Positions 1 to 64,000 of a stretch of 64,000 nucleotides of DNA are shown one piece after another. The stretch covers positions 32,001 to 96,000 of IMG/VR virus record IMGVR_UViG_3300032092_000005. The stretch is one strand, 5' to 3'. The notes under the pieces are model-generated. The model was not told the origin of the DNA and did no database searches. It saw only the letters and a program-made list of their open reading frames with translations. Origin of the DNA: a virus. How positions within the stretch are numbered: the first letter of the stretch is position 1; the number at the start of each line of letters is the position of its first letter. A program made the translations under genes and the position numbers.

Positions 1-21
1 TATTTTTTTTTGGAGCATGTA

Positions 22-228
22 ATGAAATTTGAAACAACAATGGATCCTAAATTCCAATTTTGGATTTTTGCTGAGTATAAACCGGGCAAGCGAGTTACTA
101 ATGATATGATAACTTTTGATACTAACCGACCGGATGTTCATGTAAACAAGTATGGCGTGATATTATTCCGATATCGGGATACAGCACAGAGATTGTTGGA
201 AAAAGATTTCCCCAATACTCGACATTAA
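22..228 (+). CDS. hypothetical protein
   Basis: ORF track 10..228; ATG at 22 follows GGAG SD. Confidence 0.55.
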   Translation: MKFETTMDPKFQFWIFAEYKPGKRVTNDMITFDTNRPDVHVNKYGVILFRYRDTAQRLLEKDFPNTRH

Positions 229-272
229 ATGGTTTTGGGTATATAATAGAGTCTTAATTAATTGGAGTTTGT

Positions 273-734
273 ATGGGTACTCGGTCTTTTATCGGTGTGA
301 TGCATGGTGATGTGTGCAAGGTTGTCTATTGCCATTGGGATGGATATCTCGAATACAATGGAAAAATTCTGTTTGAAAATTATGACAGTCCAAAAGCGAA
401 CCATTTAGTTTCTCTTGGCAACTTGTCTATCTTGGGTCCGAACATCGGCGAAAAGCACGAATTCGAATGTTCTTATGCTTATGGTACTCCTGAGTATACC
501 GCATGGCGTGAGAAAAAGTCCACTATGTGTACGTTCTATGGACGTGACCGTGGTGAAGCGGATACGGAATTTAAAACGTATACATCATTTTCTGCATTGG
601 TTGATGCATTTGAAGGATCGTGGTGCGAGTACTGCTACATCATGAAGGACGGCGTCTGGTACATGTTTAATTCTGGAAATACTAGTCTCCGCCCACTGGC
701 TGACGAACTGGCGAAATTGGACGCTGTTGCATAA
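273..734 (+). CDS. conserved phage hypothetical protein (YCHWDGY motif)
   Basis: 153 aa ORF, GGAG SD, upstream TATAAT at 242. Confidence 0.75.
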   Translation: MGTRSFIGVMHGDVCKVVYCHWDGYLEYNGKILFENYDSPKANHLVSLGNLSILGPNIGEKHEFECSYAYGTPEYTAWREKKSTMCTFYGRDRGEADTEFKTYTSFSALVDAFEGSWCEYCYIMKDGVWYMFNSGNTSLRPLADELAKLDAVA

Positions 735-786
735 AAACAACAGAACCAAAAATAGTTGTTGACATTGATTCCAGGTGTGGTATAAT
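725..786 (+). promoter_or_regulatory. sigma70-type early promoter with upstream TGTTG-N8-CAACA box
   Basis: box 725-742; TTGACA 759-764; TATAAT 781-786. Confidence 0.8.
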
Positions 787-817
787 AGAGCCTTAGACAG
801 ACAAAAGGAACATCAAA

Positions 818-1063
818 ATGCAAACAGTTAACGAGCAGTCTCTTTGGGAAATCCAAGCTTACGGTGCCAAAAAGTCTGAAATTCTTGAATCGGTTACAGA
901 ATCGATTACATTCAAGCTTTCAGGTGTCGGCATGGTGATTGCTTCTTATTTGTCCGATGCACAGGAAATGATTGAACATGGTTCGTCCAATGATGCACGA
1001 CAATACATCAACATTGCAAAAATGCTGATGATGGAATTCAACCTCGGTTTTAAGGATCGTTAA
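818..1063 (+). CDS. hypothetical protein
   Basis: 81 aa ORF with AAGGA SD after promoter. Confidence 0.7.
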   Translation: MQTVNEQSLWEIQAYGAKKSEILESVTESITFKLSGVGMVIASYLSDAQEMIEHGSSNDARQYINIAKMLMMEFNLGFKDR

Positions 1064-1067
1064 TATC

Positions 1068-1412
1068 ATGATGCTAGTTATCACTACCCAAGTCTATGAG
1101 AATTATGGCGCCCATGATTGGGACGGTGAGGGCGAGTGTCCTCAGTACTGGAAAGCTAAAGGTGGTTCTGAGTACAAGGTACTTGACATACCTCTAAATA
1201 TCGACTATAATAACCTTGTGAAGTTTGCATTGTCTGGTATTGAACAGGACAATGAACACTACCGCGAGACTATGATTAGCTGGAGCATACAGTCTGATGA
1301 CTACCTTTCATGGTTCGAAATTTCGCAGTTGGAGTATGATGGCACTATTGCGTATCCAGAACCGTCAATGACATATGAACAAGTAATGGAAAAACAGAAG
1401 GAATTAGCATGA
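1068..1412 (+). CDS. conserved phage hypothetical protein
   Basis: 114 aa ORF, ENYGAHDWDG..CPQYWKAKGG motif. Confidence 0.7.
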   Translation: MMLVITTQVYENYGAHDWDGEGECPQYWKAKGGSEYKVLDIPLNIDYNNLVKFALSGIEQDNEHYRETMISWSIQSDDYLSWFEISQLEYDGTIAYPEPSMTYEQVMEKQKELA

Positions 1413-1591
1413 GTAAAATGGCAAGTCTCCACATGGAAATGATGGAGTTAATTGAACAGGGATATGGTCCAGCTGCAATTGCTGCAATGACTAATGCTCC
1501 TCTTAATGTAGTGCAAGACTTTTTTGATACAGCTATGCGAGATAGCTGGAATGGACAAGACTATGATGAAAGTGAAATTGGAATTACCTAA
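1409..1591 (+). CDS. small hypothetical protein, possible HTH
   Basis: ATGA overlap; ELIEQGYGPAAIAAMTNAPLNVV resembles an HTH. Confidence 0.55.
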   Translation: MSKMASLHMEMMELIEQGYGPAAIAAMTNAPLNVVQDFFDTAMRDSWNGQDYDESEIGIT

Positions 1592-1697
1592 GCGAAATTT
1601 TGTTGCTAAGGATTTGCGTACTCCAAAATACCGAATGCGAGTAGTGATGGATAAACGCAAAAGAAAAGAGAAATATCCATCTAAGGAATTTGTATGA
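1563..1697 (+). CDS. small basic protein, ArfA-like N-terminal motif
   Basis: hand-translated MMKVKLELPKRNFVAKDLRTPKYRMRVVMDKRKRKEKYPSKEFV; ATGA overlap with next gene. Confidence 0.55.
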   Translation: MMKVKLELPKRNFVAKDLRTPKYRMRVVMDKRKRKEKYPSKEFV

Positions 1698-1867
1698 ATA
1701 CACTAGAAGAATTAAAAGCAAAAGCTGCTGCTATTCTGGAGTCCTGTGAGGGCTGGAAAAAGTGTCAGGATGGCTCCTACGAGATGGCACTCCATTATGC
1801 AGGATTTAATGAAGTGATGAAGCAAATACGGGAATACAAGGAATGTTGGAATGAACGAACAAATTGA
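1694..1867 (+). CDS. hypothetical protein
   Basis: hand-translated 57 aa MNTLEELKAK..., AAGGA SD. Confidence 0.55.
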   Translation: MNTLEELKAKAAAILESCEGWKKCQDGSYEMALHYAGFNEVMKQIREYKECWNERTN

Positions 1868-2081
1868 AAAACTTTTAGACCAGTGTCAAATTGAAACATA
1901 TGGTGTAAATGGTGAATTGTTAGAGTTTGGATTTGATGCTGAAAAGTTTGCCGAGTTGATTGTGCGGGAATGTAAAGAGAACTTTGCCAAAGTTTGGTAT
2001 GAACAAGGTTTGGATATTCGTGGTGCAGAACTTGGTAAGTTTCTGACACGGTTTGAGGAACATTTTGGAGTTGAAGAATGA
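1851..2081 (+). CDS. MNERI-family small protein (paralog 1)
   Basis: EKFAELIVREC...HFGVEE shared with two paralogs. Confidence 0.75.
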   Translation: MNEQIEKLLDQCQIETYGVNGELLEFGFDAEKFAELIVRECKENFAKVWYEQGLDIRGAELGKFLTRFEEHFGVEE

Positions 2082-2302
2082 ACGAACGAATTCAAAAACT
2101 TGCTGAACAGGCTACAACAACAGTATCAGCCGTGCCCAACGAGTCAATGGCCTGGACTTATTTCGATACTGAAAAGTTCGCCGAGTTGATTGTGAAAGAA
2201 TGTGCTGATGTTGCTTGGATGAATACTCCAGAAACTGAAGAACTAGAATATAGTCATCTAATTAGTAACAAAATTAAACAACATTTTGGAGTTGAAGAAT
2301 GA
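2078..2302 (+). CDS. MNERI-family small protein (paralog 2)
   Basis: same conserved blocks; ATGA overlap. Confidence 0.75.
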   Translation: MNERIQKLAEQATTTVSAVPNESMAWTYFDTEKFAELIVKECADVAWMNTPETEELEYSHLISNKIKQHFGVEE

Positions 2303-2472
2303 AAGTATATACAGTTATTGTTATTGATCCCGCAGGTGATATTCACGAGTTATTTGTATTCACAGATGAGACTGCATCAATTAATTGTGACCGCGACATG
2401 AGGTTATCTGAATTTTACAAAGATTGGAACATTATCTGGGGATTTTCAGAAGTAGATTCATATTTAGGTTAG
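2299..2472 (+). CDS. hypothetical protein
   Basis: hand-translated 57 aa MKVYTVIVIDPAGD..., ATGA overlap. Confidence 0.5.
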   Translation: MKVYTVIVIDPAGDIHELFVFTDETASINCDRDMRLSEFYKDWNIIWGFSEVDSYLG

Positions 2473-2482
2473 GAGTTGTACC

Positions 2483-2740
2483 ATGAACGAACGAATTAAA
2501 CAACTTTGGTCGCAGGCTGGAGGTCGCTATGATAGCGGCAATCAACATACTTGGCCAGAGTATACAATTGATGATCCTAAAAAGTTCGCCGAGTTGATTG
2601 TGCGAGAATGTATGCAAGTTTGTAAAAAGACTGAACAATACGAAGTCGGCAATCAAGATCCGGTTGAAGTTGGGTGTATACGAGCAGGTGCTGTATTCTG
2701 TCGTGAAGAGATTAAAGAACATTTTGGAGTTAAAGAATGA
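2483..2740 (+). CDS. MNERI-family small protein (paralog 3)
   Basis: same conserved blocks; AGGAG SD. Confidence 0.75.
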   Translation: MNERIKQLWSQAGGRYDSGNQHTWPEYTIDDPKKFAELIVRECMQVCKKTEQYEVGNQDPVEVGCIRAGAVFCREEIKEHFGVKE

Positions 2741-2940
2741 GCAGAGGATTAGAAATTGATTATGAGACTGCGGATCGAATTACAGTCTTGACTTTAAAAG
2801 AACATGTAGAATATCTGAAAGAGGAATTGCGTCAGCACGTTGAACAAGAAACGTGGATGCATTCAGAAGATGTAGTTGATACTCCTATACGTATTTCTCA
2901 ACTAGAAGCCGTCATCAAGTATTTTGGTGGTTCGGTATAA
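2737..2940 (+). CDS. hypothetical protein
   Basis: 67 aa ORF, ATGA overlap. Confidence 0.6.
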   Translation: MSRGLEIDYETADRITVLTLKEHVEYLKEELRQHVEQETWMHSEDVVDTPIRISQLEAVIKYFGGSV

Positions 2941-3017
2941 AAATATTTTTAAAAATGTATAGTAATTTACATTCCGAATGCATATATACTATACATGGTT
3001 ATACATTATGAAAAGAG

Positions 3018-3311
3018 TTGAATGTGAATGAAATTGAAAATGAAATTTTGCTGATTGCACAAGAAGAATGCGCAGAAGTAACGCAAGCAATTAGTAAAGT
3101 TTTTAGATTCGGCATTGATGGTAAACACTTAGGTGTAACCAACAGAAGCCGATTAGAAGAAGAGTGTGGAGATTTGCTATGCATGATTTCCCTAATGATC
3201 GATAAAGGTATCATTAGCGAGACTGCAACATATCAAGCATCCATGGATAAAAAAGATAAGTTAATTAAATGGTCTGGTATTTTTAAGGAAGAAAAAGTTG
3301 AAACAACCTAA
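3018..3311 (+). CDS. MazG-like nucleotide pyrophosphohydrolase
   Basis: EECAE..QAISK and LEEE.GDL acidic motifs. Confidence 0.7.
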   Translation: MNVNEIENEILLIAQEECAEVTQAISKVFRFGIDGKHLGVTNRSRLEEECGDLLCMISLMIDKGIISETATYQASMDKKDKLIKWSGIFKEEKVETT

Positions 3312-3465
3312 GAGTTTATCGTTAGTCAGTATAGCAAGACATATGCCAAAATCATGGCAGGGATGCACACGCTATAATATGGCAACGGCAACATTGGGCG
3401 CGGACTTTAATAACTCCCTTATTGCTGAACCTAGTCAGAGGCTTTTTGAAAGCGCAGTCGAATAA
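3298..3465 (+). CDS. putative 55-codon leader peptide (attenuator)
   Basis: TTG start 6 nt after AAGGAAG; overlaps antiterminator arm 3438-3448. Confidence 0.5.
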   Translation: MKQPKSLSLVSIARHMPKSWQGCTRYNMATATLGADFNNSLIAEPSQRLFESAVE

Positions 3466-3487
3466 CACAACACCCGACTACCCTACC

Positions 3488-3524
3488 AAAAAGCCTCAAG
3501 ACAAAAAATCTTGAGGCTTTTTTT
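3488..3524 (+). terminator. intrinsic terminator with alternative antiterminator pairing
   Basis: AAAAAGCCTCAAGA-7nt-TCTTGAGGCTTTTT plus U-tract; the 5' arm also pairs with 3438-3448. Confidence 0.8.
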
Positions 3525-3526
3525 AT

Positions 3527-3589
3527 TGTGACTTAAAAACAACACTTCTTAAAAAAAGTGTTGACAACCAAGAAGATGCATGTTATCAT
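3527..3589 (+). promoter_or_regulatory. tRNA operon promoter with TGTGA-N8-CAACA box
   Basis: box 3527-3544; TTGACA 3561-3566; TG-N-TATCAT 3584-3589. Confidence 0.75.
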
Positions 3590-3617
3590 ACGTGTATCGA
3601 TTGAGAAATCAATCACT

Positions 3618-3630
3618 TGCTCCTTAACAA
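3618..3630 (+). promoter_or_regulatory. boxA-like antitermination element
   Basis: TGCTCCTTAACAA vs rrn boxA TGCTCTTTAACA, between promoter and first tRNA. Confidence 0.65.
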
Positions 3631-3649
3631 TTTGTATCCATATTTTTAT

Positions 3650-3723
3650 TCCCGAGTAGTGTAGTGGTAACACACCAGACTTTGACTCTGTTATTGTAAG
3701 TTCGATTCTTACCTCGGGTGCCA
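3650..3723 (+). tRNA. tRNA-Gln(TTG)
   Basis: cloverleaf, CT-TTG-AC loop, CCA. Confidence 0.9.
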
Positions 3724-3725
3724 GT

Positions 3726-3800
3726 GGTGATATAGCACAGTGGAAGTGCAACTCCTTCATACGGAGTAGGTCGTTGGTTCGAATCCAACTATCACCACCA
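3726..3800 (+). tRNA. tRNA-Met(CAT), probably elongator
   Basis: GGTGATA/TATCACC acceptor, TT-CAT-AC loop. Confidence 0.9.
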
Positions 3801-3841
3801 TATAAAAACACATTCCTATTTTTAGTGTGTTTCTATATGGT
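3797..3841 (+). ncRNA. CCA-anchored stem element, copy A (minimal)
   Basis: ACCATATAAAAACACATT...AGTGTGTTTCTATATGGT. Confidence 0.55.
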
Positions 3842-3869
3842 TGACATGCAATCATTACCGTGTTACAAT
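3841..3869 (+). promoter_or_regulatory. sigma70-type promoter
   Basis: TTGACA-17-TACAAT with extended TG. Confidence 0.75.
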
Positions 3870-3896
3870 AACACATCAACAAAAAAAGGAAGCGAC

Positions 3897-3920
3897 ATGA
3901 AACGTTCAGGTAAACGATAG
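3897..3920 (+). CDS. minigene MKRSGKR followed by hairpin
   Basis: AAGGAAG SD, own promoter, hairpin 3920-3959. Confidence 0.4.
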   Translation: MKRSGKR

Positions 3921-3985
3921 TGTCAACTTTTGATCCCATGTATGGTCTTAAGTTGGCACGTAAAAGAAAATTCAATACGTAACAA

Positions 3986-4060
3986 CCACTCTAAACTTTG
4001 GCGGTGAAGTCCTGCCTCTTAAGCAGCGAGAATTGAGTTCGAATCTCAAAGAGTGGACCA
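3986..4060 (+). tRNA. tRNA-Lys(CTT), atypical
   Basis: CCACTCT/AGAGTGG acceptor, CT-CTT-AA loop, TTCGAAT T-loop; A at position 8. Confidence 0.8.
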
Positions 4061-4065
4061 TACAT

Positions 4066-4141
4066 GGGATCGTGGTGAAATGGTTATCACAGCAGACTTT
4101 TAATCTGCCAGTTTCGGGTTCGAGTCCCGGCGGTCCTACCA
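4066..4141 (+). tRNA. tRNA-Lys(TTT)
   Basis: cloverleaf, CT-TTT-AA loop. Confidence 0.92.
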
Positions 4142-4228
4142 TATAAAAACACATTAAGCACCTCGTACGGTGTTAGGGAAGTTCATGCATGGCGACTCGG
4201 CGCAGGCTATAATGTGTTTCTATATGGT
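4138..4228 (+). ncRNA. CCA-anchored stem element, copy B
   Basis: ACCATATAAAAACACATTA...TAATGTGTTTCTATATGGT enclosing a ~53 nt insert. Confidence 0.6.
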
Positions 4229-4300
4229 GACGTTAGTTTAGTGGCAAAACCGCGGGTTGTGATTCCGCTATCATGGGTTCGATTCCCATACGACACCCCA
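4226..4300 (+). tRNA. tRNA-His(GTG)
   Basis: G-1, C73, TT-GTG-AT loop. Confidence 0.9.
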
Positions 4301-4311
4301 AAGATTTTTAT

Positions 4312-4386
4312 GCCTCGTTAGCTCAGTGGTAGAGCAGTGCTTTTACACGGCGAAGGTCGGCAGTTCGAAACTGTCACGAGGTACCA
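4312..4386 (+). tRNA. tRNA-Val(TAC)
   Basis: cloverleaf, TT-TAC-AC loop. Confidence 0.9.
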
Positions 4387-4391
4387 ATAAT

Positions 4392-4467
4392 GCCAGGATA
4401 GCTCAGTTGGTAGAGCACTTGTTTGAAGCACAAGGTGTGGGCGGTTCGATCCCGTCTCCTGGTACCA
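4392..4467 (+). tRNA. tRNA-Phe(GAA)
   Basis: cloverleaf, TT-GAA-GC loop. Confidence 0.92.
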
Positions 4468-4477
4468 GAAATGATAT

Positions 4478-4552
4478 GTGCCTTTAGTAAAATGGATATT
4501 ACACAACGCTACGAACGTTGGAGTGGGAGTTCGATTCTCTCAGGGCGCACCA
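4478..4552 (+). tRNA. tRNA-Arg(ACG)
   Basis: cloverleaf, CT-ACG-AA loop. Confidence 0.92.
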
Positions 4553-4562
4553 AGAGATATAT

Positions 4563-4654
4563 GGAAGATGATGCAGCGGGGTTGGTCCTGCGACTGGCCT
4601 TGAAAACCAGGTTCTCAGAAATGGGATGGGGTTCGACTCCTCCGTCTTCCGCCA
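4563..4654 (+). tRNA. tRNA-Ser(TGA), 8/4 cloverleaf
   Basis: 8-bp acceptor GGAAGATG/CGTCTTCC, 4-bp T-stem, long V-arm, G73. Confidence 0.85.
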
Positions 4655-4655
4655 G

Positions 4656-4684
4656 TTGACAATGAAGCTTGATTGTGATACAAT
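4656..4684 (+). promoter_or_regulatory. sigma70-type promoter for small-RNA/DUF2828 unit, inside an inverted repeat
   Basis: TTGACA-17-TACAAT; CAATGAAGCT...AGCTTCATTG. Confidence 0.75.
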
Positions 4685-4703
4685 AGCTTCATTGTAGAGT
4701 TTT

Positions 4704-4866
4704 AGGATAGGTACAGCAACCCACTAATACCGAATCGTTTAGTCACTGTGGTAAAAAACTGGAGTACGGAGTCTTGACCGAGTACGTTGAAGGTTTGACA
4801 CTGAAACATACTAAGCAAGGAGAGTTTCGATTTTCTCTCTGTAAACAAAAAGTAGACAACTATCCT
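4704..4866 (+). ncRNA. Y-RNA-like small RNA, copy 1
   Basis: AGGATAG-GTACAGCAA...CTATCCT-GTT terminal stem. Confidence 0.7.
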
Positions 4867-4884
4867 GTTATATTTGAAAGTTTT

Positions 4885-5014
4885 AGGATCGGTACAGCAA
4901 CATTAATCTTTACTAAAAGATGGTTCGAGCTAGTTTAAGGCAATAACACCCTTATTTCTTGAACCCACGTGAGTTTCGAATTCTCACTCGAAAGAAAAAG
5001 TAGAAACCGATCCT
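4885..5014 (+). ncRNA. Y-RNA-like small RNA, copy 2
   Basis: AGGATCGG-TACAGCAA...CCGATCCT-GTT. Confidence 0.7.
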
Positions 5015-5024
5015 GTTGTATTTT

Positions 5025-5146
5025 AGGTTAAGTTCCGCAAAACAAAATATGCAAACATAAACCGAAAGTCTGGTTCGATTCCAGCTAGGGCACGTAGTGT
5101 CTTAGTAGTGTAATGGCAGCACATTGGTACGCAAAAAGTTTAACCT
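5025..5146 (+). ncRNA. YrlA-like RNA with circularly permuted tRNA domain, copy 3
   Basis: AGGTTAAG-TTCCGCAA...TTTAACCT; T-arm, loop-closed acceptor and D-arm in permuted order. Confidence 0.75.
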
Positions 5147-5167
5147 GTTGATTTGAAAGGAAATATT

Positions 5168-6607
5168 ATGTCAACATTTGTAGAAGCCGTAGTAAACCAA
5201 GAAGCCCGTACTGCCAATGGCATGAAGGCACGTAAGTCCACTGCTAATGCGGTTGTAGATTTATTCTACAATGCAGGTGCAAGCCGTGGTAAGAATATTG
5301 TTCCTGCATTCGCAGCAGCATTTGCGCAAGACCGTGATCTAGCATTGCGCGTAGCCGCCTGGTTGCGTGATGTGCGTAGCGGTGCAGGTGAACGTCAATT
5401 GTTCCGTGATATCTTAGGGTATCTGGAAAACAATGATCGTGTAGCAGCAAAGGCACTTGTTGCAAAGGTTCCTGAATTGGGACGTTGGGATGACTTGTTC
5501 ATCTTCAATTCTAAGGAAATGAAGGAAGCAGCATACACATTGCTTGGTGACGCATTGCGTGAAAAGAATGGCCTTGCAGCTAAGTGGACACCTCGTCAAG
5601 GCAAGCTTGCAGCAGAAATTCGTACATTCTTCGGAATGTCGCCAAAGTTCTACCGCAAGTCTCTAGTTGAAATGACTAACGTTGTTGAAACTAACATGTG
5701 TGCAAAGGACTGGGACGGGATTAACTTCTCGCATGTTCCATCTGTAGCAGCATCGCGGTACAAGAAGGCATTCAACCGTAACACTCCAGCTTATGCAGCA
5801 TACGTTGCAGAGTTGATGAAGGATCCAAAAGATCGTACAGTTGAAGTGAAGGTTAATGCTGGTGCAGTGTACCCATATGATGTACTGAAAGGTCGCATCT
5901 CTGGTTATGGTGTGTCGTTTGACAAGACAGAATTGGATCTGATCCAAAAGCAATGGGAAGCACTACCTAACTTTGTTGGGGATGCAAACATTCTGCCTTT
6001 GGTTGACGTTTCTGGTTCTATGACTTGTCCAGCAGGTGGATCAGGCTCAAAGTCTAAGCTGACTTGCCTGGAAGTTGCAGTCTCTCTGGGATTGTATCTT
6101 GCAGACAAGAACAAGGGTAAGTTCAAGGATACGTTCTTGACTTTTTCTAACAAGCCAGAGTTGATGACTTTGAAGGGCAACATCAATGAGAAGATCAGCC
6201 AAATGGTTTCTTCTGATTGGGGAATGACTACTGACTTGAATCGTGCGTTTGACAAAATCCTTAGTGTAGCAATTAAGGGCAATGTGCCAAACAGTGAAAT
6301 GCCAGAAATGTTGCTGATCCTTTCGGACATGCAATTCAATTCTTGTGTTGCACATGACGATTCGGCTATCGAAATGATGGCACGTAAGTACGAAGCAGCA
6401 GGATACGCCTTACCAAAGGTTGTGTTCTGGAACTTGAATGCTGCATACGGCAATGCGCCTGTGAAGTTTGACAAGTCTGGCACTGCATTGGTTTCGGGGT
6501 TCTCTCCAGCCATTGTTAAGCCTCTGCTATCTGGCGACATGGAAGACTTTTCACCAGAGGCTGTGATGTTGAAGACAATCATGGATGACCGTTATACTGT
6601 GATTTAA
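5168..6607 (+). CDS. DUF2828-type Ro60/TROVE-like protein with C-terminal vWA domain
   Basis: RDVRSGAGER, PELGRWDDL, AKWTPR, MIDAS DVSGS, SDMQF, VFWNL, SGFSP motifs; AAAGGA SD. Confidence 0.85.
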   Translation: MSTFVEAVVNQEARTANGMKARKSTANAVVDLFYNAGASRGKNIVPAFAAAFAQDRDLALRVAAWLRDVRSGAGERQLFRDILGYLENNDRVAAKALVAKVPELGRWDDLFIFNSKEMKEAAYTLLGDALREKNGLAAKWTPRQGKLAAEIRTFFGMSPKFYRKSLVEMTNVVETNMCAKDWDGINFSHVPSVAASRYKKAFNRNTPAYAAYVAELMKDPKDRTVEVKVNAGAVYPYDVLKGRISGYGVSFDKTELDLIQKQWEALPNFVGDANILPLVDVSGSMTCPAGGSGSKSKLTCLEVAVSLGLYLADKNKGKFKDTFLTFSNKPELMTLKGNINEKISQMVSSDWGMTTDLNRAFDKILSVAIKGNVPNSEMPEMLLILSDMQFNSCVAHDDSAIEMMARKYEAAGYALPKVVFWNLNAAYGNAPVKFDKSGTALVSGFSPAIVKPLLSGDMEDFSPEAVMLKTIMDDRYTVI

Positions 6608-6687
6608 AAATCTAAGTATAACTCCGAGGATTCGAAAGAGTCCTCATTTTGAAGTGTGCTGATAGTGCATTTCAAAATGAAAAATAA

Positions 6688-6775
6688 GGAAGACTCCCAT
6701 AATGGTATTGGAGCGGCTTGCTAAGCCGTCGGTCGTTAAATCGGCTTCGGGGTTCGAGTCCCCGGTCTTCCGCCA
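6688..6775 (+). tRNA. tRNA-Ser(GCT)
   Basis: TT-GCT-AA loop, long V-arm, G73. Confidence 0.9.
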
Positions 6776-6850
6776 TACACAATGTACGCTATAATGTACA
6801 TTAACAGTGGTTTTTGTTCATAATGGGCGTTTTTATGCCTCTTATGACAG

Positions 6851-6911
6851 TGTTGTATTTTTGCAACAGACACAAAAAAAGTGTTGACAAATCTTCTGAT
6901 CCTGTTATACT
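6851..6911 (+). promoter_or_regulatory. second tRNA operon promoter with TGTTG-N8-CAACA box
   Basis: box 6851-6868; TTGACA 6884; TATACT 6906. Confidence 0.8.
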
Positions 6912-6943
6912 AGATTCTGTTGAGTTGATAGTGATTCAACAAA

Positions 6944-6956
6944 AGTTCTTTAAAAA
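6944..6956 (+). promoter_or_regulatory. boxA-like element
   Basis: AGTTCTTTAAAAA between promoter and tRNA-Glu. Confidence 0.6.
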
Positions 6957-6972
6957 GTTAAGTGTGATTTTT

Positions 6973-7047
6973 GCTCAGTTCGACTATCGGTCAGGTCGCT
7001 AGACTTTCAATCTGGAAAGACGGGTTCGACTCCCGTACTGAGCACCA
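6973..7047 (+). tRNA. tRNA-Glu(TTC)
   Basis: cloverleaf, CT-TTC-AA loop. Confidence 0.9.
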
Positions 7048-7158
7048 TATTAAAGCATATTTCAGGTTGGGCTAGATTCGCGGTTTAGCTATTTGGGTAT
7101 CATGGACTAGGTAATTACTAGCACCGGTACTAAGATACGAAATGTGTTTTAATATGGT
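7044..7158 (+). ncRNA. CCA-anchored stem element, copy C
   Basis: ACCATATTAAAGCATATTTC...GAAATGTGTTTTAATATGGT with multi-hairpin insert. Confidence 0.6.
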
Positions 7159-7163
7159 AGTTT

Positions 7164-7240
7164 GCCCTGGTGACGGAATTGGTATACGTACTGGTCTTAG
7201 AAACCAGGTTTTGCGAGTTCGAGTCTCGCCTAGGGCACCA
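7164..7240 (+). tRNA. tRNA-Leu(TAG), short variable loop
   Basis: CT-TAG-AA loop; V-region only GTTTT. Confidence 0.88.
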
Positions 7241-7252
7241 AAAGTATTTTAT

Positions 7253-7329
7253 GCGTCTGTAATTCAATTGGACAGAAATTCAGTCTTCGAAACTGAAAGT
7301 TGGGAGTTCGAATCTCTCTAGACGCACCA
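7253..7329 (+). tRNA. tRNA-Arg(TCG)
   Basis: CT-TCG-AA loop. Confidence 0.9.
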
Positions 7330-7426
7330 AATTAAAACATACTGCTTGCCTGACTGCAAAAGTCGTGGTAAACTACAAGAGAAAGAGGTTCGAATCCTCG
7401 GGACTGGTAGTGTGTTTTAATTTGGG
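7326..7426 (+). ncRNA. CCA-anchored stem element, copy D (contains a T-arm)
   Basis: ACCAAATTAAAACATACTGC...GTAGTGTGTTTTAATTTGGG; internal GAGG-TTCGAAT-CCTC. Confidence 0.6.
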
Positions 7427-7498
7427 CTGATGGTATAATTGGGAACACAGTGGCCTTGCAAGTCACAGTTGGGGGTTCGATTCCCCCTCGGTCCACCA
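7424..7498 (+). tRNA. tRNA-Ala(TGC)
   Basis: G3:U70, CT-TGC-AA loop. Confidence 0.92.
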
Positions 7499-7500
7499 AA

Positions 7501-7690
7501 TCTCGTTACTACTTTCGTTAAAGTAGCGTTTGATTAGCGATAGAGATCCGGTGGCAGAAAACCGTTAGCGAGGTCAAACTCAGGCTCTGATAGGCAGAAT
7601 CTCAACTGCACACAGACACACAGAATAAATGGAGATGGACAGAGTAACTGCTCAATTAAGGGCTGGCGTAGAACCCAGTAGCTTATCCTA
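7501..7690 (+). ncRNA. unidentified structured RNA
   Basis: several stems and a possible pseudoknot between tRNA-Ala and tRNA-Asp. Confidence 0.45.
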
Positions 7691-7695
7691 TTTAA

Positions 7696-7770
7696 GGCTC
7701 GTTCATATAATGGTCATTATCGCGGATTGTCTATCCGTAGATGGGAGTTCGATTCTCCCACGAGTCGCCA
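7696..7770 (+). tRNA. tRNA-Asp(GTC)
   Basis: TT-GTC-TA loop, G73. Confidence 0.9.
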
Positions 7771-7778
7771 GTTTTAAT

Positions 7779-7852
7779 CCTCCGTTAGCTCAATGGTAGA
7801 GCAATCGGCTGATAACCGATAGACAGAAGTTCAATTCTTCTACAGAGGACCA
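7779..7852 (+). tRNA. tRNA-Ile(GAT)
   Basis: CT-GAT-AA loop. Confidence 0.9.
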
Positions 7853-7863
7853 AAAAGTATTTC

Positions 7864-7947
7864 GGAGTGAATGGAACAATGGTGTTCTAGCCGGCTGTAA
7901 CCCGGTGGCCTTCGGGCAGGTAGGTTCGATCCCTACTCACTCCACCA
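7864..7947 (+). tRNA. tRNA-Tyr(GTA)
   Basis: CT-GTA-AC loop, V-arm. Confidence 0.88.
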
Positions 7948-7953
7948 GATTTT

Positions 7954-8013
7954 AGAATGCGTTCAGCAAAAAAATACATTGAACTTTTAATTCAAACCGT
8001 AAAAAAGCATTCT
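7954..8013 (+). ncRNA. Y-RNA-like small RNA, copy 4 (tRNA-Lys anticodon stem-loop cargo)
   Basis: AGAATGC-GTTCAGCAA...GCATTCT-GTT; internal TTGAA-CTTTTAA-TTCAA. Confidence 0.7.
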
Positions 8014-8038
8014 GTTGTTTACATATATAATACGTTGT

Positions 8039-8114
8039 GTACGTGTGCGCCGAACGGCTAGGTAGCGGATTGCAAATCCGTATAATGCAGGTTCGAATCC
8101 TGTCACGTACTCCA
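8039..8114 (+). tRNA. tRNA-Cys(GCA)
   Basis: TT-GCA-AA loop, U73. Confidence 0.9.
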
Positions 8115-8128
8115 CACAAAAGATTTAT

Positions 8129-8207
8129 TCCGTAGAACCCGAGCATGGTGCATGGGCTTGACTGTTAATCAATGTTTAGCTGGGATCGTTACCCAGATAC
8201 GGAGCCA
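8129..8207 (+). tRNA. tRNA-Asn(GTT), atypical T-loop
   Basis: CT-GTT-AA loop; T-loop ATCGTTA. Confidence 0.78.
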
Positions 8208-8217
8208 AAAGTTATAT

Positions 8218-8293
8218 TGCGGGTAGTGCCCAGTCAACAGTCCAGTCTCATAAGCTCGGATCATCGGAGGTGCGAATCCTTCACCCGCAACCA
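8218..8293 (+). tRNA. tRNA-Met(CAT), initiator-like, atypical
   Basis: TGCGGGT/ACCCGCA-A-CCA acceptor, CT-CAT-AA loop, bulged anticodon stem. Confidence 0.7.
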
Positions 8294-8298
8294 GTTTT

Positions 8299-8353
8299 AG
8301 GATCAGTTCAGCAAACTTAAAAATTTCTCTTGTTCGGAAAAAAAGTTGATCCT
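8299..8353 (+). ncRNA. Y-RNA-like small RNA, copy 5
   Basis: AGGATCAG-TTCAGCAA...TTGATCCT-GTT. Confidence 0.7.
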
Positions 8354-8363
8354 GTTGTTTTTC

Positions 8364-8437
8364 GCCCTATTAGTATAATGGTATTACACCTGTTTTGTAA
8401 TCAGGTTACGGCAGTTCGATTCTGTCATGGGGCACCA
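8364..8437 (+). tRNA. tRNA-Thr(TGT)
   Basis: TT-TGT-AA loop. Confidence 0.9.
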
Positions 8438-8447
8438 AGTCATTTTT

Positions 8448-8521
8448 GCGGGGTTCATTTAATGGTAGGATTTCAGCCTTCCAAGCTGATAGTGCGAGTT
8501 CGATTCTCGCACCCCGCTCCA
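8448..8521 (+). tRNA. tRNA-Gly(TCC)
   Basis: CT-TCC-AA loop, U73. Confidence 0.92.
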
Positions 8522-8528
8522 ATATTTT

Positions 8529-8602
8529 CTCGGTGTGGTGAAATGGTATCACTCTTGGTTTGGGACCAAGGAGCGCAAGTTCGATTCTTGCCACCGAGAC
8601 CA
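8529..8602 (+). tRNA. tRNA-Pro(TGG)
   Basis: TT-TGG-GA loop. Confidence 0.92.
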
Positions 8603-8610
8603 CAAGTTTT

Positions 8611-8670
8611 AGGATAGTTACAGCAAAAAACAAAGCTAACTATTGGTTGTCTAGCGACAAAAGCTATCCT
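8611..8670 (+). ncRNA. Y-RNA-like small RNA, copy 6
   Basis: AGGATAGT-TACAGCAA...GCTATCCT-GTT. Confidence 0.7.
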
Positions 8671-8688
8671 GTTGTTTAATGAGGCTAT

Positions 8689-9234
8689 ATGAAAAAATGT
8701 CCAAAGTGTAATAGTACACATGAAAAAAATGGAAATTTTTGTTCCAGAAAGTGTGGTAATTCTAGGACATGGTCTGAAGAAGATAAGAAAAAAAAATCAG
8801 ATTCTGCTAAAAAATACTACGATGAAAATGTCCACCCAGGATTAGGAAAACCTGGATGGAAACATAGTGATGAACAGAAATTACTCAAAAAGAAATTGTC
8901 TCTTGAAATGTGGGATAAAATTGGTAGAAAATCGTCTGAGCATTATAGACTTGCAAATATTCACACAGTAAACAAATACAGAGCAAGAAGGTATGATGCT
9001 ATAACCGAATCTACAGACTTAAATCTAATTAAAGAGATTTATAAGTACTGTCCTAAAGGTTATGAAGTTGACCATATAATAGCTCTTGCATGTGAAGGCG
9101 AACATCATCAAGATAATTTACAATACCTTCCAGCAATAGAAAATAGAAAGAAAAACAAAACACAAAATTATAACAAGGATCTTGCCGTTCGTTGGCAAGA
9201 TGTATTAAAAATAAGTACAAGGAGTTCACTATGA
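8689..9234 (+). CDS. HNH homing-type endonuclease with N-terminal Zn finger
   Basis: CPKC..FCSRKC; EVDHIIAL..GEH...NLQYL...N..K. Confidence 0.8.
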   Translation: MKKCPKCNSTHEKNGNFCSRKCGNSRTWSEEDKKKKSDSAKKYYDENVHPGLGKPGWKHSDEQKLLKKKLSLEMWDKIGRKSSEHYRLANIHTVNKYRARRYDAITESTDLNLIKEIYKYCPKGYEVDHIIALACEGEHHQDNLQYLPAIENRKKNKTQNYNKDLAVRWQDVLKISTRSSL

Positions 9235-9476
9235 GTAATGACGAAAAAGGTTCTAAGGCAAGACCGTTCAGCGTGTCTCAGCATGAATATGATACAAGAT
9301 GGGATGCAATTTTCGCAAGAGAATTGCAAGAAAAAGCACTTGATGAATTAGTTCGTGAAAGCGAACGATTAGGACTTTATGATATTCCTATTGTAGAAAA
9401 AGATTTTATAAATGCTAATACAATTTTAGAAATGCCCGGAACAATCGGTAGCGCAAAAGTTATTCTAAAAGGTTAA
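9231..9476 (+). CDS. hypothetical protein
   Basis: AGGAG SD, ATG 9231 in the frame of ORF 9192..9476. Confidence 0.65.
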   Translation: MSNDEKGSKARPFSVSQHEYDTRWDAIFARELQEKALDELVRESERLGLYDIPIVEKDFINANTILEMPGTIGSAKVILKG

Positions 9477-9477
9477 T

Positions 9478-10236
9478 ATGAGAATTGTGATTGTAACGGG
9501 CGGCTTTGATCCACTTCATAGTGGACATGTTGCTTACATTAAAGCAGCTAGAGAACTAGGCGACAAATTGATTGTCGGTATAAACTCTGATGAATGGCTA
9601 TCGCGCAAAAAGGGGCGTCCCTTTATGTCGTGGCAAGAACGTGCAACTATCGTTTCAGCTATCGCAGAGGTTGACAGAGTTATCTGTTTTAATGATGGTG
9701 ACAATACTGCAATTGATGCAATTCGAAAAGCTAAAAAGATTTTTCCTAATCATGATATCATCTTTGCAAATGGCGGTGACAGGACAAAAGAAAATATACC
9801 CGAAATGGTATTTGATGATGTAGAGTTTGTGTTCAGCGTTGGCGGTGATAACAAAGCGAATTCTTCTAGTTGGATTTTAGAAGAATGGAAAACACCTAAG
9901 ACAGAACGGACATGGGGTTACTATCGTGTACTGCATGAAGTCGGTTCACAGGTTAAACTAAAAGAGTTGACGGTAATGCCTAAAACATGTTTGAGTATGC
10001 AGAGACATGATCAACGTGCAGAGTTCTGGTTTGTAGCTGAAGGAGAAGCCACGGTGTACACCTTGAATGAAGCTTCAACTGATCAAGAAGTTAAATGTCA
10101 ATTAATTGCACATGAGCATACATTTATCAAAACAAACGAATGGCATCAATTATGTAATGAAACTACAGAGCCTTTAAAGCTCATTGAAATTCAATACGGC
10201 AAAGCTTGTATTGAAGAAGACATAGAACGGTTATAA
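9478..10236 (+). CDS. cytidylyltransferase-like (HxGH) domain fused to mannose-6-P isomerase-type cupin
   Basis: GGFDPLHSGH; RTWGYY...SMQRH..RAEFW...IEIQYG. Confidence 0.8.
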   Translation: MRIVIVTGGFDPLHSGHVAYIKAARELGDKLIVGINSDEWLSRKKGRPFMSWQERATIVSAIAEVDRVICFNDGDNTAIDAIRKAKKIFPNHDIIFANGGDRTKENIPEMVFDDVEFVFSVGGDNKANSSSWILEEWKTPKTERTWGYYRVLHEVGSQVKLKELTVMPKTCLSMQRHDQRAEFWFVAEGEATVYTLNEASTDQEVKCQLIAHEHTFIKTNEWHQLCNETTEPLKLIEIQYGKACIEEDIERL

Positions 10237-10239
10237 TAT

Positions 10240-10313
10240 ATCTCGCTAGTGTAACGGCAGCATACGGGTCTCCAAAACCCTTGGTGGGAGTTCGAATCTC
10301 TCGCGGGATGCCA
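10240..10313 (+). tRNA. tRNA-Trp(CCA)
   Basis: CT-CCA-AA loop. Confidence 0.9.
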
Positions 10314-10319
10314 AATTTT

Positions 10320-10393
10320 GCGTGGTTAGTTAAATGGTAGAACCAAACGTTGCCAACGTTTAGACAGGAGTTCGATTCTCCTACCCCGCACCA
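10320..10393 (+). tRNA. tRNA-Gly(GCC)
   Basis: TT-GCC-AA loop. Confidence 0.88.
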
Positions 10394-10404
10394 AAAACTC
10401 ACAC

Positions 10405-10433
10405 TTGACAGAGTATCACTATGATGATACAAT
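10405..10433 (+). promoter_or_regulatory. sigma70-type promoter
   Basis: TTGACA-17-TACAAT. Confidence 0.7.
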
Positions 10434-10448
10434 AGTCTATCAAATATT

Positions 10449-10523
10449 CTGGCGTTAGTACAATGGATAGTACAGTAGGCTTCTACCCTTCTAATGGGAG
10501 TTCGATTCTCTCACGCCGGACCA
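10449..10523 (+). tRNA. tRNA-Arg(TCT)
   Basis: CT-TCT-AC loop. Confidence 0.88.
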
Positions 10524-10530
10524 AAAATAT

Positions 10531-10616
10531 GCGAGTGTGGTGGAACGGTATACACAACAGACTTAAAATCTGTCGCCTTAACGGGCTTGCGGGTTCGAAT
10601 CCCGCCTCTCGCACCA
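10531..10616 (+). tRNA. tRNA-Leu(TAA)
   Basis: CT-TAA-AA loop, V-arm. Confidence 0.92.
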
Positions 10617-10624
10617 AGTTTAGT

Positions 10625-10699
10625 GCCTTGGTAGCTTAATGGTAAAGCAGGCGACTCATAATCGCTTGAGTGGGAGTTCAATTCTCTCCCAAGGCACCA
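10625..10699 (+). tRNA. tRNA-Ile2(CAT)
   Basis: GGCGA-CTCATAA-TCGCT anticodon arm as in E. coli ileX. Confidence 0.85.
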
Positions 10700-10717
10700 T
10701 TTAAAAAGGAAAGTAAA

Positions 10718-11188
10718 ATGCGTAAATTAGATTTGAATGAAGTTAGAGAATACATCGAATCGCAGTCACCTGATACAAAAATTTATATCGGATGTGATTC
10801 CGAAAGATTGAATGTTGCGGGACAATGGTACGCAGATTACATTTTAGCAATTGTAGTACACATTAACGGAAGACATGGATGCAAATTGTTTGGAGAAATC
10901 CAACGTGAACGTGACTATGACCAGAAAGTCAGTCGCCCTAGATACAGGCTAATGACAGAAGTTTATAAAATTTCTGAATTGTACCTAAAACTAGCCGATG
11001 TGCTTGAAGGTAGACATGTTGAAGTCCATCTGGACATTAACCCTAATGAAATGCATGGATCATCATGTGTTATCAACGAGGCAATAGGCTATATCAAAGG
11101 AACATGTAATGTAGTTCCTATGGTAAAGCCAAAGGCGTTTGCAGCATCATATGCAGCAGACAGATATAAGAGTTTACACGTAGCTTAA
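10718..11188 (+). CDS. RNase H-like YkuK-family protein
   Basis: IYIGCDS...EVHLDIN...A.YAAD motifs. Confidence 0.75.
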   Translation: MRKLDLNEVREYIESQSPDTKIYIGCDSERLNVAGQWYADYILAIVVHINGRHGCKLFGEIQRERDYDQKVSRPRYRLMTEVYKISELYLKLADVLEGRHVEVHLDINPNEMHGSSCVINEAIGYIKGTCNVVPMVKPKAFAASYAADRYKSLHVA

Positions 11189-11198
11189 AGGATTTATT

Positions 11199-11564
11199 AT
11201 GAAACATTGGAACACATTGACGGAACTAGAAAGCTCCCTTATTCGGTTGGGAGAATTCAAAAATTTGTTTGAGTTGCTAACGGCTGGAGTAGATAACGGA
11301 TGTAGTCGGGAAGTGATTAATTCGGCTATCTATACCATGCACGGCATGATAGATAATATCAATGACGAAGCTATAGCTAATTTTCATACGCTATGGGAAG
11401 AAATTCGTCAGGATTCTTCTGATTCGGTGCCAGAGTTTGAGGGCGAGCCTGAACCTTTCCCCTACAGTAACGAAAAAGAGCCTTACAATCCTGACGAGGA
11501 AGAAGCATTTCAGCGCCTTGAGAATGCTCTCCGGACATGGAAAAATACTAGCCCAGGAGACTGA
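11199..11564 (+). CDS. hypothetical protein
   Basis: 121 aa ORF, AAGGA SD. Confidence 0.65.
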   Translation: MKHWNTLTELESSLIRLGEFKNLFELLTAGVDNGCSREVINSAIYTMHGMIDNINDEAIANFHTLWEEIRQDSSDSVPEFEGEPEPFPYSNEKEPYNPDEEEAFQRLENALRTWKNTSPGD

Positions 11565-11637
11565 TCCAAACGGTCCACCAGCGGGTTTCCGTACTACATA
11601 AGTACATTACCCTTAGCTGACGCGCCAAACCCGCTCC

Positions 11638-11663
11638 AAACCGCCTCCAAGGGCGGTTTTTTT
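11638..11663 (+). terminator. intrinsic terminator
   Basis: AAACCGCC-TCCAAG-GGCGGTTT plus U-tract. Confidence 0.75.
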
Positions 11664-11724
11664 GTTGTTTTTTTGCAACAAACCTCTAAATAATGCTTGA
11701 CTGCCAGCTGGATTCATGTAAAAT
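11663..11724 (+). promoter_or_regulatory. promoter with TGTTG-N8-CAACA box
   Basis: box 11663-11680; TTGACT 11697; TAAAAT 11719. Confidence 0.7.
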
Positions 11725-11748
11725 TAGTACTTATTAGAGAGGTTCCCC

Positions 11749-11892
11749 ATGAATTACATTCTGATTACTCCTAATGGACGGGTCGTCCCGTTCTACTTGC
11801 TATCCGTAGCACAAACCTACCAGACGGCTTACGGTGGTACTCTAATAGACACTACTGTTGTATTTGCACAACAAACTGAAAATATTTCTTGA
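11749..11892 (+). CDS. small hypothetical protein
   Basis: hand-translated 47 aa MNYILITPNG..., GAGAGG SD. Confidence 0.55.
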   Translation: MNYILITPNGRVVPFYLLSVAQTYQTAYGGTLIDTTVVFAQQTENIS

Positions 11893-11916
11893 CAGGGTTC
11901 CAAAACCTGTTATTAT
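11856..11916 (+). promoter_or_regulatory. promoter with TGTTG-N8-CAACA box
   Basis: box 11856-11873; TTGACA 11889; TATTAT 11911. Confidence 0.75.
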
Positions 11917-11947
11917 AGAGACTTAGATTGATTGAAAAGGTTTTGTT

Positions 11948-12697
11948 ATGAAGTTGCTCTCCACTGGTAATCCTAAAGTGCTTAAAGGTATGGCTCAAGG
12001 CTATAACACTTACATTCTGCACCTCGCGCCTGCCAGTCTGAGCGGCTACAATACCTGCGCCAAAGCTACTACAGGCTGCAAGGCTGCTTGCCTGAATACT
12101 GCTGGTCGTGGCGGTATGTTCAAAAGAGGCGAGACTACTAACGTGATCCAAAAAGCACGGATTCGGAAGACTGTTATGTTTTTCGAGGACCGTGAAGTGT
12201 TCATGGCTTTGCTAGTCAAGGACATTGAATTAGCTATCAAGCAAAGCATCCGCATGGACCTGATTCCTGTAGTTCGCTTGAACGGCACTTCGGACATCCC
12301 ATTTGAAAAGTATGAAGTCGTGCGCAACGGCATTACTTACCGTAACATTTTTGCTGCCTTTCCTGACCTGGAATTCTATGACTACACCAAGATTCTTGGT
12401 CGTAAAGTTGATCACATTGAAAACTATAGCCTGACATTCTCAGCCGCTGACGGCAACGATATGGATGTTCTCCGTGCTATGCAACAAGGCTACAATATCG
12501 CTACTGTTTTCGGCATCAAGAAAACTCTGCCGATGCCTGAGACTTACATGGGTCGTCCTGTGTTCAATGGTGACGAATCCGACCTGCGTTTTCTTGATCC
12601 GCATGGCGTGATTGTCGGCTTGTATGCTAAAGGCAAAGCTAAAAAAGACACTTCTGGTTTTGTGAAATACCCAACAATTATGTTGATGGCTGCTTGA
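11948..12697 (+). CDS. GP88-like phage protein (Cys cluster, radical-SAM-like)
   Basis: C..AT.GC...CL; VRLNGTSD; FYDYTK; DLRFLD. Confidence 0.65.
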   Translation: MKLLSTGNPKVLKGMAQGYNTYILHLAPASLSGYNTCAKATTGCKAACLNTAGRGGMFKRGETTNVIQKARIRKTVMFFEDREVFMALLVKDIELAIKQSIRMDLIPVVRLNGTSDIPFEKYEVVRNGITYRNIFAAFPDLEFYDYTKILGRKVDHIENYSLTFSAADGNDMDVLRAMQQGYNIATVFGIKKTLPMPETYMGRPVFNGDESDLRFLDPHGVIVGLYAKGKAKKDTSGFVKYPTIMLMAA

Positions 12698-12761
12698 CAA
12701 GACTTCTGCAACACTGTATAATAACAGTGTTGGTTGTTGATAATGTATTAAGGAATTAATT

Positions 12762-13781
12762 ATGAGAAAATTAGCTACTATTCGAAAGATTGATGCATTG
12801 AATCCTATTGAGGGTGCTGATGCTATTGAATGCGCAACCGTAGGTGGTTGGAAAGTTGTTGTTAAGAAAGGTGAATACAATGTAGGAGACCGTGTTGTCT
12901 ACTGCGAGATTGACTCATGGATTCCTACTGAGTTAGCACCATTCCTATCAAAGGGAAAAGAACCTCGAGAATTCGAAGGCATCAAAGGTGAACGTCTTCG
13001 TACCATCAAGCTGCGCGGTCAGTTGTCACAAGGTTTGCTGTTGCCGTGGACTGTAGGAGGCGGCGTGCTGGACATGGCGCAGATGTTTGCAGGCGAAGGC
13101 GATGATGTATCGGAACTGCTTGGTATTGTGAAGTGGGAAATGCCCATGAATGCACAACTTGCGGGCATGGCACGTGGTAACTTTCCATCTGCAATTCCTA
13201 AGACTGACCAAGAACGTGCGCAAAATCTTGTTGGAGAAATTCTTGCTGCTGCACAAGCTGGTACTCAATTTGAGATTACCGAAAAGCTTGAAGGCTCTTC
13301 AATGACTTGCTACTTGATTGATGGAGAATTTGGTGTTTGCTCACGTAACCTCGACTTGAAGGAAACTGAAGGCAATGCATTCTGGCAAGTTGCGCGGCGT
13401 GATGACATTGAGGCAAAAATGCGTATCGGCCGAAATTTTGCTATTCAAGGCGAGTTGATTGGTCCTGGCATTCAAGGTAATATCTACAAACTACGTGAAC
13501 CAGAGTTCCGTGTGTTTGATGTATACAATATTCAAGGTGGTTGCTATTTGGATCCAGCTGACCGGCGTGAGTTGATTGAGAGCATGGGACTGAAACATGT
13601 TCCTGTTATGTACGTTGACAAGGATCTTGGTGTTGGCTCTGTAGAAGAAATTCTGCAATGGGCTGAAGGTGCATCAAAGCTGAACGAAAAGCAAGAACGT
13701 GAAGGTATCGTATTTAAGGAAGTGAATGGCGGTATGTCATTCAAGGCTATTTCAAATAAGTATCTGCTAGGAGAAAAGTAA
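12762..13781 (+). CDS. RNA ligase, DRB0094 family
   Basis: N-terminal RKLATIRKI..IEGADAIE OB domain; motif I EKLEGSS; QGELIGPGIQ; EGIVFK; FKAISNKY. Confidence 0.88.
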   Translation: MRKLATIRKIDALNPIEGADAIECATVGGWKVVVKKGEYNVGDRVVYCEIDSWIPTELAPFLSKGKEPREFEGIKGERLRTIKLRGQLSQGLLLPWTVGGGVLDMAQMFAGEGDDVSELLGIVKWEMPMNAQLAGMARGNFPSAIPKTDQERAQNLVGEILAAAQAGTQFEITEKLEGSSMTCYLIDGEFGVCSRNLDLKETEGNAFWQVARRDDIEAKMRIGRNFAIQGELIGPGIQGNIYKLREPEFRVFDVYNIQGGCYLDPADRRELIESMGLKHVPVMYVDKDLGVGSVEEILQWAEGASKLNEKQEREGIVFKEVNGGMSFKAISNKYLLGEK

Positions 13782-13782
13782 A

Positions 13783-13911
13783 ATGGCAGCCCTCCAGCAT
13801 TCCTTTATCCGAAAATTGGTCTGCGGATACGTATATTGCGCACATTGTGGACTGGTTAGACTGAATAATAGGGCTACAGAGCAAGCTATCCGAGCCGCTT
13901 GTCCACGATAA
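13783..13911 (+). CDS. small Zn-finger-like protein
   Basis: hand-translated 42 aa with H..CAHC..C. Confidence 0.45.
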   Translation: MAALQHSFIRKLVCGYVYCAHCGLVRLNNRATEQAIRAACPR

Positions 13912-13921
13912 AACTTCAAGG

Positions 13922-14009
13922 TGTTGCGTAAAAACAACACTTTTTTTTGTTGTTTTTTTGCTACAAAACCAAAAATAGTTCTTGCAATTCTTGCCGGGTG
14001 TGGTATAAT
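13922..14009 (+). promoter_or_regulatory. promoter with two TGTTG-N8-CAACA boxes
   Basis: boxes 13922-13939 and 13948-13965; TTGCAA 13982; TATAAT 14004. Confidence 0.75.
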
Positions 14010-14036
14010 AGAGACTTAGACAGACAGAAACAGATC

Positions 14037-23531: not shown

Positions 23532-24753
23532 TCTCGTATTAAAAATGGATGATCACTATGTTAGTGATTTTATTAAGAATGATAGTGACGGCGAAGGTCG
23601 TAAGAAATATAGTCTAGATTTGTATCAAGATAGTAGATTTGGTGCGGTACGTCTAGAAGGTATTGCACCAGCAGAAACTATGTGGGGTCAGTATTGGTAT
23701 AGAAGTGGTATCAATGCAAGCATGACTAAAGAATTGCAAGGCATTGTTGCAGAAGTAACATCAAGAGTTAAGACTAAAGATGGTGATATCTGGCTTGACA
23801 TTGCATGTAATGACGGCACACTATTGAAGAATGTTCCTGATAACATGATCAAACTTGGTATTGATCCATGTGATGATAGCTTCCATGCAGAAAGTTCTAA
23901 AGTAGCAACTAAGGTTGTTCAAGATTATTTCAGCTATGATGCATGGCAGAAAACAGGATTCGGACACACTAAAGCTAAAGTAATTACTTGCATTGCAATG
24001 TTCTATGACTTAGATGATCCAGTTCCATTCGTACAAGATTTACACAAAGTTCTTGATGACAATGGCACATTAGTGCTTCAAATGAGCTACACACCATTAA
24101 TGGTAAAACAACTTGCGTTTGACAATATCTGCCACGAACACGTTTACTACTATGACTTGAAGAGTATCACTAAACTCTTTGCTGAGAATGGATTCGTAGT
24201 TGTTGACTGTAGCATCAACGACACTAACGGTGGCAGCTTTAGAGTGTATCTCCAAAAGAATGTTGCAGAAGTTTCTAGCTTTGCTACAGCACCTTTGCGT
24301 GACGTATGTAACTTCAGAATTAATAGCATTCTCGCATATGAAAGAATGGAGAACGATATCTCTGATCCAGAAACATGGAATCTTTTCGGACGAAGACTCG
24401 CCAAACTAAAAACTAATGTTGTAACATTCATTGAACAGGCTATCAAAGATGGCAAGACTGTTTATGGTTATGGCGCAAGTACAAAGGGCAACACATTGCT
24501 TCAATACTTTGGATTAGATCACAGGCATATTACTGCTATTGCAGAACGTAGCCCATACAAATTCGGCATGAAGACTATCGGCACAAACATTCCAATTATC
24601 AGTGAAGAAGAAATGCGCCTTGCAAAACCAGACTACATGTTAGTATTGCCTTGGCACTTCATCGATGAATTCGAGAAGCGTGAACAAGAGTACTTAAAAG
24701 GCGGCGGCACATTCATTGTTCCTTGCCCAGCATTTAAATTGATCACGGGCTAA
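23524..24753 (+). CDS. NDP-hexose C-methyltransferase
   Basis: [34 protein letters not shown]. Confidence 0.85.
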
Positions 24754-24754
24754 T

Positions 24755-25393
24755 ATGTACAACATCATTACATCTGTCGGAAGACTAAAGAATATTCCAC
24801 TAATCAAGAACCACATTGAGCCACATAACATTAAGTGGCATGTGATTACTGATGAAGACATTGGATTTAGTTTAAAATTCATTGAGCCATGGATATCGAA
24901 TTATGTATGTCCAAATGATCGAGTAGCATTTTGGGCGAGGTGTCATGGCGCATTAAATTGGTTTATTGAAACTCAAGAAATCAATGATGATGAAATGTAT
25001 TGCTTCATGAATGATGATGATGGTTATGAGTCGGACTTCTTTTCTAAAGTTACTAATGTTATTTCGGAAGTAAAGTCTACTCATAGCGTTGACGTTGATG
25101 TAGTTATTGTCAGTATGAAAAGAGGAGATGCAACTCCCCACGATGCTGGTCCAGGTAGAGGTCACGGCACTAGTACGCTTTTTGCGCATCCTGATAATAT
25201 GAGAATTGGTAGTGTTGGACTTGAACAGATTGTTGTTAGAGGTAGAGTATTGAAAAACTATAGACTTGGTATGCATATTGCTGGTGATGGAGAAATGATC
25301 AGTAGAATCACTCAAGAGAATCCTGTCGCGTATGCGCAAGATGTATATGCATTATTTAATTATTTTGAACCTGGACGTTGGAGTAAAGTATGA
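24755..25393 (+). CDS. GT-A-like glycosyltransferase
   Basis: hydrophobic strand followed by NDDD motif; cluster context. Confidence 0.55.
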   Translation: MYNIITSVGRLKNIPLIKNHIEPHNIKWHVITDEDIGFSLKFIEPWISNYVCPNDRVAFWARCHGALNWFIETQEINDDEMYCFMNDDDGYESDFFSKVTNVISEVKSTHSVDVDVVIVSMKRGDATPHDAGPGRGHGTSTLFAHPDNMRIGSVGLEQIVVRGRVLKNYRLGMHIAGDGEMISRITQENPVAYAQDVYALFNYFEPGRWSKV

Positions 25394-26361
25394 ACGGATT
25401 ATTCATTAACACTATAAAAGCTAGTTGTAGCATCTATAGCAGTGGACTAATGCTGCATCAATATCTTCAATCTTCTGAATGGAATTTAGACTATGTAGAG
25501 GTTGATAAACTGTCGGTCAATGATCTACATGAGGGAAAAATTGTTTCTGATAACTTATCTGAAGCTTATGATTTCTATATTTTTAACTATCATCCTTGGA
25601 CTATGCGACAAATGGCAGGAGTTGATGCATCACGACTATCAAAACTTCCTGGTAAAAAATATTCTATCATATTAGAAATGAATAAGAATGATGCATTCCC
25701 CAGTCACATAGGCATGAACAGATCAGGATTCGATGGATGCTTAATTATCGATCCGACATTTAAATCGGATGATCCAAAGCTTCATGCATTTCCTAGACCA
25801 ATTATAAATTGCTTACCTATGAAGAAGATAGAAGTTATTCCTGAAATTCCTATGATAGGTAGTTTTGGTTATGCAACAATAGACAAGAATTTTGAATTGA
25901 TTGTTCAACAAGCTTCTAAAGAATTCGAAAAAGCAATTGTAAGAATAAATTTACCAGTAGCACACTATGTTCCTAATGATGAATTTAATAAGATTAAGTT
26001 TGATTGTGAAAAGTATGTACGCCCCGGAATTGAATTGAGACTTACTAGAGATTACATGAGTGATAGTGACTTGGTCCAATGGTGTGGAGAAAATGATTTA
26101 AATTGTTTCATGTATAATAGAAATCTTACTGGTCTAGCAGCAACGCCAGATCAGAGTATAGCTTCAGGTGCGCCATTAGCAGTATCGGATAACACTACAT
26201 TTAGGCACTTGCATGACTACATTCGTCCATTCCCTGAGTGGACATTTAAAGACTCTATGTTAAAAAGTCAAGATGGAATTGCTAGAATGAGAGAAGCGTG
26301 GAGTAGTGAAGCTTGCGTTAACAGATTTAAAGAAATACATTTTAGCGGAGAAAATAAATGA
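25390..26361 (+). CDS. putative GT-B-like glycosyltransferase
   Basis: IGSFG...K; paralogous to next gene; context. Confidence 0.5.
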   Translation: MNGLFINTIKASCSIYSSGLMLHQYLQSSEWNLDYVEVDKLSVNDLHEGKIVSDNLSEAYDFYIFNYHPWTMRQMAGVDASRLSKLPGKKYSIILEMNKNDAFPSHIGMNRSGFDGCLIIDPTFKSDDPKLHAFPRPIINCLPMKKIEVIPEIPMIGSFGYATIDKNFELIVQQASKEFEKAIVRINLPVAHYVPNDEFNKIKFDCEKYVRPGIELRLTRDYMSDSDLVQWCGENDLNCFMYNRNLTGLAATPDQSIASGAPLAVSDNTTFRHLHDYIRPFPEWTFKDSMLKSQDGIARMREAWSSEACVNRFKEIHFSGENK

Positions 26362-27305
26362 AACAGATTGCGCTAGTTAGTGGACCAGTACAAGCATGTG
26401 GTATTTTTTATTGGGGTAGTAATGTATATGATATATTAAAGAACAGCGAGAAGTATAAATTTTATTTTGTAACTGCATCAAGCTATCAAGAATTCTTAGC
26501 AAAGACACATGATGCCGATTTAATTATCTATAATTGGCATTATGTAACTATGCCATGGTGTACGACAGAAGTTTTTACGAATACTCTAAAACCCCAATTT
26601 TTAATTCATGGCCACACATTAAATTCGGAACTAATTGATTTCACTGGCATAGATGAATTCATTACCGTAGATCCGTCAATGAATTATGGACTTAAAAACT
26701 TTCATTCTGGTTATAGACCTATTGCATATTATGATGATATCGTGTATAATAAACCCAACAGCGTATTAAAGATAGGAACTAGTGGCGTAGGTCATGATGG
26801 CAAGAACATAAATTCGATGCTAAATTTGATCAACGAGCAGTTTGATGAACCAGTCATATTCAATATTCATTGGAGCTTAGGTGACTATGCTGGAGGCACT
26901 GCCGCCGGACTAGAACAGAAGTTGAATGCATTGAAATCATTAGCAAAGCCTAACGTAGAATTAAATTTTACTATAAAACGACTGTCGGAATATGATAACG
27001 TAAAATGGCTCAACAATAATGATATCAATCTATACATGTATAATAATTATGATTGTGATGGTGTAAGTGCTAGTGTAGATAAAGCATTAGCAGCAAAGAA
27101 GCCCATCGGCGTAAACACTACAGGATATTTTAGACACATCATATCAGACGAAATTAACATAGATAAAACACCCATTAAAAACATTATCAATAGTGGAATA
27201 GCTCCAATAGAAAAATATTATAATATGTGGAACCCTAAAACATTTTTAAAACAATACGAAGATATCTTTGATGAATTCTTCAAACGAGACTATGTTAAAA
27301 TTTGA
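26358..27305 (+). CDS. putative GT-B-like glycosyltransferase
   Basis: CGI; IGTSG..K; G.S...D.ALA..KP. Confidence 0.5.
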   Translation: MKQIALVSGPVQACGIFYWGSNVYDILKNSEKYKFYFVTASSYQEFLAKTHDADLIIYNWHYVTMPWCTTEVFTNTLKPQFLIHGHTLNSELIDFTGIDEFITVDPSMNYGLKNFHSGYRPIAYYDDIVYNKPNSVLKIGTSGVGHDGKNINSMLNLINEQFDEPVIFNIHWSLGDYAGGTAAGLEQKLNALKSLAKPNVELNFTIKRLSEYDNVKWLNNNDINLYMYNNYDCDGVSASVDKALAAKKPIGVNTTGYFRHIISDEINIDKTPIKNIINSGIAPIEKYYNMWNPKTFLKQYEDIFDEFFKRDYVKI

Positions 27306-28020
27306 TATCGTATTGCAGGGCGAATTCACACCCTTTACAAAAGTAATTATTGAGGAGTATCAAAAGCTTCCATTTGTAGAAAATATTATACTTTCCACAT
27401 ACGAAACTTCAGACATACCGAATGATGTAAACGTTATCTTCAACGAATTGGTTTTTCCTAGAGGATTAGGCAATCGCAATCTTCAAATCAATACATCAAA
27501 GAATGGACTATCATTAGTGCAAAGTAAATACTGCATTAAGATGAGAACGGATCAACTCATTAGAGACATGCCATTAATGTATGAGTACTGGAACAAAGAC
27601 AGAAGAGAAGATGGTAAAGTATTTGTTATGGGAATGTATAAAGCATTTCCATATCATCCCAGAGATCATGTATTTTGGGGTAGAACAGAAGACGTAGTAA
27701 ATGTATTTGATGTTCCCTTTGATATTGAAAGAGGCTCAAATCAAGATTATACATACAATACAAGAGCAGAAACCTATATTGGGCAGTATTATTATGCAAG
27801 ATTCGATTCATCTATATGGGATCATATAAACGATCCACTCACGTTCCTAGTTGATAGTGCAATAAGAAAAAATGAAGCACTTGAAAAAGATTATAAACTT
27901 AGAGATAGAGTTTTTGTTCCTTTTCCTAGAGTCAGCATGGCATGGCCTAAACATGGACTGAACGAATATCATTATCACATCGGACAAACGCTTACGGAGT
28001 ATTGGGGAAAAAATGATTAA
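27292..28020 (+). CDS. WavE-like lipopolysaccharide synthesis protein
   Basis: IVLQG, ILST, NRNLQI.TS..GL, K.RTD, D..FWG. Confidence 0.65.
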   Translation: MLKFDIVLQGEFTPFTKVIIEEYQKLPFVENIILSTYETSDIPNDVNVIFNELVFPRGLGNRNLQINTSKNGLSLVQSKYCIKMRTDQLIRDMPLMYEYWNKDRREDGKVFVMGMYKAFPYHPRDHVFWGRTEDVVNVFDVPFDIERGSNQDYTYNTRAETYIGQYYYARFDSSIWDHINDPLTFLVDSAIRKNEALEKDYKLRDRVFVPFPRVSMAWPKHGLNEYHYHIGQTLTEYWGKND

Positions 28021-28549
28021 ACTTATTCTTCTTGATGTTGATGGTGTAATGACAGATGGTAGAAAATACTACGACAAAGATGGCGCCGTCATACTTAAAA
28101 CATTTTGTGATAAAGACTGGACTGCAATCAAGCGATTCCGAGCGTTAGGAATTGAAGTTGCTTTTCTTTCTGGTGACGGCTTCAATGCAAATATTGCAAA
28201 AAATAGAAACATACCATTCTATCTAAATCGAAGTAATGGAAAACATTCTGATAAATTAGGATTTCTTCCTAAAATATGTGATGATTTTAATGTAGAAGCT
28301 GAAAATATTCTTTATGTTGGTGATGATATCTTTGATGTAAGAATTGCAAAAGCAGTAGGACATGCATATTGTCCATGTGATGCAGTATTTGATATGATAT
28401 ATGAATGTAAAATATTATCTCGAAATGGCGGTGATAATGTTATTGAAGCTTTATTTGAAGAGTTAACTGTAAATGAGTTAATTCCAAGTTATGATTTTGA
28501 TGGACATTTAGATGCAGTATATGAATTGGACGAGAAAGAGAAATTCTAA
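28013..28549 (+). CDS. KdsC-family HAD phosphatase
   Basis: DVDGVMTDG; YVGDD..D; GG. Confidence 0.8.
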   Translation: MIKLILLDVDGVMTDGRKYYDKDGAVILKTFCDKDWTAIKRFRALGIEVAFLSGDGFNANIAKNRNIPFYLNRSNGKHSDKLGFLPKICDDFNVEAENILYVGDDIFDVRIAKAVGHAYCPCDAVFDMIYECKILSRNGGDNVIEALFEELTVNELIPSYDFDGHLDAVYELDEKEKF

Positions 28550-29205
28550 TGCATGACATAGCACTATATGGACATTTAGTATTTGATACAATTAATGATT
28601 ATTCAAAAACTGAAAACGAAATTGGTGGCATAGTAAATGTTTGGAAAGCATTAACTAGTTTCAACACGACATTAAAACTTTATGTTTGTCCAACAAATAT
28701 TGGCACATCAACTATTACAATCGATAAAGAAAATAGTCAACGCACTAGCGAATCACAATTAAATTCTATTGTAGTTAATGTAAAATGCGAACCAAGTATT
28801 ATCAGTCATATTGCATATATCAATTATATTGACGATTTAAGCTTTTTAGAAAATATAAAGTCGAATTTAATTTTTGCTGATGTATGTTCTGGTAAAGAGA
28901 TAGACAAAGAAGCATACAAATACTTAGATTATATTTTTGTATCAGAAGAAGATATAGGCATATTAAAAGATATTGAAGAGTTTGATGGCATAGTTATTAC
29001 ACATTCACCAATGAAGAGTTATGACAATAAAGGTAAGTTTTTTGTTCTTGATGAAGATAGATATATAAAAGGTGTAAACGTATTGGGTGCTGGAGATTAC
29101 TATGCAGCACGTTTCATGCATGAAAAGTTGCATCATAAATCGGATTATCAGTCTATGGTAGCTTCTCACATATCAACCACAAACTATTTGAAAAGTAAAT
29201 TATGA
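28549..29205 (+). CDS. PfkB-like carbohydrate kinase
   Basis: C-terminal GAGD motif. Confidence 0.55.
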   Translation: MHDIALYGHLVFDTINDYSKTENEIGGIVNVWKALTSFNTTLKLYVCPTNIGTSTITIDKENSQRTSESQLNSIVVNVKCEPSIISHIAYINYIDDLSFLENIKSNLIFADVCSGKEIDKEAYKYLDYIFVSEEDIGILKDIEEFDGIVITHSPMKSYDNKGKFFVLDEDRYIKGVNVLGAGDYYAARFMHEKLHHKSDYQSMVASHISTTNYLKSKL

Positions 29206-30362
29206 AAACAAATGTATTGGTACCTATGGCAGGTTTGGGTAGTCGCTTTCAAAAAGAAGGCTTTACTGTACCTAAACAATTAATTAATATTAAAGATAGA
29301 CAATTAATTGATATCTCATTAGACTGTTTAAATACTACAGACTGCAATTTAATTTTTATTATTCGTGATGACCATGTTTATAATTTTAGAATGGATGAAA
29401 TTCTAAGAATGAAATTTGGTGATGATATTAAAGTTGTTGTTCTAGATCACTTAACTAGAGGCTCGGTTGAAAGTTGCTTATATGCAGCCGAGTATATTGA
29501 TAATGATGCGCCTCTTGTTATTCATACATTAGATATCGAATTTAGTCCAGTATTTGATCCAAAAACTGTTGGTGAAATCATTGATGCTGATGGCGTATTA
29601 TTAACATTCAAATCAAATAGTGCAAATTATAGTTATGCTAAATTAGATAAAGATGGTTATTACGTAACTGAAACTGCTGAAAAGAAAGCAATTAGTTCTG
29701 ATGCGTGCGTAGGTATTTATGGATTCAAACGCGGATCAGATTTTTGTAATTATGCAAGAAAAATGATTGAAAACGATATTCGTACAAACAATGAATTTTA
29801 TATTGCACCACTATACAATCTTTTAATTAATAATGGACTTAAGATTATTACAGTACCAGTAGAAAAAATGCATGTATTTGGTACGCCTGATGAATTTAGA
29901 TTTTATAAAAAGAATGTCATGAAGCGTTTTGGTGATAAGCCTGTTGCTTTATGTAGCGACCATTCTGGGTTTGAAGCTAAAGAATTATTTAAATCTATTT
30001 TGAGTGATATGGATGTACCGTATATTGATTATGGAACTGTTGTTAATCGTGACTGCAATTACAAAGACTTTATTAGTCAAGCAGTTAAAGGAATAGAAGA
30101 TGGTGATTGTGACTTTGCATTTAGTTTCTGTAGAACTGGTCAGGGTGTAAATATATGTGCAAACAAATATAAAGGAATTCGTTCTGCATTGATCTATGAT
30201 AATAATGCTATGGAAATGGCAATACGCCATAACTGCGCAAACTTCTTTGCTATACCTGCAATAAATGCTACAGTAGAAAACTTACAAGAGTATATTGAAA
30301 TTGGATTTCAGCATTCATTTGATGGAGGCAGACACCAAATTAGAATACAGGAACTTGAATGA
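29202..30362 (+). CDS. sugar nucleotidyltransferase fused to RpiB-like isomerase
   Basis: PMAGLGSRF..PK; C-terminal SDHSG, CRTGQG, ANK, RHN.AN, FDGGRH. Confidence 0.85.
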   Translation: MKTNVLVPMAGLGSRFQKEGFTVPKQLINIKDRQLIDISLDCLNTTDCNLIFIIRDDHVYNFRMDEILRMKFGDDIKVVVLDHLTRGSVESCLYAAEYIDNDAPLVIHTLDIEFSPVFDPKTVGEIIDADGVLLTFKSNSANYSYAKLDKDGYYVTETAEKKAISSDACVGIYGFKRGSDFCNYARKMIENDIRTNNEFYIAPLYNLLINNGLKIITVPVEKMHVFGTPDEFRFYKKNVMKRFGDKPVALCSDHSGFEAKELFKSILSDMDVPYIDYGTVVNRDCNYKDFISQAVKGIEDGDCDFAFSFCRTGQGVNICANKYKGIRSALIYDNNAMEMAIRHNCANFFAIPAINATVENLQEYIEIGFQHSFDGGRHQIRIQELE

Positions 30363-30688
30363 AAGTATCAAACATAAATGATTATGTAAAAGGATGGTTT
30401 GTAGGAGACTTTAATCCATCTATTTTTAATAATTCATTTTTTGAGGTCGGTCACCACAAACACAGAAAAGGTGAAGACACATTTCCACACTATCATAAAG
30501 TCACAACAGAACTTAACTACATTGTCCGAGGAGAACTTATTGTATCCAGCAAACATCTCAAAGAAGGTGATATGTGGACATACGAAAAGAATGAAGTTTC
30601 TGATGTAGAATTTTTAACTGATGTTGAATTGATAGTAATTCGTTGGCCCAGCATACCGAGTGATAAATATGAAATTAATTGCACATAG
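30359..30688 (+). CDS. cupin-fold protein
   Basis: KGWFVGDF.P; HYHK..TE. Confidence 0.65.
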   Translation: MKVSNINDYVKGWFVGDFNPSIFNNSFFEVGHHKHRKGEDTFPHYHKVTTELNYIVRGELIVSSKHLKEGDMWTYEKNEVSDVEFLTDVELIVIRWPSIPSDKYEINCT

Positions 30689-31115
30689 AGGACTACTTAA
30701 TGGTCCAGATGTTAACCTTGAGAATCGTCCCGAACAAATTGAATTGGCACTGTCTCTAGGATTTGATTGTGAAATTGATCTTTGGTTAGTTAATTCTGAA
30801 TTTTATTTAGGACACGATAGACCAGACTATGCAGTTGATAAATCATTCTTAAATAATTTTGGACTGTGGATACATGCCAAAAATTTATCGGCATTACGTT
30901 GGCTAACTGATACCACCGGGCTGTGCTATTTCTGGCATGAAAAAGACCAATTCACTTTAACAAGCAATAAATTTATCTGGACTTATCCAGGCAAAGAACT
31001 AACTCAACGTAGCATAGCAGTTCTACCAGAATTGCTTGATCCTGAATTTAAAAATCTACCAACCAACTGTTTTGGTATATGTTCAGATTACGTAGAAAAA
31101 ATGCAGTCTAAATAA
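30669..31115 (+). CDS. glycerophosphodiester phosphodiesterase-like protein
   Basis: IAHRG..EN; EIDLW; GHD; GICSD. Confidence 0.7.
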   Translation: MKLIAHRGLLNGPDVNLENRPEQIELALSLGFDCEIDLWLVNSEFYLGHDRPDYAVDKSFLNNFGLWIHAKNLSALRWLTDTTGLCYFWHEKDQFTLTSNKFIWTYPGKELTQRSIAVLPELLDPEFKNLPTNCFGICSDYVEKMQSK

Positions 31116-31164
31116 ATGTCCACCCTGCGGTGGATATTTCAAAACCACAACGAAAGGAAATGAT

Positions 31165-31653
31165 ATGAAAGCTATCATGGCTTTACTATCTTCATTATTT
31201 TTGTGTGTACTAATGGCATCATCAAGCTATGCCAACACAAATGCAATTAAATTATCAGCAGACTCAAGCAAGTCTGACGTATATTGGATGGCAATGAACA
31301 TCTATTACGAAGCAGGCAATCAACCACTAATCGGAAAGATTGCAGTTGGTGTAGTCACACTGAACAGGCTTCACGACAAACGTTTTCCAAAAAACATCCG
31401 TGACGTAGTTACTCAACCATCACAGTTTTCTTGGTACTCAGCTAAGAGTGCAGCGCCACCTGCCAATAACAAAATGTGGAAAGAATCGTATCGTGTCGCT
31501 AGTTTGCTATTGACAAAAGCTGCTGGAAATGATATAATAGATATTCTCGAAGGTGCAACACATTTTCATGCTAACAACATAAAACCTATCTGGGTTAGTA
31601 CTGTCACTAAGATTGCGACTATTGAAGGTCACACATTCTATCGAATGAAATAA
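31165..31653 (+). CDS. cell wall hydrolase (SleB/Hydrolase_2)
   Basis: NIYYEAG; V.LNR; QFSW; GATHFH; HTFY. Confidence 0.88.
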   Translation: MKAIMALLSSLFLCVLMASSSYANTNAIKLSADSSKSDVYWMAMNIYYEAGNQPLIGKIAVGVVTLNRLHDKRFPKNIRDVVTQPSQFSWYSAKSAAPPANNKMWKESYRVASLLLTKAAGNDIIDILEGATHFHANNIKPIWVSTVTKIATIEGHTFYRMK

Positions 31654-31666
31654 AAAGGAATTAATT

Positions 31667-31906
31667 ATGGATTTAAAGATTTTGACACAGAAGGAATTTG
31701 AAGCTGAAATAAAACAGATTCAAAAAGACAAGCATCCGATACCTCTTATCGATGCTATTCTAGAGTTTTGTGACAAAAAGAATATTGAGATTGAAACAGC
31801 AGCATCATTGATTACGCCTAGAATGAAAACTGCACTTGAAGGCGAAGCTATGAAAGCTCGCATGATTACACCTAAGGCGCGATTACCTATAGAACTTGAG
31901 GACTAA
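31667..31906 (+). CDS. 33: late transcription coactivator gp33
   Basis: DAILEFC...IEIETAA.LI...K..LE.EA; precedes gp59/gp32. Confidence 0.8.
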   Translation: MDLKILTQKEFEAEIKQIQKDKHPIPLIDAILEFCDKKNIEIETAASLITPRMKTALEGEAMKARMITPKARLPIELED

Positions 31907-31909
31907 CAT

Positions 31910-32296
31910 ATGCAATGGAAAATTACACCGTCAACTAAAAAATCTATTCTCGACAAGACTTATTGGTACAAAGGGGACATGCGAGTTTGCCAAGAAACTG
32001 GTTGGCGAACGGGCGAGTTTTTTGTAGAGCCTATGCCCGGCGTTACAATTGAACAATATCTATCATGTAAAGACGATGAAATTATTCTCCATGAAGAATT
32101 TGATGTAGTTGACTTTTCTACAGAAGATGGCTGCTGGCAAGAATACACATACTCAGATGATATGTCCGATGAAGACATTGAAGTCATTGAGCAGTTCTTA
32201 GAAGACGGTGGTGATTTATCTGATGATGGTTGGGAATGTGTTGACTCAGAAGTAATCATTCAAGGCGACATTGAGATTGAAGAGGTCAACGACTGA
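31910..32296 (+). CDS. acidic hypothetical protein
   Basis: 128 aa ORF. Confidence 0.65.
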   Translation: MQWKITPSTKKSILDKTYWYKGDMRVCQETGWRTGEFFVEPMPGVTIEQYLSCKDDEIILHEEFDVVDFSTEDGCWQEYTYSDDMSDEDIEVIEQFLEDGGDLSDDGWECVDSEVIIQGDIEIEEVND

Positions 32297-32892
32297 TGAA
32301 AATGGATGCAATAGACGCATACAAATATTATTTAGGAATAAAGAACCACTTCACTAGAGATAGCTACGATTGGTTCAAGTACAATAAAAAGGTCAATGTC
32401 ACCTACGACTCTTTCATGAAGAGAAAAGACAAGTTATTTTTTGCTAGGCTTGGTAATAGAAAAGACGAATACTTAGAAGAATTTCTAGTAGCAAACTTTC
32501 TAATTGATGCTAAGATATGGGTAGGAGAACTCCTATCAGAAGAATGCGAAGAGCGATATAAAGATTGGAAGAAGCGTCAAGAATCTTTGACGTATTTGTT
32601 CAAGAACGAAATAGACTTTCTATCAGGACTTACTCCTGAAGAACTAAATGAATTTTTTGAAACGAGAAGTGGAGATCATCCACGGATCATCAAGAAGTAC
32701 TTGCGGCATGAAATCAGTTTAGAGACACTATCTATTCTGAATTCTATCTTGCATTTTAACAAGCGTTATGATACAATGGTTCACGATCCTATATACAGAG
32801 AGGTAAGCAAGCTATGCAAAAAATACCAGCCCTTTTTAAGGTACGATACGGTCAAGATGAAAAGCGCATTGCGCGAAGTAGTAATGAGTTAG
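32296..32892 (+). CDS. 59: helicase loader gp59
   Basis: Y..YL..K.HF....YD..KY; F.KRKD; ISLET. Confidence 0.85.
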   Translation: MKMDAIDAYKYYLGIKNHFTRDSYDWFKYNKKVNVTYDSFMKRKDKLFFARLGNRKDEYLEEFLVANFLIDAKIWVGELLSEECEERYKDWKKRQESLTYLFKNEIDFLSGLTPEELNEFFETRSGDHPRIIKKYLRHEISLETLSILNSILHFNKRYDTMVHDPIYREVSKLCKKYQPFLRYDTVKMKSALREVVMS

Positions 32893-33044
32893 TTTCAACA
32901 GCAAAGGCACCTCAGCATCAAAGCAAGAAAAGGGTGTGTGTGCTATTGACTAATATGAAGAATTCTGATATACTATATACTAGTACATCATGAAGCAAGT
33001 GGATAAGAAAATATATTTAACATACAACATACAAGGAAATACAT

Positions 33045-33947
33045 ATGGCAACATCATTCGCAGATTTGAAAAAATCACGCAACAAAGACATGGAGACATT
33101 GACAGCACAAGTCTCTAAACTCAGCAGCAAAGACGGAGAAAAGAAATCGTATATCGATGATCGTTTTTGGAAACCTCTAGTAGATAAAGCAGGTAACGGA
33201 TTCGCAGTAATTCGCTTTCTTCCTGCACCCGAAGGTGAAGACATGCCTTGGGTTCAAACATTCTCCCACTCATTCCAAGGTCCTACTACAGGTCTATGGT
33301 ACATCGAAAATTCTTTGACTACCCTCAACAAGAAGGATCCAGTTTCAGAGTTCAACACACTTCTGTGGAATACAGGCAGTGATGCAGACAAAGAAGTTGC
33401 ACGTAAGCAAAAGCGTAAGCTTTCGTATATTGCAAACATCTATGTTGTAAGCGATCCAGCTAATTCGGACAATGACGGTAAAGTGTTCTTGTTCAAATTT
33501 GGTAAGAAGATTTTCGACAAGTTGAATGACTTGATGAATCCTGAGTTCCCAGATGAAGAGCCACGCAACCCATTCGACCTATGGACAGGCGCTAACTTCA
33601 AGTTGAAGATTCGTAAAGTTGAAGGCTATCAGAACTACGACAAGTCGGAGTTTGATAAAGATGGTCCAGTTTCTGGAGATGAAGATCACATGGAACGTAT
33701 TTGGAATTCTGAATACAAGCTTACTGAATTCTTATCTGAATCCAACTTCAAGTCTTATGACGAATTGAAGACTAAGTTGAACAAAGTTCTTGGCTTAGAT
33801 GGTTATGTTGCACCAGCAACAGCAAGCCGTGAATCGGCACCAACACAACAAGAAGCATTCAAGCCTAAGGCTAAAACTGTTTCTCAAGTTGTTCAAGAAG
33901 ATGATGATGACGGACTTAGCTACTTTGAGAAGTTAGCTGAAGACTAA
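33045..33947 (+). CDS. 32: single-stranded DNA-binding protein gp32
   Basis: DKAGNG.AVIRFLP; WYIENSLTT; GKKIFDK; acidic tail. Confidence 0.95.
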   Translation: MATSFADLKKSRNKDMETLTAQVSKLSSKDGEKKSYIDDRFWKPLVDKAGNGFAVIRFLPAPEGEDMPWVQTFSHSFQGPTTGLWYIENSLTTLNKKDPVSEFNTLLWNTGSDADKEVARKQKRKLSYIANIYVVSDPANSDNDGKVFLFKFGKKIFDKLNDLMNPEFPDEEPRNPFDLWTGANFKLKIRKVEGYQNYDKSEFDKDGPVSGDEDHMERIWNSEYKLTEFLSESNFKSYDELKTKLNKVLGLDGYVAPATASRESAPTQQEAFKPKAKTVSQVVQEDDDDGLSYFEKLAED

Positions 33948-33965
33948 AATCTAGTCTTACTCAAT

Positions 33966-33995
33966 AAAAATGGAACCTTAGGGTTCCATTTTTTT
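33966..33995. terminator. bidirectional intrinsic terminator
   Basis: AAAAATGGAACC-TTAG-GGTTCCATTTTT between convergent genes. Confidence 0.8.
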
Positions 33996-36900
33996 ATCTA
34001 TACAAATAATTATATCCAAAAGTAGAAGAGACTGAGCGTTCAGTGCTTCCTATGATAGGATGTGAATACGTATCTCTTACGTTATCACTACCCGAACCGC
34101 CATTAATATTGGTAGATGTTACTGAAGAATTGTCTACGTATGTCGTAGGAGAAAATAGTGTTCCTCCGCCACTAATCGCACTAGTAGAATTTCCACCCGA
34201 GACTGTTCCTCCAGAAACAGGAATTACAGTGATATTATTTGTTCCAGTGCCGCCCATAGCCTTTACTACATTTCGAGATGCTGTATATCCTGTAAGAGAT
34301 GCAGTGCCGAAATTAGTTGATCCTGCAAGTGATGCCGATGAAACTGCTGCACCAGAAACTGGTGCTTTTAGGTCGGCAAGAGAACTTGATAGTGATGCAT
34401 TCTTTGTAGCAGCATCGCCTGGTTTGTCCTGATATTTTTGTGCAGATATCGACTTAGATACACTCTCTTCATACGCAACTGCTTCTTTCGTCAATTTTAC
34501 ATATCTTAAACGATTAGCTTCTGTAGGATTAGCTAGATATGTTGCATATGCCTCGTCTTTAATTTTTCTATATGCATCTTTTTTCTCTTGCAATTTTGTA
34601 TCTTTAGTAACGTCTGTCAACTCTGCGCCTAATCCTGTATCTTTTGCTATTCTATCCAATTCTTCTTTTGCTAATTTTAAGTTTAAAGCAACTTTTTCTT
34701 TGTCTGTATAAAACTTGTTAAAGTAGTCGGTCATGTACTTCTGATAAGCTTCTTTACCACCAAAATCTGTTATAAGTTTATCTGCTTGCTCTGCCCGAAG
34801 AATTGCATCTGTATTATTAGCAAGCTGAACGTTCAATTCATCGCCTTCACCATATGCTACAGTCTTATATACAGCAGCCTGAGCAGCAGTTCCAGGATTG
34901 TAAATATATGGGTTCGTGCCGCCGCCCTTGCCGAAGCCGGAGTATCGAATATTAAGTCCTGGTCGAAGTTGACGGCTTGCTCCCTTGCCGAAGCCCGTGG
35001 TGATATAGTCATCATCGGTGATTGCTCTGCTCGACGGCGCCACAGCGCCCACGGCAGCAGAAACTAATTGCTGATATGTGCCATAAAAATCTGCATTAGT
35101 TACTTTACCAGAAGCGATTCCCTGTGCGCGTAATGCTTCTACATTAAAACCTGTAGGTAGCATACTGTTTGCATAATCTCCTGCAATCGCACCGACACCT
35201 AAACCAAAAGTATCGCCGTATCCCAACATCTTACTAGCAGTGCCTGCAATTGAATAAGATGTTGCTAGGCGATTCATTGCGCCTATAGAATCTTCTCCTT
35301 CTAGTTTAAATCTTTCAAATATTGGAAACACACTCGTCAACATTCCATTATTGAATGTCTTCAGCGTGTCTAACAACATCTGATTTTGTTCTTCTATAGA
35401 CTTTTCAAAAAATTCTAGTTGTATAGATTGCGTAAAATCTTCAAACTTTTGAGATGTTGTTAATCCTAGTATTGTAGTCGCCTTTTTCATGTTAGCGAGA
35501 TTGTCGTCTACATCTTTCATTAATGCTTCTGCTACTTTAGGATCAACACCAAAATTAGTTCTGGTATTTCTATCGCTAGAGTACATACCACCCTTTTCAC
35601 GCATGTTCTTATAGCCCTGCAATGAAGTGCCAGAACCGCCTGCTTCTTTGGATGCTCCAAGAGTGCCTTCAATTCCTATATTTGTAAGGTATGGTGCACT
35701 TCGGCCGAACAAACGATTGACTGCTGCGCCAATAAGACCAGCGCCGATTGGACCTAAAGGCGTCAGGCCACCAATGAAAGTAGCAATATCCGCTACGCCT
35801 TTCATATCACCATCTAATGTGTATCCGCCGGAGAGCGCACCAGATATACTCATAGCGCCCATGCCAGCGCCAACGGCTCCTAAAACTGAACCCGCTTGTA
35901 TAGCAGCATTGCTTCCTGCAAATGCGTCCATCACATTTCCATAAGCACTTAATCCGGGCGACGATAGTCCAAGTCCAATGTCACCGATAACTGTTCCGGA
36001 GGCGCCGCCTATCATATTGCCAAGCCCTATCACACCTCTCTGCAATAATGCTCCTGGAGCTAGTCTAGCAATCGTTTGTTCTAATCCAACACCACCAGAA
36101 GTTATTAGGTTTTTAATTATTGCATTAATACCAGTCTGAGCATAGACACCACTTAGACTATCTGTTTTCACCCCTAAAGCGTTTCCAATAAATTTACCGC
36201 CAAGATTTGATAAGAAGTCTCCACCAGCAGCAGCGCCACCTTTACCTCCTGTTATCATGTTGCCAATTCTACCTAAGAAAGAATCGCCGCCTCCACCACC
36301 ACCCGGAGCACTACTCATAATTCCGCCAGCATCGCGGCTACCCCAGCCAGCAAGATCAGTGCCACTTGCGCCTGAACCAGTAAGAGCACCAAAAATTGTG
36401 CCTAAAATTCCACCACCACTACCACCTGCGCCGCTGCCACTACCGCTAACATTTGCATTAAAGTTTCTACCAGCTTCACCTACACCATAAACAAATTCTT
36501 GTGCAGCAGCAGTAGCGCCTGCAACCTGAATTTGTGCATTTTGAGTTGCTGCATTTTGATTAATAATACCAGCGTTTGTTGCAGAAACTTCTGCGGCTGA
36601 TACTCCAGAAGTCGATCCCATGTTGAACAATGGGGAGAATGGCTTTGATGTAATACCCGCAAGACTCTTAGAAAAGTTATTAATGCCTTGTTCATATCCA
36701 AATGCACTTCTAAGGTCGGTAGAGATGCCCGTCATGCCATATAATAAGTCTGACCAACCCATGCCTTCATTGCCAGAAGCAAAGTTGTTCAGCGAACGAT
36801 TCATTTGATCACTACTCATTCCCAATACAGGAGCTAATACGCTACCAACTAATTGATTACCGTAACTTCCTGCAAGTTGCGTGAATATTGAACCAATTCC

Positions 36901-39900
36901 TCTACCAGCTTCTTTACCGAATATTTGAGTAGCTAAATTATTCATAGGTTCAGCTAAGAATTTATTTGCTATATTTCCACCAGCATTAGTAGTAGCAGCA
37001 GTGCCTGTAACTCCCATAGGAATTGCAGCAGTCAACATATTTCTGTAATTATTTTCTAGGGTTTGTCTAAATTGTTTTTCTAGACCATCACGCTCATTTC
37101 TATACTTCTTATTTTCAGCATCTACCTTTTCACGATAGACTTGCTGAGCCTTCATCTCATCCAGTTGAGCTTGAGATAGAACAGGAGTTTGAATATTAGC
37201 TTTAGTAACTTCATCCTGTATTGCTTTTTGTACAGGATCCATAGCTCCCTGCGCAACAATTACAGGATCATCTTTTCTGCCAGTTGGCGCATCACTTGGA
37301 GAGTTTACATTACTATTACTTTCTTCATTGCCATAATTAAAATAATTGCCGCCTGATGCTTTAGACAATTGTGCAACAATTACAGGATCATCTTTTCTGC
37401 CAGTTGGCGCATCACTTGGAGAGTTTACATTACTATTACGTCTTTCATTGCCATAATTAGAATAATTACCGCCGGCACTGCTTGATGATGCTTTAGAAAG
37501 TTGTGCCAATACACTAGCAGAATTTTTTGCCATTGCAGCACGATTTTCACCAGTCTGATAAGGACTTGCTGGACGTTCTATTTCTGTAGTGAAATACTTA
37601 GTAGCATCTGATAGTGTTGTCGATCTTCTAAATCCTTCACCAAAACCAAATTCACCTTTAGCTTCTCTAATGATCAATGCAATGTTATTATCTGGATTCT
37701 TTAAATATTCTGAACTATATCCTTTTCCAAGTCCACCAGCAGTGTTTATCTGAAATAAACCAAAAGATGCTTCCTTAGAAGATACGTTACCCGCGTTTGG
37801 ATTTAATCTAGATTCTGCATACGCATTAACTACAGCCGCTTGTGCTTGAATATCACTAAATCCTGCACCAATAAATCCTTTATAGATTTTTTCTGCCATC
37901 GCAGTCTGTTGCGGAGTAAGATTTGATAATTGACCCGAATAGTCTGGAGAAACTGGAGAAACTACATAAGGAGTAAGTGATGAAGATGCACCAGATGATG
38001 ATGCTCCAGCAGTATCTACTTTAGGTTTGTTAGCGATAGCTTTATTAGCTAATCTTGTACTTTCATCATAATTATCATTTACTGTAGCTCTTTCTGCATC
38101 AAGTTTACCTTGTGCAGGATTTGCCATAGGAGTGTATGTATCTTTTTGGAATGTTTTTGGTATAAATTCAGTCTTCTGATAGTTTTGACTAAACTTTTGT
38201 GCAACATATTCTTTATATACTTTTTTTGGAGCTTCTGCTTCAGCTTTAGTTTCAGATATAAACTTTTTTATGCTATCAGTCTTTGCAATATCAGGAATAA
38301 ATTTATCTGCTAACTCAGCAACTTTCTTTCTTGTAGAAAGTAACGCGCTATCTATAATATTTCCAATATCAAAGAATAGTTTACCCACAAAATTTTGTAC
38401 AACAGTTATAGTACTACTAACGCTATCGTATATTTTACCTAGAGTTTCGCTGCCTTTTATATAATTACTAATGCCATTAACAAGTTTACCAAAAGCATTA
38501 CTCATATCAACTCCGAGTTGACCGAAATAATTTGATATGTCTACACCCACTTCACCTAAAAAATTTCTAACCCGAATGTCCATTGCCTCATCCAGCATTG
38601 AAGCATGTTTGATATCTTCTTTAGCTGCGGCAAAATCTCCACTCATTACATTTCCTATTGCGCTCCAGTAATCTCCTAAATATGCACCGAGATCGCGGAA
38701 ATATCGAGTAACTGCCGTAGTAGCTCTTTGCTGATATGTGCCCTTTCCTTCATCTTTGGTTTGTTTTACATAATCAGTATTAAATACCCAATCAGAAATT
38801 TGTTGTCCAACATCTATTAGTCCACCAGTAAACGAAGCAACACCTCCACCTATAAATGCGGCTGCCCTATCTTTAATTGTAACTTCTCTTACATTTAAAT
38901 CTTTCTTTATTTGCTTAGTATCGAATGCTGAGAATAAACCTTCTACAGCAAATATTATAAGGTCTAAGAACGGTATTAATTTTCCAAAAGATTTAAGTGC
39001 CTTTGTTAATTGTGGAAATTGAACTGCAAGTCTTTCAAAAATTCCAGCGCCTTCTCCACCCATACCAAAAATATTTTTTATCCAACCAATTATATCATCG
39101 AACGATTTGGTAATATAAACTTTAGCAGACTCTAGCATTGGAGTTACATCTTTAAATATACCCGAAAATATACCAAAAAATGATGTCACCAATTTACCAA
39201 TTGCGCTTTCTTTAACAAATAAAGTGGCGCTATCAACAAGTTCACCAAATGTTTTAAATAAATTTTTGAATGAATTTATCTTCTCATCAAAAAGGCCAGC
39301 TACTTCATCAAACTTAAAGAAGTCTTTTAGTTTAGAAATTTTCTCGTCAAAGAAATCACCTATTGCTTCAAACTTAAAGAAGTCTTTTAGTTTAGAAATT
39401 TTCTCGTCAAAGAAATCACCTATTGCTTCAAACTTAAAGAAGTCTTTTAGTTTAGAAATTTTCTCGTCAAAGAAAGCACCTATTGCTTCAAACTTAAAGA
39501 AGTCTTTTAGTTTAGAAATTTTCTCGTCAAAGAAAGCACCTATTTCATCTACTCTCAGGACCTTTTTAAAATCTTCTATAAATTTGCCAATAGTCTTAGA
39601 TGTTTCTGGAAACAATTCACTAAATGCTGTAAATATCTTTCCAGGCAGTTCTTTGAAGAACAAAAAGATATCGTCTAGTTTAAGTGCTTCCCTTAATTTT
39701 GCAAACTTTTCAGCAAGAAAAGCACCTATTTCTTCTATTCTGAAGAATTTTTTAAAATCATCTACAAATTTTGCAATAGCTTTAGTTGTTTCAGGAAATA
39801 TTGCACTAAAAGATTTAAACAATCTACCAGGCAATTCTGTAAAGAATTTAATTAGGTTCTTAAATCCTTCTATTACATTAACTGGCAGTTCTTTGAAGAA

Positions 39901-40518
39901 TTTAATTAGGTTCTTAAGGCCTGCCATTAAATTGTCTGGCAGTTCTTTGAAGAATTTAATAAGATTTTTAATACCCGTCATTAATAGACCAGGTAATTCT
40001 GTGAAAAATTTAATAAGATATTTAAATGCAGCCAATAAGGATTCTTTAAGTCCTTTAAATATATCACCTAAAGTATCAAAAAATGTTTTTGTTTTCTTAC
40101 CGTCGGCTAATGCGTCTGCTGCTTTTGCGGCGCCAGCACCGGCGGTAGCGGCAGGTAATACTGCATTTAAAAGTTTCTTTAAAGGAGAATCTTCAACTTT
40201 GTCTTTGTTTACATTATTTAAACTAAGCGCAAGCATTCTCTTAAGAGTATTATCAATACTATGCAGAGTTCCCAACATATCGCTAGTAACTTTTTTCTGC
40301 TCATTAGCATTTTCTTCTGCAAACTGTCTATCTTGTTGACGTTGAGCAAAATCTCTTTTTTGCATTGTCACTTGACTAGCCATGACACTTTGAATGCCCT
40401 TCATAGCAAGGCCAAAACCAGCAGGATTAGCAGACATAAAGGCGCCCTTTATGCCTGCTCCAAAGCCTGACATTGATTTTTGTATACTACCAGCGAGTTT
40501 AGATGTTAGATCAGCCAT
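33994..40518 (-). CDS. tape-measure/gp29-like protein with phage tail lysozyme domain
   Basis: 2174 aa, amphipathic repeats, NAYAES.LNP..GLFQ..FTTEIERP lysozyme motif; follows gp26/gp51. Confidence 0.7.
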   Translation of the reverse strand: MADLTSKLAGSIQKSMSGFGAGIKGAFMSANPAGFGLAMKGIQSVMASQVTMQKRDFAQRQQDRQFAEENANEQKKVTSDMLGTLHSIDNTLKRMLALSLNNVNKDKVEDSPLKKLLNAVLPAATAGAGAAKAADALADGKKTKTFFDTLGDIFKGLKESLLAAFKYLIKFFTELPGLLMTGIKNLIKFFKELPDNLMAGLKNLIKFFKELPVNVIEGFKNLIKFFTELPGRLFKSFSAIFPETTKAIAKFVDDFKKFFRIEEIGAFLAEKFAKLREALKLDDIFLFFKELPGKIFTAFSELFPETSKTIGKFIEDFKKVLRVDEIGAFFDEKISKLKDFFKFEAIGAFFDEKISKLKDFFKFEAIGDFFDEKISKLKDFFKFEAIGDFFDEKISKLKDFFKFDEVAGLFDEKINSFKNLFKTFGELVDSATLFVKESAIGKLVTSFFGIFSGIFKDVTPMLESAKVYITKSFDDIIGWIKNIFGMGGEGAGIFERLAVQFPQLTKALKSFGKLIPFLDLIIFAVEGLFSAFDTKQIKKDLNVREVTIKDRAAAFIGGGVASFTGGLIDVGQQISDWVFNTDYVKQTKDEGKGTYQQRATTAVTRYFRDLGAYLGDYWSAIGNVMSGDFAAAKEDIKHASMLDEAMDIRVRNFLGEVGVDISNYFGQLGVDMSNAFGKLVNGISNYIKGSETLGKIYDSVSSTITVVQNFVGKLFFDIGNIIDSALLSTRKKVAELADKFIPDIAKTDSIKKFISETKAEAEAPKKVYKEYVAQKFSQNYQKTEFIPKTFQKDTYTPMANPAQGKLDAERATVNDNYDESTRLANKAIANKPKVDTAGASSSGASSSLTPYVVSPVSPDYSGQLSNLTPQQTAMAEKIYKGFIGAGFSDIQAQAAVVNAYAESRLNPNAGNVSSKEASFGLFQINTAGGLGKGYSSEYLKNPDNNIALIIREAKGEFGFGEGFRRSTTLSDATKYFTTEIERPASPYQTGENRAAMAKNSASVLAQLSKASSSSAGGNYSNYGNERRNSNVNSPSDAPTGRKDDPVIVAQLSKASGGNYFNYGNEESNSNVNSPSDAPTGRKDDPVIVAQGAMDPVQKAIQDEVTKANIQTPVLSQAQLDEMKAQQVYREKVDAENKKYRNERDGLEKQFRQTLENNYRNMLTAAIPMGVTGTAATTNAGGNIANKFLAEPMNNLATQIFGKEAGRGIGSIFTQLAGSYGNQLVGSVLAPVLGMSSDQMNRSLNNFASGNEGMGWSDLLYGMTGISTDLRSAFGYEQGINNFSKSLAGITSKPFSPLFNMGSTSGVSAAEVSATNAGIINQNAATQNAQIQVAGATAAAQEFVYGVGEAGRNFNANVSGSGSGAGGSGGGILGTIFGALTGSGASGTDLAGWGSRDAGGIMSSAPGGGGGGDSFLGRIGNMITGGKGGAAAGGDFLSNLGGKFIGNALGVKTDSLSGVYAQTGINAIIKNLITSGGVGLEQTIARLAPGALLQRGVIGLGNMIGGASGTVIGDIGLGLSSPGLSAYGNVMDAFAGSNAAIQAGSVLGAVGAGMGAMSISGALSGGYTLDGDMKGVADIATFIGGLTPLGPIGAGLIGAAVNRLFGRSAPYLTNIGIEGTLGASKEAGGSGTSLQGYKNMREKGGMYSSDRNTRTNFGVDPKVAEALMKDVDDNLANMKKATTILGLTTSQKFEDFTQSIQLEFFEKSIEEQNQMLLDTLKTFNNGMLTSVFPIFERFKLEGEDSIGAMNRLATSYSIAGTASKMLGYGDTFGLGVGAIAGDYANSMLPTGFNVEALRAQGIASGKVTNADFYGTYQQLVSAAVGAVAPSSRAITDDDYITTGFGKGASRQLRPGLNIRYSGFGKGGGTNPYIYNPGTAAQAAVYKTVAYGEGDELNVQLANNTDAILRAEQADKLITDFGGKEAYQKYMTDYFNKFYTDKEKVALNLKLAKEELDRIAKDTGLGAELTDVTKDTKLQEKKDAYRKIKDEAYATYLANPTEANRLRYVKLTKEAVAYEESVSKSISAQKYQDKPGDAATKNASLSSSLADLKAPVSGAAVSSASLAGSTNFGTASLTGYTASRNVVKAMGGTGTNNITVIPVSGGTVSGGNSTSAISGGGTLFSPTTYVDNSSVTSTNINGGSGSDNVRDTYSHPIIGSTERSVSSTFGYNYLYR
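37251..37470. repeat. ~120-bp period direct duplication in tape measure gene
   Basis: NSNVNSPSDAPTGRKDDPVIVAQ occurs twice. Confidence 0.85.
39300..39545. repeat. 60-bp tandem repeat x4 (20 aa FFDEKISKLKDFFKFEAIG[A/D])
   Basis: consecutive 60-nt lines nearly identical. Confidence 0.95.
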
Positions 40519-40539
40519 TTTTCTCTTTTTTTATTGTTA

Positions 40540-40743
40540 TTATCTTCTAGAAGACCTAGCTTTTTGTTTGTTCTCATTATCTTTTTGTCTATCAGCTTCC
40601 TCTTTGATAAACTGCGCGAGTAATGTGATATATATTTCCCTCTCAAAAGGCATCATTTCTTCCAATTCTGTTAAACTGTATTTATGATGCTGTATCAATG
40701 CAAAGTTTGTCTTATAATGATTAATTAGACTATCATTTGACAA
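40540..40743 (-). CDS. 51: gp51-like baseplate hub/tail assembly chaperone
   Basis: NFALIQHHKYSLTELEEMMPFEREIY; TTG start without SD, possibly reached by frameshift. Confidence 0.8.
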   Translation of the reverse strand: MSNDSLINHYKTNFALIQHHKYSLTELEEMMPFEREIYITLLAQFIKEEADRQKDNENKQKARSSRR

Positions 40744-40745
40744 AC

Positions 40746-41486
40746 TTAACCGAAAAAACTTGTCATTCCCTCAAGTTCGATGTGTTCTTTGCATCCACAC
40801 TTAGAACATTTCCAATCAAAATCTTGTTTTAATTTTGGAATGGTTCCAAAGAATTCGGTTAGTTTTGCAAACTGGTCTTGATTTAAGTCATTAATGAATG
40901 TTAAAAGCTCGGCTCTAGAAGATTCTGAAGCTGGATAGACTGCTTCTGCATCAAAGATATAATCAATACTGTTACACACAATATCAACAATAGTATCTAT
41001 TTGTGATTTATCTTTTGAATCATTTGCTTTTGCAGACATTGATACTGTAGGATACTTTAATACAATGCCAATCTTAGACTCTTCATCCAACATAATCTTT
41101 GGACTATGTTTTGGATCTTTAACTACGTCAACATCCATCAAGTTTAATTTCAATGGTGTAGCGTGTGAGCATTCTACGCCCTCAGAGTTAATTCCATTTG
41201 GATGGCGAAGTTGAATATCAATAATTTCTCCAATAGATTTTGCTCTAAGTTTCAAGAAGAAAAACTCTAAATCGAACATAGGCATATCATCTACTTCAAT
41301 ATCATCGATTGAACAGTTGTTGATAATCTGTTTAATTGCTCTAAACATTTCTGTCGGCTCTTCACTTTCAAGTGCCATAAGCAATAGTTTCTGTTCCTTT
41401 ACTAAGAAAGGTCTGTATTTAACGGGTGCGCCGTTTGATGGTAAATTCAATTCAAAAATTGGTGATTTAATTTTAGGTAAAGCCAT
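40746..41486 (-). CDS. 26: gp26-like baseplate hub protein
   Basis: MALPK..P; YRPFLVKEQK.LLMA; DLE..FL.LRAKS.GE. Confidence 0.88.
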   Translation of the reverse strand: MALPKIKSPIFELNLPSNGAPVKYRPFLVKEQKLLLMALESEEPTEMFRAIKQIINNCSIDDIEVDDMPMFDLEFFFLKLRAKSIGEIIDIQLRHPNGINSEGVECSHATPLKLNLMDVDVVKDPKHSPKIMLDEESKIGIVLKYPTVSMSAKANDSKDKSQIDTIVDIVCNSIDYIFDAEAVYPASESSRAELLTFINDLNQDQFAKLTEFFGTIPKLKQDFDWKCSKCGCKEHIELEGMTSFFG

Positions 41487-41516
41487 AGTGTATTATCTCC
41501 GTTTGTTATAAAAAAA

Positions 41517-42185
41517 TTATACAGTATCAAAGATTGAATTGCTTGACAAATCAGGAAAACTTACTACATGATATCTATATGTCATTGTAACAGTAAATCT
41601 TTGGTACGTATTTTGTTCTTCCCATGATAAATTCATAGGACTCAATGCAATAGGATATGCATTCTGTAGGGTATATTTAGCCAATATTCTATTCGCATCA
41701 TTCAGTTGAAATATTCTCATTGATCCTTGAGCATAATCATCGTAATATCGAATAAGACCTGCGCTACTAGAAGCTTTGCCAGTCAAGTCCGTCGCATAAA
41801 CAATATTATCCATCCAAACTTCAAATATTCTTCTTTCATACATATCTTCTGAAGCGATAATAGTAAATGAGTGGTCTGCATATGTATTTTCGTATCCGAA
41901 TTTTAAATTTGGACCAAATGATGTAGTGTCGTCGGTTGTTGCGATTGTTCTTCCAGGCATTTCTGTAGATTCACATCTACATATAAATTTTGGAAGTACA
42001 TCAGATGATGGATTCAAAGGCATGTTCGAGAACCAATTTTGAAGTGTGCCGCCTCTTCTTGCTGATCCTTTAACTTGATCTCTTTTACCTATACCAAAAA
42101 TTGCAGAAGGCAAATCCATCTCTACAAAGAACATGTTAGGTCTTACGGGTACTACTTGTTGTTTAAATGTTGATATACTAAACAT
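41517..42185 (-). CDS. 54: gp54-like tail tube initiator
   Basis: RPN.F; C....PGR; AYPI......LSW; F.VT..Y. Confidence 0.7.
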   Translation of the reverse strand: MFSISTFKQQVVPVRPNMFFVEMDLPSAIFGIGKRDQVKGSARRGGTLQNWFSNMPLNPSSDVLPKFICRCESTEMPGRTIATTDDTTSFGPNLKFGYENTYADHSFTIIASEDMYERRIFEVWMDNIVYATDLTGKASSSAGLIRYYDDYAQGSMRIFQLNDANRILAKYTLQNAYPIALSPMNLSWEEQNTYQRFTVTMTYRYHVVSFPDLSSNSIFDTV

Positions 42186-42772
42186 TAGATTTTCTTTCTG
42201 CTGTCTGCCCAAACTTGTTGAGTAGTTGCTTTCTTAAACTTTTCTATTGGTAAAAATAGTGCTATATCCCATTCGACTGAAGTTATCTCTAAGAATGGTG
42301 ATTTTACATGATTGTATAAGTACTTTTTAATAGTAGGCTTATACTCTTTATATTTAGACGCAGCTTTTAGTAGACTGTAACTAATTTTTATCTTAGTCTT
42401 TTCATCATACTTCTTGTCCGTGACTGTAGAATATATTGCATTCATTAGTTTTGCACGAAGCATTGGTGGTAAATAATGAAAGTTAATACCCAAGAAGCCA
42501 TCTGGATGAAGTTCTACTGGAAATATTAGAGGAAATGTATCGTAATATGGCAATTCCATCTTCAATTTTGGATCATACTTGAATAAATACATCATTCCAG
42601 GTTCTAATTGAGCAACCTTTCTCTTTTGAGCGAAAGAGTTCATTACTTTGGACGTAGTTAATCCAGATAACTGACCAGCAGCATCTCGGTACCAATCTCT
42701 AGCTTCAGAAGTTCTAGCTGGCACTTGACCAGCTTGAATGCCTTGATATATAAGTTCTTTGAAAATTGTCAT
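42185..42772 (-). CDS. 2: DNA end protector gp2
   Basis: YDPK.K..LPYYD.FPL; GINFHYLP. Confidence 0.88.
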   Translation of the reverse strand: MTIFKELIYQGIQAGQVPARTSEARDWYRDAAGQLSGLTTSKVMNSFAQKRKVAQLEPGMMYLFKYDPKLKMELPYYDTFPLIFPVELHPDGFLGINFHYLPPMLRAKLMNAIYSTVTDKKYDEKTKIKISYSLLKAASKYKEYKPTIKKYLYNHVKSPFLEITSVEWDIALFLPIEKFKKATTQQVWADSRKKI

Positions 42773-42797
42773 AGAATTGTTTGTTGTTGTCTTCTAT

Positions 42798-43238
42798 TTA
42801 TGTCAATTCTTTCTCTGTCATCAACTTAAATTCCCAATTTTTGTCTTGGCAATACTTTATTGCAGCAGTCCATTTAGCTTGATTGACGCCCCAAGTCATC
42901 ACTTCATTCAAGAATCTACGAGTTGGTTTTGCTCCTGAGTTCAATCTTTTAGGCTCCATAGTCTGCGCAAGTGGTTTAACTTCAATTATTGATGCACGAA
43001 GTGTTCCATTAGCATCCTTATACTGAATCCAGAAGTCTGGAAAATATCTGTGCCAACGGTTATCTAGAGGTGATAAATAAGGTATAATTATCTCTTCTGA
43101 AGACCATTTGATGATAGAAGATGTAGTATCACAATACACCATAAATTTACGTTCCCATAAACTTCTGTAAGTAATTCCTGTGGGATCTCCATTGTATTTA
43201 GATGGATTTTTTGGTTTATATTTGCCCTTATACGCCAT
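42798..43238 (-). CDS. 4: head completion nuclease gp4
   Basis: NP.KY.GD...I.YRSLWE; WSSEE; RYFPDF; EVKP. Confidence 0.92.
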   Translation of the reverse strand: MAYKGKYKPKNPSKYNGDPTGITYRSLWERKFMVYCDTTSSIIKWSSEEIIIPYLSPLDNRWHRYFPDFWIQYKDANGTLRASIIEVKPLAQTMEPKRLNSGAKPTRRFLNEVMTWGVNQAKWTAAIKYCQDKNWEFKLMTEKELT

Positions 43239-43245
43239 AATGTTT

Positions 43246-43253
43246 TATAAATA
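43246..43253 (+). promoter_or_regulatory. T4-type late promoter
   Basis: TATAAATA upstream of gp48. Confidence 0.75.
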
Positions 43254-43274
43254 GTTAATTAAAAAGGATTTTAA

Positions 43275-44270
43275 ATGGCCACGACACAATTTCTTATGAC
43301 AATGGACACAGCAGGAGGCAGTACTTATCCTCAAGATGGAGCGACAACCTCAACCGCTGGCGCTGGTCAAAATATAGGAAGATATATTTCAGCAGGAATT
43401 CCAGATGGTACTAAATTAAAATTTCCGCAACAAACTGATTCATTTAACACACCATTTATTAAGTTTAATTTTTTAGATGCGTATGGTGATCTCATTTCAG
43501 GTTCTCCTATTATAAGTTTAAGAATGCCCAGTGTATTTAACATAAGTAGTTTTTCTGATTATTCTAGAGCAGATCAAATAATTGGCGACACCCGCGCAGA
43601 GAGTTTGTTTAATTTTGGTAAAACTGGTCTGGGAGAGCTTTCAGGCGCTGCAAGTGAAACAGTAGCTAATATGGCAGAAGCAATAAATTATTCAATTGCA
43701 AAGGGTATTGGTGGAGCTTTAGGTTTTATAGAATCTGCCGGACTTAGTGGTATCAATCAATTTGAGTTTGGTAGAAGACGAGCAGTAAATCCTATGGCAC
43801 AATTATTGTACAAAGGACCGCAGTATAGAAAATATCAAATTCCTGTACCTATGAAACCAAGAAATCAACTTGAAGCACAAGAAATTCAAAAAATAATTAA
43901 AACGTTTAGAGTCGCTTCTTCTCCATCGTATGCATCATCTAATGATTTAACCGTCGGAGACAGAACAGTAGCAACCACAATTGGTTCTGAAACTTCATTT
44001 ACATTTGGATATCCACACTTAGTTGCATTTACTATTGAATTTTTTAAAACTCCTGCCGACTCTGGCGACGGCGTAATACAACAACTATATAAAAGTAAAG
44101 CTTGCGTATTAGAATCTGTTGCTGTGGATTACGGCGGACAAAAACTTGCTTTTTTTGAGGATGGTATTCCTACAGAAATGAATTTAACACTTGCGTTGAG
44201 TGAAGTTACTGCAAGAACACTTGGTGATGAAATGACTAATAATCAAAATGCAAATTTTACAATCTTCTAA
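43275..44270 (+). CDS. 48: baseplate tail tube cap gp48
   Basis: NP...LY.GP..R; PRN..EA..I..I..FR; C.L..V.VDY; L.L.E. Confidence 0.75.
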   Translation: MATTQFLMTMDTAGGSTYPQDGATTSTAGAGQNIGRYISAGIPDGTKLKFPQQTDSFNTPFIKFNFLDAYGDLISGSPIISLRMPSVFNISSFSDYSRADQIIGDTRAESLFNFGKTGLGELSGAASETVANMAEAINYSIAKGIGGALGFIESAGLSGINQFEFGRRRAVNPMAQLLYKGPQYRKYQIPVPMKPRNQLEAQEIQKIIKTFRVASSPSYASSNDLTVGDRTVATTIGSETSFTFGYPHLVAFTIEFFKTPADSGDGVIQQLYKSKACVLESVAVDYGGQKLAFFEDGIPTEMNLTLALSEVTARTLGDEMTNNQNANFTIF

Positions 44271-44283
44271 TCAGTAATATTAT

Positions 44284-44796
44284 ATGTTTAATATATTTCC
44301 AAGAATAGAATATAAAATAAATTCATACGACACTGTAAAAAGTATCGATATAAATGTGGCTGCAAAGATTAAAGATCATTTTGCAAAATTTAAATTTGCA
44401 TCTCTTCGACAATATTATATTGGCGATGGAGAATCTCCAGATATGGTGTCATATAGGTCTTATGGCACACCAAAATTTGGATACATAATTATGATGACTA
44501 ATAATATTCACAGCATATATGATGATTGGCCTAAATCATCGTCAGCACTTAAAAAATATATTATAGAAAAATATGGAAGCCTCGGTGCAGCCGGAGCAGA
44601 TTTATATTTTTATACTGGAGAAAAGTACATTATTAGTCAAGAATCTTATCTGGAATTAACTGACAATAAAAAATTTAAAGAAACTGCTATAGAATATGAA
44701 AATCGTATTAATACTGAAAAATCATTTATAAACATATTAGACTATAAATATGCAATTCAATTTGAATCCGGATTACAAGAAATCCTAACTAACTAA
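44284..44796 (+). CDS. 53: baseplate wedge gp53
   Basis: Y.I.DGE.PD......YG; N.I.....DWP; YE...N. Confidence 0.8.
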   Translation: MFNIFPRIEYKINSYDTVKSIDINVAAKIKDHFAKFKFASLRQYYIGDGESPDMVSYRSYGTPKFGYIIMMTNNIHSIYDDWPKSSSALKKYIIEKYGSLGAAGADLYFYTGEKYIISQESYLELTDNKKFKETAIEYENRINTEKSFINILDYKYAIQFESGLQEILTN

Positions 44797-44801
44797 AATA
44801 T

Positions 44802-46181
44802 ATGGCAACAACTTATGGTGGTGGTGACACACCAGTAACAGGTCAAACTGAAGCATATATGCTTGATGCACTTACGATTACTGTTAAAGGCGGTTCAGTT
44901 GTTGATTTGGCGCGTGTTTTTGTAGAAATTGAAATTTTTGAAGATATATTTAAATCTTCTATAACTGGAAGTATTACTATAAATGACTCTGTTGGTGGCT
45001 TAGAAAAATTTATATACACTGGCGGAGAAAGAATTACTATTAAAGCTTCTATGCCACCAGAACGCAATAAAGACAGTGTTGTAATTATTAATAGATCAAA
45101 TCTTATTGTTCACGAATTCTCTAAAACTTCTGCCGATGCCGGGAATTTAAAATATAAATTGTACTTTACGTCGGAGTCTACTTTAAACTCACTTAAAAAA
45201 AGAATATTTAAAAGTTATAAGACTGAAAGAAATATCTCTAAAATTGTAAAGTCTTTATACTCAGAAATAGAATCTGCAAATGGAACAAGTGCAACGACTA
45301 CATCGGTAATTAAAATAAATGCATCGGATACGTGGATTTCAAAACCATTTATATGTCCAGGATATACACCAATAGATGCAATAAATCATTTAGCAAAAAG
45401 AACAAGTGCAGATGGAAAATATTATGTATTTTATGAAAGATTAAATAATAATAGACAAGATGGAAAAGGATGGCATCACTATTTCACAAGTATTGATGAT
45501 ATAATTATAGAATCAAATGCTTCCGATAAAACAGTTGCGACAATAAAATATAGCCCAGCAGGCAGTTATTTTACTACTCAAGCAGAAGATAATATTAGAG
45601 CAAAAACTATACAGTATCAAAATAATTATAATCATTTAAGTTCAATGATTGGTGGATTTTATAATTCTAGAGTTAGATCATTAGATGTTTTATCTAGAAG
45701 ATATTCGGATATAAAGATAAGCTATAAAGATAACCGGGATTCGGTTGGTGGAACATTTTATACTAATAAATTTCTAGATGTAAATAATTATTTTGCGGCA
45801 TATGGCGATAAAGATTTTCCAGGAGAAAGATTAATTGTGTCTCCAATGAATGATGCATTTACAGATAAAAAATCTTGGATTAAAAATGATACATATGGAG
45901 CATATTTGAATAGTAGCATCCGTATTACAGTAGATATTGCTGGTGGTACTAATAGAGTTGGTATAGGTGATGTTATAGAATTAAGACTTCCAAGTGTTGC
46001 CCACACAGCAGTTAATAAAGAGAATTCTATAGTTCCAGACGATGAAGTTTATCAGGGAAAATACATCGTAACTGCATGTAGACATAATTTAAGTAAATTG
46101 GCGTATGTAAAAAAAGTAGAATTATCTAGAGGCAACATGAGATTGAGTCTAGATCAATTAATAGCCAAAGGTGCAGCGTAA
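44802..46181 (+). CDS. baseplate hub protein (gp27-like)
   Basis: IFEDIF...ITG.I.I.D; G.Y.V....H; position before gp5. Confidence 0.6.
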   Translation: MATTYGGGDTPVTGQTEAYMLDALTITVKGGSVVDLARVFVEIEIFEDIFKSSITGSITINDSVGGLEKFIYTGGERITIKASMPPERNKDSVVIINRSNLIVHEFSKTSADAGNLKYKLYFTSESTLNSLKKRIFKSYKTERNISKIVKSLYSEIESANGTSATTTSVIKINASDTWISKPFICPGYTPIDAINHLAKRTSADGKYYVFYERLNNNRQDGKGWHHYFTSIDDIIIESNASDKTVATIKYSPAGSYFTTQAEDNIRAKTIQYQNNYNHLSSMIGGFYNSRVRSLDVLSRRYSDIKISYKDNRDSVGGTFYTNKFLDVNNYFAAYGDKDFPGERLIVSPMNDAFTDKKSWIKNDTYGAYLNSSIRITVDIAGGTNRVGIGDVIELRLPSVAHTAVNKENSIVPDDEVYQGKYIVTACRHNLSKLAYVKKVELSRGNMRLSLDQLIAKGAA

Positions 46182-46196
46182 TAAAAAGGAAACAAG

Positions 46197-47150
46197 ATGC
46201 AATTACAATTTTTAGAGTATATTCAAAAAAGAGATTTTGAAGCATACTCACTACTATCAGAAAAGCTTATCACATTTAACAATGGTGCAAAATATGGTCA
46301 GATTGTTTTTCTTGCTGGTGGTGCCGGCTCTGGAAAAGGCTTTGCTATTGATAACTATATATCTGGTAATGACTTTAAAATTCGTGACGTTGATGAATTA
46401 AAAATTGCATTTCAAAAACTAGATGGCATGGGCAAGTTCACTACAGACGATCTATTGAAGAAATATGGCGACAAGATTAAGGAATCGGACGCTGCATTCA
46501 TTGAAAAGCACATCACTTCAAAAGGACTCAGCCTTAGTCAATTTAACTTAAAAGTTCCAGAGCATGTATACGCATTGCACGTATTGATAAGAGCTACTGG
46601 CGTAAAAGAAAAAACCTTGGATTTATTACTAGATGGTGCTAAAGAAAATATTTTACCTAATGTGTTGTTTGATTCTACTTTTGCAGATATGTCGGATCTT
46701 GAGTCATATCTTCCTAGGTTAATTGAAATAGGATATGATCCTAAGAACATTCATATTGCATGGGTGTTAACAAACTATGAGATTGCAATGAAGAACAATG
46801 CAAAACGTTCTAGAGTTGTGCCCGATGATATTCTTTTAAGAACACACAAAGGTGCTGCACAGACGATTCTAAGTTTAGTTAAGAAAAGCTTGCCTATCAC
46901 AATAGATGGAGGCATTTATGTCATTCTAAATAATCCAGAGAACACAATGTTTCTGATTGATCCAAAGACGGGCGAACACTACAAAAATATCAAAGGTAAA
47001 AAAGTTGTCAAAGACTTTCTCTATATCACAATGAAGAAGCCTGGAAAAGCAATCACGACAGATGCTGACGTTAAGAAGCAGCTATACACATGGATCAAAG
47101 ACAATGTGCCGCCAGATTCGATAGACACAAAAGAGTTAGATGATCTATGA
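46197..47150 (+). CDS. P-loop kinase-like protein
   Basis: FLAGGAGSGKG Walker A; FDST; N.KR.R.VP lid. Confidence 0.7.
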   Translation: MQLQFLEYIQKRDFEAYSLLSEKLITFNNGAKYGQIVFLAGGAGSGKGFAIDNYISGNDFKIRDVDELKIAFQKLDGMGKFTTDDLLKKYGDKIKESDAAFIEKHITSKGLSLSQFNLKVPEHVYALHVLIRATGVKEKTLDLLLDGAKENILPNVLFDSTFADMSDLESYLPRLIEIGYDPKNIHIAWVLTNYEIAMKNNAKRSRVVPDDILLRTHKGAAQTILSLVKKSLPITIDGGIYVILNNPENTMFLIDPKTGEHYKNIKGKKVVKDFLYITMKKPGKAITTDADVKKQLYTWIKDNVPPDSIDTKELDDL

Positions 47151-47188
47151 TGAAGTTCAAAGATTTTAAACACAGAGGTTAAAACAAT

Positions 47189-48958
47189 ATGTTTTTAGGT
47201 AGAGATGGATTTATATGGTGGATTGGTGTCGTTGAAGACAATCAAGACCCATTGGTTCTGGGCAGAGCTAAAGTTAGAATTTATGGTTATCATGCGCCAG
47301 CCCTAAGTTTAGGCACAGCCACATCAAGTCCTAGTCCATACATTCCAGGAAGAGCCGCAGGGATATTTCTTGGAGGATCTAATATATATGGGTCATTCAC
47401 ATCTACTCCGGCTGTTGCCGAAGACGAAGAAGCTAATCAAAATATATCAATCGGCAAGGACGATGGAGAAATGCCAACGTCTGATCTTCCTTGGGCAGTA
47501 ACACTAATGCCAGCAAATATGCCAGGAGCATATGGCATACCTAATCTTGGTGATTGGGTTCTTGGATTTTTCTTAGACGGTGAAGAAGCGCAAGAGCCAT
47601 GTATTCTTGGATATCTTCCTGGTATACCGCCAGGAACAATTCCTACAGATATAACAGAAAGGTTCTCAGAGCAAATTTCTACAGTTCGTTCTTTCAATAG
47701 TGTAGCGAATGTTCTGCCAAATTCCTATGCCGTAACAGGTAACGCTCAGAAAAATAGATTCAGATTTGAACAGCCATCTGGTAATGTATTCGAAATGGTT
47801 AACGACACCAGCATTGCTAATCCTATATCATTAGCGCATAGTAGTCTTGCAAATTTACAACTAAAATATAAATCAGCAATTTTAGGATTGAATGCTTCCG
47901 AGGGCGAAAATCAAAATATTGAGATTAAAGATACGTCCATATTCTTAAGACACTATAATGGCATATACGGTAGAAGTTCTGTAATGCCTGCAAGTACAGA
48001 GAATTCAGTTCGATCACAATCAATATTGCCAGCTAAACAATTTAGTATAGGCAATGCTCTTCCGGGCACAGCAGCGATTGGTAGAGATGTTGTATATACC
48101 GTACCCGCACAAGTGAACGTTCCGGGATATACATATTATCATCCGTCACGCGCAGATATAAATCCGACTTGGGAGGAACAAGATTTAGTACGTAATGTTG
48201 GATTACTAATGAATACAGTATTTCCTCCACAACCAGTAATAATATCTACAATCGCAGCACTTCCTCCTCCGCCTCGCGGTGGTGGTGGTGGAGGATGCTT
48301 CTTAGGTGAAACACTTGTCACTATGTCTGATTGGACAAAAAAGCGTATTGATCAGATTAAAGACGGTGATTATGTTTTCAATAAAGATAAAACAGAAGTG
48401 AATCAAGTTCTTTTCATCGAAAGAGTCCCAGATAAGTACATGTGGAAAGAACTGTATACGCCGACTGGAGACTATGAACCATTTGCGACACCGAATCATC
48501 CATTGTTTGTAGAAGGAGAATGGGTAGCATTAGATAATGAACTCTATCCGTGGTTAGGAAAGATCAATAGCGTTAAGAATCCAATTACATGCGAAACTCA
48601 AGGTGAATTAGTCTACAATCTATGGGTTACTGGAGATGGTACATATATAGTTAATGGCTTTGGTACTACATCTATTATGATGGATGGTGGAATTATGCGA
48701 GTTGCATATCAGTATAGATACTTATCGCAAGATATTATCATGGAAATAATGCGCGAATTCACGACACAAGGCAATATGATGACGTATGGATCATATATAT
48801 TCAATAAATTATTTGGATACATCACATACAAACCAATCGTTAAGGTATTAGCGAATACGATTAAAAGTGAAAAGGAGTTTCTACCAAGAAAAGCTATGAT
48901 ATTTTTGATGAAAGTATTCGGTAAGACTGCAACATTTTACAATAAACTCAAAGGATAA
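47189..48958 (+). CDS. 5: gp5-like baseplate spike (OB-fold) with Hint domain
   Basis: WW.GVVED..DP..LGR.KVRI.G.H; LPWA; GFFLDG...Q.P; Hint CFLGET...VYNL.V.GDGTYIVNG. Confidence 0.8.
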   Translation: MFLGRDGFIWWIGVVEDNQDPLVLGRAKVRIYGYHAPALSLGTATSSPSPYIPGRAAGIFLGGSNIYGSFTSTPAVAEDEEANQNISIGKDDGEMPTSDLPWAVTLMPANMPGAYGIPNLGDWVLGFFLDGEEAQEPCILGYLPGIPPGTIPTDITERFSEQISTVRSFNSVANVLPNSYAVTGNAQKNRFRFEQPSGNVFEMVNDTSIANPISLAHSSLANLQLKYKSAILGLNASEGENQNIEIKDTSIFLRHYNGIYGRSSVMPASTENSVRSQSILPAKQFSIGNALPGTAAIGRDVVYTVPAQVNVPGYTYYHPSRADINPTWEEQDLVRNVGLLMNTVFPPQPVIISTIAALPPPPRGGGGGGCFLGETLVTMSDWTKKRIDQIKDGDYVFNKDKTEVNQVLFIERVPDKYMWKELYTPTGDYEPFATPNHPLFVEGEWVALDNELYPWLGKINSVKNPITCETQGELVYNLWVTGDGTYIVNGFGTTSIMMDGGIMRVAYQYRYLSQDIIMEIMREFTTQGNMMTYGSYIFNKLFGYITYKPIVKVLANTIKSEKEFLPRKAMIFLMKVFGKTATFYNKLKG

Positions 48959-48964
48959 ATTATT

Positions 48965-49141
48965 ATGACAAACCACACACAAATTACAGACACACAAGTT
49001 GAAGAATGGGCACAGGTTCTTACTCCTCAAGAAATTCTTGATCTATCAAATGGTATCAATATTACAGCAGCAATGATTATGTTTAAACTGTTTCCAAACA
49101 ATCAGTTCATCAAAGAACTATTGAAGACTAAGATTGGTTGA
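48965..49141 (+). CDS. small hypothetical protein
   Basis: hand-translated 58 aa, AAGGA SD. Confidence 0.5.
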   Translation: MTNHTQITDTQVEEWAQVLTPQEILDLSNGINITAAMIMFKLFPNNQFIKELLKTKIG

Positions 49142-49235
49142 TTATAGTCAATTATAGAGAACCAACACTGTATTATAGCACTACACACATAAGCTTGTCA
49201 AGAGCAAACACAAAGAAACAAGGATAATTACCAAA

Positions 49236-49427
49236 ATGACACATCATGAAACACTTGTAGATTTATTTAATTCCTACGTAAAGGAAAATGAAAAATTTTC
49301 TGAGAAGGGAAACAAAGCAGCAGGAACTAGAGCAAGAAAAGCACTAGCAGAATTTGCAAAGGTTTCTAAAGACAGAAGAAAAGAGATTCAAGACTCAAAA
49401 ATTAGTGAAAAATTGGAAATTATCTAA
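49236..49427 (+). CDS. histone H1-like/Hc1-type small protein
   Basis: KGNKAAGTRARKAL motif. Confidence 0.65.
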   Translation: MTHHETLVDLFNSYVKENEKFSEKGNKAAGTRARKALAEFAKVSKDRRKEIQDSKISEKLEII

Positions 49428-49441
49428 CATAAATAGAATAT

Positions 49442-49828
49442 ATGGCAACAGCACCCGCATTCTTTAAAGATTTATCATTAAATCTTACTCCAAATCCAGT
49501 GACTGGAGATACATCTCCAGCCGTAAACGAGAACGCAGTGAAGAAGGCGTTGATTAATTTAATTAGAACGCCGTTAGGAACTAGACCATTTAGTCCAGAA
49601 TATGGAACAAGACTTTATGATTTTTTGTTTAAGCCTGCGGACAGTGAAACCGAGGCTGACATAAATGATGAATTAAATAATTGCATTACTAAATTTGAGC
49701 CTAGAGTTAAAGTCGTGTCTATCACTACTAACATGAATGATGATGGAATAGAAATTGAATTAAATTATTATGTAGTTAATGTGAGTGCGCAACAAACTCT
49801 AACAACAACAATAACAAGAACGGGCTAA
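49442..49828 (+). CDS. 25: baseplate wedge gp25
   Basis: DL.L...P; G.RPF.P.YG; FEPRV. Confidence 0.9.
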   Translation: MATAPAFFKDLSLNLTPNPVTGDTSPAVNENAVKKALINLIRTPLGTRPFSPEYGTRLYDFLFKPADSETEADINDELNNCITKFEPRVKVVSITTNMNDDGIEIELNYYVVNVSAQQTLTTTITRTG

Positions 49829-49833
49829 ACCAG

Positions 49834-51672
49834 ATGGCTACACCAATAGATTTAAAATTAGATGGACTTAATTTCGAAGAAATTCGTGCAAATTTTAAGT
49901 TGTTTTTACAAAATCAGACAGAATTTTTAGACTATAACTTTGAAGGTTCTGGTATTGGTGTTTTGCTGGACGTATTATCCTATAACACATACTATACTGG
50001 ATTCTATCAAAACATGGTAGCATCCGAAGGATTCTTAGCGACTGCGCAGAAAAGAAATTCTGTCGTAAATTTAGCTAAAGCTTTGAACTATACTCCTAGA
50101 TCGGCATCATCTTCTAAAATTTCTGGAACATTAAAAGCTACTGTAGTCGGTTCACCTGCCAATATTACTATTCCAAAATATACTAAATTTCAAGCATCGA
50201 TTAACGGAGCAACTTATATATTTTTAACTCAGGCGGCGGTTACACTTTTCAACAATTCTGGCATATATGTTAGCACTGCCGATGATAATGTACAATTAAT
50301 TGAAGGTAGATCAATCTCGGAAAAATACACATATAATGTTAATGATCCGGATCAAAGATTTATAATATCTAATCCAACAGCAGATACGACAACATTAACT
50401 GTTAAAATTCAGAACTCATCTTCAGATAGTACTATTAAATTTTATAAATTAGCATCGGACGTTATTACACTCACAAGCGCCTCTGAAGTATATTACTTAG
50501 AAGAAGTAGAAGACGGTAAATTTAGAGTAACTTTTGGTGACAATATTATAAGTAAGAAATTGACACAAGGCAATATTGTATATCTAGATTATGTTGTATC
50601 TACTGGAACTTTAAGTAATGGAATTAAATCTTTTATATTAGCATCAAATGTTGATGGCATCACAGATTTAACATTTACTCCAAATTCAGGAACTTCAGCC
50701 GCTGGCGGTCAAGATAGAGAATCTATTGCATCTATTAAGTTTGCTGCACCTAAATCATTTGCTGCACAGAATAGGGCAGTTACTGCTGAAGATTATGAAT
50801 CGCTAATGTTAACTGCACCAAATGTGGGATCAGTAGCAGTTTGGGGTGGACAAGATAATGATCCGCCTGCATACGGCAAAGTATTTATTGCAGTTCGTCC
50901 AGTATTGGGTGAAATATTAAGTGCTTCTGAGAAGTTAAATATTATTAATAGTATTATTAATCCAAAACGAGTTTTAGCTATTTCTACTGAGATTGTTGAT
51001 CCTGATTACATTTACCTTAAATTAGTTTTAGATATTAAATATGATCCTAATCAGACTGTCGAAACGTCAACTAGTTTAAAGAGCAGATTGGTTGATGTGA
51101 TTAAAACATACAATGATGAAAATTTAAATTCTTTCTCTAAGTATTATAGACAGTCTGCGCTATCAAGAATAATCGACAATGCTGATAGGTCTATTGTTAG
51201 TAGTTCAATATATGCAACTATGACAAGGGAACTTAATGTTCAATTGAATGTTGCATTTAAATATACTATCAGATTTTCTAATCCAATTGATAGTGCTACA
51301 TTGAATAGACTAGCATCTAATCCATATGGTCTAGGAAACAAAGTAACATCTAATGAATTTAGTTACGGTGGATTTACTGGTTGTTTCCTTGAAGATAATG
51401 GTGGATTAATTAGAGTATATCGTAAAGTAGGAACAACAAACGTGGCTGTTGCTACTAATGTAGGCACAATCGATTACAATTCAGGAACTATTATTCTTAA
51501 TGATTTTATTCCTACAGCGTTTGCTGATGGTGGTGTAGAATTGCGAGTTACTGCAACACCAGCATCGTCAGATATTCTTCCATTAAGAGGTCAAATTGTT
51601 ACTATTCGTGATGAAGATATCACTCTTACTTTAATTGACGACAATTCTATTAGTTTAGTTAGAAGATATTAA
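49834..51672 (+). CDS. 6: baseplate wedge gp6
   Basis: DYNFEGSG...LLD.L.YNT; QNRAVT.EDY; WGG. Confidence 0.92.
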   Translation: MATPIDLKLDGLNFEEIRANFKLFLQNQTEFLDYNFEGSGIGVLLDVLSYNTYYTGFYQNMVASEGFLATAQKRNSVVNLAKALNYTPRSASSSKISGTLKATVVGSPANITIPKYTKFQASINGATYIFLTQAAVTLFNNSGIYVSTADDNVQLIEGRSISEKYTYNVNDPDQRFIISNPTADTTTLTVKIQNSSSDSTIKFYKLASDVITLTSASEVYYLEEVEDGKFRVTFGDNIISKKLTQGNIVYLDYVVSTGTLSNGIKSFILASNVDGITDLTFTPNSGTSAAGGQDRESIASIKFAAPKSFAAQNRAVTAEDYESLMLTAPNVGSVAVWGGQDNDPPAYGKVFIAVRPVLGEILSASEKLNIINSIINPKRVLAISTEIVDPDYIYLKLVLDIKYDPNQTVETSTSLKSRLVDVIKTYNDENLNSFSKYYRQSALSRIIDNADRSIVSSSIYATMTRELNVQLNVAFKYTIRFSNPIDSATLNRLASNPYGLGNKVTSNEFSYGGFTGCFLEDNGGLIRVYRKVGTTNVAVATNVGTIDYNSGTIILNDFIPTAFADGGVELRVTATPASSDILPLRGQIVTIRDEDITLTLIDDNSISLVRRY

Positions 51673-54176
51673 TGTCAACATACGACACGCTATTTAAGCC
51701 ATCATTATCAATACAGAATCAAATTCCAAAGCTAGATGATACTAGCTTTCAGACTTTGCTGGCTGGTTATTATGAATGGCTGCAAACTTCTAAATTAGAA
51801 TTTTACGATTCTGTTGGAACTTTTAAAAATGGCGAATTCATAATTGGAACAACAACAAAGGCTAGAGCATTAATTAAAGTTGTTGGAAGCAATTATGTTG
51901 TCATAAAAATGATAACAGAAACTCCTTTCAATTTGCGTGAGCAAATTACGGGTGAAACTTCTGGCGCTACTGCATATGTATTTTCGATTAAAGATAACGT
52001 AGTTCGTGCTACAGGCCAATATCTCAACAACAAAAATCCAGAAAAAGCTTCTGGTATTTATTTTGATTATTTAAGAGATGAATTGAATAAAGGTATTCCT
52101 AGCATATCTGTGGCCGACAGAAGAGATATTGTTAATAAGTTTAAAGATTTTTATCACTCAAAGAGCAATGAAGAAGCTTATAAATTTATTTTTGCTGCAC
52201 TATATGATGACAAAGCAATTGAGCTTAGATATCCTGGAGCAGATGTGCTTAGAATATCTGATGGCAAATATGATAAACCAACTACACTTAGAGTAGTTAC
52301 TGTTAGCAATATTAATGAGACTTTATCAAATAAGACTATTGCTGGAGTTACTAGTGGCGCTCTTGCTTTAGTTACTGGTGTAGTATCAACAAACATATCG
52401 GACTTACCATATTCAGAATTAACTCTAAATTTAACTACTGGCACATTTATTGCTGACGAAAGTATTAAAATAGCAGGCACTAATACATCAATCACTACAG
52501 TCTATGGTGTAATTGCTGGAGTTAATATCAATGATGCTGGAAGTGGATACTCAGTTGGTGATGTTCTTCCAGTTGTCGGTGCAGGATATGATGGTAAAAT
52601 TACAGTGTCCGAAATTGGATCAGGACTTATCAATAAAGTAAAATTAAATTCTACTGGATATGGATACAGAGTCGGATCACAATCTATAATCGATAATTCA
52701 GGAACTGACGGTTCTGGACTTGTCGTAGCAGTTAAAGCTATAGCGAATTCATACATTCTCAATGGAAATACTGTAGGTGAAGTTACTGCAATTGAAATTT
52801 TAAATACAGGTTCTGAATATAGTGCTGTCCCGACAATCACACTAGAAGACACTACAATAAAATCTATCGGAGCATTATCCGAAAGATTGATCACACTTAA
52901 AGATAGAGGCTCAGATTATTCTGTAGGAAATACATTAATATTTACTGGCGGCTCTGGTGCAAATGCAGTGGGCATAATTGCTTCTATAGGAAACATTGAC
53001 AATATTGTCACTGAAATTGAAGACTACTTCACAACAGAAGATGGTTTCTACATTATAAATGAAAGAAACATAACGGACGATACGGATTATGGTTTTGATA
53101 ATATTCTTCTCGAAGGCAAAAGAGGCGCTGTCTATAATCTAATTCAAGAAGAAACTTTAAACGGTAAAGCTAGTGCAATCAAGCATGAAGATTGGTTAAA
53201 TATTGGACCAATTTCTAGAATTGAATTGACAAATTCTGGCGATGGATATACAGCAAATGCTTTACCTACAATAACAGCTAACTCGACAACAGGTTATAGC
53301 TCAGAGTTTGTATGTACAGGAATACAGGGCGCTGGCGCAACCGCAATTGTAGATTTTGCAAATAACGTTTCTGGTCTAGGATCAATTCGTGCAGTAGATA
53401 TTGTTCAAGGATTAAATTACAGTTCAAGTAATACTACAATTAATGCTACAGGATTTGGTGCAGGTAATGCTAATTTAACTCCTATAATTACTGGAACAAC
53501 AGTATCTAAAGGATTGTATCTAAACAACGATGGTAAGATTAACAATAAGATAATTCAAGACTCTTATTTCTATCAAGACTTCTCTTACGTTATTAAAAGT
53601 AGTAATAACTTTGGATCATATAGTAAATTAATTAAAGACATTCTTCATCCAGCTGGAATGGAATTCTTTGGTGAAATTGTTCTATTGAGCCTTATTGAAA
53701 ATGCTTTTAATGAAATACAGGTAAGTGCTGAGATTGTTAAACAAATTCCGTTGAATGCTGCGGTTCCAGAAGCCGCAGACTTCTATCAAGGAGAACTAAA
53801 TGGTCAATTTAAAGATTTAAAAATCTTCGACTTGTGGTATGTAGAGGTTCAAGCATATACTGGAGAAACGCTTTTAGACCAATGGCACACATGGGACGGT
53901 CCTCACGTTACTAAATTGATTAAATCTCCAGGAACAGTCACCATCACAACTGTTATGTCAGGAAATACTATTATAAGCTCTAGTGTTGTCGGCATAGGAA
54001 CAAATTTTACAAGTGATTATTTGGATGGAGAAGAGTTGATTGTTGGTGTTGAAAGTGCAGACGAAAGCGCAAACATATTGACCGTAGCAAATAGTACTTT
54101 TATGACATTAAATCTTGTTCGACCATTGTCAGGAACTTACTCAGGCGCAAACATATTTAAGCGCAGATTACAATAA
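51672..54176 (+). CDS. 7: baseplate wedge gp7
   Basis: YYEWL; IQDSYFYQDFSYVIKS; HPAG. Confidence 0.85.
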   Translation: MSTYDTLFKPSLSIQNQIPKLDDTSFQTLLAGYYEWLQTSKLEFYDSVGTFKNGEFIIGTTTKARALIKVVGSNYVVIKMITETPFNLREQITGETSGATAYVFSIKDNVVRATGQYLNNKNPEKASGIYFDYLRDELNKGIPSISVADRRDIVNKFKDFYHSKSNEEAYKFIFAALYDDKAIELRYPGADVLRISDGKYDKPTTLRVVTVSNINETLSNKTIAGVTSGALALVTGVVSTNISDLPYSELTLNLTTGTFIADESIKIAGTNTSITTVYGVIAGVNINDAGSGYSVGDVLPVVGAGYDGKITVSEIGSGLINKVKLNSTGYGYRVGSQSIIDNSGTDGSGLVVAVKAIANSYILNGNTVGEVTAIEILNTGSEYSAVPTITLEDTTIKSIGALSERLITLKDRGSDYSVGNTLIFTGGSGANAVGIIASIGNIDNIVTEIEDYFTTEDGFYIINERNITDDTDYGFDNILLEGKRGAVYNLIQEETLNGKASAIKHEDWLNIGPISRIELTNSGDGYTANALPTITANSTTGYSSEFVCTGIQGAGATAIVDFANNVSGLGSIRAVDIVQGLNYSSSNTTINATGFGAGNANLTPIITGTTVSKGLYLNNDGKINNKIIQDSYFYQDFSYVIKSSNNFGSYSKLIKDILHPAGMEFFGEIVLLSLIENAFNEIQVSAEIVKQIPLNAAVPEAADFYQGELNGQFKDLKIFDLWYVEVQAYTGETLLDQWHTWDGPHVTKLIKSPGTVTITTVMSGNTIISSSVVGIGTNFTSDYLDGEELIVGVESADESANILTVANSTFMTLNLVRPLSGTYSGANIFKRRLQ

Positions 54177-54183
54177 TATATTG

Positions 54184-54191
54184 TATAAATA
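54184..54191 (+). promoter_or_regulatory. T4-type late promoter
   Basis: TATAAATA upstream of gp8. Confidence 0.75.
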
Positions 54192-54217
54192 GAATATAGA
54201 AATAAAGGAACATAATC

Positions 54218-55513
54218 ATGCCAGGATTAGCAACTAGTAATTTTAGACTTCACAATTCAGAGCAATTTGTTGAAGCATTCTCAGAAGCAGCAAATACTTC
54301 AATGTATCTGTTTATTGGCGGCACTTCACCGTATCCAGCTGGCGCCGATGATACGGGAAATTATCCGACTCCTATTAATGATACTGCTAATATCGAGTAT
54401 ATACCATGGCGTGATGCTATCGCAGCTAAAAGAATTCAAGCTTCAGATATTACAAACGGCATAAGACGATTGGACTGGGCGACAGGAACTGTTTATGATA
54501 TATATGACCACACTGACGCGACACTATCAGACCAAGACTTTTATGTTATCACTGAAGAGTATAACGTATATAAATGCCTTTCGAATAATTATGGCGCAGC
54601 TTCTACATCAAAACCTACTGGCACAGGAAGTTCTGAAATTACACTTGCAGATAACTATATCTGGAAATACATGTATACAGTTTCTACATCCGATGCGTTG
54701 AAGTTCGTAACACGCGATTATATTCCAGTTAAAACAGACGATACAATATCGGCAGCAGCAATAGATGGGGCAATTCATTTTATCAAAAAAACTTCAGGCG
54801 GTAGCGGATACTTTCAAGGTAACACTACAGTCACTATAGTTGGAGATGGAACTGGTGCTACAGCTAGTCCTGTTATTTCAGGCGGCGCCCTTACTCAAGT
54901 TACAATTTCAAATAAAGGCACTGGTTATACATATGCAGAAGCAGTGATTACTGGTGTAGGTACAGGTGCAGTAGCGATTCCTATTATTAGTCCAAAGAAT
55001 GGTCATGGTGACGATGCAGTTAAAGAATTATATGGCACATATGTCCTGCTTAATGCTAGATTAGCAGGTTCAGAATCTAGTACAATTCCAACATCAAACG
55101 ATTATAGAAAGCTGGGACTCATACGCGATCCATTTTTATATGGAACATCTTCAATTGCATATGGCTCTAATTACAGAGCAACATATAGATATACATTTCC
55201 TACAGCTCCAACTGCAAACTATTTAGCCGATGAACTAGTCACTGCAACAGTCGATGGAGTAACAACAACAGCAACTGTTATTGAATGGGACTCGGCTAGT
55301 AAATATCTATATACTACAAAGCCTATTCCAAAAGATATAACAACATCTTCTGCAATTGTAGGAGCAAACTCTACTGCGAGTGGCACAGCTAATAGTATTA
55401 ACACTCCAGGACTTCAGCCATATACGGGCGATATTTTGTATATTGAAAATCGCGGTAAGATTACTAGAACTGCCGATCAGATTGAAGATATTAAGCTAAT
55501 CATCGAATTTTAA
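54218..55513 (+). CDS. 8: baseplate wedge gp8
   Basis: VYKCL.N; Y.WKYMY; YIENR..I.R..DQ.EDIK.IIEF. Confidence 0.9.
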   Translation: MPGLATSNFRLHNSEQFVEAFSEAANTSMYLFIGGTSPYPAGADDTGNYPTPINDTANIEYIPWRDAIAAKRIQASDITNGIRRLDWATGTVYDIYDHTDATLSDQDFYVITEEYNVYKCLSNNYGAASTSKPTGTGSSEITLADNYIWKYMYTVSTSDALKFVTRDYIPVKTDDTISAAAIDGAIHFIKKTSGGSGYFQGNTTVTIVGDGTGATASPVISGGALTQVTISNKGTGYTYAEAVITGVGTGAVAIPIISPKNGHGDDAVKELYGTYVLLNARLAGSESSTIPTSNDYRKLGLIRDPFLYGTSSIAYGSNYRATYRYTFPTAPTANYLADELVTATVDGVTTTATVIEWDSASKYLYTTKPIPKDITTSSAIVGANSTASGTANSINTPGLQPYTGDILYIENRGKITRTADQIEDIKLIIEF

Positions 55514-55530
55514 TAAGGTCATAGAACAAT

Positions 55531-58500
55531 ATGTCTACTCCAGGTAATATCAATTTAAACGTAAGTCCGTACTATGACGATTATAATGAGGATTCAGATT
55601 TCGTAAGAGTTCTATATCGTCCAGGGCGCGCAATTCAAGCAAGAGAATTGACACAAGCCCAAACATATCAACAGAAGCAATTTGAAAGATTTGCAAATTT
55701 TATTTTTGATGAAGGTGCTATTGTTGATGGATGTGAAATTTCTCCAAATTTAAAACTAGATTATGTTAAGCTTCAGTCAACATATTCTGGCAACACAGTA
55801 GTAGTAAACAATTTTGTTGGTCAACAAATTATTGGTGCTAATACTGGTGTTATTGCGCGAGTTAATTTAGCTACTGATCTTGAGGGCGATGATCCTAAGA
55901 CGCTATTCATATCTTACACTAGCGGTGGTGGTGCATTATTATCGTGCAACACTAACGACCAAATGGTTGTTGGTAATGAAATTAAATTTTCATTTCCTAT
56001 AGACACTACAAACACAGCCACAATTACTTCAGTATGGGACGATCCATACACAGGACAACCTTATTTTGTAATTACTGGCTCTGGAGATTTTCCAACTACA
56101 GTTCCAAATACAATAACAGGAACAAGCACCGACGTAAACGGAAGTCCATTTACTGTTTTATTGAATACTGGATTTGATAAGAGAACGTCTTCAAAATTTG
56201 AAGATTCTGAAATATTAATTTGCACTACCACTACTGGCACATTCTACGCAAATACTGCAACTTTAGATGCGACACAACATGTTGTTGATCCAGATAGTGA
56301 AACCGAAGTTACTTTTACAAAAGGTTCTGCATTAACTATTGGTGCAGGAATTGTTTATATTGCAGGTCATTTTGTAAATCGTGATTCGCAAACAATCGTA
56401 TTAGACAAATACACTAATACACCATCTTACAAAGTTGGATTAGTTCCTAATGTCGAATTTGTAGATTCGATTGATGATTTTTCATTAGTCGATAATGCGC
56501 AAGGAAGTCCTAACTTTCAAGCACCGGGCGCAGATAGACTTAAAATTACAACAACACTCAAAAAGTATGATTTGAATGATGATGTAGTTTTGGATAGTTT
56601 TGTGTCTTATGTTGAAATTGACGAGGGCACAATAAGAAAGCGTAAAACTATTGAAATTGGTGGTCAAATTGAAGATGCTATTGCACAGCGTACATATGAA
56701 GAATCTGGTGACTACACATTAAACGATCCAATTATTGCTGCGCGTGAGCATTTAATTAATGGTGATAATCGTGGACGATATACTCTAGGACAAGGAGGCG
56801 ATAATGAACTTCTAATTATTAACGTTGATCCAATAACAGCATATGTTTCGGGATATAGATATGAAACTGTTGGTAAAGCGGAAGTTAATATTCGCAAAGG
56901 AACAGATACTCAATATAATGAACAAGTAAAAACACAATTAGCTTTTGGCGGTGGCATAAATGTTAAAGAAGTTGTCGGCGCCTGGGATATCAATCAAGGC
57001 ACTAAAGTAGATATATACAACACTTTTCAGACTGCAATTTCAAATACAACCTTTGCTTCTACTACAGTAGCTGGTACTAAAATTGGTACTGCTAGAATTA
57101 AGTCTTTAGAATTCGTAAGTGGTACTCCAGGAATATCTACTGCTGTATATAATTTCTATCTATATGATATAGCTATGTTAGCTTCAGCCGATTTTTCTAC
57201 TGCGCGTTCATTTTATCTTCCTGGCTCTCCAGCAAAATTTGCAGACATTGTTCTGGACGATTTAGGGCGAGCGGTACTGTCGGACGCAACATTTGATAAA
57301 CTGATTTTTAAATTGCCATACAGCGCAACAAAAACTCTACGTGATACTAACAACAACATTGAATCTGGATTTTATTTTAAATCTGAAAAATCATTTACTT
57401 TTACTTCTGGTAGTGCTACCTTAAATTCTACGGATGCTAGTGAAACTTTTGAGGGTACTGGTGCATTGACTGTCTCACAGAAAAATAATAATTACTATCT
57501 TGTGCCAACAACTACATCAAACACTGCTGCTTTGACTGGTACTGTAGCAATTGCTGCAAGTAGTAATGTAGTAGTAGGTACAGGAACAACATTCTCATCG
57601 CAGTTTAATGTTGGAGATGTTATTCGTGTAAATAGTCTAGATAGAATTGTGGGTGCTATTAGTAATGCGACACACATGACGTTGACTACAACTCATACTG
57701 GTGCGACTGCAAATACATATTCTAAATCTTTTCCTGCGGGCAAACCAATTAGTTTATCTGGATTTGGAACATACGGTTCAGGAGTAAGAAGCGCGACAGT
57801 CGGCACAGGAGGTGCATCCATTACGATTGATATTGCAGAGAATATTGCACCTGATGCTAAACTAATTGCTTCAATGGCTAGAAGTAATGCTAGAGAAAAG
57901 TCTAAGCTATTAAGCTACGGTAATGAAGTTTATATTCAAGCGAACACTCATCCTATCGGAATAACTGGACCATGGAGTTTAGGAAAAGGTGACGTAATTA
58001 CAGTACGTGCAATTTATCAGGCAAATAATTTTGCTTCTGTTCCTACGACAGCAAACACTAACGTAACTGCATATTATACTCTTAACAATGGTCAGACTGA
58101 TAATACATACGAACATGCAACACTCTCACCAATTAATGGAACTATTCCTACTGGTAGATTGCTAGTAGTATTTGATTCATATAATCATAACACTACTCAA
58201 GGTACTGGATACTTCTCAATCGATTCATATCCAATTAATGACTCGATAGATTCAAATACTACGATTACGACTTCAGAAGTTCCTGTATACATTAGTAAAA
58301 AAACTGGAGATACATATAATCTACGCGACTGTTTAGATTTTAGACCAATTAAGACTGCAAACACTACTGCAATAAATCCTATTGATCCAGAAACGTATCA
58401 AATACCTACAACTGGTTCTGTCGGTCTTCACATTCCTACACCAGATTCTGATTTTGATGCAGACTTGATTTATTATAAGGGTAGAAAATCTAGATTATAT

Positions 58501-61500
58501 CTAGATCAAGATGGAGAATTCAAAATCAACGATGGTCCTGCTTTAGATCAAGATTCTACATCACCAGCAGCTATTCCAGGTACACTACAGTTAGCAGAAT
58601 TGACTATTCCTCCATACCCATCTTTAATATCTGGAGTCGGCATAACTCCATTTAAAAATAGAAGATATACTATGCGGGACGTTGGCTCTATTGAACAAAG
58701 AGTATTCGATTTAGAAGCTTATAATTTAATGAATTCTGCTGAAAAGCAAGTTGTAAATACTGTCATTGTCGATTCTGTTACTGGTGTAGACAAATTAAAA
58801 AATGGACTTTTAGTAGACGTATTTACTGGACACAATACTGCTGACGTAAACTCTCCATTATACAAAGCGTCAATTGATAGACATAATAATTGTGTGACAG
58901 CATATTCAAATAATGAAATGCAGATCGCATTAGCATATAATACGGCTGGTTCTTCTGGTGTAACTAAAACATCTGGTAAGAAATTGATGTTAGCGTACAC
59001 TCAGATTGTGTCTACAGCAAATCAGTATTTTGTTACATCAAATACTATAATATCTGATATTCCAAGTAATTTTGTTGGAGATTTATCTCTATTTCCATCT
59101 ACAGATAACTGGCTCAATACTACAAGAGTTCCTGGAAAAGATTTAGCAAATGATCCTACAGGACAATTAGATAACTGGAAAATTAGAGCAGATGCATGGA
59201 ACACAGAAATTAATCCAGCAGTAAGATATTTTATCGGTGATAATCCTACAGTTCGTAGTTTAGAATCTACAGGAGTAGTTTCTTCAAGCGTTTCTTCTTC
59301 TACTGTAAGCGCATTGAATAGTGCTATTCTTACACAACAACAAACTAACCCTGCTACAGGCAGAGTTTTAGATACTTCTGTTCAACACACTATGCGTAGC
59401 CGTGATATTATTGTATCTGCAAATGGATTAAAAAATTCTACTAGACTGTACTTCTATTTTGATGGTATGGATGTTACTGCTAATACTACTCCGATATCAA
59501 TAAGTGGAACAATTTCTGACATTTATGAAACATTTGATGCTAATGGATTTCTTCCACAAACATCTGCATTATTCACTAGACAAATTGCAGGAGAAACTGG
59601 AATTACTTCAGCTAATGGTAAATTTACTGGCATTTTTAGAGTTCCGGCAGATAAATTTAATGTTGGTGCAAGAGAATTTAAAATTTCAGATAAATCTACT
59701 TACGGCGACACTTCAGAATCTTCTTATGCTAGATGTGTATTCTATGCACAAGGATCGTCTATAACAAGTACTAGCAGCATTTTAGACACAAGACCTACTA
59801 ATAGATTATCAAATAAATCTTTAGTTTCTTCGTTAGAAAAAGACGTTGAAAGTGGCACAGCTACAAGAATTATTGATCCTCTGATTCAAACATTCACTGT
59901 AGACCCAAGCACATACACTAAAGGTATGATGGTAACTTCAGTTGATTTATTTTTTGCAGCAAAACCAACTACATCCTCTACTGATGGCGTGACTTTAGAT
60001 ATTAGAGAATATGATTACGTTAGCAAAGCACCATCTCGAAATATTATTGGAAATCAAATTGCTAGATTAGAGAATAGTTCAATTAATGTTAATACGAATC
60101 CTACGTCAAGCACTCCTAGTACGTTTACATTCTCTAATCCTATATATTTACAACCTGGTAAAACATATTGCATTGCTATTAAGCCTGATGGCAATAATCC
60201 TGCATATAAATTGTGGATTGCAGAAGCTAATCAAAGAGACTTATCATCTTCGACAATTACGAATAGATATGTTACATTAACTTCACAGACTGAATTGTGG
60301 ACACCATCGTCAGGTGGAAAATGGACAAAATCAACTACTAAAGACTTAAAGTTTGCAGTAAAAATTGCTCGATTCTTTGATCCTAAATTAGTAACATCTA
60401 AAAGAGGTGTTGCAGTATTAAACAATATGCCAATTTCTAATACAATTAGTGGCATTACTTATACTGGAATATATCCAAATGTTGAAGATTTATCTTTGTC
60501 TGCTACTGAAATTGCATATGAAATAGCACAAGCTAATGCTTCATCTTCATCTGTTTCTACTTTCACTCAGATTAAAAATTTAGAACTTATTAAAAATAGC
60601 GTCCTATATCAGATATCTAACACTGCAACAGAATTTACTGGTGGATTTAAATCATTAAAAATTCGCGCATCACTTAGAACCGATGATGCATATGTTTCTC
60701 CATATATTGATTTGCAAAGAATTAATTGTGCGTTGACTAAAAATGAAATTAATGATTCACTATATGCTACTGTAACAGGTACTGCTGAATTGAGTTCATC
60801 TAGTAATGTTGTTATTGGATATGGAACAACATTTAGCACAGAGCTTGCTGGTGTGAAATATATTAAAACATCGACAAATGAATACCGTCAAATTATCAGT
60901 ATCAGTAACAATTCATACTTAACTGTTGCAAACAATTTTAATACGACTTCTAATGGAGTATCAATATATTACAATACTGAAGATAATCCAGTAGGACCAC
61001 ACACAGCATTAAGTAGATATATCACAAGAGTTGTTACATTGAATGATGGATTTGATTCTTCAGACTTAATTGTGTACTTAGACGTTAATCGCCAGAAGAC
61101 TACTGATATTAAGGTATACTATAAGATATTGAATAGCGCAGATCAGGATGCGTTTAATGATAAATTCTGGACAGAAATGAGTTTAGAAGGTCTTAAAACA
61201 TTTGCAACATCTCCTAATGACTACTCGCTGCAAAAATATGTAGTACCACAGTTTGGTAAAAAGATAGTACTATTAACTGGAACTGCAAATACTAATACTA
61301 CTACTGCTGCAATAGTTGGAACAGGCACATTGTTCACTGAGCAACTGAAAGCTAATGACACTATTGCACTTGGATTAAGTAAGACTCAAGGTATTGTTTC
61401 AAGTATTTCAAATAATACCTATATGACATTGCAATCTGTTCCTGCTGCTAACACTACAGGACAAGACATATATAGATCAATGGAAAATACTATTACATAT

Positions 61501-61623
61501 ACTACACCTAATGGTATAACATACAGTGGATTTAAATCTTTTGCAGTAAAAATAGTATTTTTGTCTAGCAATATTTGCAATATTCCTAAAGTTAAAACTG
61601 TTAGGGCAGTCGCTTTAGTATAA
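55531..61623 (+). CDS. large virion structural protein (DUF4815/VrlC-like)
   Basis: PYYDD; RPGRAIQARELTQ; APGADR; RTYEESGDY; RRYTMRD. Confidence 0.8.
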   Translation: MSTPGNINLNVSPYYDDYNEDSDFVRVLYRPGRAIQARELTQAQTYQQKQFERFANFIFDEGAIVDGCEISPNLKLDYVKLQSTYSGNTVVVNNFVGQQIIGANTGVIARVNLATDLEGDDPKTLFISYTSGGGALLSCNTNDQMVVGNEIKFSFPIDTTNTATITSVWDDPYTGQPYFVITGSGDFPTTVPNTITGTSTDVNGSPFTVLLNTGFDKRTSSKFEDSEILICTTTTGTFYANTATLDATQHVVDPDSETEVTFTKGSALTIGAGIVYIAGHFVNRDSQTIVLDKYTNTPSYKVGLVPNVEFVDSIDDFSLVDNAQGSPNFQAPGADRLKITTTLKKYDLNDDVVLDSFVSYVEIDEGTIRKRKTIEIGGQIEDAIAQRTYEESGDYTLNDPIIAAREHLINGDNRGRYTLGQGGDNELLIINVDPITAYVSGYRYETVGKAEVNIRKGTDTQYNEQVKTQLAFGGGINVKEVVGAWDINQGTKVDIYNTFQTAISNTTFASTTVAGTKIGTARIKSLEFVSGTPGISTAVYNFYLYDIAMLASADFSTARSFYLPGSPAKFADIVLDDLGRAVLSDATFDKLIFKLPYSATKTLRDTNNNIESGFYFKSEKSFTFTSGSATLNSTDASETFEGTGALTVSQKNNNYYLVPTTTSNTAALTGTVAIAASSNVVVGTGTTFSSQFNVGDVIRVNSLDRIVGAISNATHMTLTTTHTGATANTYSKSFPAGKPISLSGFGTYGSGVRSATVGTGGASITIDIAENIAPDAKLIASMARSNAREKSKLLSYGNEVYIQANTHPIGITGPWSLGKGDVITVRAIYQANNFASVPTTANTNVTAYYTLNNGQTDNTYEHATLSPINGTIPTGRLLVVFDSYNHNTTQGTGYFSIDSYPINDSIDSNTTITTSEVPVYISKKTGDTYNLRDCLDFRPIKTANTTAINPIDPETYQIPTTGSVGLHIPTPDSDFDADLIYYKGRKSRLYLDQDGEFKINDGPALDQDSTSPAAIPGTLQLAELTIPPYPSLISGVGITPFKNRRYTMRDVGSIEQRVFDLEAYNLMNSAEKQVVNTVIVDSVTGVDKLKNGLLVDVFTGHNTADVNSPLYKASIDRHNNCVTAYSNNEMQIALAYNTAGSSGVTKTSGKKLMLAYTQIVSTANQYFVTSNTIISDIPSNFVGDLSLFPSTDNWLNTTRVPGKDLANDPTGQLDNWKIRADAWNTEINPAVRYFIGDNPTVRSLESTGVVSSSVSSSTVSALNSAILTQQQTNPATGRVLDTSVQHTMRSRDIIVSANGLKNSTRLYFYFDGMDVTANTTPISISGTISDIYETFDANGFLPQTSALFTRQIAGETGITSANGKFTGIFRVPADKFNVGAREFKISDKSTYGDTSESSYARCVFYAQGSSITSTSSILDTRPTNRLSNKSLVSSLEKDVESGTATRIIDPLIQTFTVDPSTYTKGMMVTSVDLFFAAKPTTSSTDGVTLDIREYDYVSKAPSRNIIGNQIARLENSSINVNTNPTSSTPSTFTFSNPIYLQPGKTYCIAIKPDGNNPAYKLWIAEANQRDLSSSTITNRYVTLTSQTELWTPSSGGKWTKSTTKDLKFAVKIARFFDPKLVTSKRGVAVLNNMPISNTISGITYTGIYPNVEDLSLSATEIAYEIAQANASSSSVSTFTQIKNLELIKNSVLYQISNTATEFTGGFKSLKIRASLRTDDAYVSPYIDLQRINCALTKNEINDSLYATVTGTAELSSSSNVVIGYGTTFSTELAGVKYIKTSTNEYRQIISISNNSYLTVANNFNTTSNGVSIYYNTEDNPVGPHTALSRYITRVVTLNDGFDSSDLIVYLDVNRQKTTDIKVYYKILNSADQDAFNDKFWTEMSLEGLKTFATSPNDYSLQKYVVPQFGKKIVLLTGTANTNTTTAAIVGTGTLFTEQLKANDTIALGLSKTQGIVSSISNNTYMTLQSVPAANTTGQDIYRSMENTITYTTPNGITYSGFKSFAVKIVFLSSNICNIPKVKTVRAVALV

Positions 61624-61638
61624 AAGCATCATAAATAT

Positions 61639-61881
61639 ATGAACACAATTCAACTCACAGAAAAAGTAGCAGGCTTTAGTGAACGTGATTTACATTCTAA
61701 AGCACTACTAAATACTGATACAGATGCACTTATGAGATATAAGCTACAGAGACAAAGAGCACTTCGTGATACACAGAGTAGTGAGGACATAGTTTCTATG
61801 AAACAAGAACTATCGTGTCTAAAAAATGATTTAAATTGTATAAAAGAAATGCTTTTAAAAATAACAAAAGAAGGTAAGTAA
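61639..61881 (+). CDS. small coiled-coil hypothetical protein
   Basis: 80 aa; CATAAATA upstream. Confidence 0.65.
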   Translation: MNTIQLTEKVAGFSERDLHSKALLNTDTDALMRYKLQRQRALRDTQSSEDIVSMKQELSCLKNDLNCIKEMLLKITKEGK

Positions 61882-64000
61882 ATGCCAATCCTAACCGTTG
61901 ATCAATCAAACACCTTTAACCAGTTTAGAGTAACTACTAACCAGGTTATTGCTAATGTCAATTCACAGTATGATGGAACTGCGAATCTCATTTTAAATAG
62001 CGCAAATAGCACGACTATAAATGTCGCTTCATTGACGGTTTATGGTGACGCAGCCATTCAAGGCGGCGACATTACTACAAACAATTTAACATTTACTGTA
62101 GCGAATGCAACCGCAACAACACTACAACTAGGTGGTGCTGCTAACGTATTGATCGGTTCTACTACAGGCAATACTAATATCCGTTCTGCAAATACAGTAC
62201 TCTCTGGTGATCTAGTTGTTCAAGGTGGAGATATTAACACCAATCAAACAACATTTAATGTAGCAAACACTACAGCGACAACTTTAGAACTTGGTGGTGC
62301 TGCTAACGTCAACATCGGCTCTACAGCAGGCAATACTAATATCCGTTCTGCAAATACTGTATTAGTCGGAGATTTGATTGTTCAAGGTGGCGACATTAAC
62401 ACCAATCAAGCATCATTCACTGTAGCAAATACTACAGCGACAACCGTGAACGTCGGCGGTGCTGCAACTTCTGTATTGATTGGTGCAACAACAGGTAACA
62501 CCATAATTCGTTCAGCAAATACAGTATTAGTTGGTGACTTGATTGTTCAAGGTGGCGACATTAACACTGATCAAGCTTCATTTACTGTAGCAAATACTAC
62601 AGCAACAACACTGAGCGTTGGTGGCGCAGCAACTTCATTACTATTAGGCGCGACAACTGGTACTGCAACAATTAGAAATGCGACTACAGTTATCACTGGA
62701 GACTTGACAGTATCTGGTGGAGATATTGTAGGTACAGCATCATTAAATCTTGCTAATGTAACAACAACAAATTTAGAATTAGGTGGTGCTGCTAATGTAA
62801 ACATCGGTTCAGCCACTGGCAATACAACAATTCGCAGTGCAAATACAGTATTGTCTGGTGATCTATTTGTTAACGGTGGTGATGTTAATACTAATCAAAC
62901 AACATTCACATTAGCAAATACAACATCAACAACATTGGAATTGGGTGGTGCCGCTAATGTAAACATCGGTTCAGCCACTGGCAATACAACAATTCGCAGT
63001 GCAAATACAGTATTGTCTGGTGATCTATTTGTTAACGGTGGTGATGTTAATACCAATCAAACATCATTTAACGTAGCAAATGCAACAGCAACGACACTCA
63101 GCGTTGGTGGTGCTGCTACAGATTTAATGTTAGGTGCTACTACAGGCACAGCAACAATTCGCAATGCAACTACAGTAATTACTGGAGACTTGACGGTATC
63201 TGGTGGAGACATTGTAGGTACTGCATCATTAAATCTTGCTAACGTAACAACAACGACACTACAAATTGGCGGTGCAGCTAATGTAACTATTGGTTCCGCT
63301 ACAGGCAATACTAATGTCCGTTCTGCGAACACAGTATTAACGGGCGACTTGTTTGTTCAAGGTGGTGATATTGTTACAACGACTGCAACAGCAAACTTAG
63401 CAAACTCTACGACTACGACATTGAACATCGGTGGTGCAGCAACTTCAATTACGATAGGTGCTGCAAATAGTGGAACATTCACTATTAATAACAATAAAGC
63501 CGTTATTAACAGCACAGGAGCATTACGTGTTCCTGTTGGTAATACTGCACAACGTTTAACAGCATCACAAGGTGAAGTTAGATACAACACAGACGTAACT
63601 GCATATGAAGGTTATGACGGCTCAAACTGGTCAAGTCTTGGTGGTGTAAAATCTGTAGACGGCTTGACATTTATTATTGCAGAAACATCTCCAGGCGCTT
63701 CTGACGATACTCTCCACTTCTATACTGCAAACGGCGCAACAAGCTATGAAGTAGCGCAGATGAATGCAACTAAGCTTGCAATTCTTCAGAGTACCGAAGC
63801 TTCAAACACAACAACTGGCGCATTAACTGTAGCTGGTGGTGTGGGTATTGCAGGTAATCTGTATGTAGGTGGAACTCAAACATTTACTGGTAGCACGACC
63901 CTTACTGGAGACTTAGCAGTTAATGGCGGTGATATTACAACAACTTCAAGCGCATTTACTCTTGCTAATACTAATGCATTAACTCTAGAGCTTGGCGGCG
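61882..64000 (+). CDS. tail fibre-like repeat protein (runs off window)
   Basis: MPILTVDQSNTFNQFR..TN start; GDL.V.GGD/ANTT/GGAA repeats; VPVGNTAQR..GEVRYN..YEGY module. Confidence 0.8.
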   Translation, partial: MPILTVDQSNTFNQFRVTTNQVIANVNSQYDGTANLILNSANSTTINVASLTVYGDAAIQGGDITTNNLTFTVANATATTLQLGGAANVLIGSTTGNTNIRSANTVLSGDLVVQGGDINTNQTTFNVANTTATTLELGGAANVNIGSTAGNTNIRSANTVLVGDLIVQGGDINTNQASFTVANTTATTVNVGGAATSVLIGATTGNTIIRSANTVLVGDLIVQGGDINTDQASFTVANTTATTLSVGGAATSLLLGATTGTATIRNATTVITGDLTVSGGDIVGTASLNLANVTTTNLELGGAANVNIGSATGNTTIRSANTVLSGDLFVNGGDVNTNQTTFTLANTTSTTLELGGAANVNIGSATGNTTIRSANTVLSGDLFVNGGDVNTNQTSFNVANATATTLSVGGAATDLMLGATTGTATIRNATTVITGDLTVSGGDIVGTASLNLANVTTTTLQIGGAANVTIGSATGNTNVRSANTVLTGDLFVQGGDIVTTTATANLANSTTTTLNIGGAATSITIGAANSGTFTINNNKAVINSTGALRVPVGNTAQRLTASQGEVRYNTDVTAYEGYDGSNWSSLGGVKSVDGLTFIIAETSPGASDDTLHFYTANGATSYEVAQMNATKLAILQSTEASNTTTGALTVAGGVGIAGNLYVGGTQTFTGSTTLTGDLAVNGGDITTTSSAFTLANTNALTLELGG

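Follow-up and report, generated by a model that had tools for sequence, protein, structure and literature searches.

Read-through from a MazG operon into an array of phage tRNA genes is likely to be gated by a ribosome-mediated leader-peptide attenuator, a reading of the sequence to which we assign a probability of about 0.7. The DNA analysed is a stretch of 64 kb, hereafter called the window, taken from a metagenomic virus record of 152 kb; it includes T4-like baseplate genes, and its phage is lake-type and T4-like. The same module was found in 56 distinct relatives from metagenomic phages, with open reading frames (ORFs) of 31–55 codons.

Results

Layout of the leader region ahead of the tRNA array

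The module in the window follows a gene for a MazG-like nucleoside triphosphate pyrophosphohydrolase (3018–3311, + strand), which was assigned from tblastn matches to phage NTP pyrophosphohydrolase or MazG genes and has 587 relatives among viral contigs. The leader ORF (3298–3465, + strand; 55 codons, TTG start, TAA stop) is placed by the mechanical ORF list and by alignment with relatives. Its start overlaps the last 14 nt of the MazG-like gene and lies 6 nt behind a Shine-Dalgarno-like AAGGAAG (3285–3291, + strand), which is kept in two of the relatives, L198 and L001. The ORF and its Shine-Dalgarno sequence are as an earlier note on this DNA had described them. A promoter scan found no promoter between the MazG-like gene and the leader ORF, and none within 130 nt upstream of the ORF. 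Because of the overlap and the lack of an intervening promoter, the leader and the MazG-like gene probably share a transcript and may also be translated jointly.

Within the ORF, a small hairpin (3344–3359, + strand; TGCCA, a 6-nt loop and TGGCA) ends at the single Trp codon (3355–3357). A reading of this TGGCA as part of a sigma-54 promoter was rejected, the spacing being wrong as judged by eye. Leader codons 47–51 form region 2, the upstream arm of the antiterminator (GAGGCTTTTTG, 3438–3448, + strand), and the ORF ends in the stop codon TAA (3463–3465, + strand). Region 3 (CAAAAAGCCTC, 3487–3497, + strand) is the complement of region 2 and also supplies the 5′ arm of an intrinsic terminator, formed by regions 3 and 4 (3488–3524, + strand), with a 14-bp stem at 3488–3522 and a 7-nt loop followed by a T tract.

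Behind the terminator, an inverted repeat (3540–3563) overlaps the −35 hexamer of a second, sigma-70-type promoter (3561–3589, + strand; TTGACA, 17 nt, TATCAT). This is the separate promoter at 3561 that had been raised at first reading as a caveat; it is indeed present, and matches at 11 of 12 positions. A hairpin (3599–3614) and then the boxA-like sequence TGCTCCTTAACAATTTG (3618–3634) precede the first tRNA, and as a whole this segment (3599–3634, + strand) is similar to the boxB/boxA leader that serves antitermination in rRNA operons. The array itself consists of 25 tRNA genes at 3650–10699, predicted by ARAGORN, the first of which is tRNA-Gln(UUG) (3650–3723, + strand).

An Rfam scan of positions 2900–3700 with E ≤ 10 gave only tRNA plus sub-threshold chance matches; neither the T-box (RF00230) nor any other cis-regulatory family reached threshold. 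Phe_leader was rejected in the same region, scoring 21 bits against a threshold of 55.

Two mutually exclusive folds of the leader RNA

Within the 64-kb window the 11-mer GAGGCTTTTTG occurs only at 3438(+) and 3487(−), plus a copy with one mismatch at 3513(+), which is the 3′ arm of the terminator. The 11-nt complementarity between 3438–3448 and 3487–3497 proposed in the earlier note is exact. When the whole stretch was folded it adopted the terminator (−30.1 kcal/mol, z −4.9). When the transcript was cut before the 3′ arm (3430–3505), it folded as the 2:3 antiterminator (−25.1 kcal/mol, z −7.2), which is the minimum-energy fold of this segment and makes up 57% of its ensemble. These calculations show the 2:3 helix as the predicted default fold of the nascent RNA. 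Because both helices use 3488–3497, terminator and antiterminator are mutually exclusive; the folds and the common segment agree with the proposal that a strong terminator at 3488–3524 excludes the antiterminator.

The module in related phages

Loci were collected from relatives of MazG and by a scan for the boxA-like 16-mer, giving 276 loci with a total of 1.6 Mb. At some of these loci MazG is followed by a layout as in the window, while at others the module lies elsewhere, yet in every case immediately ahead of the first tRNA and with its own consensus sigma-70 promoter. A profile built from 13 leaders retrieved 38 ORFs that stood well clear of the noise, and the window's leader matched this profile at E 6.5e-16.

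Because circularity was to be avoided, a further screen used RNA architecture alone and ignored amino-acid content. It covered 4642 distinct small ORFs (28–60 codons, taken from the first ATG). To be selected, an ORF had to have a terminator no more than 115 nt away, a tRNA no more than 700 nt away, and a final 36 nt able to form a duplex with the terminator 5′ arm; 59 ORFs did. Two ORFs were then removed as doubtful, and the window and L198, the window's nearest relative with sequence (80% MazG identity), were given back their TTG starts, which left 56 distinct leaders as the final set.

In these relatives the end of the ORF pairs with the terminator 5′ arm, and a boxA-like leader and the tRNA array follow. 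The module lies 34–340 nt upstream of the tRNA array in every case, and the boxA-like motif is found between the terminator and the first tRNA in 48 of the 56. Six more members, all with a complete amino-acid set, came from protein databases. The L196 leader has 31 codons, and 40-codon leaders of a GGFGK type are also among the loci.

Other searches added little. No close DNA relatives of the region were found among cultured phages, the leader peptides of two families gave noise only against 50,697 phage records, and back-translated patterns of the window's own peptide had no match in viral or metagenome contigs. At the peptide level only, the database peptide P0002, which has 94 residues in total, has its first 40 residues in common with the window's leader. 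Two candidate long relatives, P0032 and P0033, were rejected as gene-calling artefacts in which the leader TGA is read as Trp and translation runs on through tRNA genes; several long, multi-stretch database matches look spurious and were likewise set aside.

Pairing is kept while the arm sequences change

In the first 27 modules collected, the last codons of the leader pair with the terminator 5′ arm in all 27, with energies of −17 to −27 kcal/mol against −12 to −23 kcal/mol for the terminator itself. Over all modules, the last codons, often together with the stop codon, pair with the terminator 5′ arm and up to 8 nt upstream of it at −14 to −27 kcal/mol, a strength equal to that of the terminator. 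The sequence of the arm differs by lineage, being GAGGCTTTTTG in the window and GGGGGCTTGTT, GGGGGTTTTGG, GGGGGTAC or GGGGTTTAAGAAAGT elsewhere. The 2:3 duplex is specific to its own module: cognate pairs have a mean of −20.3 kcal/mol, compared with −13.1 kcal/mol for foreign pairs made between different clusters. The median share of foreign region-3 sequences that do no worse than the cognate one is 2.2%. For the window's duplex the values are −17.9 kcal/mol (cognate) and −9.0 kcal/mol (foreign).

The terminator helix covaries strongly across 41 relatives, with a score of 0.358 against 0.157 for shuffled alignments. On a MAFFT alignment, the 2:3 helix tested with fixed columns was 66.9% paired compared with 61.6% after shuffling, and sliding by one column was nearly as good. 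We attribute this weak result to lineage-specific registers and to slippage in G/U runs; per-sequence duplex energies with the cognate-versus-foreign control were used in place of a single consensus 2:3 structure. Regions 2, 3 and 4 of L198 match the window letter for letter; the central part of its ORF has changed (pS 0.32) but is still in frame.

A trp-like region 1 was looked for and rejected, as the pairing of region 2 with the upstream ORF was no better than that of shuffles (mean z 0.14, with 2 of the 56 leaders at p ≤ 0.05). Because the 1:2 anti-antiterminator helix is absent, the element is a two-state switch with the antiterminator as default, not the full trp scheme.

The position of region 2 relative to the stop codon differs between the window and most other members. 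In the window, 14 nt separate the end of region 2 from the stop codon, and in L198 13–14 nt do so, whereas in most relatives the distance is −6 to +5 nt. Masking by a terminating ribosome suits the geometry of most relatives, in which region 2 ends this close to the stop codon or includes it. Because of the 14-nt gap, a ribosome at the window's stop codon would cover only the 3′ end of region 2.

The leader ORF behaves as a weakly constrained coding sequence

The leader ORF is open in all 56 relatives, and differences in length are whole codons. The pN/pS ratio is about 0.64 when pooled and 0.59 between the window and L198. A ratio below 1 and indels of whole codons indicate that the ORF behaves as coding with only weak constraint on its sequence, and on these signs it is presumably translated. 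Peptide identity between groups is 16–28%; only Met1 and one Trp are invariant, and a Pro is nearly so. Starts are either preceded by a Shine-Dalgarno sequence or leaderless, with 17 relatives having a −10 hexamer that ends 4–9 nt before the ATG. The comparison with related phages that had been suggested at first reading has thus found the leader ORF and the switch kept, the peptide poorly conserved and its diversity retained.

The weak purifying selection, the invariant Trp and the near-invariant Pro would also be seen if the ORF encoded an ordinary small protein followed by its own terminator, with the complementarity between ORF and terminator as a by-product. We regard this as very improbable, since the 2:3 complementarity is lineage-specific, the ORF always precedes tRNA arrays, and groups with so little identity nevertheless keep a complete amino-acid set; in addition, no Pfam domain is recorded for members of the leader family.

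A hairpin of differing sequence is present at the same place, the Trp codon, in nearly all leaders. Its energies are weak (mean z −1.3) and not significant singly; it may be an RNA polymerase pause hairpin. Conceivably, it could instead bind a factor that acts in trans, whether protein, uncharged tRNA or small molecule, and operates the helices, the ORF then being incidental. The absence of any matching Rfam family, the T-box included, counts against such a factor, as do an ORF that is open with whole-codon indels throughout the 56 relatives, a region 2 tied to the stop codon and the selection on amino-acid content described below, and we give this idea very little credence.

Amino-acid completeness is under selection

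The window's leader contains all 20 amino acids by codon 44, where Glu is the last to appear, and it uses 37 different sense codons, reproducing the hand counts of the earlier note. That note had cautioned that such codon diversity is not far from random expectation. The comparison with gene windows of equal length shows this to be too modest: at least 37 different codons are reached in only 1.3% of 54-codon windows of phage genes, which puts the leader in the top 1.3%. Among the proteins of the window's own phage, segments of 55 residues contain the full set of 20 amino acids in 2.1% of cases, and segments of 44 residues in 0.5%. The completeness of this single leader is suggestive alone, and decisive only when combined with the relatives.

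Complete sets are present in 33 of the 56 leaders, and 52 have at least 19 amino acids, in peptides of 31–55 residues. The number of complete leaders expected among 56 is 2.25 under uniform composition, for which none of 4000 simulations exceeded 8; with the pooled composition of the leaders themselves, the expected number is 0.8. These statistics count related sequences as partly independent. In phage-protein windows of leader length, complete sets occur at a frequency of 0.08–0.2%. When the leaders were grouped into 15 clusters at 50% identity, 10 clusters had a complete member and four more reached 19. The ORFs picked by RNA architecture gave the same result, with 20 amino acids in 31 of 59, 19 in 21, 18 in 6 and 16 in one, compared with 48 complete sets among the 4583 other small ORFs (Fisher 7e-42).

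The single copies of individual amino acids also move. In leader pairs at least 60% identical, and ignoring possible alignment shifts, a residue lost from its only position was found elsewhere in the leader in 66 of 83 cases, compared with 30–38 expected (P < 2e-5). In each of two clusters the single Val is found in six or more different columns, and Cys, Gln and Tyr also shift. Between L198 and the window, Cys lies at codon 11 in the former and 23 in the latter, and Asp at codon 41 and 36, respectively; both leaders are complete despite these moves. Because completeness exceeds the expectation from composition and lost residues reappear, selection acts on the presence of each amino acid. As judged from these sequence comparisons, completeness is selected and is neither inherited nor compositional.

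The leaders are also diverse in their codons, with 30.9 distinct codons per ~39 codons compared with 25.0 in phage genes, and they use rarer codons (a CAI-like value of 0.62 compared with 0.72). Runs of regulating codons are absent; instead all 20 amino acids are used, most of them once or twice. In 39 of the 56 leaders, between one and four amino acids, most often Gly, Val and Ala, are found only in codons overlapping region 2. A stall at these codons would mask the antiterminator, not expose it, and in a simple model these amino acids would therefore go unsensed. In the window's leader, all 20 amino acids are found upstream of region 2.

These observations bear on whether the switch, though operated by the ribosome, reports only the coupling of transcription and translation, as affected by ribosome availability or a global shut-off of translation, and not the supply of each amino acid. 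The complete amino-acid set would then have another cause or add little. Such a switch is in keeping with the lack of a 1:2 helix, which means that an untranslated leader already gives read-through, with the lack of runs of regulatory codons, with the many leaderless relatives, which fit a test of the start of translation, and with residues that sit only where a stall could not be sensed. It does not account for completeness far above the expectation from composition, for lost single-copy residues that reappear, or for leaders that are richer in distinct and rare codons than phage genes. Weighing these points, we consider a sensor of coupling alone unlikely, although it deserves more weight than any of the other alternatives.

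A second promoter lowers the weight of the switch in the window's phage

A second promoter lies behind the terminator in 40 of the 56 relatives, the window included, and none was found there in the other 16. Because of this, read-through is the only route to the tRNAs in these 16 phages. In the window, the promoter at 3561–3589 would give tRNA transcription that is independent of the switch, which lowers the regulatory weight of the attenuator here.

In its extreme form, this would mean that in the window's phage the 3561 promoter mainly drives the tRNAs and the terminator chiefly ends the MazG operon. The match of the second promoter at 11 of 12 positions, the missing promoter in the 130 nt upstream of the leader and the 14 nt lying between the end of region 2 and the stop codon all fit such an arrangement. 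However, regions 2–4 of L198 are identical to those of the window, and its ORF has diverged but remains in frame and complete. The identity of the arms, together with the relocation of Cys and Asp, points to continued selection in the window's lineage, and we hold so minor a role for the switch to be improbable.

Discussion

The proposal of leader-peptide attenuation made from the window's sequence gains support from the comparison with relatives, in the covarying arms, the kept diversity and the architecture screen. In the preferred reading, RNA polymerase would transcribe the 55-codon leader with a ribosome translating alongside. If the ribosome keeps pace to the last codons, it would occupy or unwind region 2 (3438–3448), so that the 3:4 terminator forms and transcription stops. 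If the ribosome is late at any earlier codon, or absent, the 2:3 helix would pair once region 3 is made, and no terminator would form. The polymerase would then continue via the boxA-like leader into the tRNA genes. With every amino acid represented in the leader, a shortage of any charged tRNA would raise synthesis of the phage tRNAs, and the extra tRNA would hasten decoding and close the loop. Candidate triggers are starvation, the decay of host tRNA during infection and host defences that cleave tRNA. We infer the direction of this response from the anatomy of the element and the known behaviour of attenuators. The diverse and rare codons, the leaderless starts and the Trp-codon hairpin would make the leader a sharper kinetic test of how fast codons are decoded.

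The attenuators of enterobacterial leaders (trpL, hisL, pheL and leuL, and the multivalent thrL and ilvL) likewise consist of an ORF, a terminator and an antiterminator that uses the terminator 5′ arm, and there too a finished ORF leads to termination and a stalled ribosome to read-through. The phage element differs in having no codon runs, with every amino acid present about once, in lacking a 1:2 helix, and in having region 2 inside the last codons of the ORF and not behind the stop codon. It is also phage-encoded, it would control tRNAs and not biosynthetic enzymes, and many of its members are leaderless. Control of translation components by tRNA charging is known from pheM of the pheST operon and from the T-box of aminoacyl-tRNA synthetase genes. 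However, pheM senses Phe only, and the T-box binds one uncharged tRNA directly, with no need for a ribosome.

In logic, the nearest experimentally studied system is the whiB7 upstream ORF (uORF) of mycobacteria, although the phage element is not a member of the whiB7 family. Efficient translation of the whiB7 uORF leads to a rho-independent terminator and stalling to an antiterminator, the amino acids that make up the uORF set which starvations are sensed, and one Trp codon suffices for Trp starvation to be sensed (PMC10274678). The uORF of M. smegmatis contains every amino acid but Cys, while that of M. tuberculosis lacks several (PMC10274678). Completeness is thus not conserved in whiB7, whereas in the phage leaders it is selected within 31–55 codons. 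The whiB7 uORF is 25–40% alanine, compared with 4.3% in the pooled phage leaders, and whiB7 regulation controls a transcription factor where the phage element would control the tRNA pool. In the bmrB-bmrCD system of Bacillus subtilis, a leader ORF with alternative stem-loops is again used, translation is required and rare codons influence the decision (PMC4191407). Attenuators of the bmrB type differ in that antibiotics targeting the ribosome set them off and their outputs are efflux or resistance genes, and a complete amino-acid set has not been reported for them.

In the full-text literature searched, we found no published account of leader-peptide control of tRNA genes, or of a leader selected for a full amino-acid set. 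The element is thus of a known kind, a ribosome-mediated attenuator, in a form for which no published precedent was found.

How phage tRNA genes are regulated is largely unknown, and the reason that phages carry them is debated, with codon matching, host tRNA decay and escape from tRNA-cleaving defences all under discussion. On balance, and with somewhat better than even odds, we favour the view that in this large group of as yet uncultured, T4-like freshwater phages the element is a homeostat for the whole tRNA pool, with a leader kept complete so that it measures slow decoding. The rule of completeness, under which each amino acid is present once and its position is free, is an unusual and easily testable form of selection on a peptide. 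Small and built from consensus sigma-70 promoters and intrinsic terminators, the module could also serve as a compact reporter of decoding speed.

If the reading is true, this would be the first known case of tRNA genes being controlled by leader-peptide attenuation, and the textbook principle of attenuation, in which one operon answers to one amino acid, would be widened to the decoding apparatus as a whole. Some phages would then make tRNA on demand, with a built-in answer to starvation, to host tRNA decay in infection and to tRNA-cleaving defences, and the carriage of tRNA genes would be tied to translation stress.

Codon usage and length of the leaders

Codon usage in the pooled leaders departed from that of the phage genes, with CAG preferred to CAA (72% vs 29% in phage genes) and GAG preferred to GAA (77% vs 27%). 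CGC, GGG, GCG, CCG and ATA were also favoured, while TAC, TTC, ATC and GAC were nearly absent. Part of this bias is a consequence of the G-rich arm; the remainder may reflect tuning of sensitivity to particular tRNAs.

Two database protein records, P0032 and P0033, were considered as long leader proteins (145–162 residues) and rejected. In these public gene calls the TGA stop of the leader is decoded as Trp, and the calls continue past it through the terminator and the tRNA genes. The long forms were thus produced by annotating under an alternative genetic code and are artefacts. A further record, P0002 (from an ENA contig), is a 94-residue ORF whose first 40 residues are near-identical to the leader of the window; its C-terminal end, ...FGGYLAGK, recalls the GGFGK ends of other leaders.

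Elements downstream of the terminator

An inverted repeat, CAACACTT ... AAGTGTTG (3540–3566), extends over the −35 hexamer of the promoter that bypasses the switch, and L003-type relatives have a comparable repeat in the corresponding position. The window's repeat is a candidate operator, and if it does serve as one, the bypass promoter would itself be regulated.

Between the terminator and the first tRNA gene, the plus strand carries a hairpin followed by TGCTCCTTAACAATTTG (3599–3634). The counterpart of TGCTCCTTAACAATTTG in the related loci L003–L277, also between terminator and first tRNA, is GTTCTTTAAAAATTTG, and 48 of the 56 related modules have a boxA-like motif ahead of their tRNA array. 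The hairpin with TGCTCCTTAACAATTTG or GTTCTTTAAAAATTTG resembles the leader, with boxB and boxA, that mediates antitermination in rRNA operons. Host Nus factors may shield the long untranslated tRNA transcript from Rho.

Another consensus promoter (3841–3869) lies in the stretch 3841–3920, where it is followed by a Shine–Dalgarno sequence and a 7-codon mini-ORF (ATG AAA CGT TCA GGT AAA CGA TAG). The two tRNA-Lys genes come immediately after this mini-ORF.

Start of the leader transcripts and linkage to MazG

The leader ATG lies 4–9 nt past a consensus TATAAT in 17/56 modules (L096, L121, L126, L088, L114, L164, L130, L185, L193 and others). Judged by this spacing, their transcripts seem to be leaderless mRNAs with the start codon at the 5′ end. 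In two lineages (the window and the L003-type loci) the leader is joined to the 3′ end of a MazG-like pyrophosphohydrolase gene (3018–3311 in the window). The junction, which is either an overlap or TAAAATG / TAATG, suggests translational coupling of the two reading frames. MazG enzymes have been linked to (p)ppGpp turnover, and this arrangement would thus put the tRNA switch on one transcript with a gene related to starvation.

What the first reader, a model, noticed from the sequence alone, without database searches (positions are those of the whole stretch)
4656..8673. DUF2828 (Ro60-like) protein with six modular Y-like RNAs: one common handle, different cargo
Seen: six elements (4704-4866, 4885-5014, 5025-5146, 7954-8013, 8299-8353, 8611-8670) share the layout TTTT-AG[stem]-TWCMGCAA...A-rich linker-[stem']CT-GTT. 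The stems covary: AGGATAG/CTATCCT, AGGATCGG/CCGATCCT, AGGTTAAG/TTTAACCT, AGAATGC/GCATTCT, AGGATCAG/TTGATCCT, AGGATAGT/GCTATCCT. Interiors differ widely in length and sequence. Three copies lie between a dedicated promoter (4656-4684) and the DUF2828 gene (5168-6607); three are interleaved with tRNAs. Known: Ro60/Rsr (TROVE plus vWA with a DxSxS MIDAS) binds a 5'/3' terminal stem of Y RNAs encoded next to it, and the other RNA domain acts as effector module. Inference: this divergent Ro-like protein binds a distinct RNA handle that does not look like the classic Y-RNA helix and displays interchangeable cargo. It could be a phage RNP for tRNA decoying, repair or counter-defence.
Basis: partly seen in the sequence, partly recalled or inferred. 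Interest (0 to 1): 0.92.

Follow-up and report, generated by a model that had tools for sequence, protein, structure and literature searches.

The report
Phage Ro60-like protein, six partner RNAs
A large uncultured phage encodes a ring-shaped protein that folds like the RNA-surveillance protein Ro60, plus six small RNAs that share one conserved "handle" but carry different tRNA-like pieces. The same pairing recurs in very different phages, and I found no paper or RNA catalogue that describes it.

Summary
Six elements at the stated coordinates share TTTAG-stem-TNCNGCAA ... A-run-stem'-CTGTT. There are six exact matches against 0.01 expected, all on the + strand, and none elsewhere in the 152-kb genome.

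- **RNA structure.** The terminal helix (8 pairs including a U·G) covaries heavily in 57 relatives and is almost never broken.
- **Protein.** The protein (5168-6607; Pfam DUF2828 + DUF7788) models at pLDDT 93. Its best ten structural matches are all Ro60/Rsr (Z 21.1, 403 residues). No Pfam TROVE match appears.
- **Association.** A covariance model of the handle finds the RNA beside this gene, on its strand, in phages of Synechococcus, Aeromonas, Ralstonia, Listeria and Vibrio. Variant handles are visible by eye in Felix O1-type phages and mycobacteriophages. T4 and T5 have tRNA arrays but neither the gene nor the RNA.
- **Cargo.** Element 3 carries T arm, acceptor-like stem and D arm in the order of bacterial YrlA Y RNAs. 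Element 4 carries a 5-bp stem with a 7-nt anticodon-type loop.
- **Catalogues.** No Rfam family reaches threshold. The only recurrent sub-threshold match is to Dictyostelium Class I RNA.

Binding and function are untested. I favour a Ro60/Y-RNA-type particle that displays tRNA mimics. This scan has reported the same pairing before on other DNA.

The parts
4656..4684 (+). Near-consensus sigma-70 promoter (TTGACA, 17 nt, TACAAT, with TG extension) that heads elements 1-3 and the DUF2828 gene
   Evidence: 11 of 12 positions match. It is one of five such promoters that head the RNA clusters.
4700..4869 (+). Element 1 (core 4704-4866). Handle AGGATAG/CTATCCT plus GTACAGCAA. The long interior ends in a T-arm-like hairpin GAGAG-TTTCGATTT-TCTCTC followed by CAAAAAGTAGACAA.
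   Evidence: Family alignment A4 shows a conserved hairpin with covarying stem (pairs 155-160 with 175-180). R1 finds only its 5' part (15.4 bits).
4881..5017 (+). Element 2 (core 4885-5014). Handle AGGATCGG/CCGATCCT plus TACAGCAA. It has the same 3' module as element 1 (GTGAG-TTTCGAATT-CTCAC, then AAAAAGTAGAAA).
   Evidence: MFE -35 kcal/mol, z -3.2; R1 38.7 bits, E 3.4e-6.
5021..5149 (+). Element 3 (core 5025-5146). Handle AGGTTAAG/TTTAACCT plus TTCCGCAA. The interior is T arm (CTGG-TTCGATT-CCAG), acceptor-like stem closed by a loop, then D arm (GTGTAATGGCAGCAC), which is the YrlA-type order. It ends 19 nt before the ATG of the gene.
   Evidence: in 14 orthologues the T, acceptor-like and D stems all show double-sided changes, and the T and D loops are invariant. 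R1 38.9 bits, E 3e-6. It is always the last unit before the gene in relatives.
5168..6607 (+). Gene for the Ro60-fold protein (479 aa): an N-terminal helical-repeat ring (DUF2828) plus a vWA domain (DUF7788) with a complete MIDAS motif (D280, S282, S284, T355, D387)
   Evidence: Pfam. PHROG 850 'RNA-binding protein'. Model pLDDT 93. Foldseek top 12 hits are all Ro60. Z 21.1, rmsd 3.7 A, 403 residues aligned to 1yvr. Invariant MIDAS residues.
6626..6678 (+). Two strong hairpins directly after the stop codon. They could be a terminator, a processing site or a stability element that ends the gene's unit.
   Evidence: -27.3 kcal/mol against -9.9 for shuffles, z -6.8. Their role is not tested.
6884..6911 (+). 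Near-consensus sigma-70 promoter that heads the tRNA array holding elements 4-6
   Evidence: 11 of 12 positions match, with TG extension.
7950..8016 (+). Element 4 (core 7954-8013). Handle AGAATGC/GCATTCT plus GTTCAGCAA. The interior is a 5-bp stem (TTGAA/TTCAA) with the 7-nt loop CTTTTAA, an anticodon-loop signature with UUU in the anticodon position.
   Evidence: R1 74.6 bits, E 9e-15. In 24 sequences the inner helix is 98% paired, with double-sided changes at 4 of 5 pairs.
8295..8356 (+). Element 5 (core 8299-8353). Handle AGGATCAG/TTGATCCT plus TTCAGCAA. The interior is a 5-bp stem (TTTCT/GGAAA) with the 7-nt loop CTTGTTC, which is anticodon-like but has pyrimidines at positions 37-38.
   Evidence: R1 64.9 bits. 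Inner hairpin predicted on alignment A6. Rfam Dicty_Class_I_RNA 21.7 bits over the full model.
8607..8673 (+). Element 6 (core 8611-8670). Handle AGGATAGT/GCTATCCT plus TACAGCAA. The interior belongs to a conserved subtype (AGCTAA...TTGGTTGTCTAGCGACAAAA) whose internal pairing is not resolved.
   Evidence: R1 64.0 bits. Subtype alignment A7 leaves two competing pairings: GCTA/TAGC or TGTC-TAGC-GACA.
12762..13781 (+). RNA ligase gene (PF09414 plus PHA02142 OB fold), 4 kb beyond the array. It is context and a possible functional partner, not shown to belong.
   Evidence: RNA ligases also lie within 3-6 kb downstream of the DUF2828 gene in Listeria phage LMTA-94 (RtcB and an RNA ligase) and in Aeromonas phage LAh_6 (Rnl2).

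Best explanation
The six elements are the partner RNAs of the DUF2828 protein. Together they form a phage version of the Ro60/Y-RNA particle.

**Shown here**
- The protein has the Ro60 fold: a helical-repeat ring plus a vWA domain with a MIDAS site.
- The RNAs are structured on the + strand. They share a terminal helix (U·G, A-U, G-C, then 5-6 free pairs), a single-stranded UWCMGCAA motif on the 5' side, an A-rich 3' strand and a CUGU(U) tail.
- Gene and RNA travel together across very distant phages.
- The interiors are interchangeable, and several copy parts of tRNA.

**Inferred**
- The protein binds the handle, as Ro60 binds the terminal helix and 5'-strand motif of Y RNAs, and leaves the interior exposed.
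- The RNAs are made from two strong promoters as parts of the gene's leader and of a tRNA operon, then cut out by the tRNA-processing enzymes.
- The exposed tRNA mimics include a T/acceptor/D body like YrlA, an anticodon-stem-loop look-alike and other hairpins. They engage proteins that recognise tRNA.
- The most likely purpose is to protect or service the phage's translation during infection. The particle could soak up or tether host tRNA-cleaving nucleases, or bring broken tRNAs to repair enzymes such as the RNA ligase encoded 4 kb downstream.
For: **The RNAs are real**
- Six exact matches against 0.01 expected.
- The terminal helix is kept through double-sided changes at five pairs in 57 sequences. 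A conserved U·G pair would be a C·A mismatch on the other strand.
- On 24 sequences the full structure is 97% paired against 79% in shuffles and at most 39% when partners are slid. The covariation score is 0.525 against 0.164, and 0 of 500 shuffles reach it.
- About 220 copies occur in 80 related loci, all on the gene's strand and mostly within 500 nt upstream of the gene.

**The protein is Ro60-like**
- Model pLDDT is 93.
- The top ten structural matches are all Ro60, Rsr or Thermus phage Ro60. The best has Z 21.1 over 403 residues, while the next matches are vWA-only at Z about 10.
- The MIDAS residues are invariant.

**Gene and RNA are linked**
- Model R1 hits beside the gene, on its strand, in phages of Synechococcus, Ralstonia, Aeromonas and Listeria when their whole genomes are searched.
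- KVP40 has both gene and RNA. T4 and T5 have tRNA arrays but neither.
- Of 34 viral contigs of at least 40 kb chosen only by the handle pattern, 25 encode DUF2828. The baseline is 711 of 50,697 phage records.
- Variant handles are visible by eye in a Felix O1-type phage and downstream of the 'Ro-like' gene of mycobacteriophage Gabriela.

**The cargo mimics tRNA**
- Element 3 has covariation-supported T, acceptor-like and D arms in YrlA order (PMC4201824).
- The equivalent mycobacteriophage RNA is matched by Rfam YrlA model positions 30-81.
- Most short relatives carry a 5-bp stem with a 7-nt loop of the form Y-U-NNN-A-A.

**Outside support**
- In Listeria phage CKA15 the homologous protein was found in virions. 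Three promoter-driven non-coding regions within 2 kb upstream are very highly transcribed, and the authors guessed at Y RNAs (PMC12282133).
- A Thermus phage Ro60 binds two upstream Y-like RNAs in vitro (PMC12135203).
Against: - No binding, expression or processing data exist for this phage.
- The protein has no detectable Pfam TROVE match. Its profile reaches Ro60 sequences only at E 0.13-0.24, so common descent with Ro60 rests on fold.
- Rfam YrlA does not hit any of the six elements, even at E up to 10.
- Only one of the three short elements here (element 4) has a canonical anticodon-loop signature. Element 5 deviates at positions 37-38, and element 6 has an unresolved interior.
- The anticodon-loop reading was made by eye on an AU-rich sequence. 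I could not test it statistically because the script machine was lost.
- The co-occurrence counts are not phylogenetically independent.
- One complete 125-kb contig has the handle pattern but no DUF2828.
- The most transcribed CKA15 region (26,236-26,727) maps about 700 nt upstream of the handle RNAs, not onto them.
- RNA ligases near the gene may only reflect general clustering of early genes.
Confidence: 0.68

Rival explanations
1. It is the same particle but with a different job. As in Deinococcus RYPER and the Thermus phage phiLo complex, the RNAs tether the ring protein to a host exoribonuclease such as PNPase, either to redirect or to damp RNA decay. The tRNA-like parts would serve only as docking surfaces.
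For: The phiLo Ro60 with Yrl1/Yrl2 binds host PNPase and attenuates it (PMC12135203). YrlA is found in a complex with Rsr and PNPase (PMC4201824). The fold match is to the same proteins.
Against: This does not explain why one phage keeps six or more different cargoes, nor why orthologous units differ mainly in the three loop positions that correspond to an anticodon. No PNPase-binding module can be recognised with these tools.
Confidence: 0.15
2. The handles are operator sites for the protein on its own mRNA, giving translational autoregulation. The copies in the tRNA array act as competitors that set the level of free protein, and the RNAs have no effector role.
For: Three handles sit in the gene's leader, and the last ends 19 nt before the ATG, just ahead of the ribosome-binding site. 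This position is conserved in relatives.
Against: In KVP40, Ralstonia RSP15 and the mycobacteriophage, the RNAs lie kilobases away from the gene or downstream of it. The conserved, covarying tRNA-like interiors would be unnecessary for an operator.
Confidence: 0.08
3. The elements are processing or spacer modules of phage tRNA operons. They would be sites for RNase E, RNase III or RNase P, or stabilisers of the precursor, and would have no functional tie to the DUF2828 protein.
For: Elements 4-6 abut tRNA 3' ends and lie inside a tRNA operon. The DUF2828 gene itself usually sits in or next to tRNA arrays, so linkage could be indirect.
Against: T4 and T5 have tRNA arrays but no such RNA. Aeromonas phage LAh_6 and mycobacteriophage Gabriela have the RNAs next to the gene without a large tRNA array there. 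Of the contigs selected by the RNA alone, 74% carry the gene.
Confidence: 0.07
4. The elements are small mobile or recombinogenic DNA repeats with terminal inverted repeats, not RNAs.
For: Each unit is bounded by short inverted repeats, and the units are multiplied within genomes.
Against: All of about 220 copies are on one strand. A conserved U·G pair and further G·U pairs work only in RNA of that strand. Stems change by compensatory substitutions while an unpaired motif stays fixed. No target-site duplications or transposase genes were seen.
Confidence: 0.02

Closest known systems
Ro60 (Rsr) with Y RNAs, especially bacterial and mycobacteriophage YrlA (Rfam RF02553; Chen et al. 2014, PMC4201824) and the Thermus phage phiLo Ro60 with Yrl1/Yrl2 (PMC12135203)
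   Same: The protein has the same ring plus vWA/MIDAS fold (Z 21.1). The RNAs are encoded on the same strand within a few kb of the gene, several per genome. The 5' and 3' ends pair, and a conserved motif lies on the 5' strand just inside the helix. Element 3 has the YrlA order of T arm, acceptor-like stem and D arm. Short partner RNAs without a tRNA-like body also exist, as YrlB does.
   Different: No Pfam TROVE match is found, and identity to Ro60 is 12-19%. The motif is UWCMGCAA, not GNCGAAN0-1G or CGAA. An A-run and a CUGU tail are conserved. Rfam YrlA does not detect any of the six RNAs. There are many more units per genome. Some interiors look like anticodon stem-loops, which YrlA lacks. 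The units are embedded in phage tRNA operons.
Dictyostelium Class I RNAs (Rfam RF01414; Kjellin et al. 2021, PMC7919456)
   Same: Both are about 55-65 nt long. Both have a short 5'/3' stem kept by compensatory changes. An ACAGCAA-type motif lies directly after the 5' strand, with C6, C9, A10 and A11 of the 11-nt motif conserved in both. The interior is variable and ends in an A-run. The termini are AG...CUGU. It is the only non-tRNA Rfam model that repeatedly lands exactly on handle elements: 21.7 bits here and 25.7-33.2 bits on six elements in relatives, always over the full model and on the right strand.
   Different: All scores are below Rfam's gathering score of 41.5. Class I RNAs are eukaryotic, have their own DUSE promoter, and are reported as unique to dictyostelids. 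Their one confirmed direct protein partner is the RRM protein Rnp1A. I could not test here whether dictyostelids encode a DUF2828 protein that binds them. Long phage units (elements 1-3) have no Class I counterpart.
Stable RNAs of unknown function in phage tRNA clusters (T4 species 1 and 2 RNAs; T5 RNAI, RNAIII, RNA1)
   Same: They are small stable non-coding RNAs co-transcribed and processed with phage tRNAs. Some are tRNA-like.
   Different: T4 and T5 lack DUF2828 and give no match to the handle model, so they are a different family.

Membership tests
Ro60 / Rsr (TROVE + vWA) proteins | Ring of helical (HEAT-like) repeats followed by a vWA domain, superposable on solved Ro60 structures | tested here: met
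   Model pLDDT 93. Match to 1yvr: Z 21.1, rmsd 3.7 A, 403 of 479 residues (model residues 9-458). The ten best chains are all Ro60, Rsr or phiLo Ro60, and the next matches are vWA-only at Z about 10.
Ro60 / Rsr (TROVE + vWA) proteins | Sequence match to the Pfam TROVE domain (PF05731) | tested here: not met
   hmmscan at E up to 1 lists only PF25043, PF11443 and a chance hit. The family profile reaches Ro60 chains only at E 0.13-0.24, through the MIDAS segment.
Ro60 / Rsr (TROVE + vWA) proteins | MIDAS motif DxSxS...T...D in the vWA domain | tested here: met
   D280, S282, S284, T355 and D387 are invariant in 62 sequences that share 40-58% identity with the window's protein.
Ro60 / Rsr (TROVE + vWA) proteins | Binds Y RNAs on the outer ring surface and single-stranded RNA ends in the cavity | not testable with these tools
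   Needs EMSA, RIP-seq or a structure of the complex.
YrlA Y RNAs (Rfam RF02553) | Covariance-model score at or above gathering (69 bits) | tested here: not met
   No YrlA match on any of the six elements at E up to 10. The only YrlA row in the region overlaps two tRNAs. The mycobacteriophage counterpart reaches 21.4 bits for model positions 30-81 only.
YrlA Y RNAs (Rfam RF02553) | Layout: 5' motif, T stem-loop, acceptor-like stem-loop, D stem-loop, 3' end pairing with the 5' end | tested here: met
   Met for element 3 only. Alignment A3 of 14 orthologues shows double-sided changes in all three stems and invariant GGTTCGATTCC and TAATGG loops. The order is as described in PMC4201824.
YrlA Y RNAs (Rfam RF02553) | GNCGAAN0-1G motif near the 5' end | tested here: not met
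   All six elements have T-W-C-M-GCAA instead.
YrlA Y RNAs (Rfam RF02553) | Encoded within about 4 kb of the Ro60 gene on the same strand | tested here: met
   The elements lie 19-470 nt upstream and 1.3-2.1 kb downstream of the gene, all on the + strand.
Dictyostelium Class I RNAs (Rfam RF01414) | Covariance-model score at or above gathering (41.5 bits) | tested here: not met
   Element 5 scores 21.7 bits (E 0.2 in 736 nt), and elements 4 and 6 are not reported. Relatives score 25.7-33.2 bits. The authors of the family used 25 bits or more as the entry score for model building (PMC7919456).
Dictyostelium Class I RNAs (Rfam RF01414) | Short stem joining the 5' and 3' ends, kept by compensatory changes; a conserved motif ending in CAGCAA next to the 5' strand; termini AG...CUGU; about 60 nt long | tested here: met
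   Met for elements 4-6. Features as listed in PMC7919456. Elements 1-3 are 122-163 nt long and fail the length criterion.
Dictyostelium Class I RNAs (Rfam RF01414) | DUSE promoter about 60 nt upstream; dictyostelid host | tested here: not met
   The elements sit in bacterial-type sigma-70 transcription units in a phage.

The most novel reading that the evidence does not exclude
The RNAs are a panel of tRNA-part decoys or adaptors mounted on a Ro60-like ring. The anticodon-loop look-alikes in the family (UUU, UCU, UGU, GUA, GUC, GUU and others) would capture or misdirect host anticodon nucleases used as anti-phage defences. Alternatively they would guide the nearby RNA ligase to broken tRNAs. 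The protein may be carried in the virion so that it acts from the first minutes of infection. A corollary is that the unexplained Class I RNAs of Dictyostelium are eukaryotic members of the same RNA family and partner with eukaryotic DUF2828 proteins.
Probability: 0.2. Interest if true: 0.92.

Novelty: new variant of a known kind. Interest (0 to 1): 0.8.

Why it matters
- **Scale.** Ro60/Y-RNA particles are known from animals, about 5% of bacteria and a few phages. DUF2828 proteins occur in at least 711 sequenced phages, including Felix O1-type phages, P100-like phages, staphylococcal and enterococcal myoviruses, KVP40 and mycobacteriophages. They are annotated at best as 'RNA-binding protein', with no known RNA.
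- **Immediate use.** Naming the partner RNA family gives these genes a testable function. It also explains unannotated, highly transcribed gaps in phage tRNA regions and provides a covariance model for annotation.
- **Biological reach.** The modular design of one handle with swappable tRNA-like cargo suggests a general way for phages to interfere with tRNA-directed host enzymes. This is topical because tRNA cleavage is a common anti-phage defence.
- **Wider link.** The resemblance to Dictyostelium Class I RNAs would, if real, overturn the view that those RNAs are unique to social amoebae and would point to their missing protein partner.

Tried and rejected
- **Rfam.** Searches at gathering thresholds and at E up to 10 over the region, over elements 1-3 alone, and over five related or distant loci gave no family at threshold on any handle element. 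The YrlA row at 7727-7829 spans two tRNAs and is spurious.
- **First pattern.** My first pattern had a wrong spacer and found nothing. It was corrected.
- **DNA similarity.** A search of the region against sequenced phages returned only tRNA-level matches, so no close cultured relative is on hand.
- **Sequence search of the PDB.** The single protein found nothing meaningful.
- **Scripts.** The script machine was lost. I could not compute sequence logos, mutual information between the CAGCAA motif and the 3' strand, or a chance expectation for anticodon-type loops.
- **Extra 2-bp pairing.** A proposed pairing of the GC of CAGCAA with a CGY before the A-run is 85% paired, but it varies on one side only, so it is neither supported nor excluded.
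- **Element 6.** Its interior remains ambiguous between two pairings.
- **CKA15 transcript peak.** The published peak at 26,236-26,727 maps to LMTA-94 locus 4487-4978, not to the handle RNAs at 5658-5928. It therefore cannot be cited as expression of these RNAs. Only the statement that all three upstream non-coding regions are highly transcribed applies.
- **Protein atlas.** The search returned only DUF2828 clusters from viruses and gave no information on eukaryotic members.
- **Literature.** Searches for DUF2828, Ro-like phage ncRNA, and Class I RNA together with Ro60 found no description of this RNA family.

Full report
**What the window is.** The window is bases 32,001-96,000 of a 152-kb IMG/VR virus record with an estimated completeness of 85%. 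It holds 25 tRNA genes in five clusters. Each cluster is headed by a near-consensus sigma-70 promoter with a TG extension, at 3561, 3841, 4656, 6884 and 10405. It also holds a permuted tmRNA. No close cultured relative was found by DNA similarity.

**The observation.** Chance expectation is 0.01. It occurs nowhere else in the genome. Each copy is closed downstream by the complement of its own stem, followed by CTGTT. Each is predicted to fold with that terminal helix. Elements 1-3 lie between the promoter at 4656-4684 and the ATG at 5168. Elements 4-6 follow directly after tRNA-Tyr, a tRNA-like RNA and tRNA-Pro in the operon that starts at 6884.

**Is it a structured RNA?** I fetched 80 loci from IMG/VR that encode a 67-90% identical protein. 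A script found about 220 further units with the same layout. All are on the gene's strand and none on the other. Most lie in the 500 nt before the gene.
- In an alignment of 57 short units, the helix is U·G, A-U, G-C plus five variable pairs. Each variable pair changes on both sides in 3-34 sequences and is never broken.
- The conserved U·G pair would be a C·A mismatch on the opposite strand, so the selection acts on + strand RNA.
- For 24 units of one subtype, including three from distant phages, I counted the full structure. It is 97.2% paired, against 79.1% in shuffles and at most 39% when partners are slid. The covariation score is 0.525 against 0.164, and 0 of 500 shuffles reach it.
- The six stems in this window all differ while the closing pairs are fixed. 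This fits selection for structure together with avoidance of cross-pairing between neighbouring units. That last point is inference.

**The protein.** The 479-residue product matches Pfam DUF2828 (PF11443) and DUF7788 (PF25043) but not TROVE. It also matches PHROG 850, labelled 'RNA-binding protein'.
- A model built on 62 diverse homologues has pLDDT 93 and pTM 0.92.
- Foldseek ranks twelve Ro60 structures first (Xenopus, human, Deinococcus Rsr, Thermus phage phiLo), aligned end to end.
- Re-alignment gives Z 21.1, rmsd 3.7 A and 403 aligned residues for 1yvr. All ten top rows are Ro60-type, and the next rows are vWA domains alone at Z about 10.
- The MIDAS residues D280, S282, S284, T355 and D387 are invariant.
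- At sequence level the family profile touches Ro60 only marginally, at E 0.13-0.24.

The protein therefore works like, and is shaped like, Ro60. It is not a member of the Pfam TROVE family by sequence. Homologues occur in 711 of 50,697 sequenced phages. These include Felix O1-type phages, Listeria P100-like phages, staphylococcal, enterococcal and Campylobacter phages, KVP40-like phages, and mycobacteriophages, where the protein is annotated 'Ro-like RNA binding protein'.

**Do gene and RNA go together?** I built a covariance model (R1) from the 57 short units.
- *Whole genomes of distant phages.* All significant hits are on the gene's strand (locus coordinates). In Synechococcus phage BUCT-ZZ01 they lie about 100 nt upstream of the gene and at two sites 6-9 kb upstream. 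In Ralstonia phage RSP15 there are four in the tRNA array around the gene. In Listeria phage LMTA-94 there are two or three in the 350 nt before the gene. In Aeromonas phage LAh_6 seven reach E 0.01, six within about 4.5 kb upstream of the gene and one 40 kb away.
- *Variant handles seen by eye.* In a Felix O1-type phage the model is too narrow, but four units of the form AGACC...CAGCAA...GGTCTGG are plain in the tRNA array next to the gene. One of them has T, acceptor-like and D arms. In mycobacteriophage Gabriela three units (TGG...TAACAGCAA...CCAGT) follow the gene. Rfam YrlA matches the tRNA-like core of the middle one at 21 bits.
- *Controls.* T4 and T5 have tRNA arrays and stable RNAs of unknown function, but no DUF2828 and no R1 hit. 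KVP40 has both.
- *Reverse test.* An exact handle pattern scanned over 2.9 million viral contigs gave more than 120 places. Of the 34 contigs of at least 40 kb, 25 encode DUF2828, and so do 5 of the 6 complete ones. The background among sequenced phages is 1.4%.

These counts are not phylogenetically independent. However, the span of hosts (Firmicutes, Actinobacteria, Cyanobacteria, Proteobacteria) makes hitch-hiking unlikely.

**The cargo.**
- *Element 3.* It and its 13 orthologues show, after the handle, a T arm with an invariant GGTTCGATTCC, a variable stem closed by a loop, and a D arm with an invariant TAATGG. Each stem is supported by double-sided changes. This is the order reported for YrlA, where the closed stem stands for the acceptor stem (PMC4201824). 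Even so, Rfam YrlA does not detect element 3.
- *Elements 1 and 2.* They belong to a second long type. It has a conserved, covarying hairpin (GTGAG-TTTCGAWTT-CTCAC, T-arm-like but with a 9-nt loop) and a conserved CAAAAAGTAGAAAAC tail.
- *Short units.* About 37 of the 57 have a 5-bp stem and a 7-nt loop of the form Y-U-NNN-A-A, the signature of an anticodon loop. Only the middle positions differ between otherwise near-identical orthologues, for example CTGTAAA, CTGTCAA, CTGTTAA and CTGAAAA on one stem. Element 4 here reads CTTTTAA. Element 5 reads CTTGTTC, which is off-pattern at the last two positions. Element 6 belongs to a third subtype whose interior I could not resolve.
- *Caveat.* The anticodon reading was made by eye. 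From my own knowledge, loops such as CUUUUAA, CUUGUAA, CUUCUAA and CUGUAAA equal those of bacterial tRNA-Lys, Thr, Arg and Tyr, several of which are targets of known anticodon nucleases. I did not test this.

**Comparison with what is known.** The closest system is Ro60/Rsr with Y RNAs. It shares the protein fold and the same-strand neighbourhood. It also shares the pairing of the RNA ends, with a conserved motif on the 5' strand. In both, the other RNA domain is free for effectors. The motif here (UWCMGCAA) differs from GNCGAAN0-1G or CGAA, although GUUCCGCAA in element 3 recalls the vertebrate GGUCCGA.

The closest catalogued RNA by model score is unexpected: Dictyostelium Class I RNA. Its consensus is a 6-bp stem, then CUUACAGCAA, a variable part, an A-run, the return strand of the stem and CUG. 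It aligns end to end with element 5 at 21.7 bits. It also aligns with six units in relatives at 25.7-33.2 bits, always exactly on a unit and on the right strand. All of these scores are below the gathering score of 41.5. The published features of Class I RNAs are a length of about 60 nt, a compensating terminal stem, an 11-nt motif with invariant C6, C9, A10 and A11, and ends AAG...CUGU (PMC7919456). They fit the short phage units. That paper concluded that the class is unique to dictyostelids. No paper in the library links Class I RNAs to Ro60.

**Published hints.** For the P100-like phage CKA15, the DUF2828 homologue was detected in purified virions with 57% coverage. Three promoter-driven non-coding regions within 2 kb upstream are among the most transcribed parts of the genome, and the authors speculated that they might be Y RNAs (PMC12282133).
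- By alignment, the handle units of this phage group lie at CKA15 positions about 25,290-25,560.
- In LMTA-94, three sigma-70-like promoters head three non-coding stretches upstream of the gene. The last of these holds the handle units.
- The region whose coordinates the paper gives (26,236-26,727) is a different stretch further upstream.

The Thermus phage work shows that a phage Ro60 binds upstream Y-like RNAs and host PNPase (PMC12135203).

**Mechanism.**
- *Shown:* the RNA structure, the protein fold and the gene-RNA linkage.
- *Inferred:* the protein binds the handle, the interiors are displayed, and the particle deals with tRNA-recognising proteins.

Three observations favour a role in the conflict over tRNAs:
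- The cargo consists of tRNA parts.
- The system sits in tRNA operons.
- RNA ligases are encoded nearby in this phage (12762-13778), in the Listeria phage (RtcB and a second ligase) and in the Aeromonas phage (Rnl2).

The alternatives are listed as rivals: tethering of an exonuclease, autoregulation of the gene through the leader handles, or plain processing modules.

**Novelty and prior notes.** I found no Rfam family or paper that describes this RNA family. Earlier notes of this scan report the same protein-RNA pairing on many other genomes, including the Class I resemblance and anticodon-like cargo. I reached the pairing, the fold and the cargo reading before opening those notes. I took the Class I lead from them and from my own sub-threshold Rfam row, then tested it. 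I class the finding as a new variant of a known kind: a second, widespread branch of Ro60/Y-RNA particles with its own handle.

Noticed in passing
window 22052-22477: A permuted (two-piece type) tmRNA gene in a phage genome: Rfam tmRNA_permuted 114.9 bits and beta_tmRNA 103.5 bits. The Synechococcus phage BUCT-ZZ01, whose DUF2828 protein is 46% identical, has one too (L089:1737-2137).
   Followed up: partly
window 4563-4650, 7333-7420, 8128-8213, 8218-8290: Four tRNA-like RNAs that ARAGORN did not call. The first matches the tRNA-Sec model at 35 bits. The second has a 14-bp closing helix plus a canonical T arm (z -4.6). The third has an acceptor stem, a CUGUUAA loop, an odd T loop and an encoded GCCA end. 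The fourth matches the tRNA model weakly (18 bits) and has a CAU loop. They may be non-canonical or decoy tRNAs.
   Followed up: partly
window 7048-7163: An unannotated 116-nt stretch between tRNA-Glu and tRNA-Leu folds into a long closed structure (-32.1 kcal/mol, z -3.5). It has no handle motif and no Rfam match.
   Followed up: partly
window 6626-6678: Two very stable hairpins lie directly after the DUF2828 stop codon (z -6.8). The second is followed by an A-rich run, not a T-run, so it is not a classic terminator.
   Followed up: no
window 12762-13781 and 16265-17233: An RNA ligase (PF09414 with PHA02142 OB fold) and a calcineurin-like phosphoesterase lie downstream of the tRNA arrays. Together they could form an RNA end-healing and sealing set.
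   Followed up: no
L091:4487-4978 (Listeria phage LMTA-94; equals CKA15 26,236-26,727): This roughly 500-nt non-coding region is reported as the most transcribed part of phage CKA15; together with the adjacent CKA15_060 it reaches about 67% of phage transcripts. It has its own consensus promoter, no handle motif and no Rfam family. A 'drum' RNA (RF02958, 50.2 bits) lies at L091:1685-1783.
   Followed up: partly
L092:6470-6720 (mycobacteriophage Gabriela): Three handle-type RNAs lie downstream of the 'Ro-like RNA binding protein' gene. Their handle is a GC-rich variant (TGG...TAACAGCAA...CCAGT) that model R1 misses, so a broader model is needed for surveys.
   Followed up: partly
L149 contig (IMGVR_UViG_3300042691_032880, 125 kb, complete): This contig carries an exact handle pattern but gives no DUF2828 match. 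It is either a chance match, a diverged protein or an orphan RNA.
   Followed up: no
L101 and L164 (IMG/VR GVMAG contigs): The exact handle pattern also occurs on contigs labelled as giant-virus metagenome bins, two adjacent copies in one case. The family may reach beyond phages.
   Followed up: no

What the first reader, a model, noticed from the sequence alone, without database searches (positions are those of the whole stretch)
5025..5146. Circularly permuted tRNA domain (YrlA architecture) directly upstream of the DUF2828 gene
Seen, in 5'-3' order: ACCGA (5061-65), AAGT, T-arm CTGG-TTCGATT-CCAG (5070-84), an acceptor-like helix closed by a loop CTAGGGCAC-GTA-GTGTCTTAG (5085-5105), TA, D-arm GTGT-AATGGCA-GCAC (5108-22), A, then TTGGT (5124-28), which pairs with ACCGA. 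This is a complete tRNA opened at the anticodon loop, with the handle stem in place of that loop. Known: this is the topology of bacterial YrlA RNAs beside Ro60 genes. Inference: it is the strongest evidence that DUF2828 and this RNA family are functional counterparts of Rsr and Y RNA.
Basis: partly seen in the sequence, partly recalled or inferred. Interest (0 to 1): 0.85.

Follow-up and report, generated by a model that had tools for sequence, protein, structure and literature searches.

The report
Scrambled-tRNA partner RNA of phage Ro60-like protein
Just upstream of a phage gene for a ring protein shaped like the RNA-surveillance protein Ro60 lies a conserved small RNA: a tRNA with its acceptor end sealed and its anticodon end opened into a conserved "handle", which makes it a divergent, uncatalogued relative of bacterial Y RNAs.

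Summary
Positions 5061-5128 hold, in permuted order, a T arm, a sealed acceptor-like hairpin, U8/A9, a D arm and a 5-bp anticodon-stem equivalent. A 10-bp handle (5025-5034 with 5137-5146) encloses them. Re-joined in normal tRNA order, ARAGORN calls the core a tRNA. None of 1000 shuffles passes, and no other offset in the 64 kb passes.

All five helices covary across related phage contigs: 26 of 29 pairs have compensatory changes. The T loop, the D loop and the motif CNGCAA are near-invariant.

The downstream DUF2828/DUF7788 protein models as a Ro60 ring plus vWA domain (VIA Z 20.8; the top ten hits are all Ro60). The same RNA design lies beside homologous genes, on the same strand, in phages of Mycobacterium, E. 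coli, Enterococcus, Bacillus, Sinorhizobium and Cronobacter. Some T4-like phages carry the opposite permutation.

It is not a member of Rfam YrlA: there is no hit, and the GNCGAA motif is absent. Binding to the protein is inferred, not shown.

Published work has described phage Ro60/Y-RNA pairs and has speculated about this protein family. I found no description of this RNA family. This scan has noted the same family on many other genomes.

Verdict: a real new variant of the Ro60/Y-RNA kind.

The parts
4656..4684 (+). Sigma-70-type promoter (TTGACA, 17 nt, TG-extended TACAAT) that would drive units 1-3 and the Ro60-like gene as one transcript
   Evidence: 11 of 12 consensus matches; no terminator-like site anywhere in 4500-6800.
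4698..5022 (+). Two upstream sibling RNAs (unit 1 about 4698-4880, unit 2 about 4878-5022). They share the handle layout and carry T-loop-like hairpins but no D arm.
   Evidence: R2 hits unit 2 at genome 36877-37021.
5021..5024 (+). Conserved U-rich 5' flank of the handle
5025..5034 (+). Handle helix, 5' strand (AGGTTAAGTT)
   Evidence: It pairs with 5137-5146. Across related and distant copies, 9 of the 10 pairs show changes on both sides.
5035..5040 (+). Invariant single-stranded motif CNGCAA (here CCGCAA), the candidate protein-contact site
   Evidence: Four positions are identical in 33 of 33 aligned copies and the second C in 32 of 33. The motif is also present in the Mycobacterium, E. 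coli, Enterococcus and Bacillus phage copies.
5041..5060 (+). A-rich variable linker
5061..5065 (+). 3' strand of the anticodon-stem equivalent (ACCGA)
   Evidence: It pairs with 5124-5128. In the MAFFT alignment 4 of the 5 pairs change on both sides.
5066..5069 (+). Variable-loop equivalent (AAGT)
5070..5084 (+). T arm: 4-bp stem and loop TTCGATT
   Evidence: The stem is 100% paired with compensatory changes. Loop positions U54, U55, C56, R57 and A58 are conserved in at least 26 of 27 copies.
5085..5105 (+). Sealed acceptor-stem equivalent: 9 bp closed by GTA
   Evidence: Its length varies among relatives from 5 to 9 bp, with covariation, and it is absent in L051.
5106..5107 (+). U8/A9 equivalents
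5108..5122 (+). D arm: 4-bp stem and loop AATGGCA, with A14 and G18-G19
   Evidence: The stem is 98-100% paired with compensatory changes. AA-UGG is conserved in 24-27 of 26-27 copies.
5123..5128 (+). Position-26 equivalent (A) followed by the 5' strand of the anticodon-stem equivalent (TTGGT)
5129..5136 (+). Conserved A-rich 3' inner motif (ACGCAAAA)
5137..5149 (+). Handle helix, 3' strand (AGTTTAACCT, 5137-5146), followed by the invariant GTT
5168..6607 (+). Gene for the 479-aa DUF2828 + DUF7788 protein: a Ro60-fold ring plus a vWA domain with a DxSxS MIDAS motif. AAAGGA lies 7 nt before the ATG.
7946..8677 (+). Three short handle-only sibling RNAs (7946-8020, 8291-8360, 8603-8677). Two start 2-3 nt after a tRNA gene; 8291-8360 follows an uncalled tRNA-like CCA end.
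12762..13781 (+). PHA02142-type RNA ligase gene. This is context only. The same ligase type sits immediately upstream of the homologous gene in phage GAP32.

Best explanation
Positions 5021-5149 encode a Y-RNA-like small RNA with the YrlA layout. It is transcribed from the promoter at 4656-4684 together with two sibling RNAs and the mRNA of the Ro60-like protein, and is then cut out of that transcript. The proposed mechanism has three parts. First, the handle is the docking site for the Ro60-fold ring encoded 21 nt downstream. The handle is a covarying 10-bp helix flanked by the invariant single-stranded motifs CNGCAA and GCAAAA and by GUU. Second, the other end is a sealed tRNA body whose D-loop/T-loop elbow is intact. 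It cannot be aminoacylated or decoded, but it offers a tRNA-shaped surface to a second, tRNA-recognising partner. Candidates are a host exonuclease such as PNPase, a tRNA-modifying or tRNA-processing enzyme, the phage RNA ligase, or a host tRNA-cutting defence enzyme. Third, the RNA tethers or gates the ring protein, as Y RNAs do for Ro60. Shown here: the sequence anatomy, the covariation of all five helices, the conserved loop nucleotides, the Ro60 fold of the protein, and the recurrent same-strand pairing of RNA and gene in distant phages. Inferred: transcription and processing, binding to the protein, the identity of the second partner, and the biological role (RNA surveillance or repair, or counter-defence).
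For: Anatomy and chance controls. Covariation on a structure-blind MAFFT alignment of 14 relatives gave 92% of cells paired and 14 pairs changed on both sides; 0 of 500 shuffles reached this. On 33 model-aligned copies, 93.8% of cells were paired against 31-44% when partners were slid, and 26 of 29 pairs were compensatory. T-loop UUCGA, D-loop AA-UGG and CNGCAA are near-invariant. The AlphaFold model of the protein has pLDDT 92.7. All twelve Foldseek hits better than E 1e-6 are Ro60, at E down to 3e-9. VIA gives Z 20.8 over 412 residues to Xenopus Ro60 and 15.8-16.6 to Thermus phage phiLo Ro60, then drops to about 10 for vWA-only hits. The MIDAS motif DxSxS is invariant in 70 homologues. In six whole phage genomes, every model hit at E <= 0.001 lies 0.1-6.6 kb from the DUF2828 gene on its strand. 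In 80 metagenomic loci all 81 hits are on the gene's strand, in 63 loci. The opposite circular permutation, a normal tRNA with a CCA end and the same handle closed as a hairpin in place of the anticodon loop, occurs in phages S13 and BUCT-ZZ01. This argues for selection on the 3D object rather than on the gene order. Published parallels: YrlA beside Rsr (PMC4201824), and phiLo Ro60 binding two adjacent Y-like RNAs and host PNPase (PMC12135203). RNA-repair genes recur nearby.
Against: There is no expression or binding data for this phage. The Rfam YrlA model gives no hit even on 151 nt at E <= 10, and the YrlA 5' motif GNCGAA is absent. The energy fold is not exceptional. In the 63 related loci with a model hit, only 34 have a full tRNA-like match; most of the rest show a short handle RNA without it just upstream of the gene, within the 2-kb flank searched, so this cargo is not obligatory there. 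The anticodon-stem equivalent aligns poorly in distant phages. The Ro60-like gp130 of the Felix O1-type phage Bas63 counters the Ppl defence system when expressed alone from a plasmid or from T7 (PMC11482910). At least one activity of this kind of protein therefore does not need the phage's own RNAs. That gp130 is the orthologue of this protein is my inference from gene position.
Confidence: 0.75

Rival explanations
1. It is a free-standing tRNA decoy or processing element that works without the DUF2828 protein. The tRNA-like body would soak up a host tRNA-binding enzyme or nuclease, or direct RNase P/Z-type cuts in the polycistronic transcript. The handle would be only a stability or cleavage signal. 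The gene would be a neighbour because both reside in tRNA clusters.
For: Two of the three short sibling handle RNAs start 2-3 nt after a tRNA gene and the third after a tRNA-like CCA end, and many copies are interleaved with tRNAs. Bas63 gp130 acts without the phage's own RNAs. M. smegmatis YrlA is cut by RNase P.
Against: The pairing with the gene holds where there is no tRNA cluster. In mycobacteriophage Gardann, for example, three handle RNAs follow the gene and the only annotated 'tRNA' in the stretch overlaps one of them. The single-stranded motifs are invariant from actinobacterial to proteobacterial phages while the helix covaries, which is the signature of a conserved protein contact. 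The whole-genome hits cluster at the gene.
Confidence: 0.13
2. It is a cis-acting leader of the DUF2828 mRNA. The handle ends 21 nt before the start codon, so binding of the protein (autoregulation) or of a tRNA-recognising factor to the uncut leader would control translation of the gene.
For: In the related loci a handle element, long or short, ends about 15-20 nt before the start codon. There is no terminator or strong promoter between the RNA and the gene.
Against: Identical handle RNAs lie kilobases away or downstream of the gene, in this phage and in Gardann, wV8, S13 and phiM7. The design is therefore not tied to a leader position. This role could also coexist with a trans-acting one.
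Confidence: 0.08
3. It is a true circularly permuted tRNA gene, matured by circularisation as in the red alga Cyanidioschyzon, or the decayed remnant of two tandem tRNA genes.
For: Re-permutation yields an ARAGORN-valid cloverleaf. Tandem tRNAs in this window score weakly with the YrlA model.
Against: There is no anticodon loop, no CCA and no discriminator base. The acceptor strands are 3 nt apart and complementary over 9 bp, which two different tRNAs would not be. The sealed hairpin varies from 0 to 9 bp among relatives while the handle is invariant. Covariation shows purifying selection on the permuted form. No parent among the phage's 25 tRNAs is recognisable.
Confidence: 0.02

Closest known systems
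YrlA Y RNAs of Salmonella, Mycobacterium smegmatis and other bacteria, and of 22 phages (Chen et al. 2014, PMC4201824; Rfam RF02553)
   Same: It is encoded next to, and on the strand of, a Ro60-type gene. The 5' and 3' ends form the protein-side module. The distal module is a tRNA mimic with T arm, D arm and a sealed acceptor-like stem-loop between them. The tRNA-invariant loop nucleotides are kept.
   Different: There is no match to the Rfam model. CNGCAA stands in place of the GNCGAA(N)G motif. A long, fully base-paired, covarying handle helix is present. The variable region is a 4-nt loop, not an arm. The partner protein belongs to DUF2828/DUF7788, not to Pfam TROVE. Up to six handle RNAs with different cargo occur per phage.
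Thermus phage phiLo Ro60 with Yrl1/Yrl2 (PMC12135203; PDB 9KOP, 9L5Y)
   Same: It is a phage-encoded Ro60-fold protein with small RNAs encoded directly upstream. Binding of those RNAs and of host PNPase has been shown experimentally there. VIA gives Z 15.8-16.6 to the model made here.
   Different: The phiLo protein is not detectably related by sequence (no PDB hit by phmmer at E <= 10). Its Yrl RNAs are described as stem-bulge-stem RNAs with a CGAA motif, not as tRNA mimics with CNGCAA.
Deinococcus radiodurans Rsr-Yrn1-PNPase (RYPER) complex (as summarised in PMC4201824)
   Same: The logic is modular: one end of the RNA binds the ring and the other end, which contains a T arm, contacts a second protein.
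   Different: Yrn1 has the opposite orientation of T and D elements and only a partial D arm. No partner is known here.
Ro60-like proteins already noted in cultured phages of this protein family: Bas63 gp130 (PMC11482910), Listeria phage CKA15_055 (PMC12282133), and the 'Ro-like RNA binding protein' of cluster L mycobacteriophages (GenBank annotation)
   Same: For CKA15_055 (a P100-like phage) and the mycobacteriophage proteins, same protein family: homologues from related Listeria phages and from Gardann are hit by tblastn and carry DUF2828 + DUF7788. For Bas63 gp130, orthology is my inference from gene position in the related Felix O1-type phage wV8. Those papers speculate that nearby 'tRNA genes' or abundant transcripts may be Y RNAs.
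   Different: None of them defines the RNAs. The handle motif, the permuted tRNA body and its covariation are not described in the passages of these papers that I read.
Circularly permuted tRNA genes of Cyanidioschyzon merolae (from my own knowledge, not checked here)
   Same: The 3' half of the tRNA is encoded before the 5' half.
   Different: Those genes mature into ordinary tRNAs. This one lacks an anticodon loop and CCA and is selected in the permuted form.

Membership tests
YrlA (Rfam RF02553; Chen et al. 2014) | Scores at or above the family's gathering threshold (69 bits) with the Rfam covariance model | tested here: not met
   No YrlA hit at E <= 10 on 7.6 kb, 641 nt or 151 nt around the element. 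The model hit only pairs of adjacent true tRNAs, at 25-33 bits.
YrlA (Rfam RF02553; Chen et al. 2014) | Encoded within about 4 kb of a Ro60 orthologue and on the same strand | tested here: met
   The handle ends at 5146 and the gene starts at 5168, same strand. The same holds in six whole phage genomes. The partner is Ro60-like by fold, not by Pfam TROVE.
YrlA (Rfam RF02553; Chen et al. 2014) | Conserved 5' motif GNCGAA(N0-1)G, the proposed Rsr contact | tested here: not met
   The motif is absent from 5017-5060. The conserved motif at the equivalent place is CNGCAA. ACCGAAAG at 5061-5068 is not conserved in relatives.
YrlA (Rfam RF02553; Chen et al. 2014) | T and D stem-loops carrying tRNA-invariant nucleotides, with a sealed acceptor-like stem-loop between them | tested here: met
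YrlA (Rfam RF02553; Chen et al. 2014) | Covariation of the Levitt pair 15:48 | tested here: inconclusive
   Position 15 is A in nearly all copies, while the last variable-loop base is U, A or G. No covariation is seen, but the register of position 48 is uncertain.
YrlA (Rfam RF02553; Chen et al. 2014) | Pseudouridine 55 and dihydrouridine made by TruB and DusA; bound by Rsr in vivo | not testable with these tools
   This needs RNA from infected cells.
Ro60 / TROVE proteins (the partner gene) | Match to Pfam TROVE (PF05731) | tested here: not met
   Only DUF7788 (E 3e-46) and DUF2828 (E 3e-20) match at E <= 1. The same is true of five homologues from cultured phages.
Ro60 / TROVE proteins (the partner gene) | Alpha-helical repeat ring followed by a vWA domain with a MIDAS motif | tested here: met
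   The model has pLDDT 92.7. Ro60 chains fill the top ranks over the full length: Foldseek E 3e-9 and TM 0.55-0.64, VIA Z 20.8, rmsd 4.0, 412 residues. D280, S282 and S284 are invariant.
tRNA (RF00005) or circularly permuted tRNA gene | Anticodon arm, open acceptor end with discriminator base and CCA, and detection as a tRNA in native order | tested here: not met
   The element is not called by ARAGORN or Rfam in native order. It has no anticodon loop, and the acceptor is sealed by a 3-nt loop.

The most novel reading that the evidence does not exclude
The Ro60-like ring and its handle-tagged RNAs form a phage counter-defence or repair platform that displays interchangeable tRNA parts. This RNA has the topology of a tRNA cut in the anticodon loop with its acceptor ends sealed, and sibling RNAs carry only an anticodon-type hairpin. 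The particle could bait host tRNA-cutting defence nucleases. Alternatively the ring's real clients could be anticodon-nicked tRNAs, which it hands to the phage RNA ligase, with these RNAs acting as substrate-mimicking gates.
Probability: 0.2. Interest if true: 0.85.

Novelty: new variant of a known kind. Interest (0 to 1): 0.7.

Why it matters
Ro60 and Y RNAs are a long-studied but poorly understood particle, known from autoimmunity in humans and from RNA surveillance in bacteria. This element shows that a large, sequence-divergent branch of Ro60-fold proteins has its own partner-RNA family. That branch has 711 cultured phage records in one tblastn search and thousands of metagenomic proteins. 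The RNA family has a precisely definable docking handle and swappable tRNA-derived cargo, and both circular permutations of the same 3D object occur. The family is not in Rfam. In public records it is partly mis-annotated as odd tRNAs, intron-containing tRNAs or small ORFs. It occurs in genetically tractable phages, namely Felix O1-type, T4-type, Listeria P100-type and mycobacteriophages. A Ro60-like protein in one of these, probably of this family, has been reported to defeat a bacterial defence system. What the tRNA-like module of Y RNAs is for therefore becomes directly testable in phage-host pairs.

Tried and rejected
1. Rfam cmscan at permissive thresholds on three nested stretches gave no YrlA or tRNA hit on the element.
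2. Single-sequence energy folding recovers the handle and the acceptor hairpin but not the arms, with z -0.93. It is not informative either way.
3. blastn of the locus against 50,697 phage records found no RNA homologue. Homologues had to be reached through the protein and then with covariance models.
4. phmmer of the protein against PDB sequences found nothing relevant. Only fold comparison shows the Ro60 relationship.
5. The search for a parent tRNA among the phage's 25 tRNAs found none convincing.
6. Levitt-pair covariation was not seen.
7. RtcB, T4 Rnl1-type ligase and a CCA-adding enzyme were not found in the 152-kb record, which is about 85% complete. The Rnl1 control search matched none of the control genomes, so that negative carries no weight.
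8. Model hits in PX29 and BUCT-ZZ01 with a 31-nt insert between the T and D arms were rejected as permuted elements. By sequence inspection in BUCT-ZZ01 and by analogy in PX29, they span two adjacent normal-topology tRNA-like RNAs.
9. Burroughs and Aravind 2016, the 2020 Annual Review on bacterial Ro60, and the supplementary phage table of Chen et al. 2014 are not held. I therefore could not check whether any of the 22 phages of that study belongs to this protein family.

Full report
WHAT IS THERE

The window is part of a 152-kb uncultured phage record with at least 25 tRNA genes in two clusters. A strong sigma-70-type promoter lies at 4656-4684. No terminator-like site follows it up to 6800. 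Between the promoter and a 479-codon gene (5168-6607) lie three tandem non-coding units with no ORF of 60 aa or more on either strand. The finding is the third unit.

In 5'-to-3' order the unit contains:
- the handle 5' strand, 5025-5034;
- CCGCAA, 5035-5040;
- an A-rich linker;
- ACCGA, 5061-5065;
- AAGT, 5066-5069;
- a T arm, 5070-5084;
- a 9-bp hairpin closed by GTA, 5085-5105;
- TA, 5106-5107;
- a D arm, 5108-5122;
- A, 5123;
- TTGGT, 5124-5128, which pairs with ACCGA;
- ACGCAAAA, 5129-5136;
- the handle 3' strand, 5137-5146;
- GTT, 5147-5149.

A Shine-Dalgarno-like AAAGGA and the ATG at 5168 follow.

IS IT MORE THAN CHANCE?

I cut the core at the GTA loop and joined the two anticodon-stem strands through an arbitrary 7-nt loop. 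ARAGORN then calls a normal 70-74 nt cloverleaf, whichever loop I insert. The same cut-and-join on 1000 shuffles of the core gave no call. Applied at every offset of the 64-kb window it gave calls only at 5059-5130. In native order neither ARAGORN nor Rfam's tRNA model sees the element. Thermodynamic folding alone is unremarkable, with z -0.93, and finds only the handle and the acceptor hairpin. The case therefore rests on comparison with related sequences.

CONSERVATION AND COVARIATION

The protein retrieved 80 related phage contigs at 67-90% amino-acid identity. blastn found the unit just upstream of the gene in about 22 of them.

On a structure-blind MAFFT alignment of 14 distinct copies, 92% of cells are paired. 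Fourteen pairs change on both sides, and 0 of 500 shuffles reach this. Examples are ACCGA/TTGGT becoming ACTGA/TCAGT or CCCC/GGGG, the T stem CTGG/CCAG becoming CCGG/CCGG or CATGG/CCATG, and the D stem GTGT/GCAC becoming ATGT/GCAT or GTCT/AGAC.

I built a covariance model from this alignment (R1) and a second one from a wider alignment (R2). On 33 model-aligned copies, including copies from distant phages, 93.8% of cells pair, against 31-44% when the partners are slid by 1-3 columns. Twenty-six of 29 pairs show compensatory changes, including 9 of the 10 handle pairs. That alignment is fitted to the model and so leans towards the structure. The MAFFT result and the sliding control point the same way.

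Among unpaired positions, the following are near-invariant:
- CNGCAA after the 5' handle strand: four positions identical in 33 of 33 copies, the fifth in 32 of 33;
- the T-loop UUCGA-U, at least 26 of 27;
- the D-loop AA-UGG, 24-27 of 26-27;
- GUU after the 3' strand, 32-33 of 33.

The loop positions are the nucleotides that build the tRNA elbow (U54, U55, C56, A58, A14, G18, G19). The sealed acceptor hairpin is the least constrained part. It ranges from 5 to 9 bp and is missing altogether in L051.

THE NEIGHBOURING PROTEIN

Pfam sees only DUF2828 and DUF7788, not TROVE. PHROGs calls it 'RNA-binding protein'. An AlphaFold model built on 70 diverse homologues has mean pLDDT 92.7.

All twelve Foldseek hits in the PDB better than E 1e-6 are Ro60, aligned over the full length. 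They come from Xenopus, human, Deinococcus Rsr and Thermus phage phiLo, with E down to 3e-9 and TM 0.55-0.64. VIA-align gives Z 20.8 (412 residues, rmsd 4.0) to Xenopus Ro60. All top ten are Ro60, and the score then drops to about 10 for vWA-only matches. The DxSxS MIDAS motif is invariant. The gene therefore encodes a Ro60-fold protein that sequence methods do not link to TROVE.

IS THE PAIRING GENERAL?

tblastn finds full-length homologues in 711 cultured phage records. These include Felix O1-type coliphages, T4-type phages, jumbo phages, Listeria, Staphylococcus and Enterococcus Herelleviridae, Campylobacter phages, and mycobacteriophages in which the gene is annotated 'Ro-like RNA binding protein'.

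The covariance models find open-handle, acceptor-sealed tRNA mimics with the same CAGCAA-type motif in these phages:
- Mycobacterium phage Gardann, 94 nt downstream of the gene, overlapping an annotated 'tRNA-Asn';
- E. coli phage wV8, under a minus-strand hypothetical ORF;
- Enterococcus phage TJE2, two tandem copies upstream;
- Bacillus phage Chewbecca;
- Sinorhizobium phage phiM7;
- Cronobacter phage S13.

When five of these phage genomes and the window's own record were searched whole, every hit at E <= 0.001 lay 0.1-6.6 kb from the gene and on its strand. In the 80 metagenomic loci, all 81 hits at E <= 1e-4 are on the gene's strand, in 63 loci. Thirty-four loci have the full tRNA-like unit. 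Most of the others have a short handle-only RNA at the gene-proximal position.

THE OPPOSITE PERMUTATION EXISTS

Downstream of the S13 and BUCT-ZZ01 genes lie RNAs with ordinary tRNA topology. They have a 7-bp open acceptor stem, a CCA end, and D and T arms. The anticodon loop is replaced by a hairpin made of the same handle, in the order (A)CGCA(AA), strand, short loop, strand, then CAGCA or CUGCAA. Rfam's tRNA model matches them with a roughly 45-nt insert. GenBank lists the two S13 RNAs as tRNA-Ser and tRNA-OTHER. An annotated two-piece tRNA-Leu in Aeromonas phage PX29 may be the same design, but I did not read its sequence. Two gene orders that give the same three-dimensional object argue that the tRNA body plus handle is the unit under selection.

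COMPARISON WITH WHAT IS KNOWN

Chen et al. 2014 defined YrlA as a Y RNA encoded near, and on the strand of, a Ro60 orthologue. [quoted passage not shown] They reported it in 254 bacteria and 22 phages.

This element shares the layout and the genomic relationship with YrlA. It fails the Rfam model and lacks that motif. It works like a YrlA but is not a member of that family as defined.

Other published work bears on the same kind of system:
- Phage Ro60 with adjacent Y-like RNAs and PNPase binding has been shown for Thermus phage phiLo.
- For this protein family the literature contains only speculation. Some 'tRNA genes' next to Bas63 gp130 may be Y RNAs, and abundant transcripts upstream of Listeria phage CKA15_055 may be Y RNAs.
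- The Bas63 work also shows that gp130 alone counters the Ppl defence system, even when moved into T7. The RNAs are thus not needed for every activity of this kind of protein. That gp130 is the orthologue of the protein studied here is my inference from its position before the tRNA stretch in the related phage wV8.

I found no paper or Rfam family that defines this handle or the permuted tRNA body. Several key reviews and one supplement were not available to me. This scan has recorded the same RNA-protein family on many other genomes. My tests on wV8, S13 and BUCT-ZZ01 agree with those notes.

MECHANISM

The most likely reading, at about 0.75, is a Y-RNA-like adaptor. The handle and its single-stranded motifs dock on the Ro60-like ring. 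The sealed tRNA elbow recruits or occupies a tRNA-recognising factor. The RNA thereby tethers or gates the ring.

RNA-repair genes recur in the neighbourhood:
- a PHA02142-type RNA ligase 6 kb downstream here, and immediately upstream of the gene in GAP32;
- RtcB near the Listeria phage gene;
- a macro-domain protein in phiM7.

These neighbours, together with the Ppl result, point to RNA surveillance or repair, or to counter-defence. Which of these applies remains inference. The rivals are weaker but not all excluded. They are a protein-independent decoy or processing signal, a cis-acting leader, and a true permuted tRNA gene. The leader role in particular could coexist with a trans-acting role.

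Noticed in passing
window 4563-4650: A probable class II tRNA with anticodon loop CUUGAAA (UGA, serine) and a long variable arm. ARAGORN does not call it. It scores only 35 bits with Rfam's tRNA-Sec model, below threshold. It sits just before the promoter of the Y-like RNA operon.
   Followed up: partly
window 8220-8293: An uncalled tRNA-like RNA ending in ACCA. It has a T arm GGAGG/TGCGAAT/CCTTC, a CUCAUAA loop (CAU) and no ordinary D arm. About 100 nt of unexplained non-coding sequence precede it (8122-8220), and a short handle RNA follows it directly.
   Followed up: no
window 4698-5022: Units 1 and 2 share the handle with the finding but carry different interiors. Each ends in a T-loop-like hairpin, GAGAG...CTCTC and GTGAG...CTCAC around UUCGAUU or UUCGAAU, with no D arm. 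This recalls the T-arm-only Yrn1 of Deinococcus.
   Followed up: partly
window 7946-8020: A short handle RNA whose interior is a 5-bp hairpin, TTGAA/CTTTTAA/TTCAA. That is an anticodon-arm look-alike with UUU (lysine), the part that the finding's tRNA body lacks.
   Followed up: partly
L002 3373-3617 (Cronobacter phage S13) and L003 3082-3325 (Synechococcus phage BUCT-ZZ01); possibly L096 6919-7035 (Aeromonas phage PX29, not read): In S13 and BUCT-ZZ01, normal-topology tRNAs with CCA ends have the anticodon loop replaced by the same handle closed as a hairpin. GenBank annotates the S13 pair as tRNA-Ser and tRNA-OTHER. PX29 has an annotated two-piece tRNA-Leu that may be the same design. These are probably not decoding tRNAs.
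   Followed up: partly
L084 3970-4235 (Mycobacterium phage Gardann); L085 4247-5036 (E. coli phage wV8); L090 4024-4101 (Staphylococcus phage S-CoN_Ph7): Public annotations overlap handle RNAs. Gardann's 'tRNA-Asn' lies inside a permuted tRNA-like RNA. The wV8 gene 48 (minus strand) and a 29-codon Staphylococcus phage ORF lie over handle RNAs. These are likely mis-annotations.
   Followed up: partly
window 9478-10236 and 10670-11188: Two protein genes are embedded in or abut the tRNA cluster. One is a cytidylyltransferase-like domain fused to a mannose-6-phosphate-isomerase/cupin domain. The other is an RNase H-like (PF04308) protein.
   Followed up: no
L086 1226-2495 (Campylobacter phage CP30A) and L087 499-1572, 2103-2501 (Listeria phage LMTA-94): Long unannotated gaps upstream of the homologous genes hold uncalled tRNAs, a partial tRNA-model hit lacking the acceptor (L086 1756-1820), and weak handle-model hits. 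In Listeria P100-type phages this is probably the region of the three highly abundant transcripts reported in PMC12282133.
   Followed up: partly

What the first reader, a model, noticed from the sequence alone, without database searches (positions are those of the whole stretch)
7954..8353. Anticodon stem-loop mimics carried as cargo: possible decoys for anticodon nucleases
Seen: copy 4 carries only TTGAA-CTTTTAA-TTCAA (7979-7995), a perfect 5-bp stem with the same 7-nt loop as tRNA-Lys(UUU) at 4066. Copy 5 carries TTTCT-CTTGTTC-GGAAA (8324-8340), also a 5-bp stem with a 7-nt loop and CU at positions 32-33 (UGU centre, non-canonical 37). Known: PrrC and PARIS AriB cut tRNA-Lys anticodon loops during phage infection. 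Inference: protein-stabilised ASL decoys could titrate such nucleases.
Basis: partly seen in the sequence, partly recalled or inferred. Interest (0 to 1): 0.78.

Follow-up and report, generated by a model that had tools for sequence, protein, structure and literature searches.

The report
Anticodon-arm RNAs on Ro60-like handle
Inside its tRNA gene cluster, this lake phage encodes small RNAs that carry only a tRNA anticodon hairpin on a conserved "handle" shared with the partner RNAs of a Ro60-like protein; they are probably baits for proteins that recognise that hairpin, possibly the host's tRNA-cutting defence enzymes.

Summary
Taken alone they are weak: about 0 to -1.2 kcal/mol, no better than shuffled sequence. 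The support is comparative.

- **Recurrence:** in 80 related viral loci, 81 of 109 distinct short elements carry a 5-bp/7-nt hairpin (14 expected). 53 have CU-NNN-AA loops (0.4 expected).
- **Density:** that is about 100 times the density in the surrounding DNA and similar to real tRNA genes.
- **Structure:** the stems covary. Positions 32, 33, 37 and 38 stay fixed, while the "anticodon" changes about three times faster than unpaired linkers.
- **Sister elements:** RNAs on the same handle carry unmistakable tRNA parts.
- **Protein:** the adjacent DUF2828 protein models as a Ro60 ring.
- **Spread:** the same handle, a stem followed by ACAGCAA, occurs in FelixO1 and in Aeromonas, Synechococcus, Listeria and mycobacterial phages.

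No Rfam family or paper I searched describes it. This scan has already noted the same system on many other genomes.

Anticodon-arm mimicry is well supported. The nuclease-decoy function is plausible: the commonest displayed anticodons are Lys-UUU and Thr-UGU, the prime targets of the PARIS nuclease AriB. It remains untested, and AriB also needs contacts outside the anticodon arm. Copy 5 in this window is a degenerate member (U37, C38).

The parts
7950..8020 (+). Scaffold copy 4, a short Y-like RNA. Closing stem 7953-7960 with 8007-8014 (the outermost pair is U.G). Handle motif UUCAGCAA at 7962-7969. Helper helix 7975-7977 with 7999-8001. It follows directly after tRNA-Tyr.
   Evidence: Covariation of the closing stem and helper helix across 56 relatives.
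7979..7995 (+). Anticodon-arm mimic of copy 4: UUGAA CUUUUAA UUCAA, a Lys-UUU-type loop. It belongs to class K.
   Evidence: Orthologues carry the stems UUAGA/UCUAA and UUUGA/UCAAA (compensatory changes) and the loops CUUUUAA or CUUCUAA.
8295..8360 (+). Scaffold copy 5, a short Y-like RNA. Closing stem 8298-8305 with 8347-8354. Handle motif UUCAGCAA at 8307-8314. It lies directly upstream of tRNA-Thr(UGU).
8324..8340 (+). Anticodon-arm-like hairpin of copy 5: UUUCU CUUGUUC GGAAA. It is a degenerate member with a U.G pair next to the loop, U37 and C38.
   Evidence: Nearest relatives have UUCUA CUUGAAA UGGAA or UUCUA CUUUUAA UGGAA.
8607..8677 (+). Scaffold copy 6. It has the same handle, but its cargo is not an anticodon arm. 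The cargo is a conserved GCUAAC-UUGG-UUGUCUAGCGAC module.
4700..4873 (+). Scaffold copy 1, a large Y-like RNA whose cargo contains a T-arm-like GAGUUUCGAUUUUCUC. It is the first RNA after the promoter at 4656.
4881..5021 (+). Scaffold copy 2, a large Y-like RNA with a T-arm-like GAGUUUCGAAUUCUC.
5021..5153 (+). Scaffold copy 3: a circularly permuted tRNA body (T arm, closed acceptor helix, D arm) on the handle, in the YrlA layout. It lies directly upstream of the protein gene.
   Evidence: Related elements carry whole permuted tRNAs with an intact anticodon arm.
5168..6607 (+). Gene for the DUF2828 + DUF7788 protein (479 aa), predicted to have a Ro60-like fold (helical ring plus vWA/MIDAS domain). 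It is the presumed protein partner of the six RNAs.
   Evidence: Pfam. AlphaFold2 model with pLDDT 93. The top 12 Foldseek PDB matches are all Ro60/Rsr/phage Ro60, E down to 4e-9.

Best explanation
Copies 4 and 5 are two of six small RNAs transcribed with the phage's tRNA genes. All six share a handle: an 8-10 bp closing stem formed by the RNA's two ends, followed on the 5' side by (U/A)CAGCAA, with an A-rich 3' linker. I infer that this handle is the binding site for the Ro60-like DUF2828 protein encoded among them.

The handle holds out a variable cargo. In the large copies the cargo is a tRNA body. In copies 4 and 5 it is only a tRNA anticodon arm: a 5-bp stem and a 7-nt loop with C32, U33 and, in most relatives, A37 and A38.

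I propose that the protein-RNA particle uses this arm as a bait for proteins that read anticodon arms. The most likely targets are host defence nucleases that cut specific tRNAs, such as PARIS AriB-like Toprim enzymes, PrrC or RloC. The bait would titrate them or bind them unproductively while the phage's own tRNAs keep translation going.

Shown here:
- the elements, their covarying stems and the conserved loop geometry;
- the fast-changing central triplet;
- the linkage to the protein gene and the protein's predicted fold.

Inferred: that the RNAs are expressed and processed, that the protein binds the handle, and that any nuclease binds the arm.
For: 1. **Recurrence.** 287 complete scaffold elements were found in 80 related loci, out of 315 matches to the 5' motif on the gene's strand; matches on the opposite strand were few.
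2. **An RNA structure, not a DNA repeat.** The outermost scaffold pair is U.G in 53 of 56 sequences, and 98.7% of cells pair, against 29-44% when the partner is slid. Four scaffold pairs and all five hairpin pairs show changes on both sides.
3. **Anticodon-arm geometry is enriched.** 81 of 109 short elements have it against 14 expected, and 53 have CU-NNN-AA loops against 0.4. Density is 7.1 per kb in short elements, 5.3 in tRNA genes and 0.04-0.08 in the rest of the same loci. Real tRNAs of these phages show the same 32/33/37/38 consensus.
4. **The same handle carries unmistakable tRNA parts.** These include whole permuted tRNAs with an anticodon arm, tRNAs lacking the acceptor stem, and probable D-arm-like UUGG loops.
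5. **The triplet is hypervariable.** Positions 34-36 differ at 11.5% of sites between close orthologues, against 3.7% in unpaired linkers and 1.9% at positions 32/33/37/38 (Fisher p = 0.005 and 0.002).
6. **Displayed anticodons match known nuclease targets.** UUU and UGU each occur in 19 loci, and 39 of 57 arms have U36-A-A-U39. AriB's targets are tRNA-Lys(UUU), Thr(UGU) and Asn(GUU), which share UAAU.
7. **Match to a host-type tRNA.** Some class-K arms (UUUGA CUUUUAA UCAAA) equal E. coli tRNA-Lys at positions 28-42.
8. **Protein fold.** The model is Ro60-like.
9. **Genomic context.** An RNA ligase lies at 12762-13781, and RNA ligases sit near the homologous gene in other phages.
10. **Experimental hint.** Bas63 gp130, a Felixounavirus protein with a Ro60-like fold next to the tRNA genes, counters the Ppl defence system.
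Against: - No experiment links these RNAs to the protein or to any nuclease.
- The hairpins are AU-rich and barely stable at 37 C: 0 to -1.6 kcal/mol. Real anticodon stems in these phages are about 60% GC.
- AriB needs D-loop and other contacts outside the anticodon arm, and restoring the E. coli cleavage-site residues (36-41) into T5 tRNA-Lys did not restore cleavage. A bare arm may therefore bind such an enzyme poorly.
- P2 OLD needs a paired CNG motif in the stem. I did not see one in the Thr-type arms.
- Copy 4 has U40 where AriB's site has C40.
- At least 13 different triplets are displayed, so many cannot match a known nuclease.
- FelixO1's short elements show no canonical anticodon arm.
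- The hypervariability test rests on only 9 differences at 78 sites.
- Metatranscriptome contigs cover the region only patchily and cannot prove expression.
- Copy 5 lacks the purine at position 37.
Confidence: 0.42

Rival explanations
1. Adaptor rather than decoy. As in the Ro60/Y RNA/PNPase machine, the cargo would tether a useful partner to the Ro60-like ring, for tRNA surveillance or repair. The partner could be a tRNA-modifying enzyme, an aminoacyl-tRNA synthetase, an RNA ligase or kinase, or the neighbouring RNase H-like PF04308 protein.
For: - Y RNAs are known tethers, and YrlA is a substrate of tRNA enzymes (PMC4201824).
- A phage Ro60 with its Y-like RNAs forms a complex with host PNPase (PMC12135203).
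- A PF04308 homologue lies within 6 kb of the DUF2828 gene in 44 of 81 loci. It is adjacent to the gene in KVP40 and lies at 10670-11188 in this window.
- RNA ligases recur nearby.
- U36-A37 and A36-A37-A38 loops are, from general knowledge, the features read by the t6A and i6A modification enzymes.
Against: Conserved housekeeping partners would not be expected to drive a threefold excess of change at the anticodon triplet among close relatives. They would also not explain the display of 13 or more different triplets on one scaffold.
Confidence: 0.25
2. The short RNAs are only gates or stabilisers of the Ro60-like protein. Only the handle matters, and the cargo hairpin is a spacer whose shape is a leftover from a tRNA ancestor.
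For: - Cargo differs widely between copies, and copy 6 and many relatives carry no anticodon-like arm.
- The hairpins are thermodynamically weak.
- Copy 5 is degenerate.
Against: - Loop size and positions 32/33/37/38 are conserved while the stems change by compensatory substitutions. That indicates selection on the arm itself.
- The Lys-type arm persists in phages whose protein is only 43-46% identical.
Confidence: 0.15
3. These are not functional RNAs. They would be processing or termination signals of the tRNA operon, or DNA-level inverted repeats that trapped tRNA fragments, and the hairpins in this window would be chance.
For: - From the single sequence the two hairpins are not significant.
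- The elements sit between tRNA genes, where processing signals are expected.
Against: - Strand-specific G.U pairs and extensive covariation.
- About 100-fold enrichment of the loop pattern over flanking DNA.
- Only 2-7 copies per array rather than one per tRNA junction.
- Constant linkage to the DUF2828 gene across distant phage groups.
Confidence: 0.05
4. The arms act on the ribosome. The particle would dock its anticodon arm into an empty A site at the matching codon, for example where a host nuclease has removed that tRNA, to sense or relieve stalling.
For: - From general knowledge, isolated anticodon stem-loops bind the 30S A site in a codon-dependent way.
- The phage also encodes a tmRNA.
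- The triplet varies as if its identity matters.
Against: This is pure inference with no supporting observation. AU-rich unmodified arms would decode poorly.
Confidence: 0.05

Closest known systems
Ro60 (Rsr) with YrlA/YrlB Y RNAs of bacteria and phages (Chen et al. 2014, PMC4201824; Rfam RF02553; Thermus phage phiLo Ro60 with Yrl1/2, PMC12135203)
   Same: - A ring protein with a vWA domain, encoded next to and on the same strand as several small RNAs.
- The ends of each RNA pair into a protein-binding stem, and the distal module varies.
- At least one RNA per genome mimics a tRNA body.
   Different: - The protein is DUF2828/DUF7788 and is not matched by sequence to TROVE; only its fold matches.
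- The handle motif is (U/A)CAGCAA, not GNCGAAN0-1G/CGAA.
- The Rfam YrlA model does not match the elements.
- The RNAs lie inside a tRNA array.
- Some carry nothing but an anticodon arm, a module not described for YrlA.
Deinococcus radiodurans Yrn1 'anticodon arm' (Chen et al. 2014)
   Same: A Y RNA drawn with a 5-bp stem in the position of the anticodon arm.
   Different: - Its loop has 6 nt rather than 7.
- It is part of a larger tRNA-like fold.
- No conserved U33/A37 pattern and no variety of triplets was reported.
Phage tRNA genes as counter-defence to tRNA nucleases (T5 tRNAs against PARIS AriB, PMC12409363; phage tRNA-Thr against P2 OLD, PMC12445682)
   Same: - The same genomic setting: a phage tRNA array.
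- The same anticodons matter: Lys-UUU, Thr-UGU, Asn-GUU.
[quoted passage not shown]
   Different: Those are complete tRNAs that replace cleaved host tRNAs and can decode. The RNAs here have no acceptor end and cannot be charged, so they can only bind.
RNA anti-CRISPRs (phage-encoded solitary repeat units that sequester Cas proteins).
   Same: The logic: a phage RNA copies the part of a host RNA that a defence protein recognises.
   Different: The target system is different, no dedicated protein partner is involved, and the sequences are unrelated.

Membership tests
Ro60 / Y RNA ribonucleoprotein (YrlA type) | Protein with the Ro60 fold: a ring of helical repeats plus a vWA domain with a MIDAS motif | tested here: met
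   AlphaFold2 model with pLDDT 93 and pTM 0.92. The top 12 Foldseek PDB hits are all Ro60, Rsr or phage Ro60, aligned over about 520-570 columns with TM 0.36-0.62 (about 0.5-0.6 for 11 of the 12) and E down to 4e-9. The DVSGSM motif is invariant.
Ro60 / Y RNA ribonucleoprotein (YrlA type) | Protein matches the TROVE domain by sequence | tested here: not met
   Pfam gives only DUF7788 and DUF2828. A profile search of PDB sequences gives Ro60 only at E about 0.1-0.3, over the MIDAS stretch.
Ro60 / Y RNA ribonucleoprotein (YrlA type) | RNAs encoded beside the protein gene on the same strand, with the 5' and 3' ends paired in a stem | tested here: met
   Six copies within 3.5 kb of the gene, all on the + strand. 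The stem covaries.
Ro60 / Y RNA ribonucleoprotein (YrlA type) | Conserved Ro-binding motif GNCGAAN0-1G (CGAA) near the 5' end | tested here: not met
   The invariant motif here is CAGCAA, directly 3' of the stem. The defining motif is taken from PMC4201824 and PMC12135203.
Ro60 / Y RNA ribonucleoprotein (YrlA type) | Match to the Rfam YrlA covariance model | tested here: not met
   Nothing reaches the gathering score. At E up to 1 there is one 25.5-bit match (gathering score 69), and it lies on tRNA genes, not on any scaffold.
Ro60 / Y RNA ribonucleoprotein (YrlA type) | The RNA is physically bound by the protein | not testable with these tools
   This needs immunoprecipitation or a gel-shift assay.
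tRNA anticodon stem-loop (structural mimic) | 5-bp stem closing a 7-nt loop | tested here: met
   Both copies. 81 of 109 relatives have it, and the loop-size profile peaks at 7.
tRNA anticodon stem-loop (structural mimic) | Pyrimidine at 32, U at 33, purine at 37 | tested here: inconclusive
   Copy 4 meets all three (C, U, A). Copy 5 has C32 and U33 but U37. Among 35 distinct arms pre-selected for U33, 27 have C32, 31 have A37 and 30 have A38.
tRNA anticodon stem-loop (structural mimic) | The stem is maintained by compensatory changes in homologues | tested here: met
   All 5 pairs show changes on both sides, with 98.5% of cells paired and 17 distinct stems. One caveat: the aligned set was chosen for having the hairpin.
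tRNA anticodon stem-loop (structural mimic) | Stable on its own | tested here: not met
   Folding energies are 0 to -1.6 kcal/mol at 37 C. It would need protein, magnesium or a low temperature.
Decoy or bait for anticodon nucleases (functional class) | The displayed anticodon corresponds to a tRNA that known defence nucleases cut | tested here: met
   Copy 4 shows UUU and copy 5 shows UGU. UUU and UGU each occur in 19 loci. AriB cuts Lys-UUU, Thr-UGU and Asn-GUU, and P2 OLD cuts Thr-UGU.
Decoy or bait for anticodon nucleases (functional class) | Carries the full recognition determinants of such a nuclease | tested here: inconclusive
   U36-A-A-U39 is present in copy 4 and in 39 of 57 arms. The full AriB site UAAUCA is present only in some relatives, and copy 4 has UAAUUC. 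AriB also reads the D loop, which a bare arm lacks.
Decoy or bait for anticodon nucleases (functional class) | Binds or inhibits the nuclease and protects the phage | not testable with these tools
   This needs biochemistry and phage genetics.

The most novel reading that the evidence does not exclude
The DUF2828 particle is a re-targetable bait system. A fixed protein-binding handle presents a bare anticodon arm, and phages change only the three central letters to neutralise whichever anticodon-specific tRNA nuclease their current hosts deploy. Sister RNAs on the same handle present D-arm, T-arm or whole-tRNA baits. This would be a new, widespread class of RNA-based anti-defence, found from coliphage FelixO1 relatives to cyanophages and Listeria phages.
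Probability: 0.3. Interest if true: 0.9.

Novelty: new variant of a known kind. Interest (0 to 1): 0.8.

Why it matters
tRNA cleavage is emerging as a common bacterial defence, through systems such as PARIS, PrrC, RloC, OLD and some retrons. The known phage answers are spare tRNAs and tRNA repair.

A protein-held RNA that copies only the part of the tRNA the nuclease reads would be a third answer. It would also give a function to a very large uncharacterised protein family: DUF2828 has about 6,000 sequence clusters at 50% identity and homologues in 711 sequenced phages, including FelixO1-like and Listeria phages.

It would extend Ro60/Y RNA biology as well. The cargo module of a Y RNA would then be a swappable tRNA part.

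The prediction can be tested directly in laboratory phage-host pairs that carry the system, such as Aeromonas phage 4_4572 and FelixO1/Bas63.

Tried and rejected
- **Single-sequence folding** of the elements and of the bare hairpins gave no signal above shuffles. The case could not be made from this window alone.
- **Nucleotide search of the phage collection** found only tRNA matches and no close relative.
- **Sequence search of PDB** with the protein alone gave nothing useful.
- **Rfam**, at the gathering score and at E up to 1, has no family for the scaffold.
- **Literature searches** for DUF2828, Y RNA with anticodon stem-loop, anticodon-nuclease decoy, anticodon-arm mimic, and Ro60 with anti-defence found no description of this RNA family. 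The Burroughs and Aravind RNA-repair paper was not held in the library.
- **Metatranscriptome contigs** from four lake runs were laid on 4600-8720. Coverage is patchy, with one 151-nt contig overlapping copy 4 at 7971-8020. Contigs cannot show ends, strand or expression, so I draw no conclusion from them.
- **A strict scaffold scan of KVP40** (5-kb flanks) found no element. This is not evidence of absence.
- **FelixO1** has the handle, but I could not read a canonical anticodon arm in its short elements.
- **Links to the phage's own tRNAs:** I looked for a link between a short element's triplet and its neighbouring tRNA gene. Copy 5 (UGU) does sit before tRNA-Thr(UGU), but the same slot carries UGA in a relative, so I dropped the idea. 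A link to the phage's tRNA gene content was not tested, because these arrays carry nearly every tRNA.
- **Not run:** a covariance model, because the MAFFT-based pair counts were already clear, and a protein-complex prediction, because that tool cannot take RNA.
Full report
**Setting.** The window is part of a 152-kb viral record.
- It carries 25 tRNA genes and a permuted tmRNA.
- In the middle of the tRNA array, at 5168-6607, it encodes a 479-aa protein that Pfam assigns to DUF7788 and DUF2828.
- Six elements on the + strand share the 5' motif TTTTAG-(stem)-(T/A)C(A/C)GCAA. Each has a matching 3' arm followed by CTGTTG.
- Copies 1-3 (4700-5153) lie between a promoter and the protein gene and carry T-arm-like cargo.
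- Copies 4-6 (7950-8020, 8295-8360, 8607-8677) are short and sit between tRNA genes.

**The observation.**
- The sequence at 7979-7995 is TTGAA CTTTTAA TTCAA.
- The first loop equals the anticodon loop of the window's tRNA-Lys(UUU).
- The second loop has C32 and U33 but U37 and C38, and the pair next to its loop is U.G.
- On their own these hairpins are not evidence. Predicted energies are 0 to -1.2 kcal/mol and no better than shuffles. The minimum-energy folds of the whole elements do not include them.

- The protein found 241 related stretches in IMG/VR, and the best 80 loci were fetched.
- These loci hold 315 matches to the 5' motif on the gene's strand and few on the other strand. 287 of them have a matching 3' arm.
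- Of 109 distinct short elements (58-80 nt), 81 contain a hairpin of at least 5 bp with a 7-nt loop. Every other loop size from 3 to 11 nt gives only 4-21 elements.
- Dinucleotide shuffles of the cargo give 14.1 +/- 3.3 such hairpins. 57 elements have YU-NNN-RN loops (1.7 expected) and 53 have CU-NNN-AA loops (0.4 expected).
- In the same loci, the density of CU-NNN-AA hairpins is 7.1 per kb in short elements, 5.3 in annotated tRNA genes and 0.04-0.08 elsewhere.
- The 547 distinct real anticodon arms of these phages show the same consensus at 32, 33, 37 and 38, although their stems are 60% GC.
- 48 of the 63 loci that have any short element have at least one of this type.

**Structure.**
- I aligned 56 elements with MAFFT, without fitting to any structure, and counted pairs for a structure I specified.
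- 98.7% of cells pair, against 79.8% in shuffles and 29-44% when the partner column is slid.
- All five pairs of the hairpin, and four pairs of the closing stem, change on both sides.
- A 2-bp helper helix outside the hairpin switches between A-U (17) and G-C (16).
- The outermost scaffold pair is U.G in 53 of 56 sequences, which only makes sense as RNA on this strand.
- One caveat: the aligned set was chosen for having the hairpin, so the percentage paired is partly built in. The variety of pair types is not.

**Classes.**
- Copy 4 belongs to class K. Its layout is UAC-A-[arm]-ACC-GUA, its stems are UUGAA/UUCAA, UUAGA/UCUAA or UUUGA/UCAAA, and its loop is CUUUUAA (three have CUUCUAA).
- A sister class T has the same layout with UUCAA CUUGUAA UUGAA. 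K and T tend to replace one another in similar positions of the arrays. Together they read CU-UNU-AA.
- A third class, UUUCA CUG-NN-AA UGAAA, shows GUA, GAA, GGA, GUU and GUC on an otherwise constant scaffold.
- Copy 5's nearest relatives are UUCUA CUUGAAA UGGAA and UUCUA CUUUUAA UGGAA, so copy 5 is a degenerate member of a canonical class.
- Across all classes at least 13 triplets are displayed. UGU and UUU each occur in 19 loci.

**The triplet changes fastest.** I compared close orthologues of equal length, using 26 minimum-spanning-tree edges in 13 groups. Positions 34-36 differ at 11.5% of sites. Unpaired linkers differ at 3.7%, the handle at 3.3%, the hairpin stem at 3.9%, and positions 32/33/37/38 at 1.9%. 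Fisher tests give p = 0.002 against all other sites and p = 0.005 against linkers. The sample is small, with 9 differences, but the direction fits selection for change in the triplet.

**Sister cargo confirms the tRNA origin.** Larger elements on the same handle include two types:
- whole tRNAs opened between positions 26 and 27, in the order anticodon arm, variable loop, T arm, closed acceptor helix, D arm;
- tRNAs in which the handle replaces the acceptor stem.

Both types also vary in their triplet between otherwise near-identical copies. A second, more distant set of 80 loci again yields Lys-, Thr- and Tyr-type arms, plus a class of UUGGAAU/AUUGGAA loops that resemble D loops.

**Spread.** tblastn finds DUF2828 homologues in 711 phage records. 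The same stem plus ACAGCAA handle turned up in the following phages:

| Phage | What the locus holds |
|---|---|
| Salmonella phage FelixO1 | The handle, including a YrlA-like element |
| Synechococcus phage BUCT-ZZ01 | A UUUCAA CUUUUAC UUGAAA arm |
| Aeromonas phage 4_4572 | Nine short elements upstream of the gene; one carries UUUGA CUUUUAA UCAAA and another a CUCAUAA loop |
| Listeria phage LMTA-94 | The handle |
| Mycobacteriophage BigCheese | A whole permuted tRNA with a CUGUUAA loop |

The UUUGA...UCAAA arm equals E. coli tRNA-Lys at positions 28-42. I checked my remembered tRNA sequence against 5,426 E. coli genomes.

**The protein.** With an alignment of 70 homologues, the AlphaFold2 model has pLDDT 93. 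Its 12 best PDB matches are all Ro60: Xenopus and human Ro60, Deinococcus Rsr and Thermus phage phiLo Ro60. The matches run over nearly the full length, with E down to 4e-9. By sequence the link is only sub-threshold. Several phage records annotate their homologue as 'Ro-like RNA binding protein'.

**Comparison with what is known.**
- Ro60 binds Y RNAs through a stem formed by the RNA's ends. Bacterial and phage YrlA RNAs add a tRNA-like body (PMC4201824; PMC12135203).
- This system has the same logic but differs in four ways: the protein family, the handle motif (CAGCAA, not CGAA), no match to the Rfam YrlA model, and RNAs that carry only an anticodon arm.
- I found no paper describing it.
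- This scan has noted the same protein-RNA pairing on many other genomes, and other notes on this genome describe the six scaffolds. My numbers were computed independently here.

**Mechanism.** The structural claim is strong. The function is inferred.

For the decoy reading:
[quoted passage not shown] These share U36-A-A-U39, and phage T5 escapes with variant tRNAs. Those are the two dominant displayed anticodons, and 39 of 57 arms have UAAU.
- P2 OLD also targets tRNA-Thr(UGU).
- The fast-changing triplet suits a variable, anticodon-specific opponent better than a housekeeping partner.
- A Felixounavirus protein with a Ro60-like fold, Bas63 gp130, counters the Ppl defence system.
- An RNA ligase lies 4 kb downstream.

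Against it:
- AriB needs the D loop and other distal contacts.
- OLD needs a CNG motif that these stems appear to lack.
- The arms are weak helices.
- Many displayed triplets have no known nuclease.

The main rival is a tether for tRNA-processing or repair proteins. These include the RNase H-like PF04308 protein, found near the gene in 44 of 81 loci. I put the bait-for-defence-nuclease reading at about 0.4 and the tether reading at about 0.25.

**Verdict.** The anticodon-arm reading is strongly supported by homologues, and the decoy function is open. This is a new variant of the Ro60/Y RNA kind, of high interest.

Noticed in passing
window 7498-7690: This ORF-free stretch between tRNA-Ala and tRNA-Asp matches no Rfam family. 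It is covered by metatranscriptome contigs at depths of 1729 (X16) and 6273 (X18), while neighbouring bins are mostly under 100. It may encode an abundant stable RNA of unknown kind.
   Followed up: partly
window 8129-8207 and 8219-8293: Two tRNA-shaped sequences ending in CCA are called neither by ARAGORN nor by Rfam, even at E up to 1. The first has a CUGUUAA (Asn-type) loop and an odd T loop, AUCGUUA. The second has a CUCAUAA (CAU) loop and the T loop GUGCGAA. They could be unusual tRNAs or further mimics.
   Followed up: partly
window 10670-11188; L089 6482-7012: An RNase H-like PF04308 protein lies near the DUF2828 gene in 44 of 81 loci and directly after it in KVP40. It is a candidate functional partner of the Ro60-like protein.
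   Followed up: partly
window 3797-3841, 4138-4228, 7044-7158, 7327-7425: A second repeat family: long AU-rich stems that begin at a tRNA's own ACCA end (ACCATATAAAAACACATT ... AATGTGTTTCTATATGGT) and enclose inserts of variable length.
   Followed up: no
window 8607-8677 and many relatives (for example L005:595, L017:1992): The cargo of copy 6 (GCUAA-CUUUUUGG-UUGUCUAGCGAC) is strongly conserved and is not an anticodon arm. It shares a UUGG motif with a class of 7-nt loops (UUGGAAU, AUUGGAA) that look like tRNA D loops.
   Followed up: partly
L006:3699 against L010:4254; L011:5856 against L012:617: Near-identical large elements differ only or mainly in the anticodon triplet: UCU against UUU, and UAU against UUG.
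   Followed up: partly
window 12762-13781: An RNA ligase (PF09414 with an N-terminal PHA02142 OB fold) lies close to the tRNA/Y-like RNA block. RtcB or Rnl2-type ligases also lie near the DUF2828 gene in the Listeria and Aeromonas phages (L091, L090).
   Followed up: no
window 8689-9234: A 181-aa ORF with no Pfam match sits inside the tRNA array, directly after copy 6. By eye its sequence has zinc-finger-like cysteines and an HNH-like motif, as in the homing endonucleases annotated in FelixO1's tRNA region.
   Followed up: no
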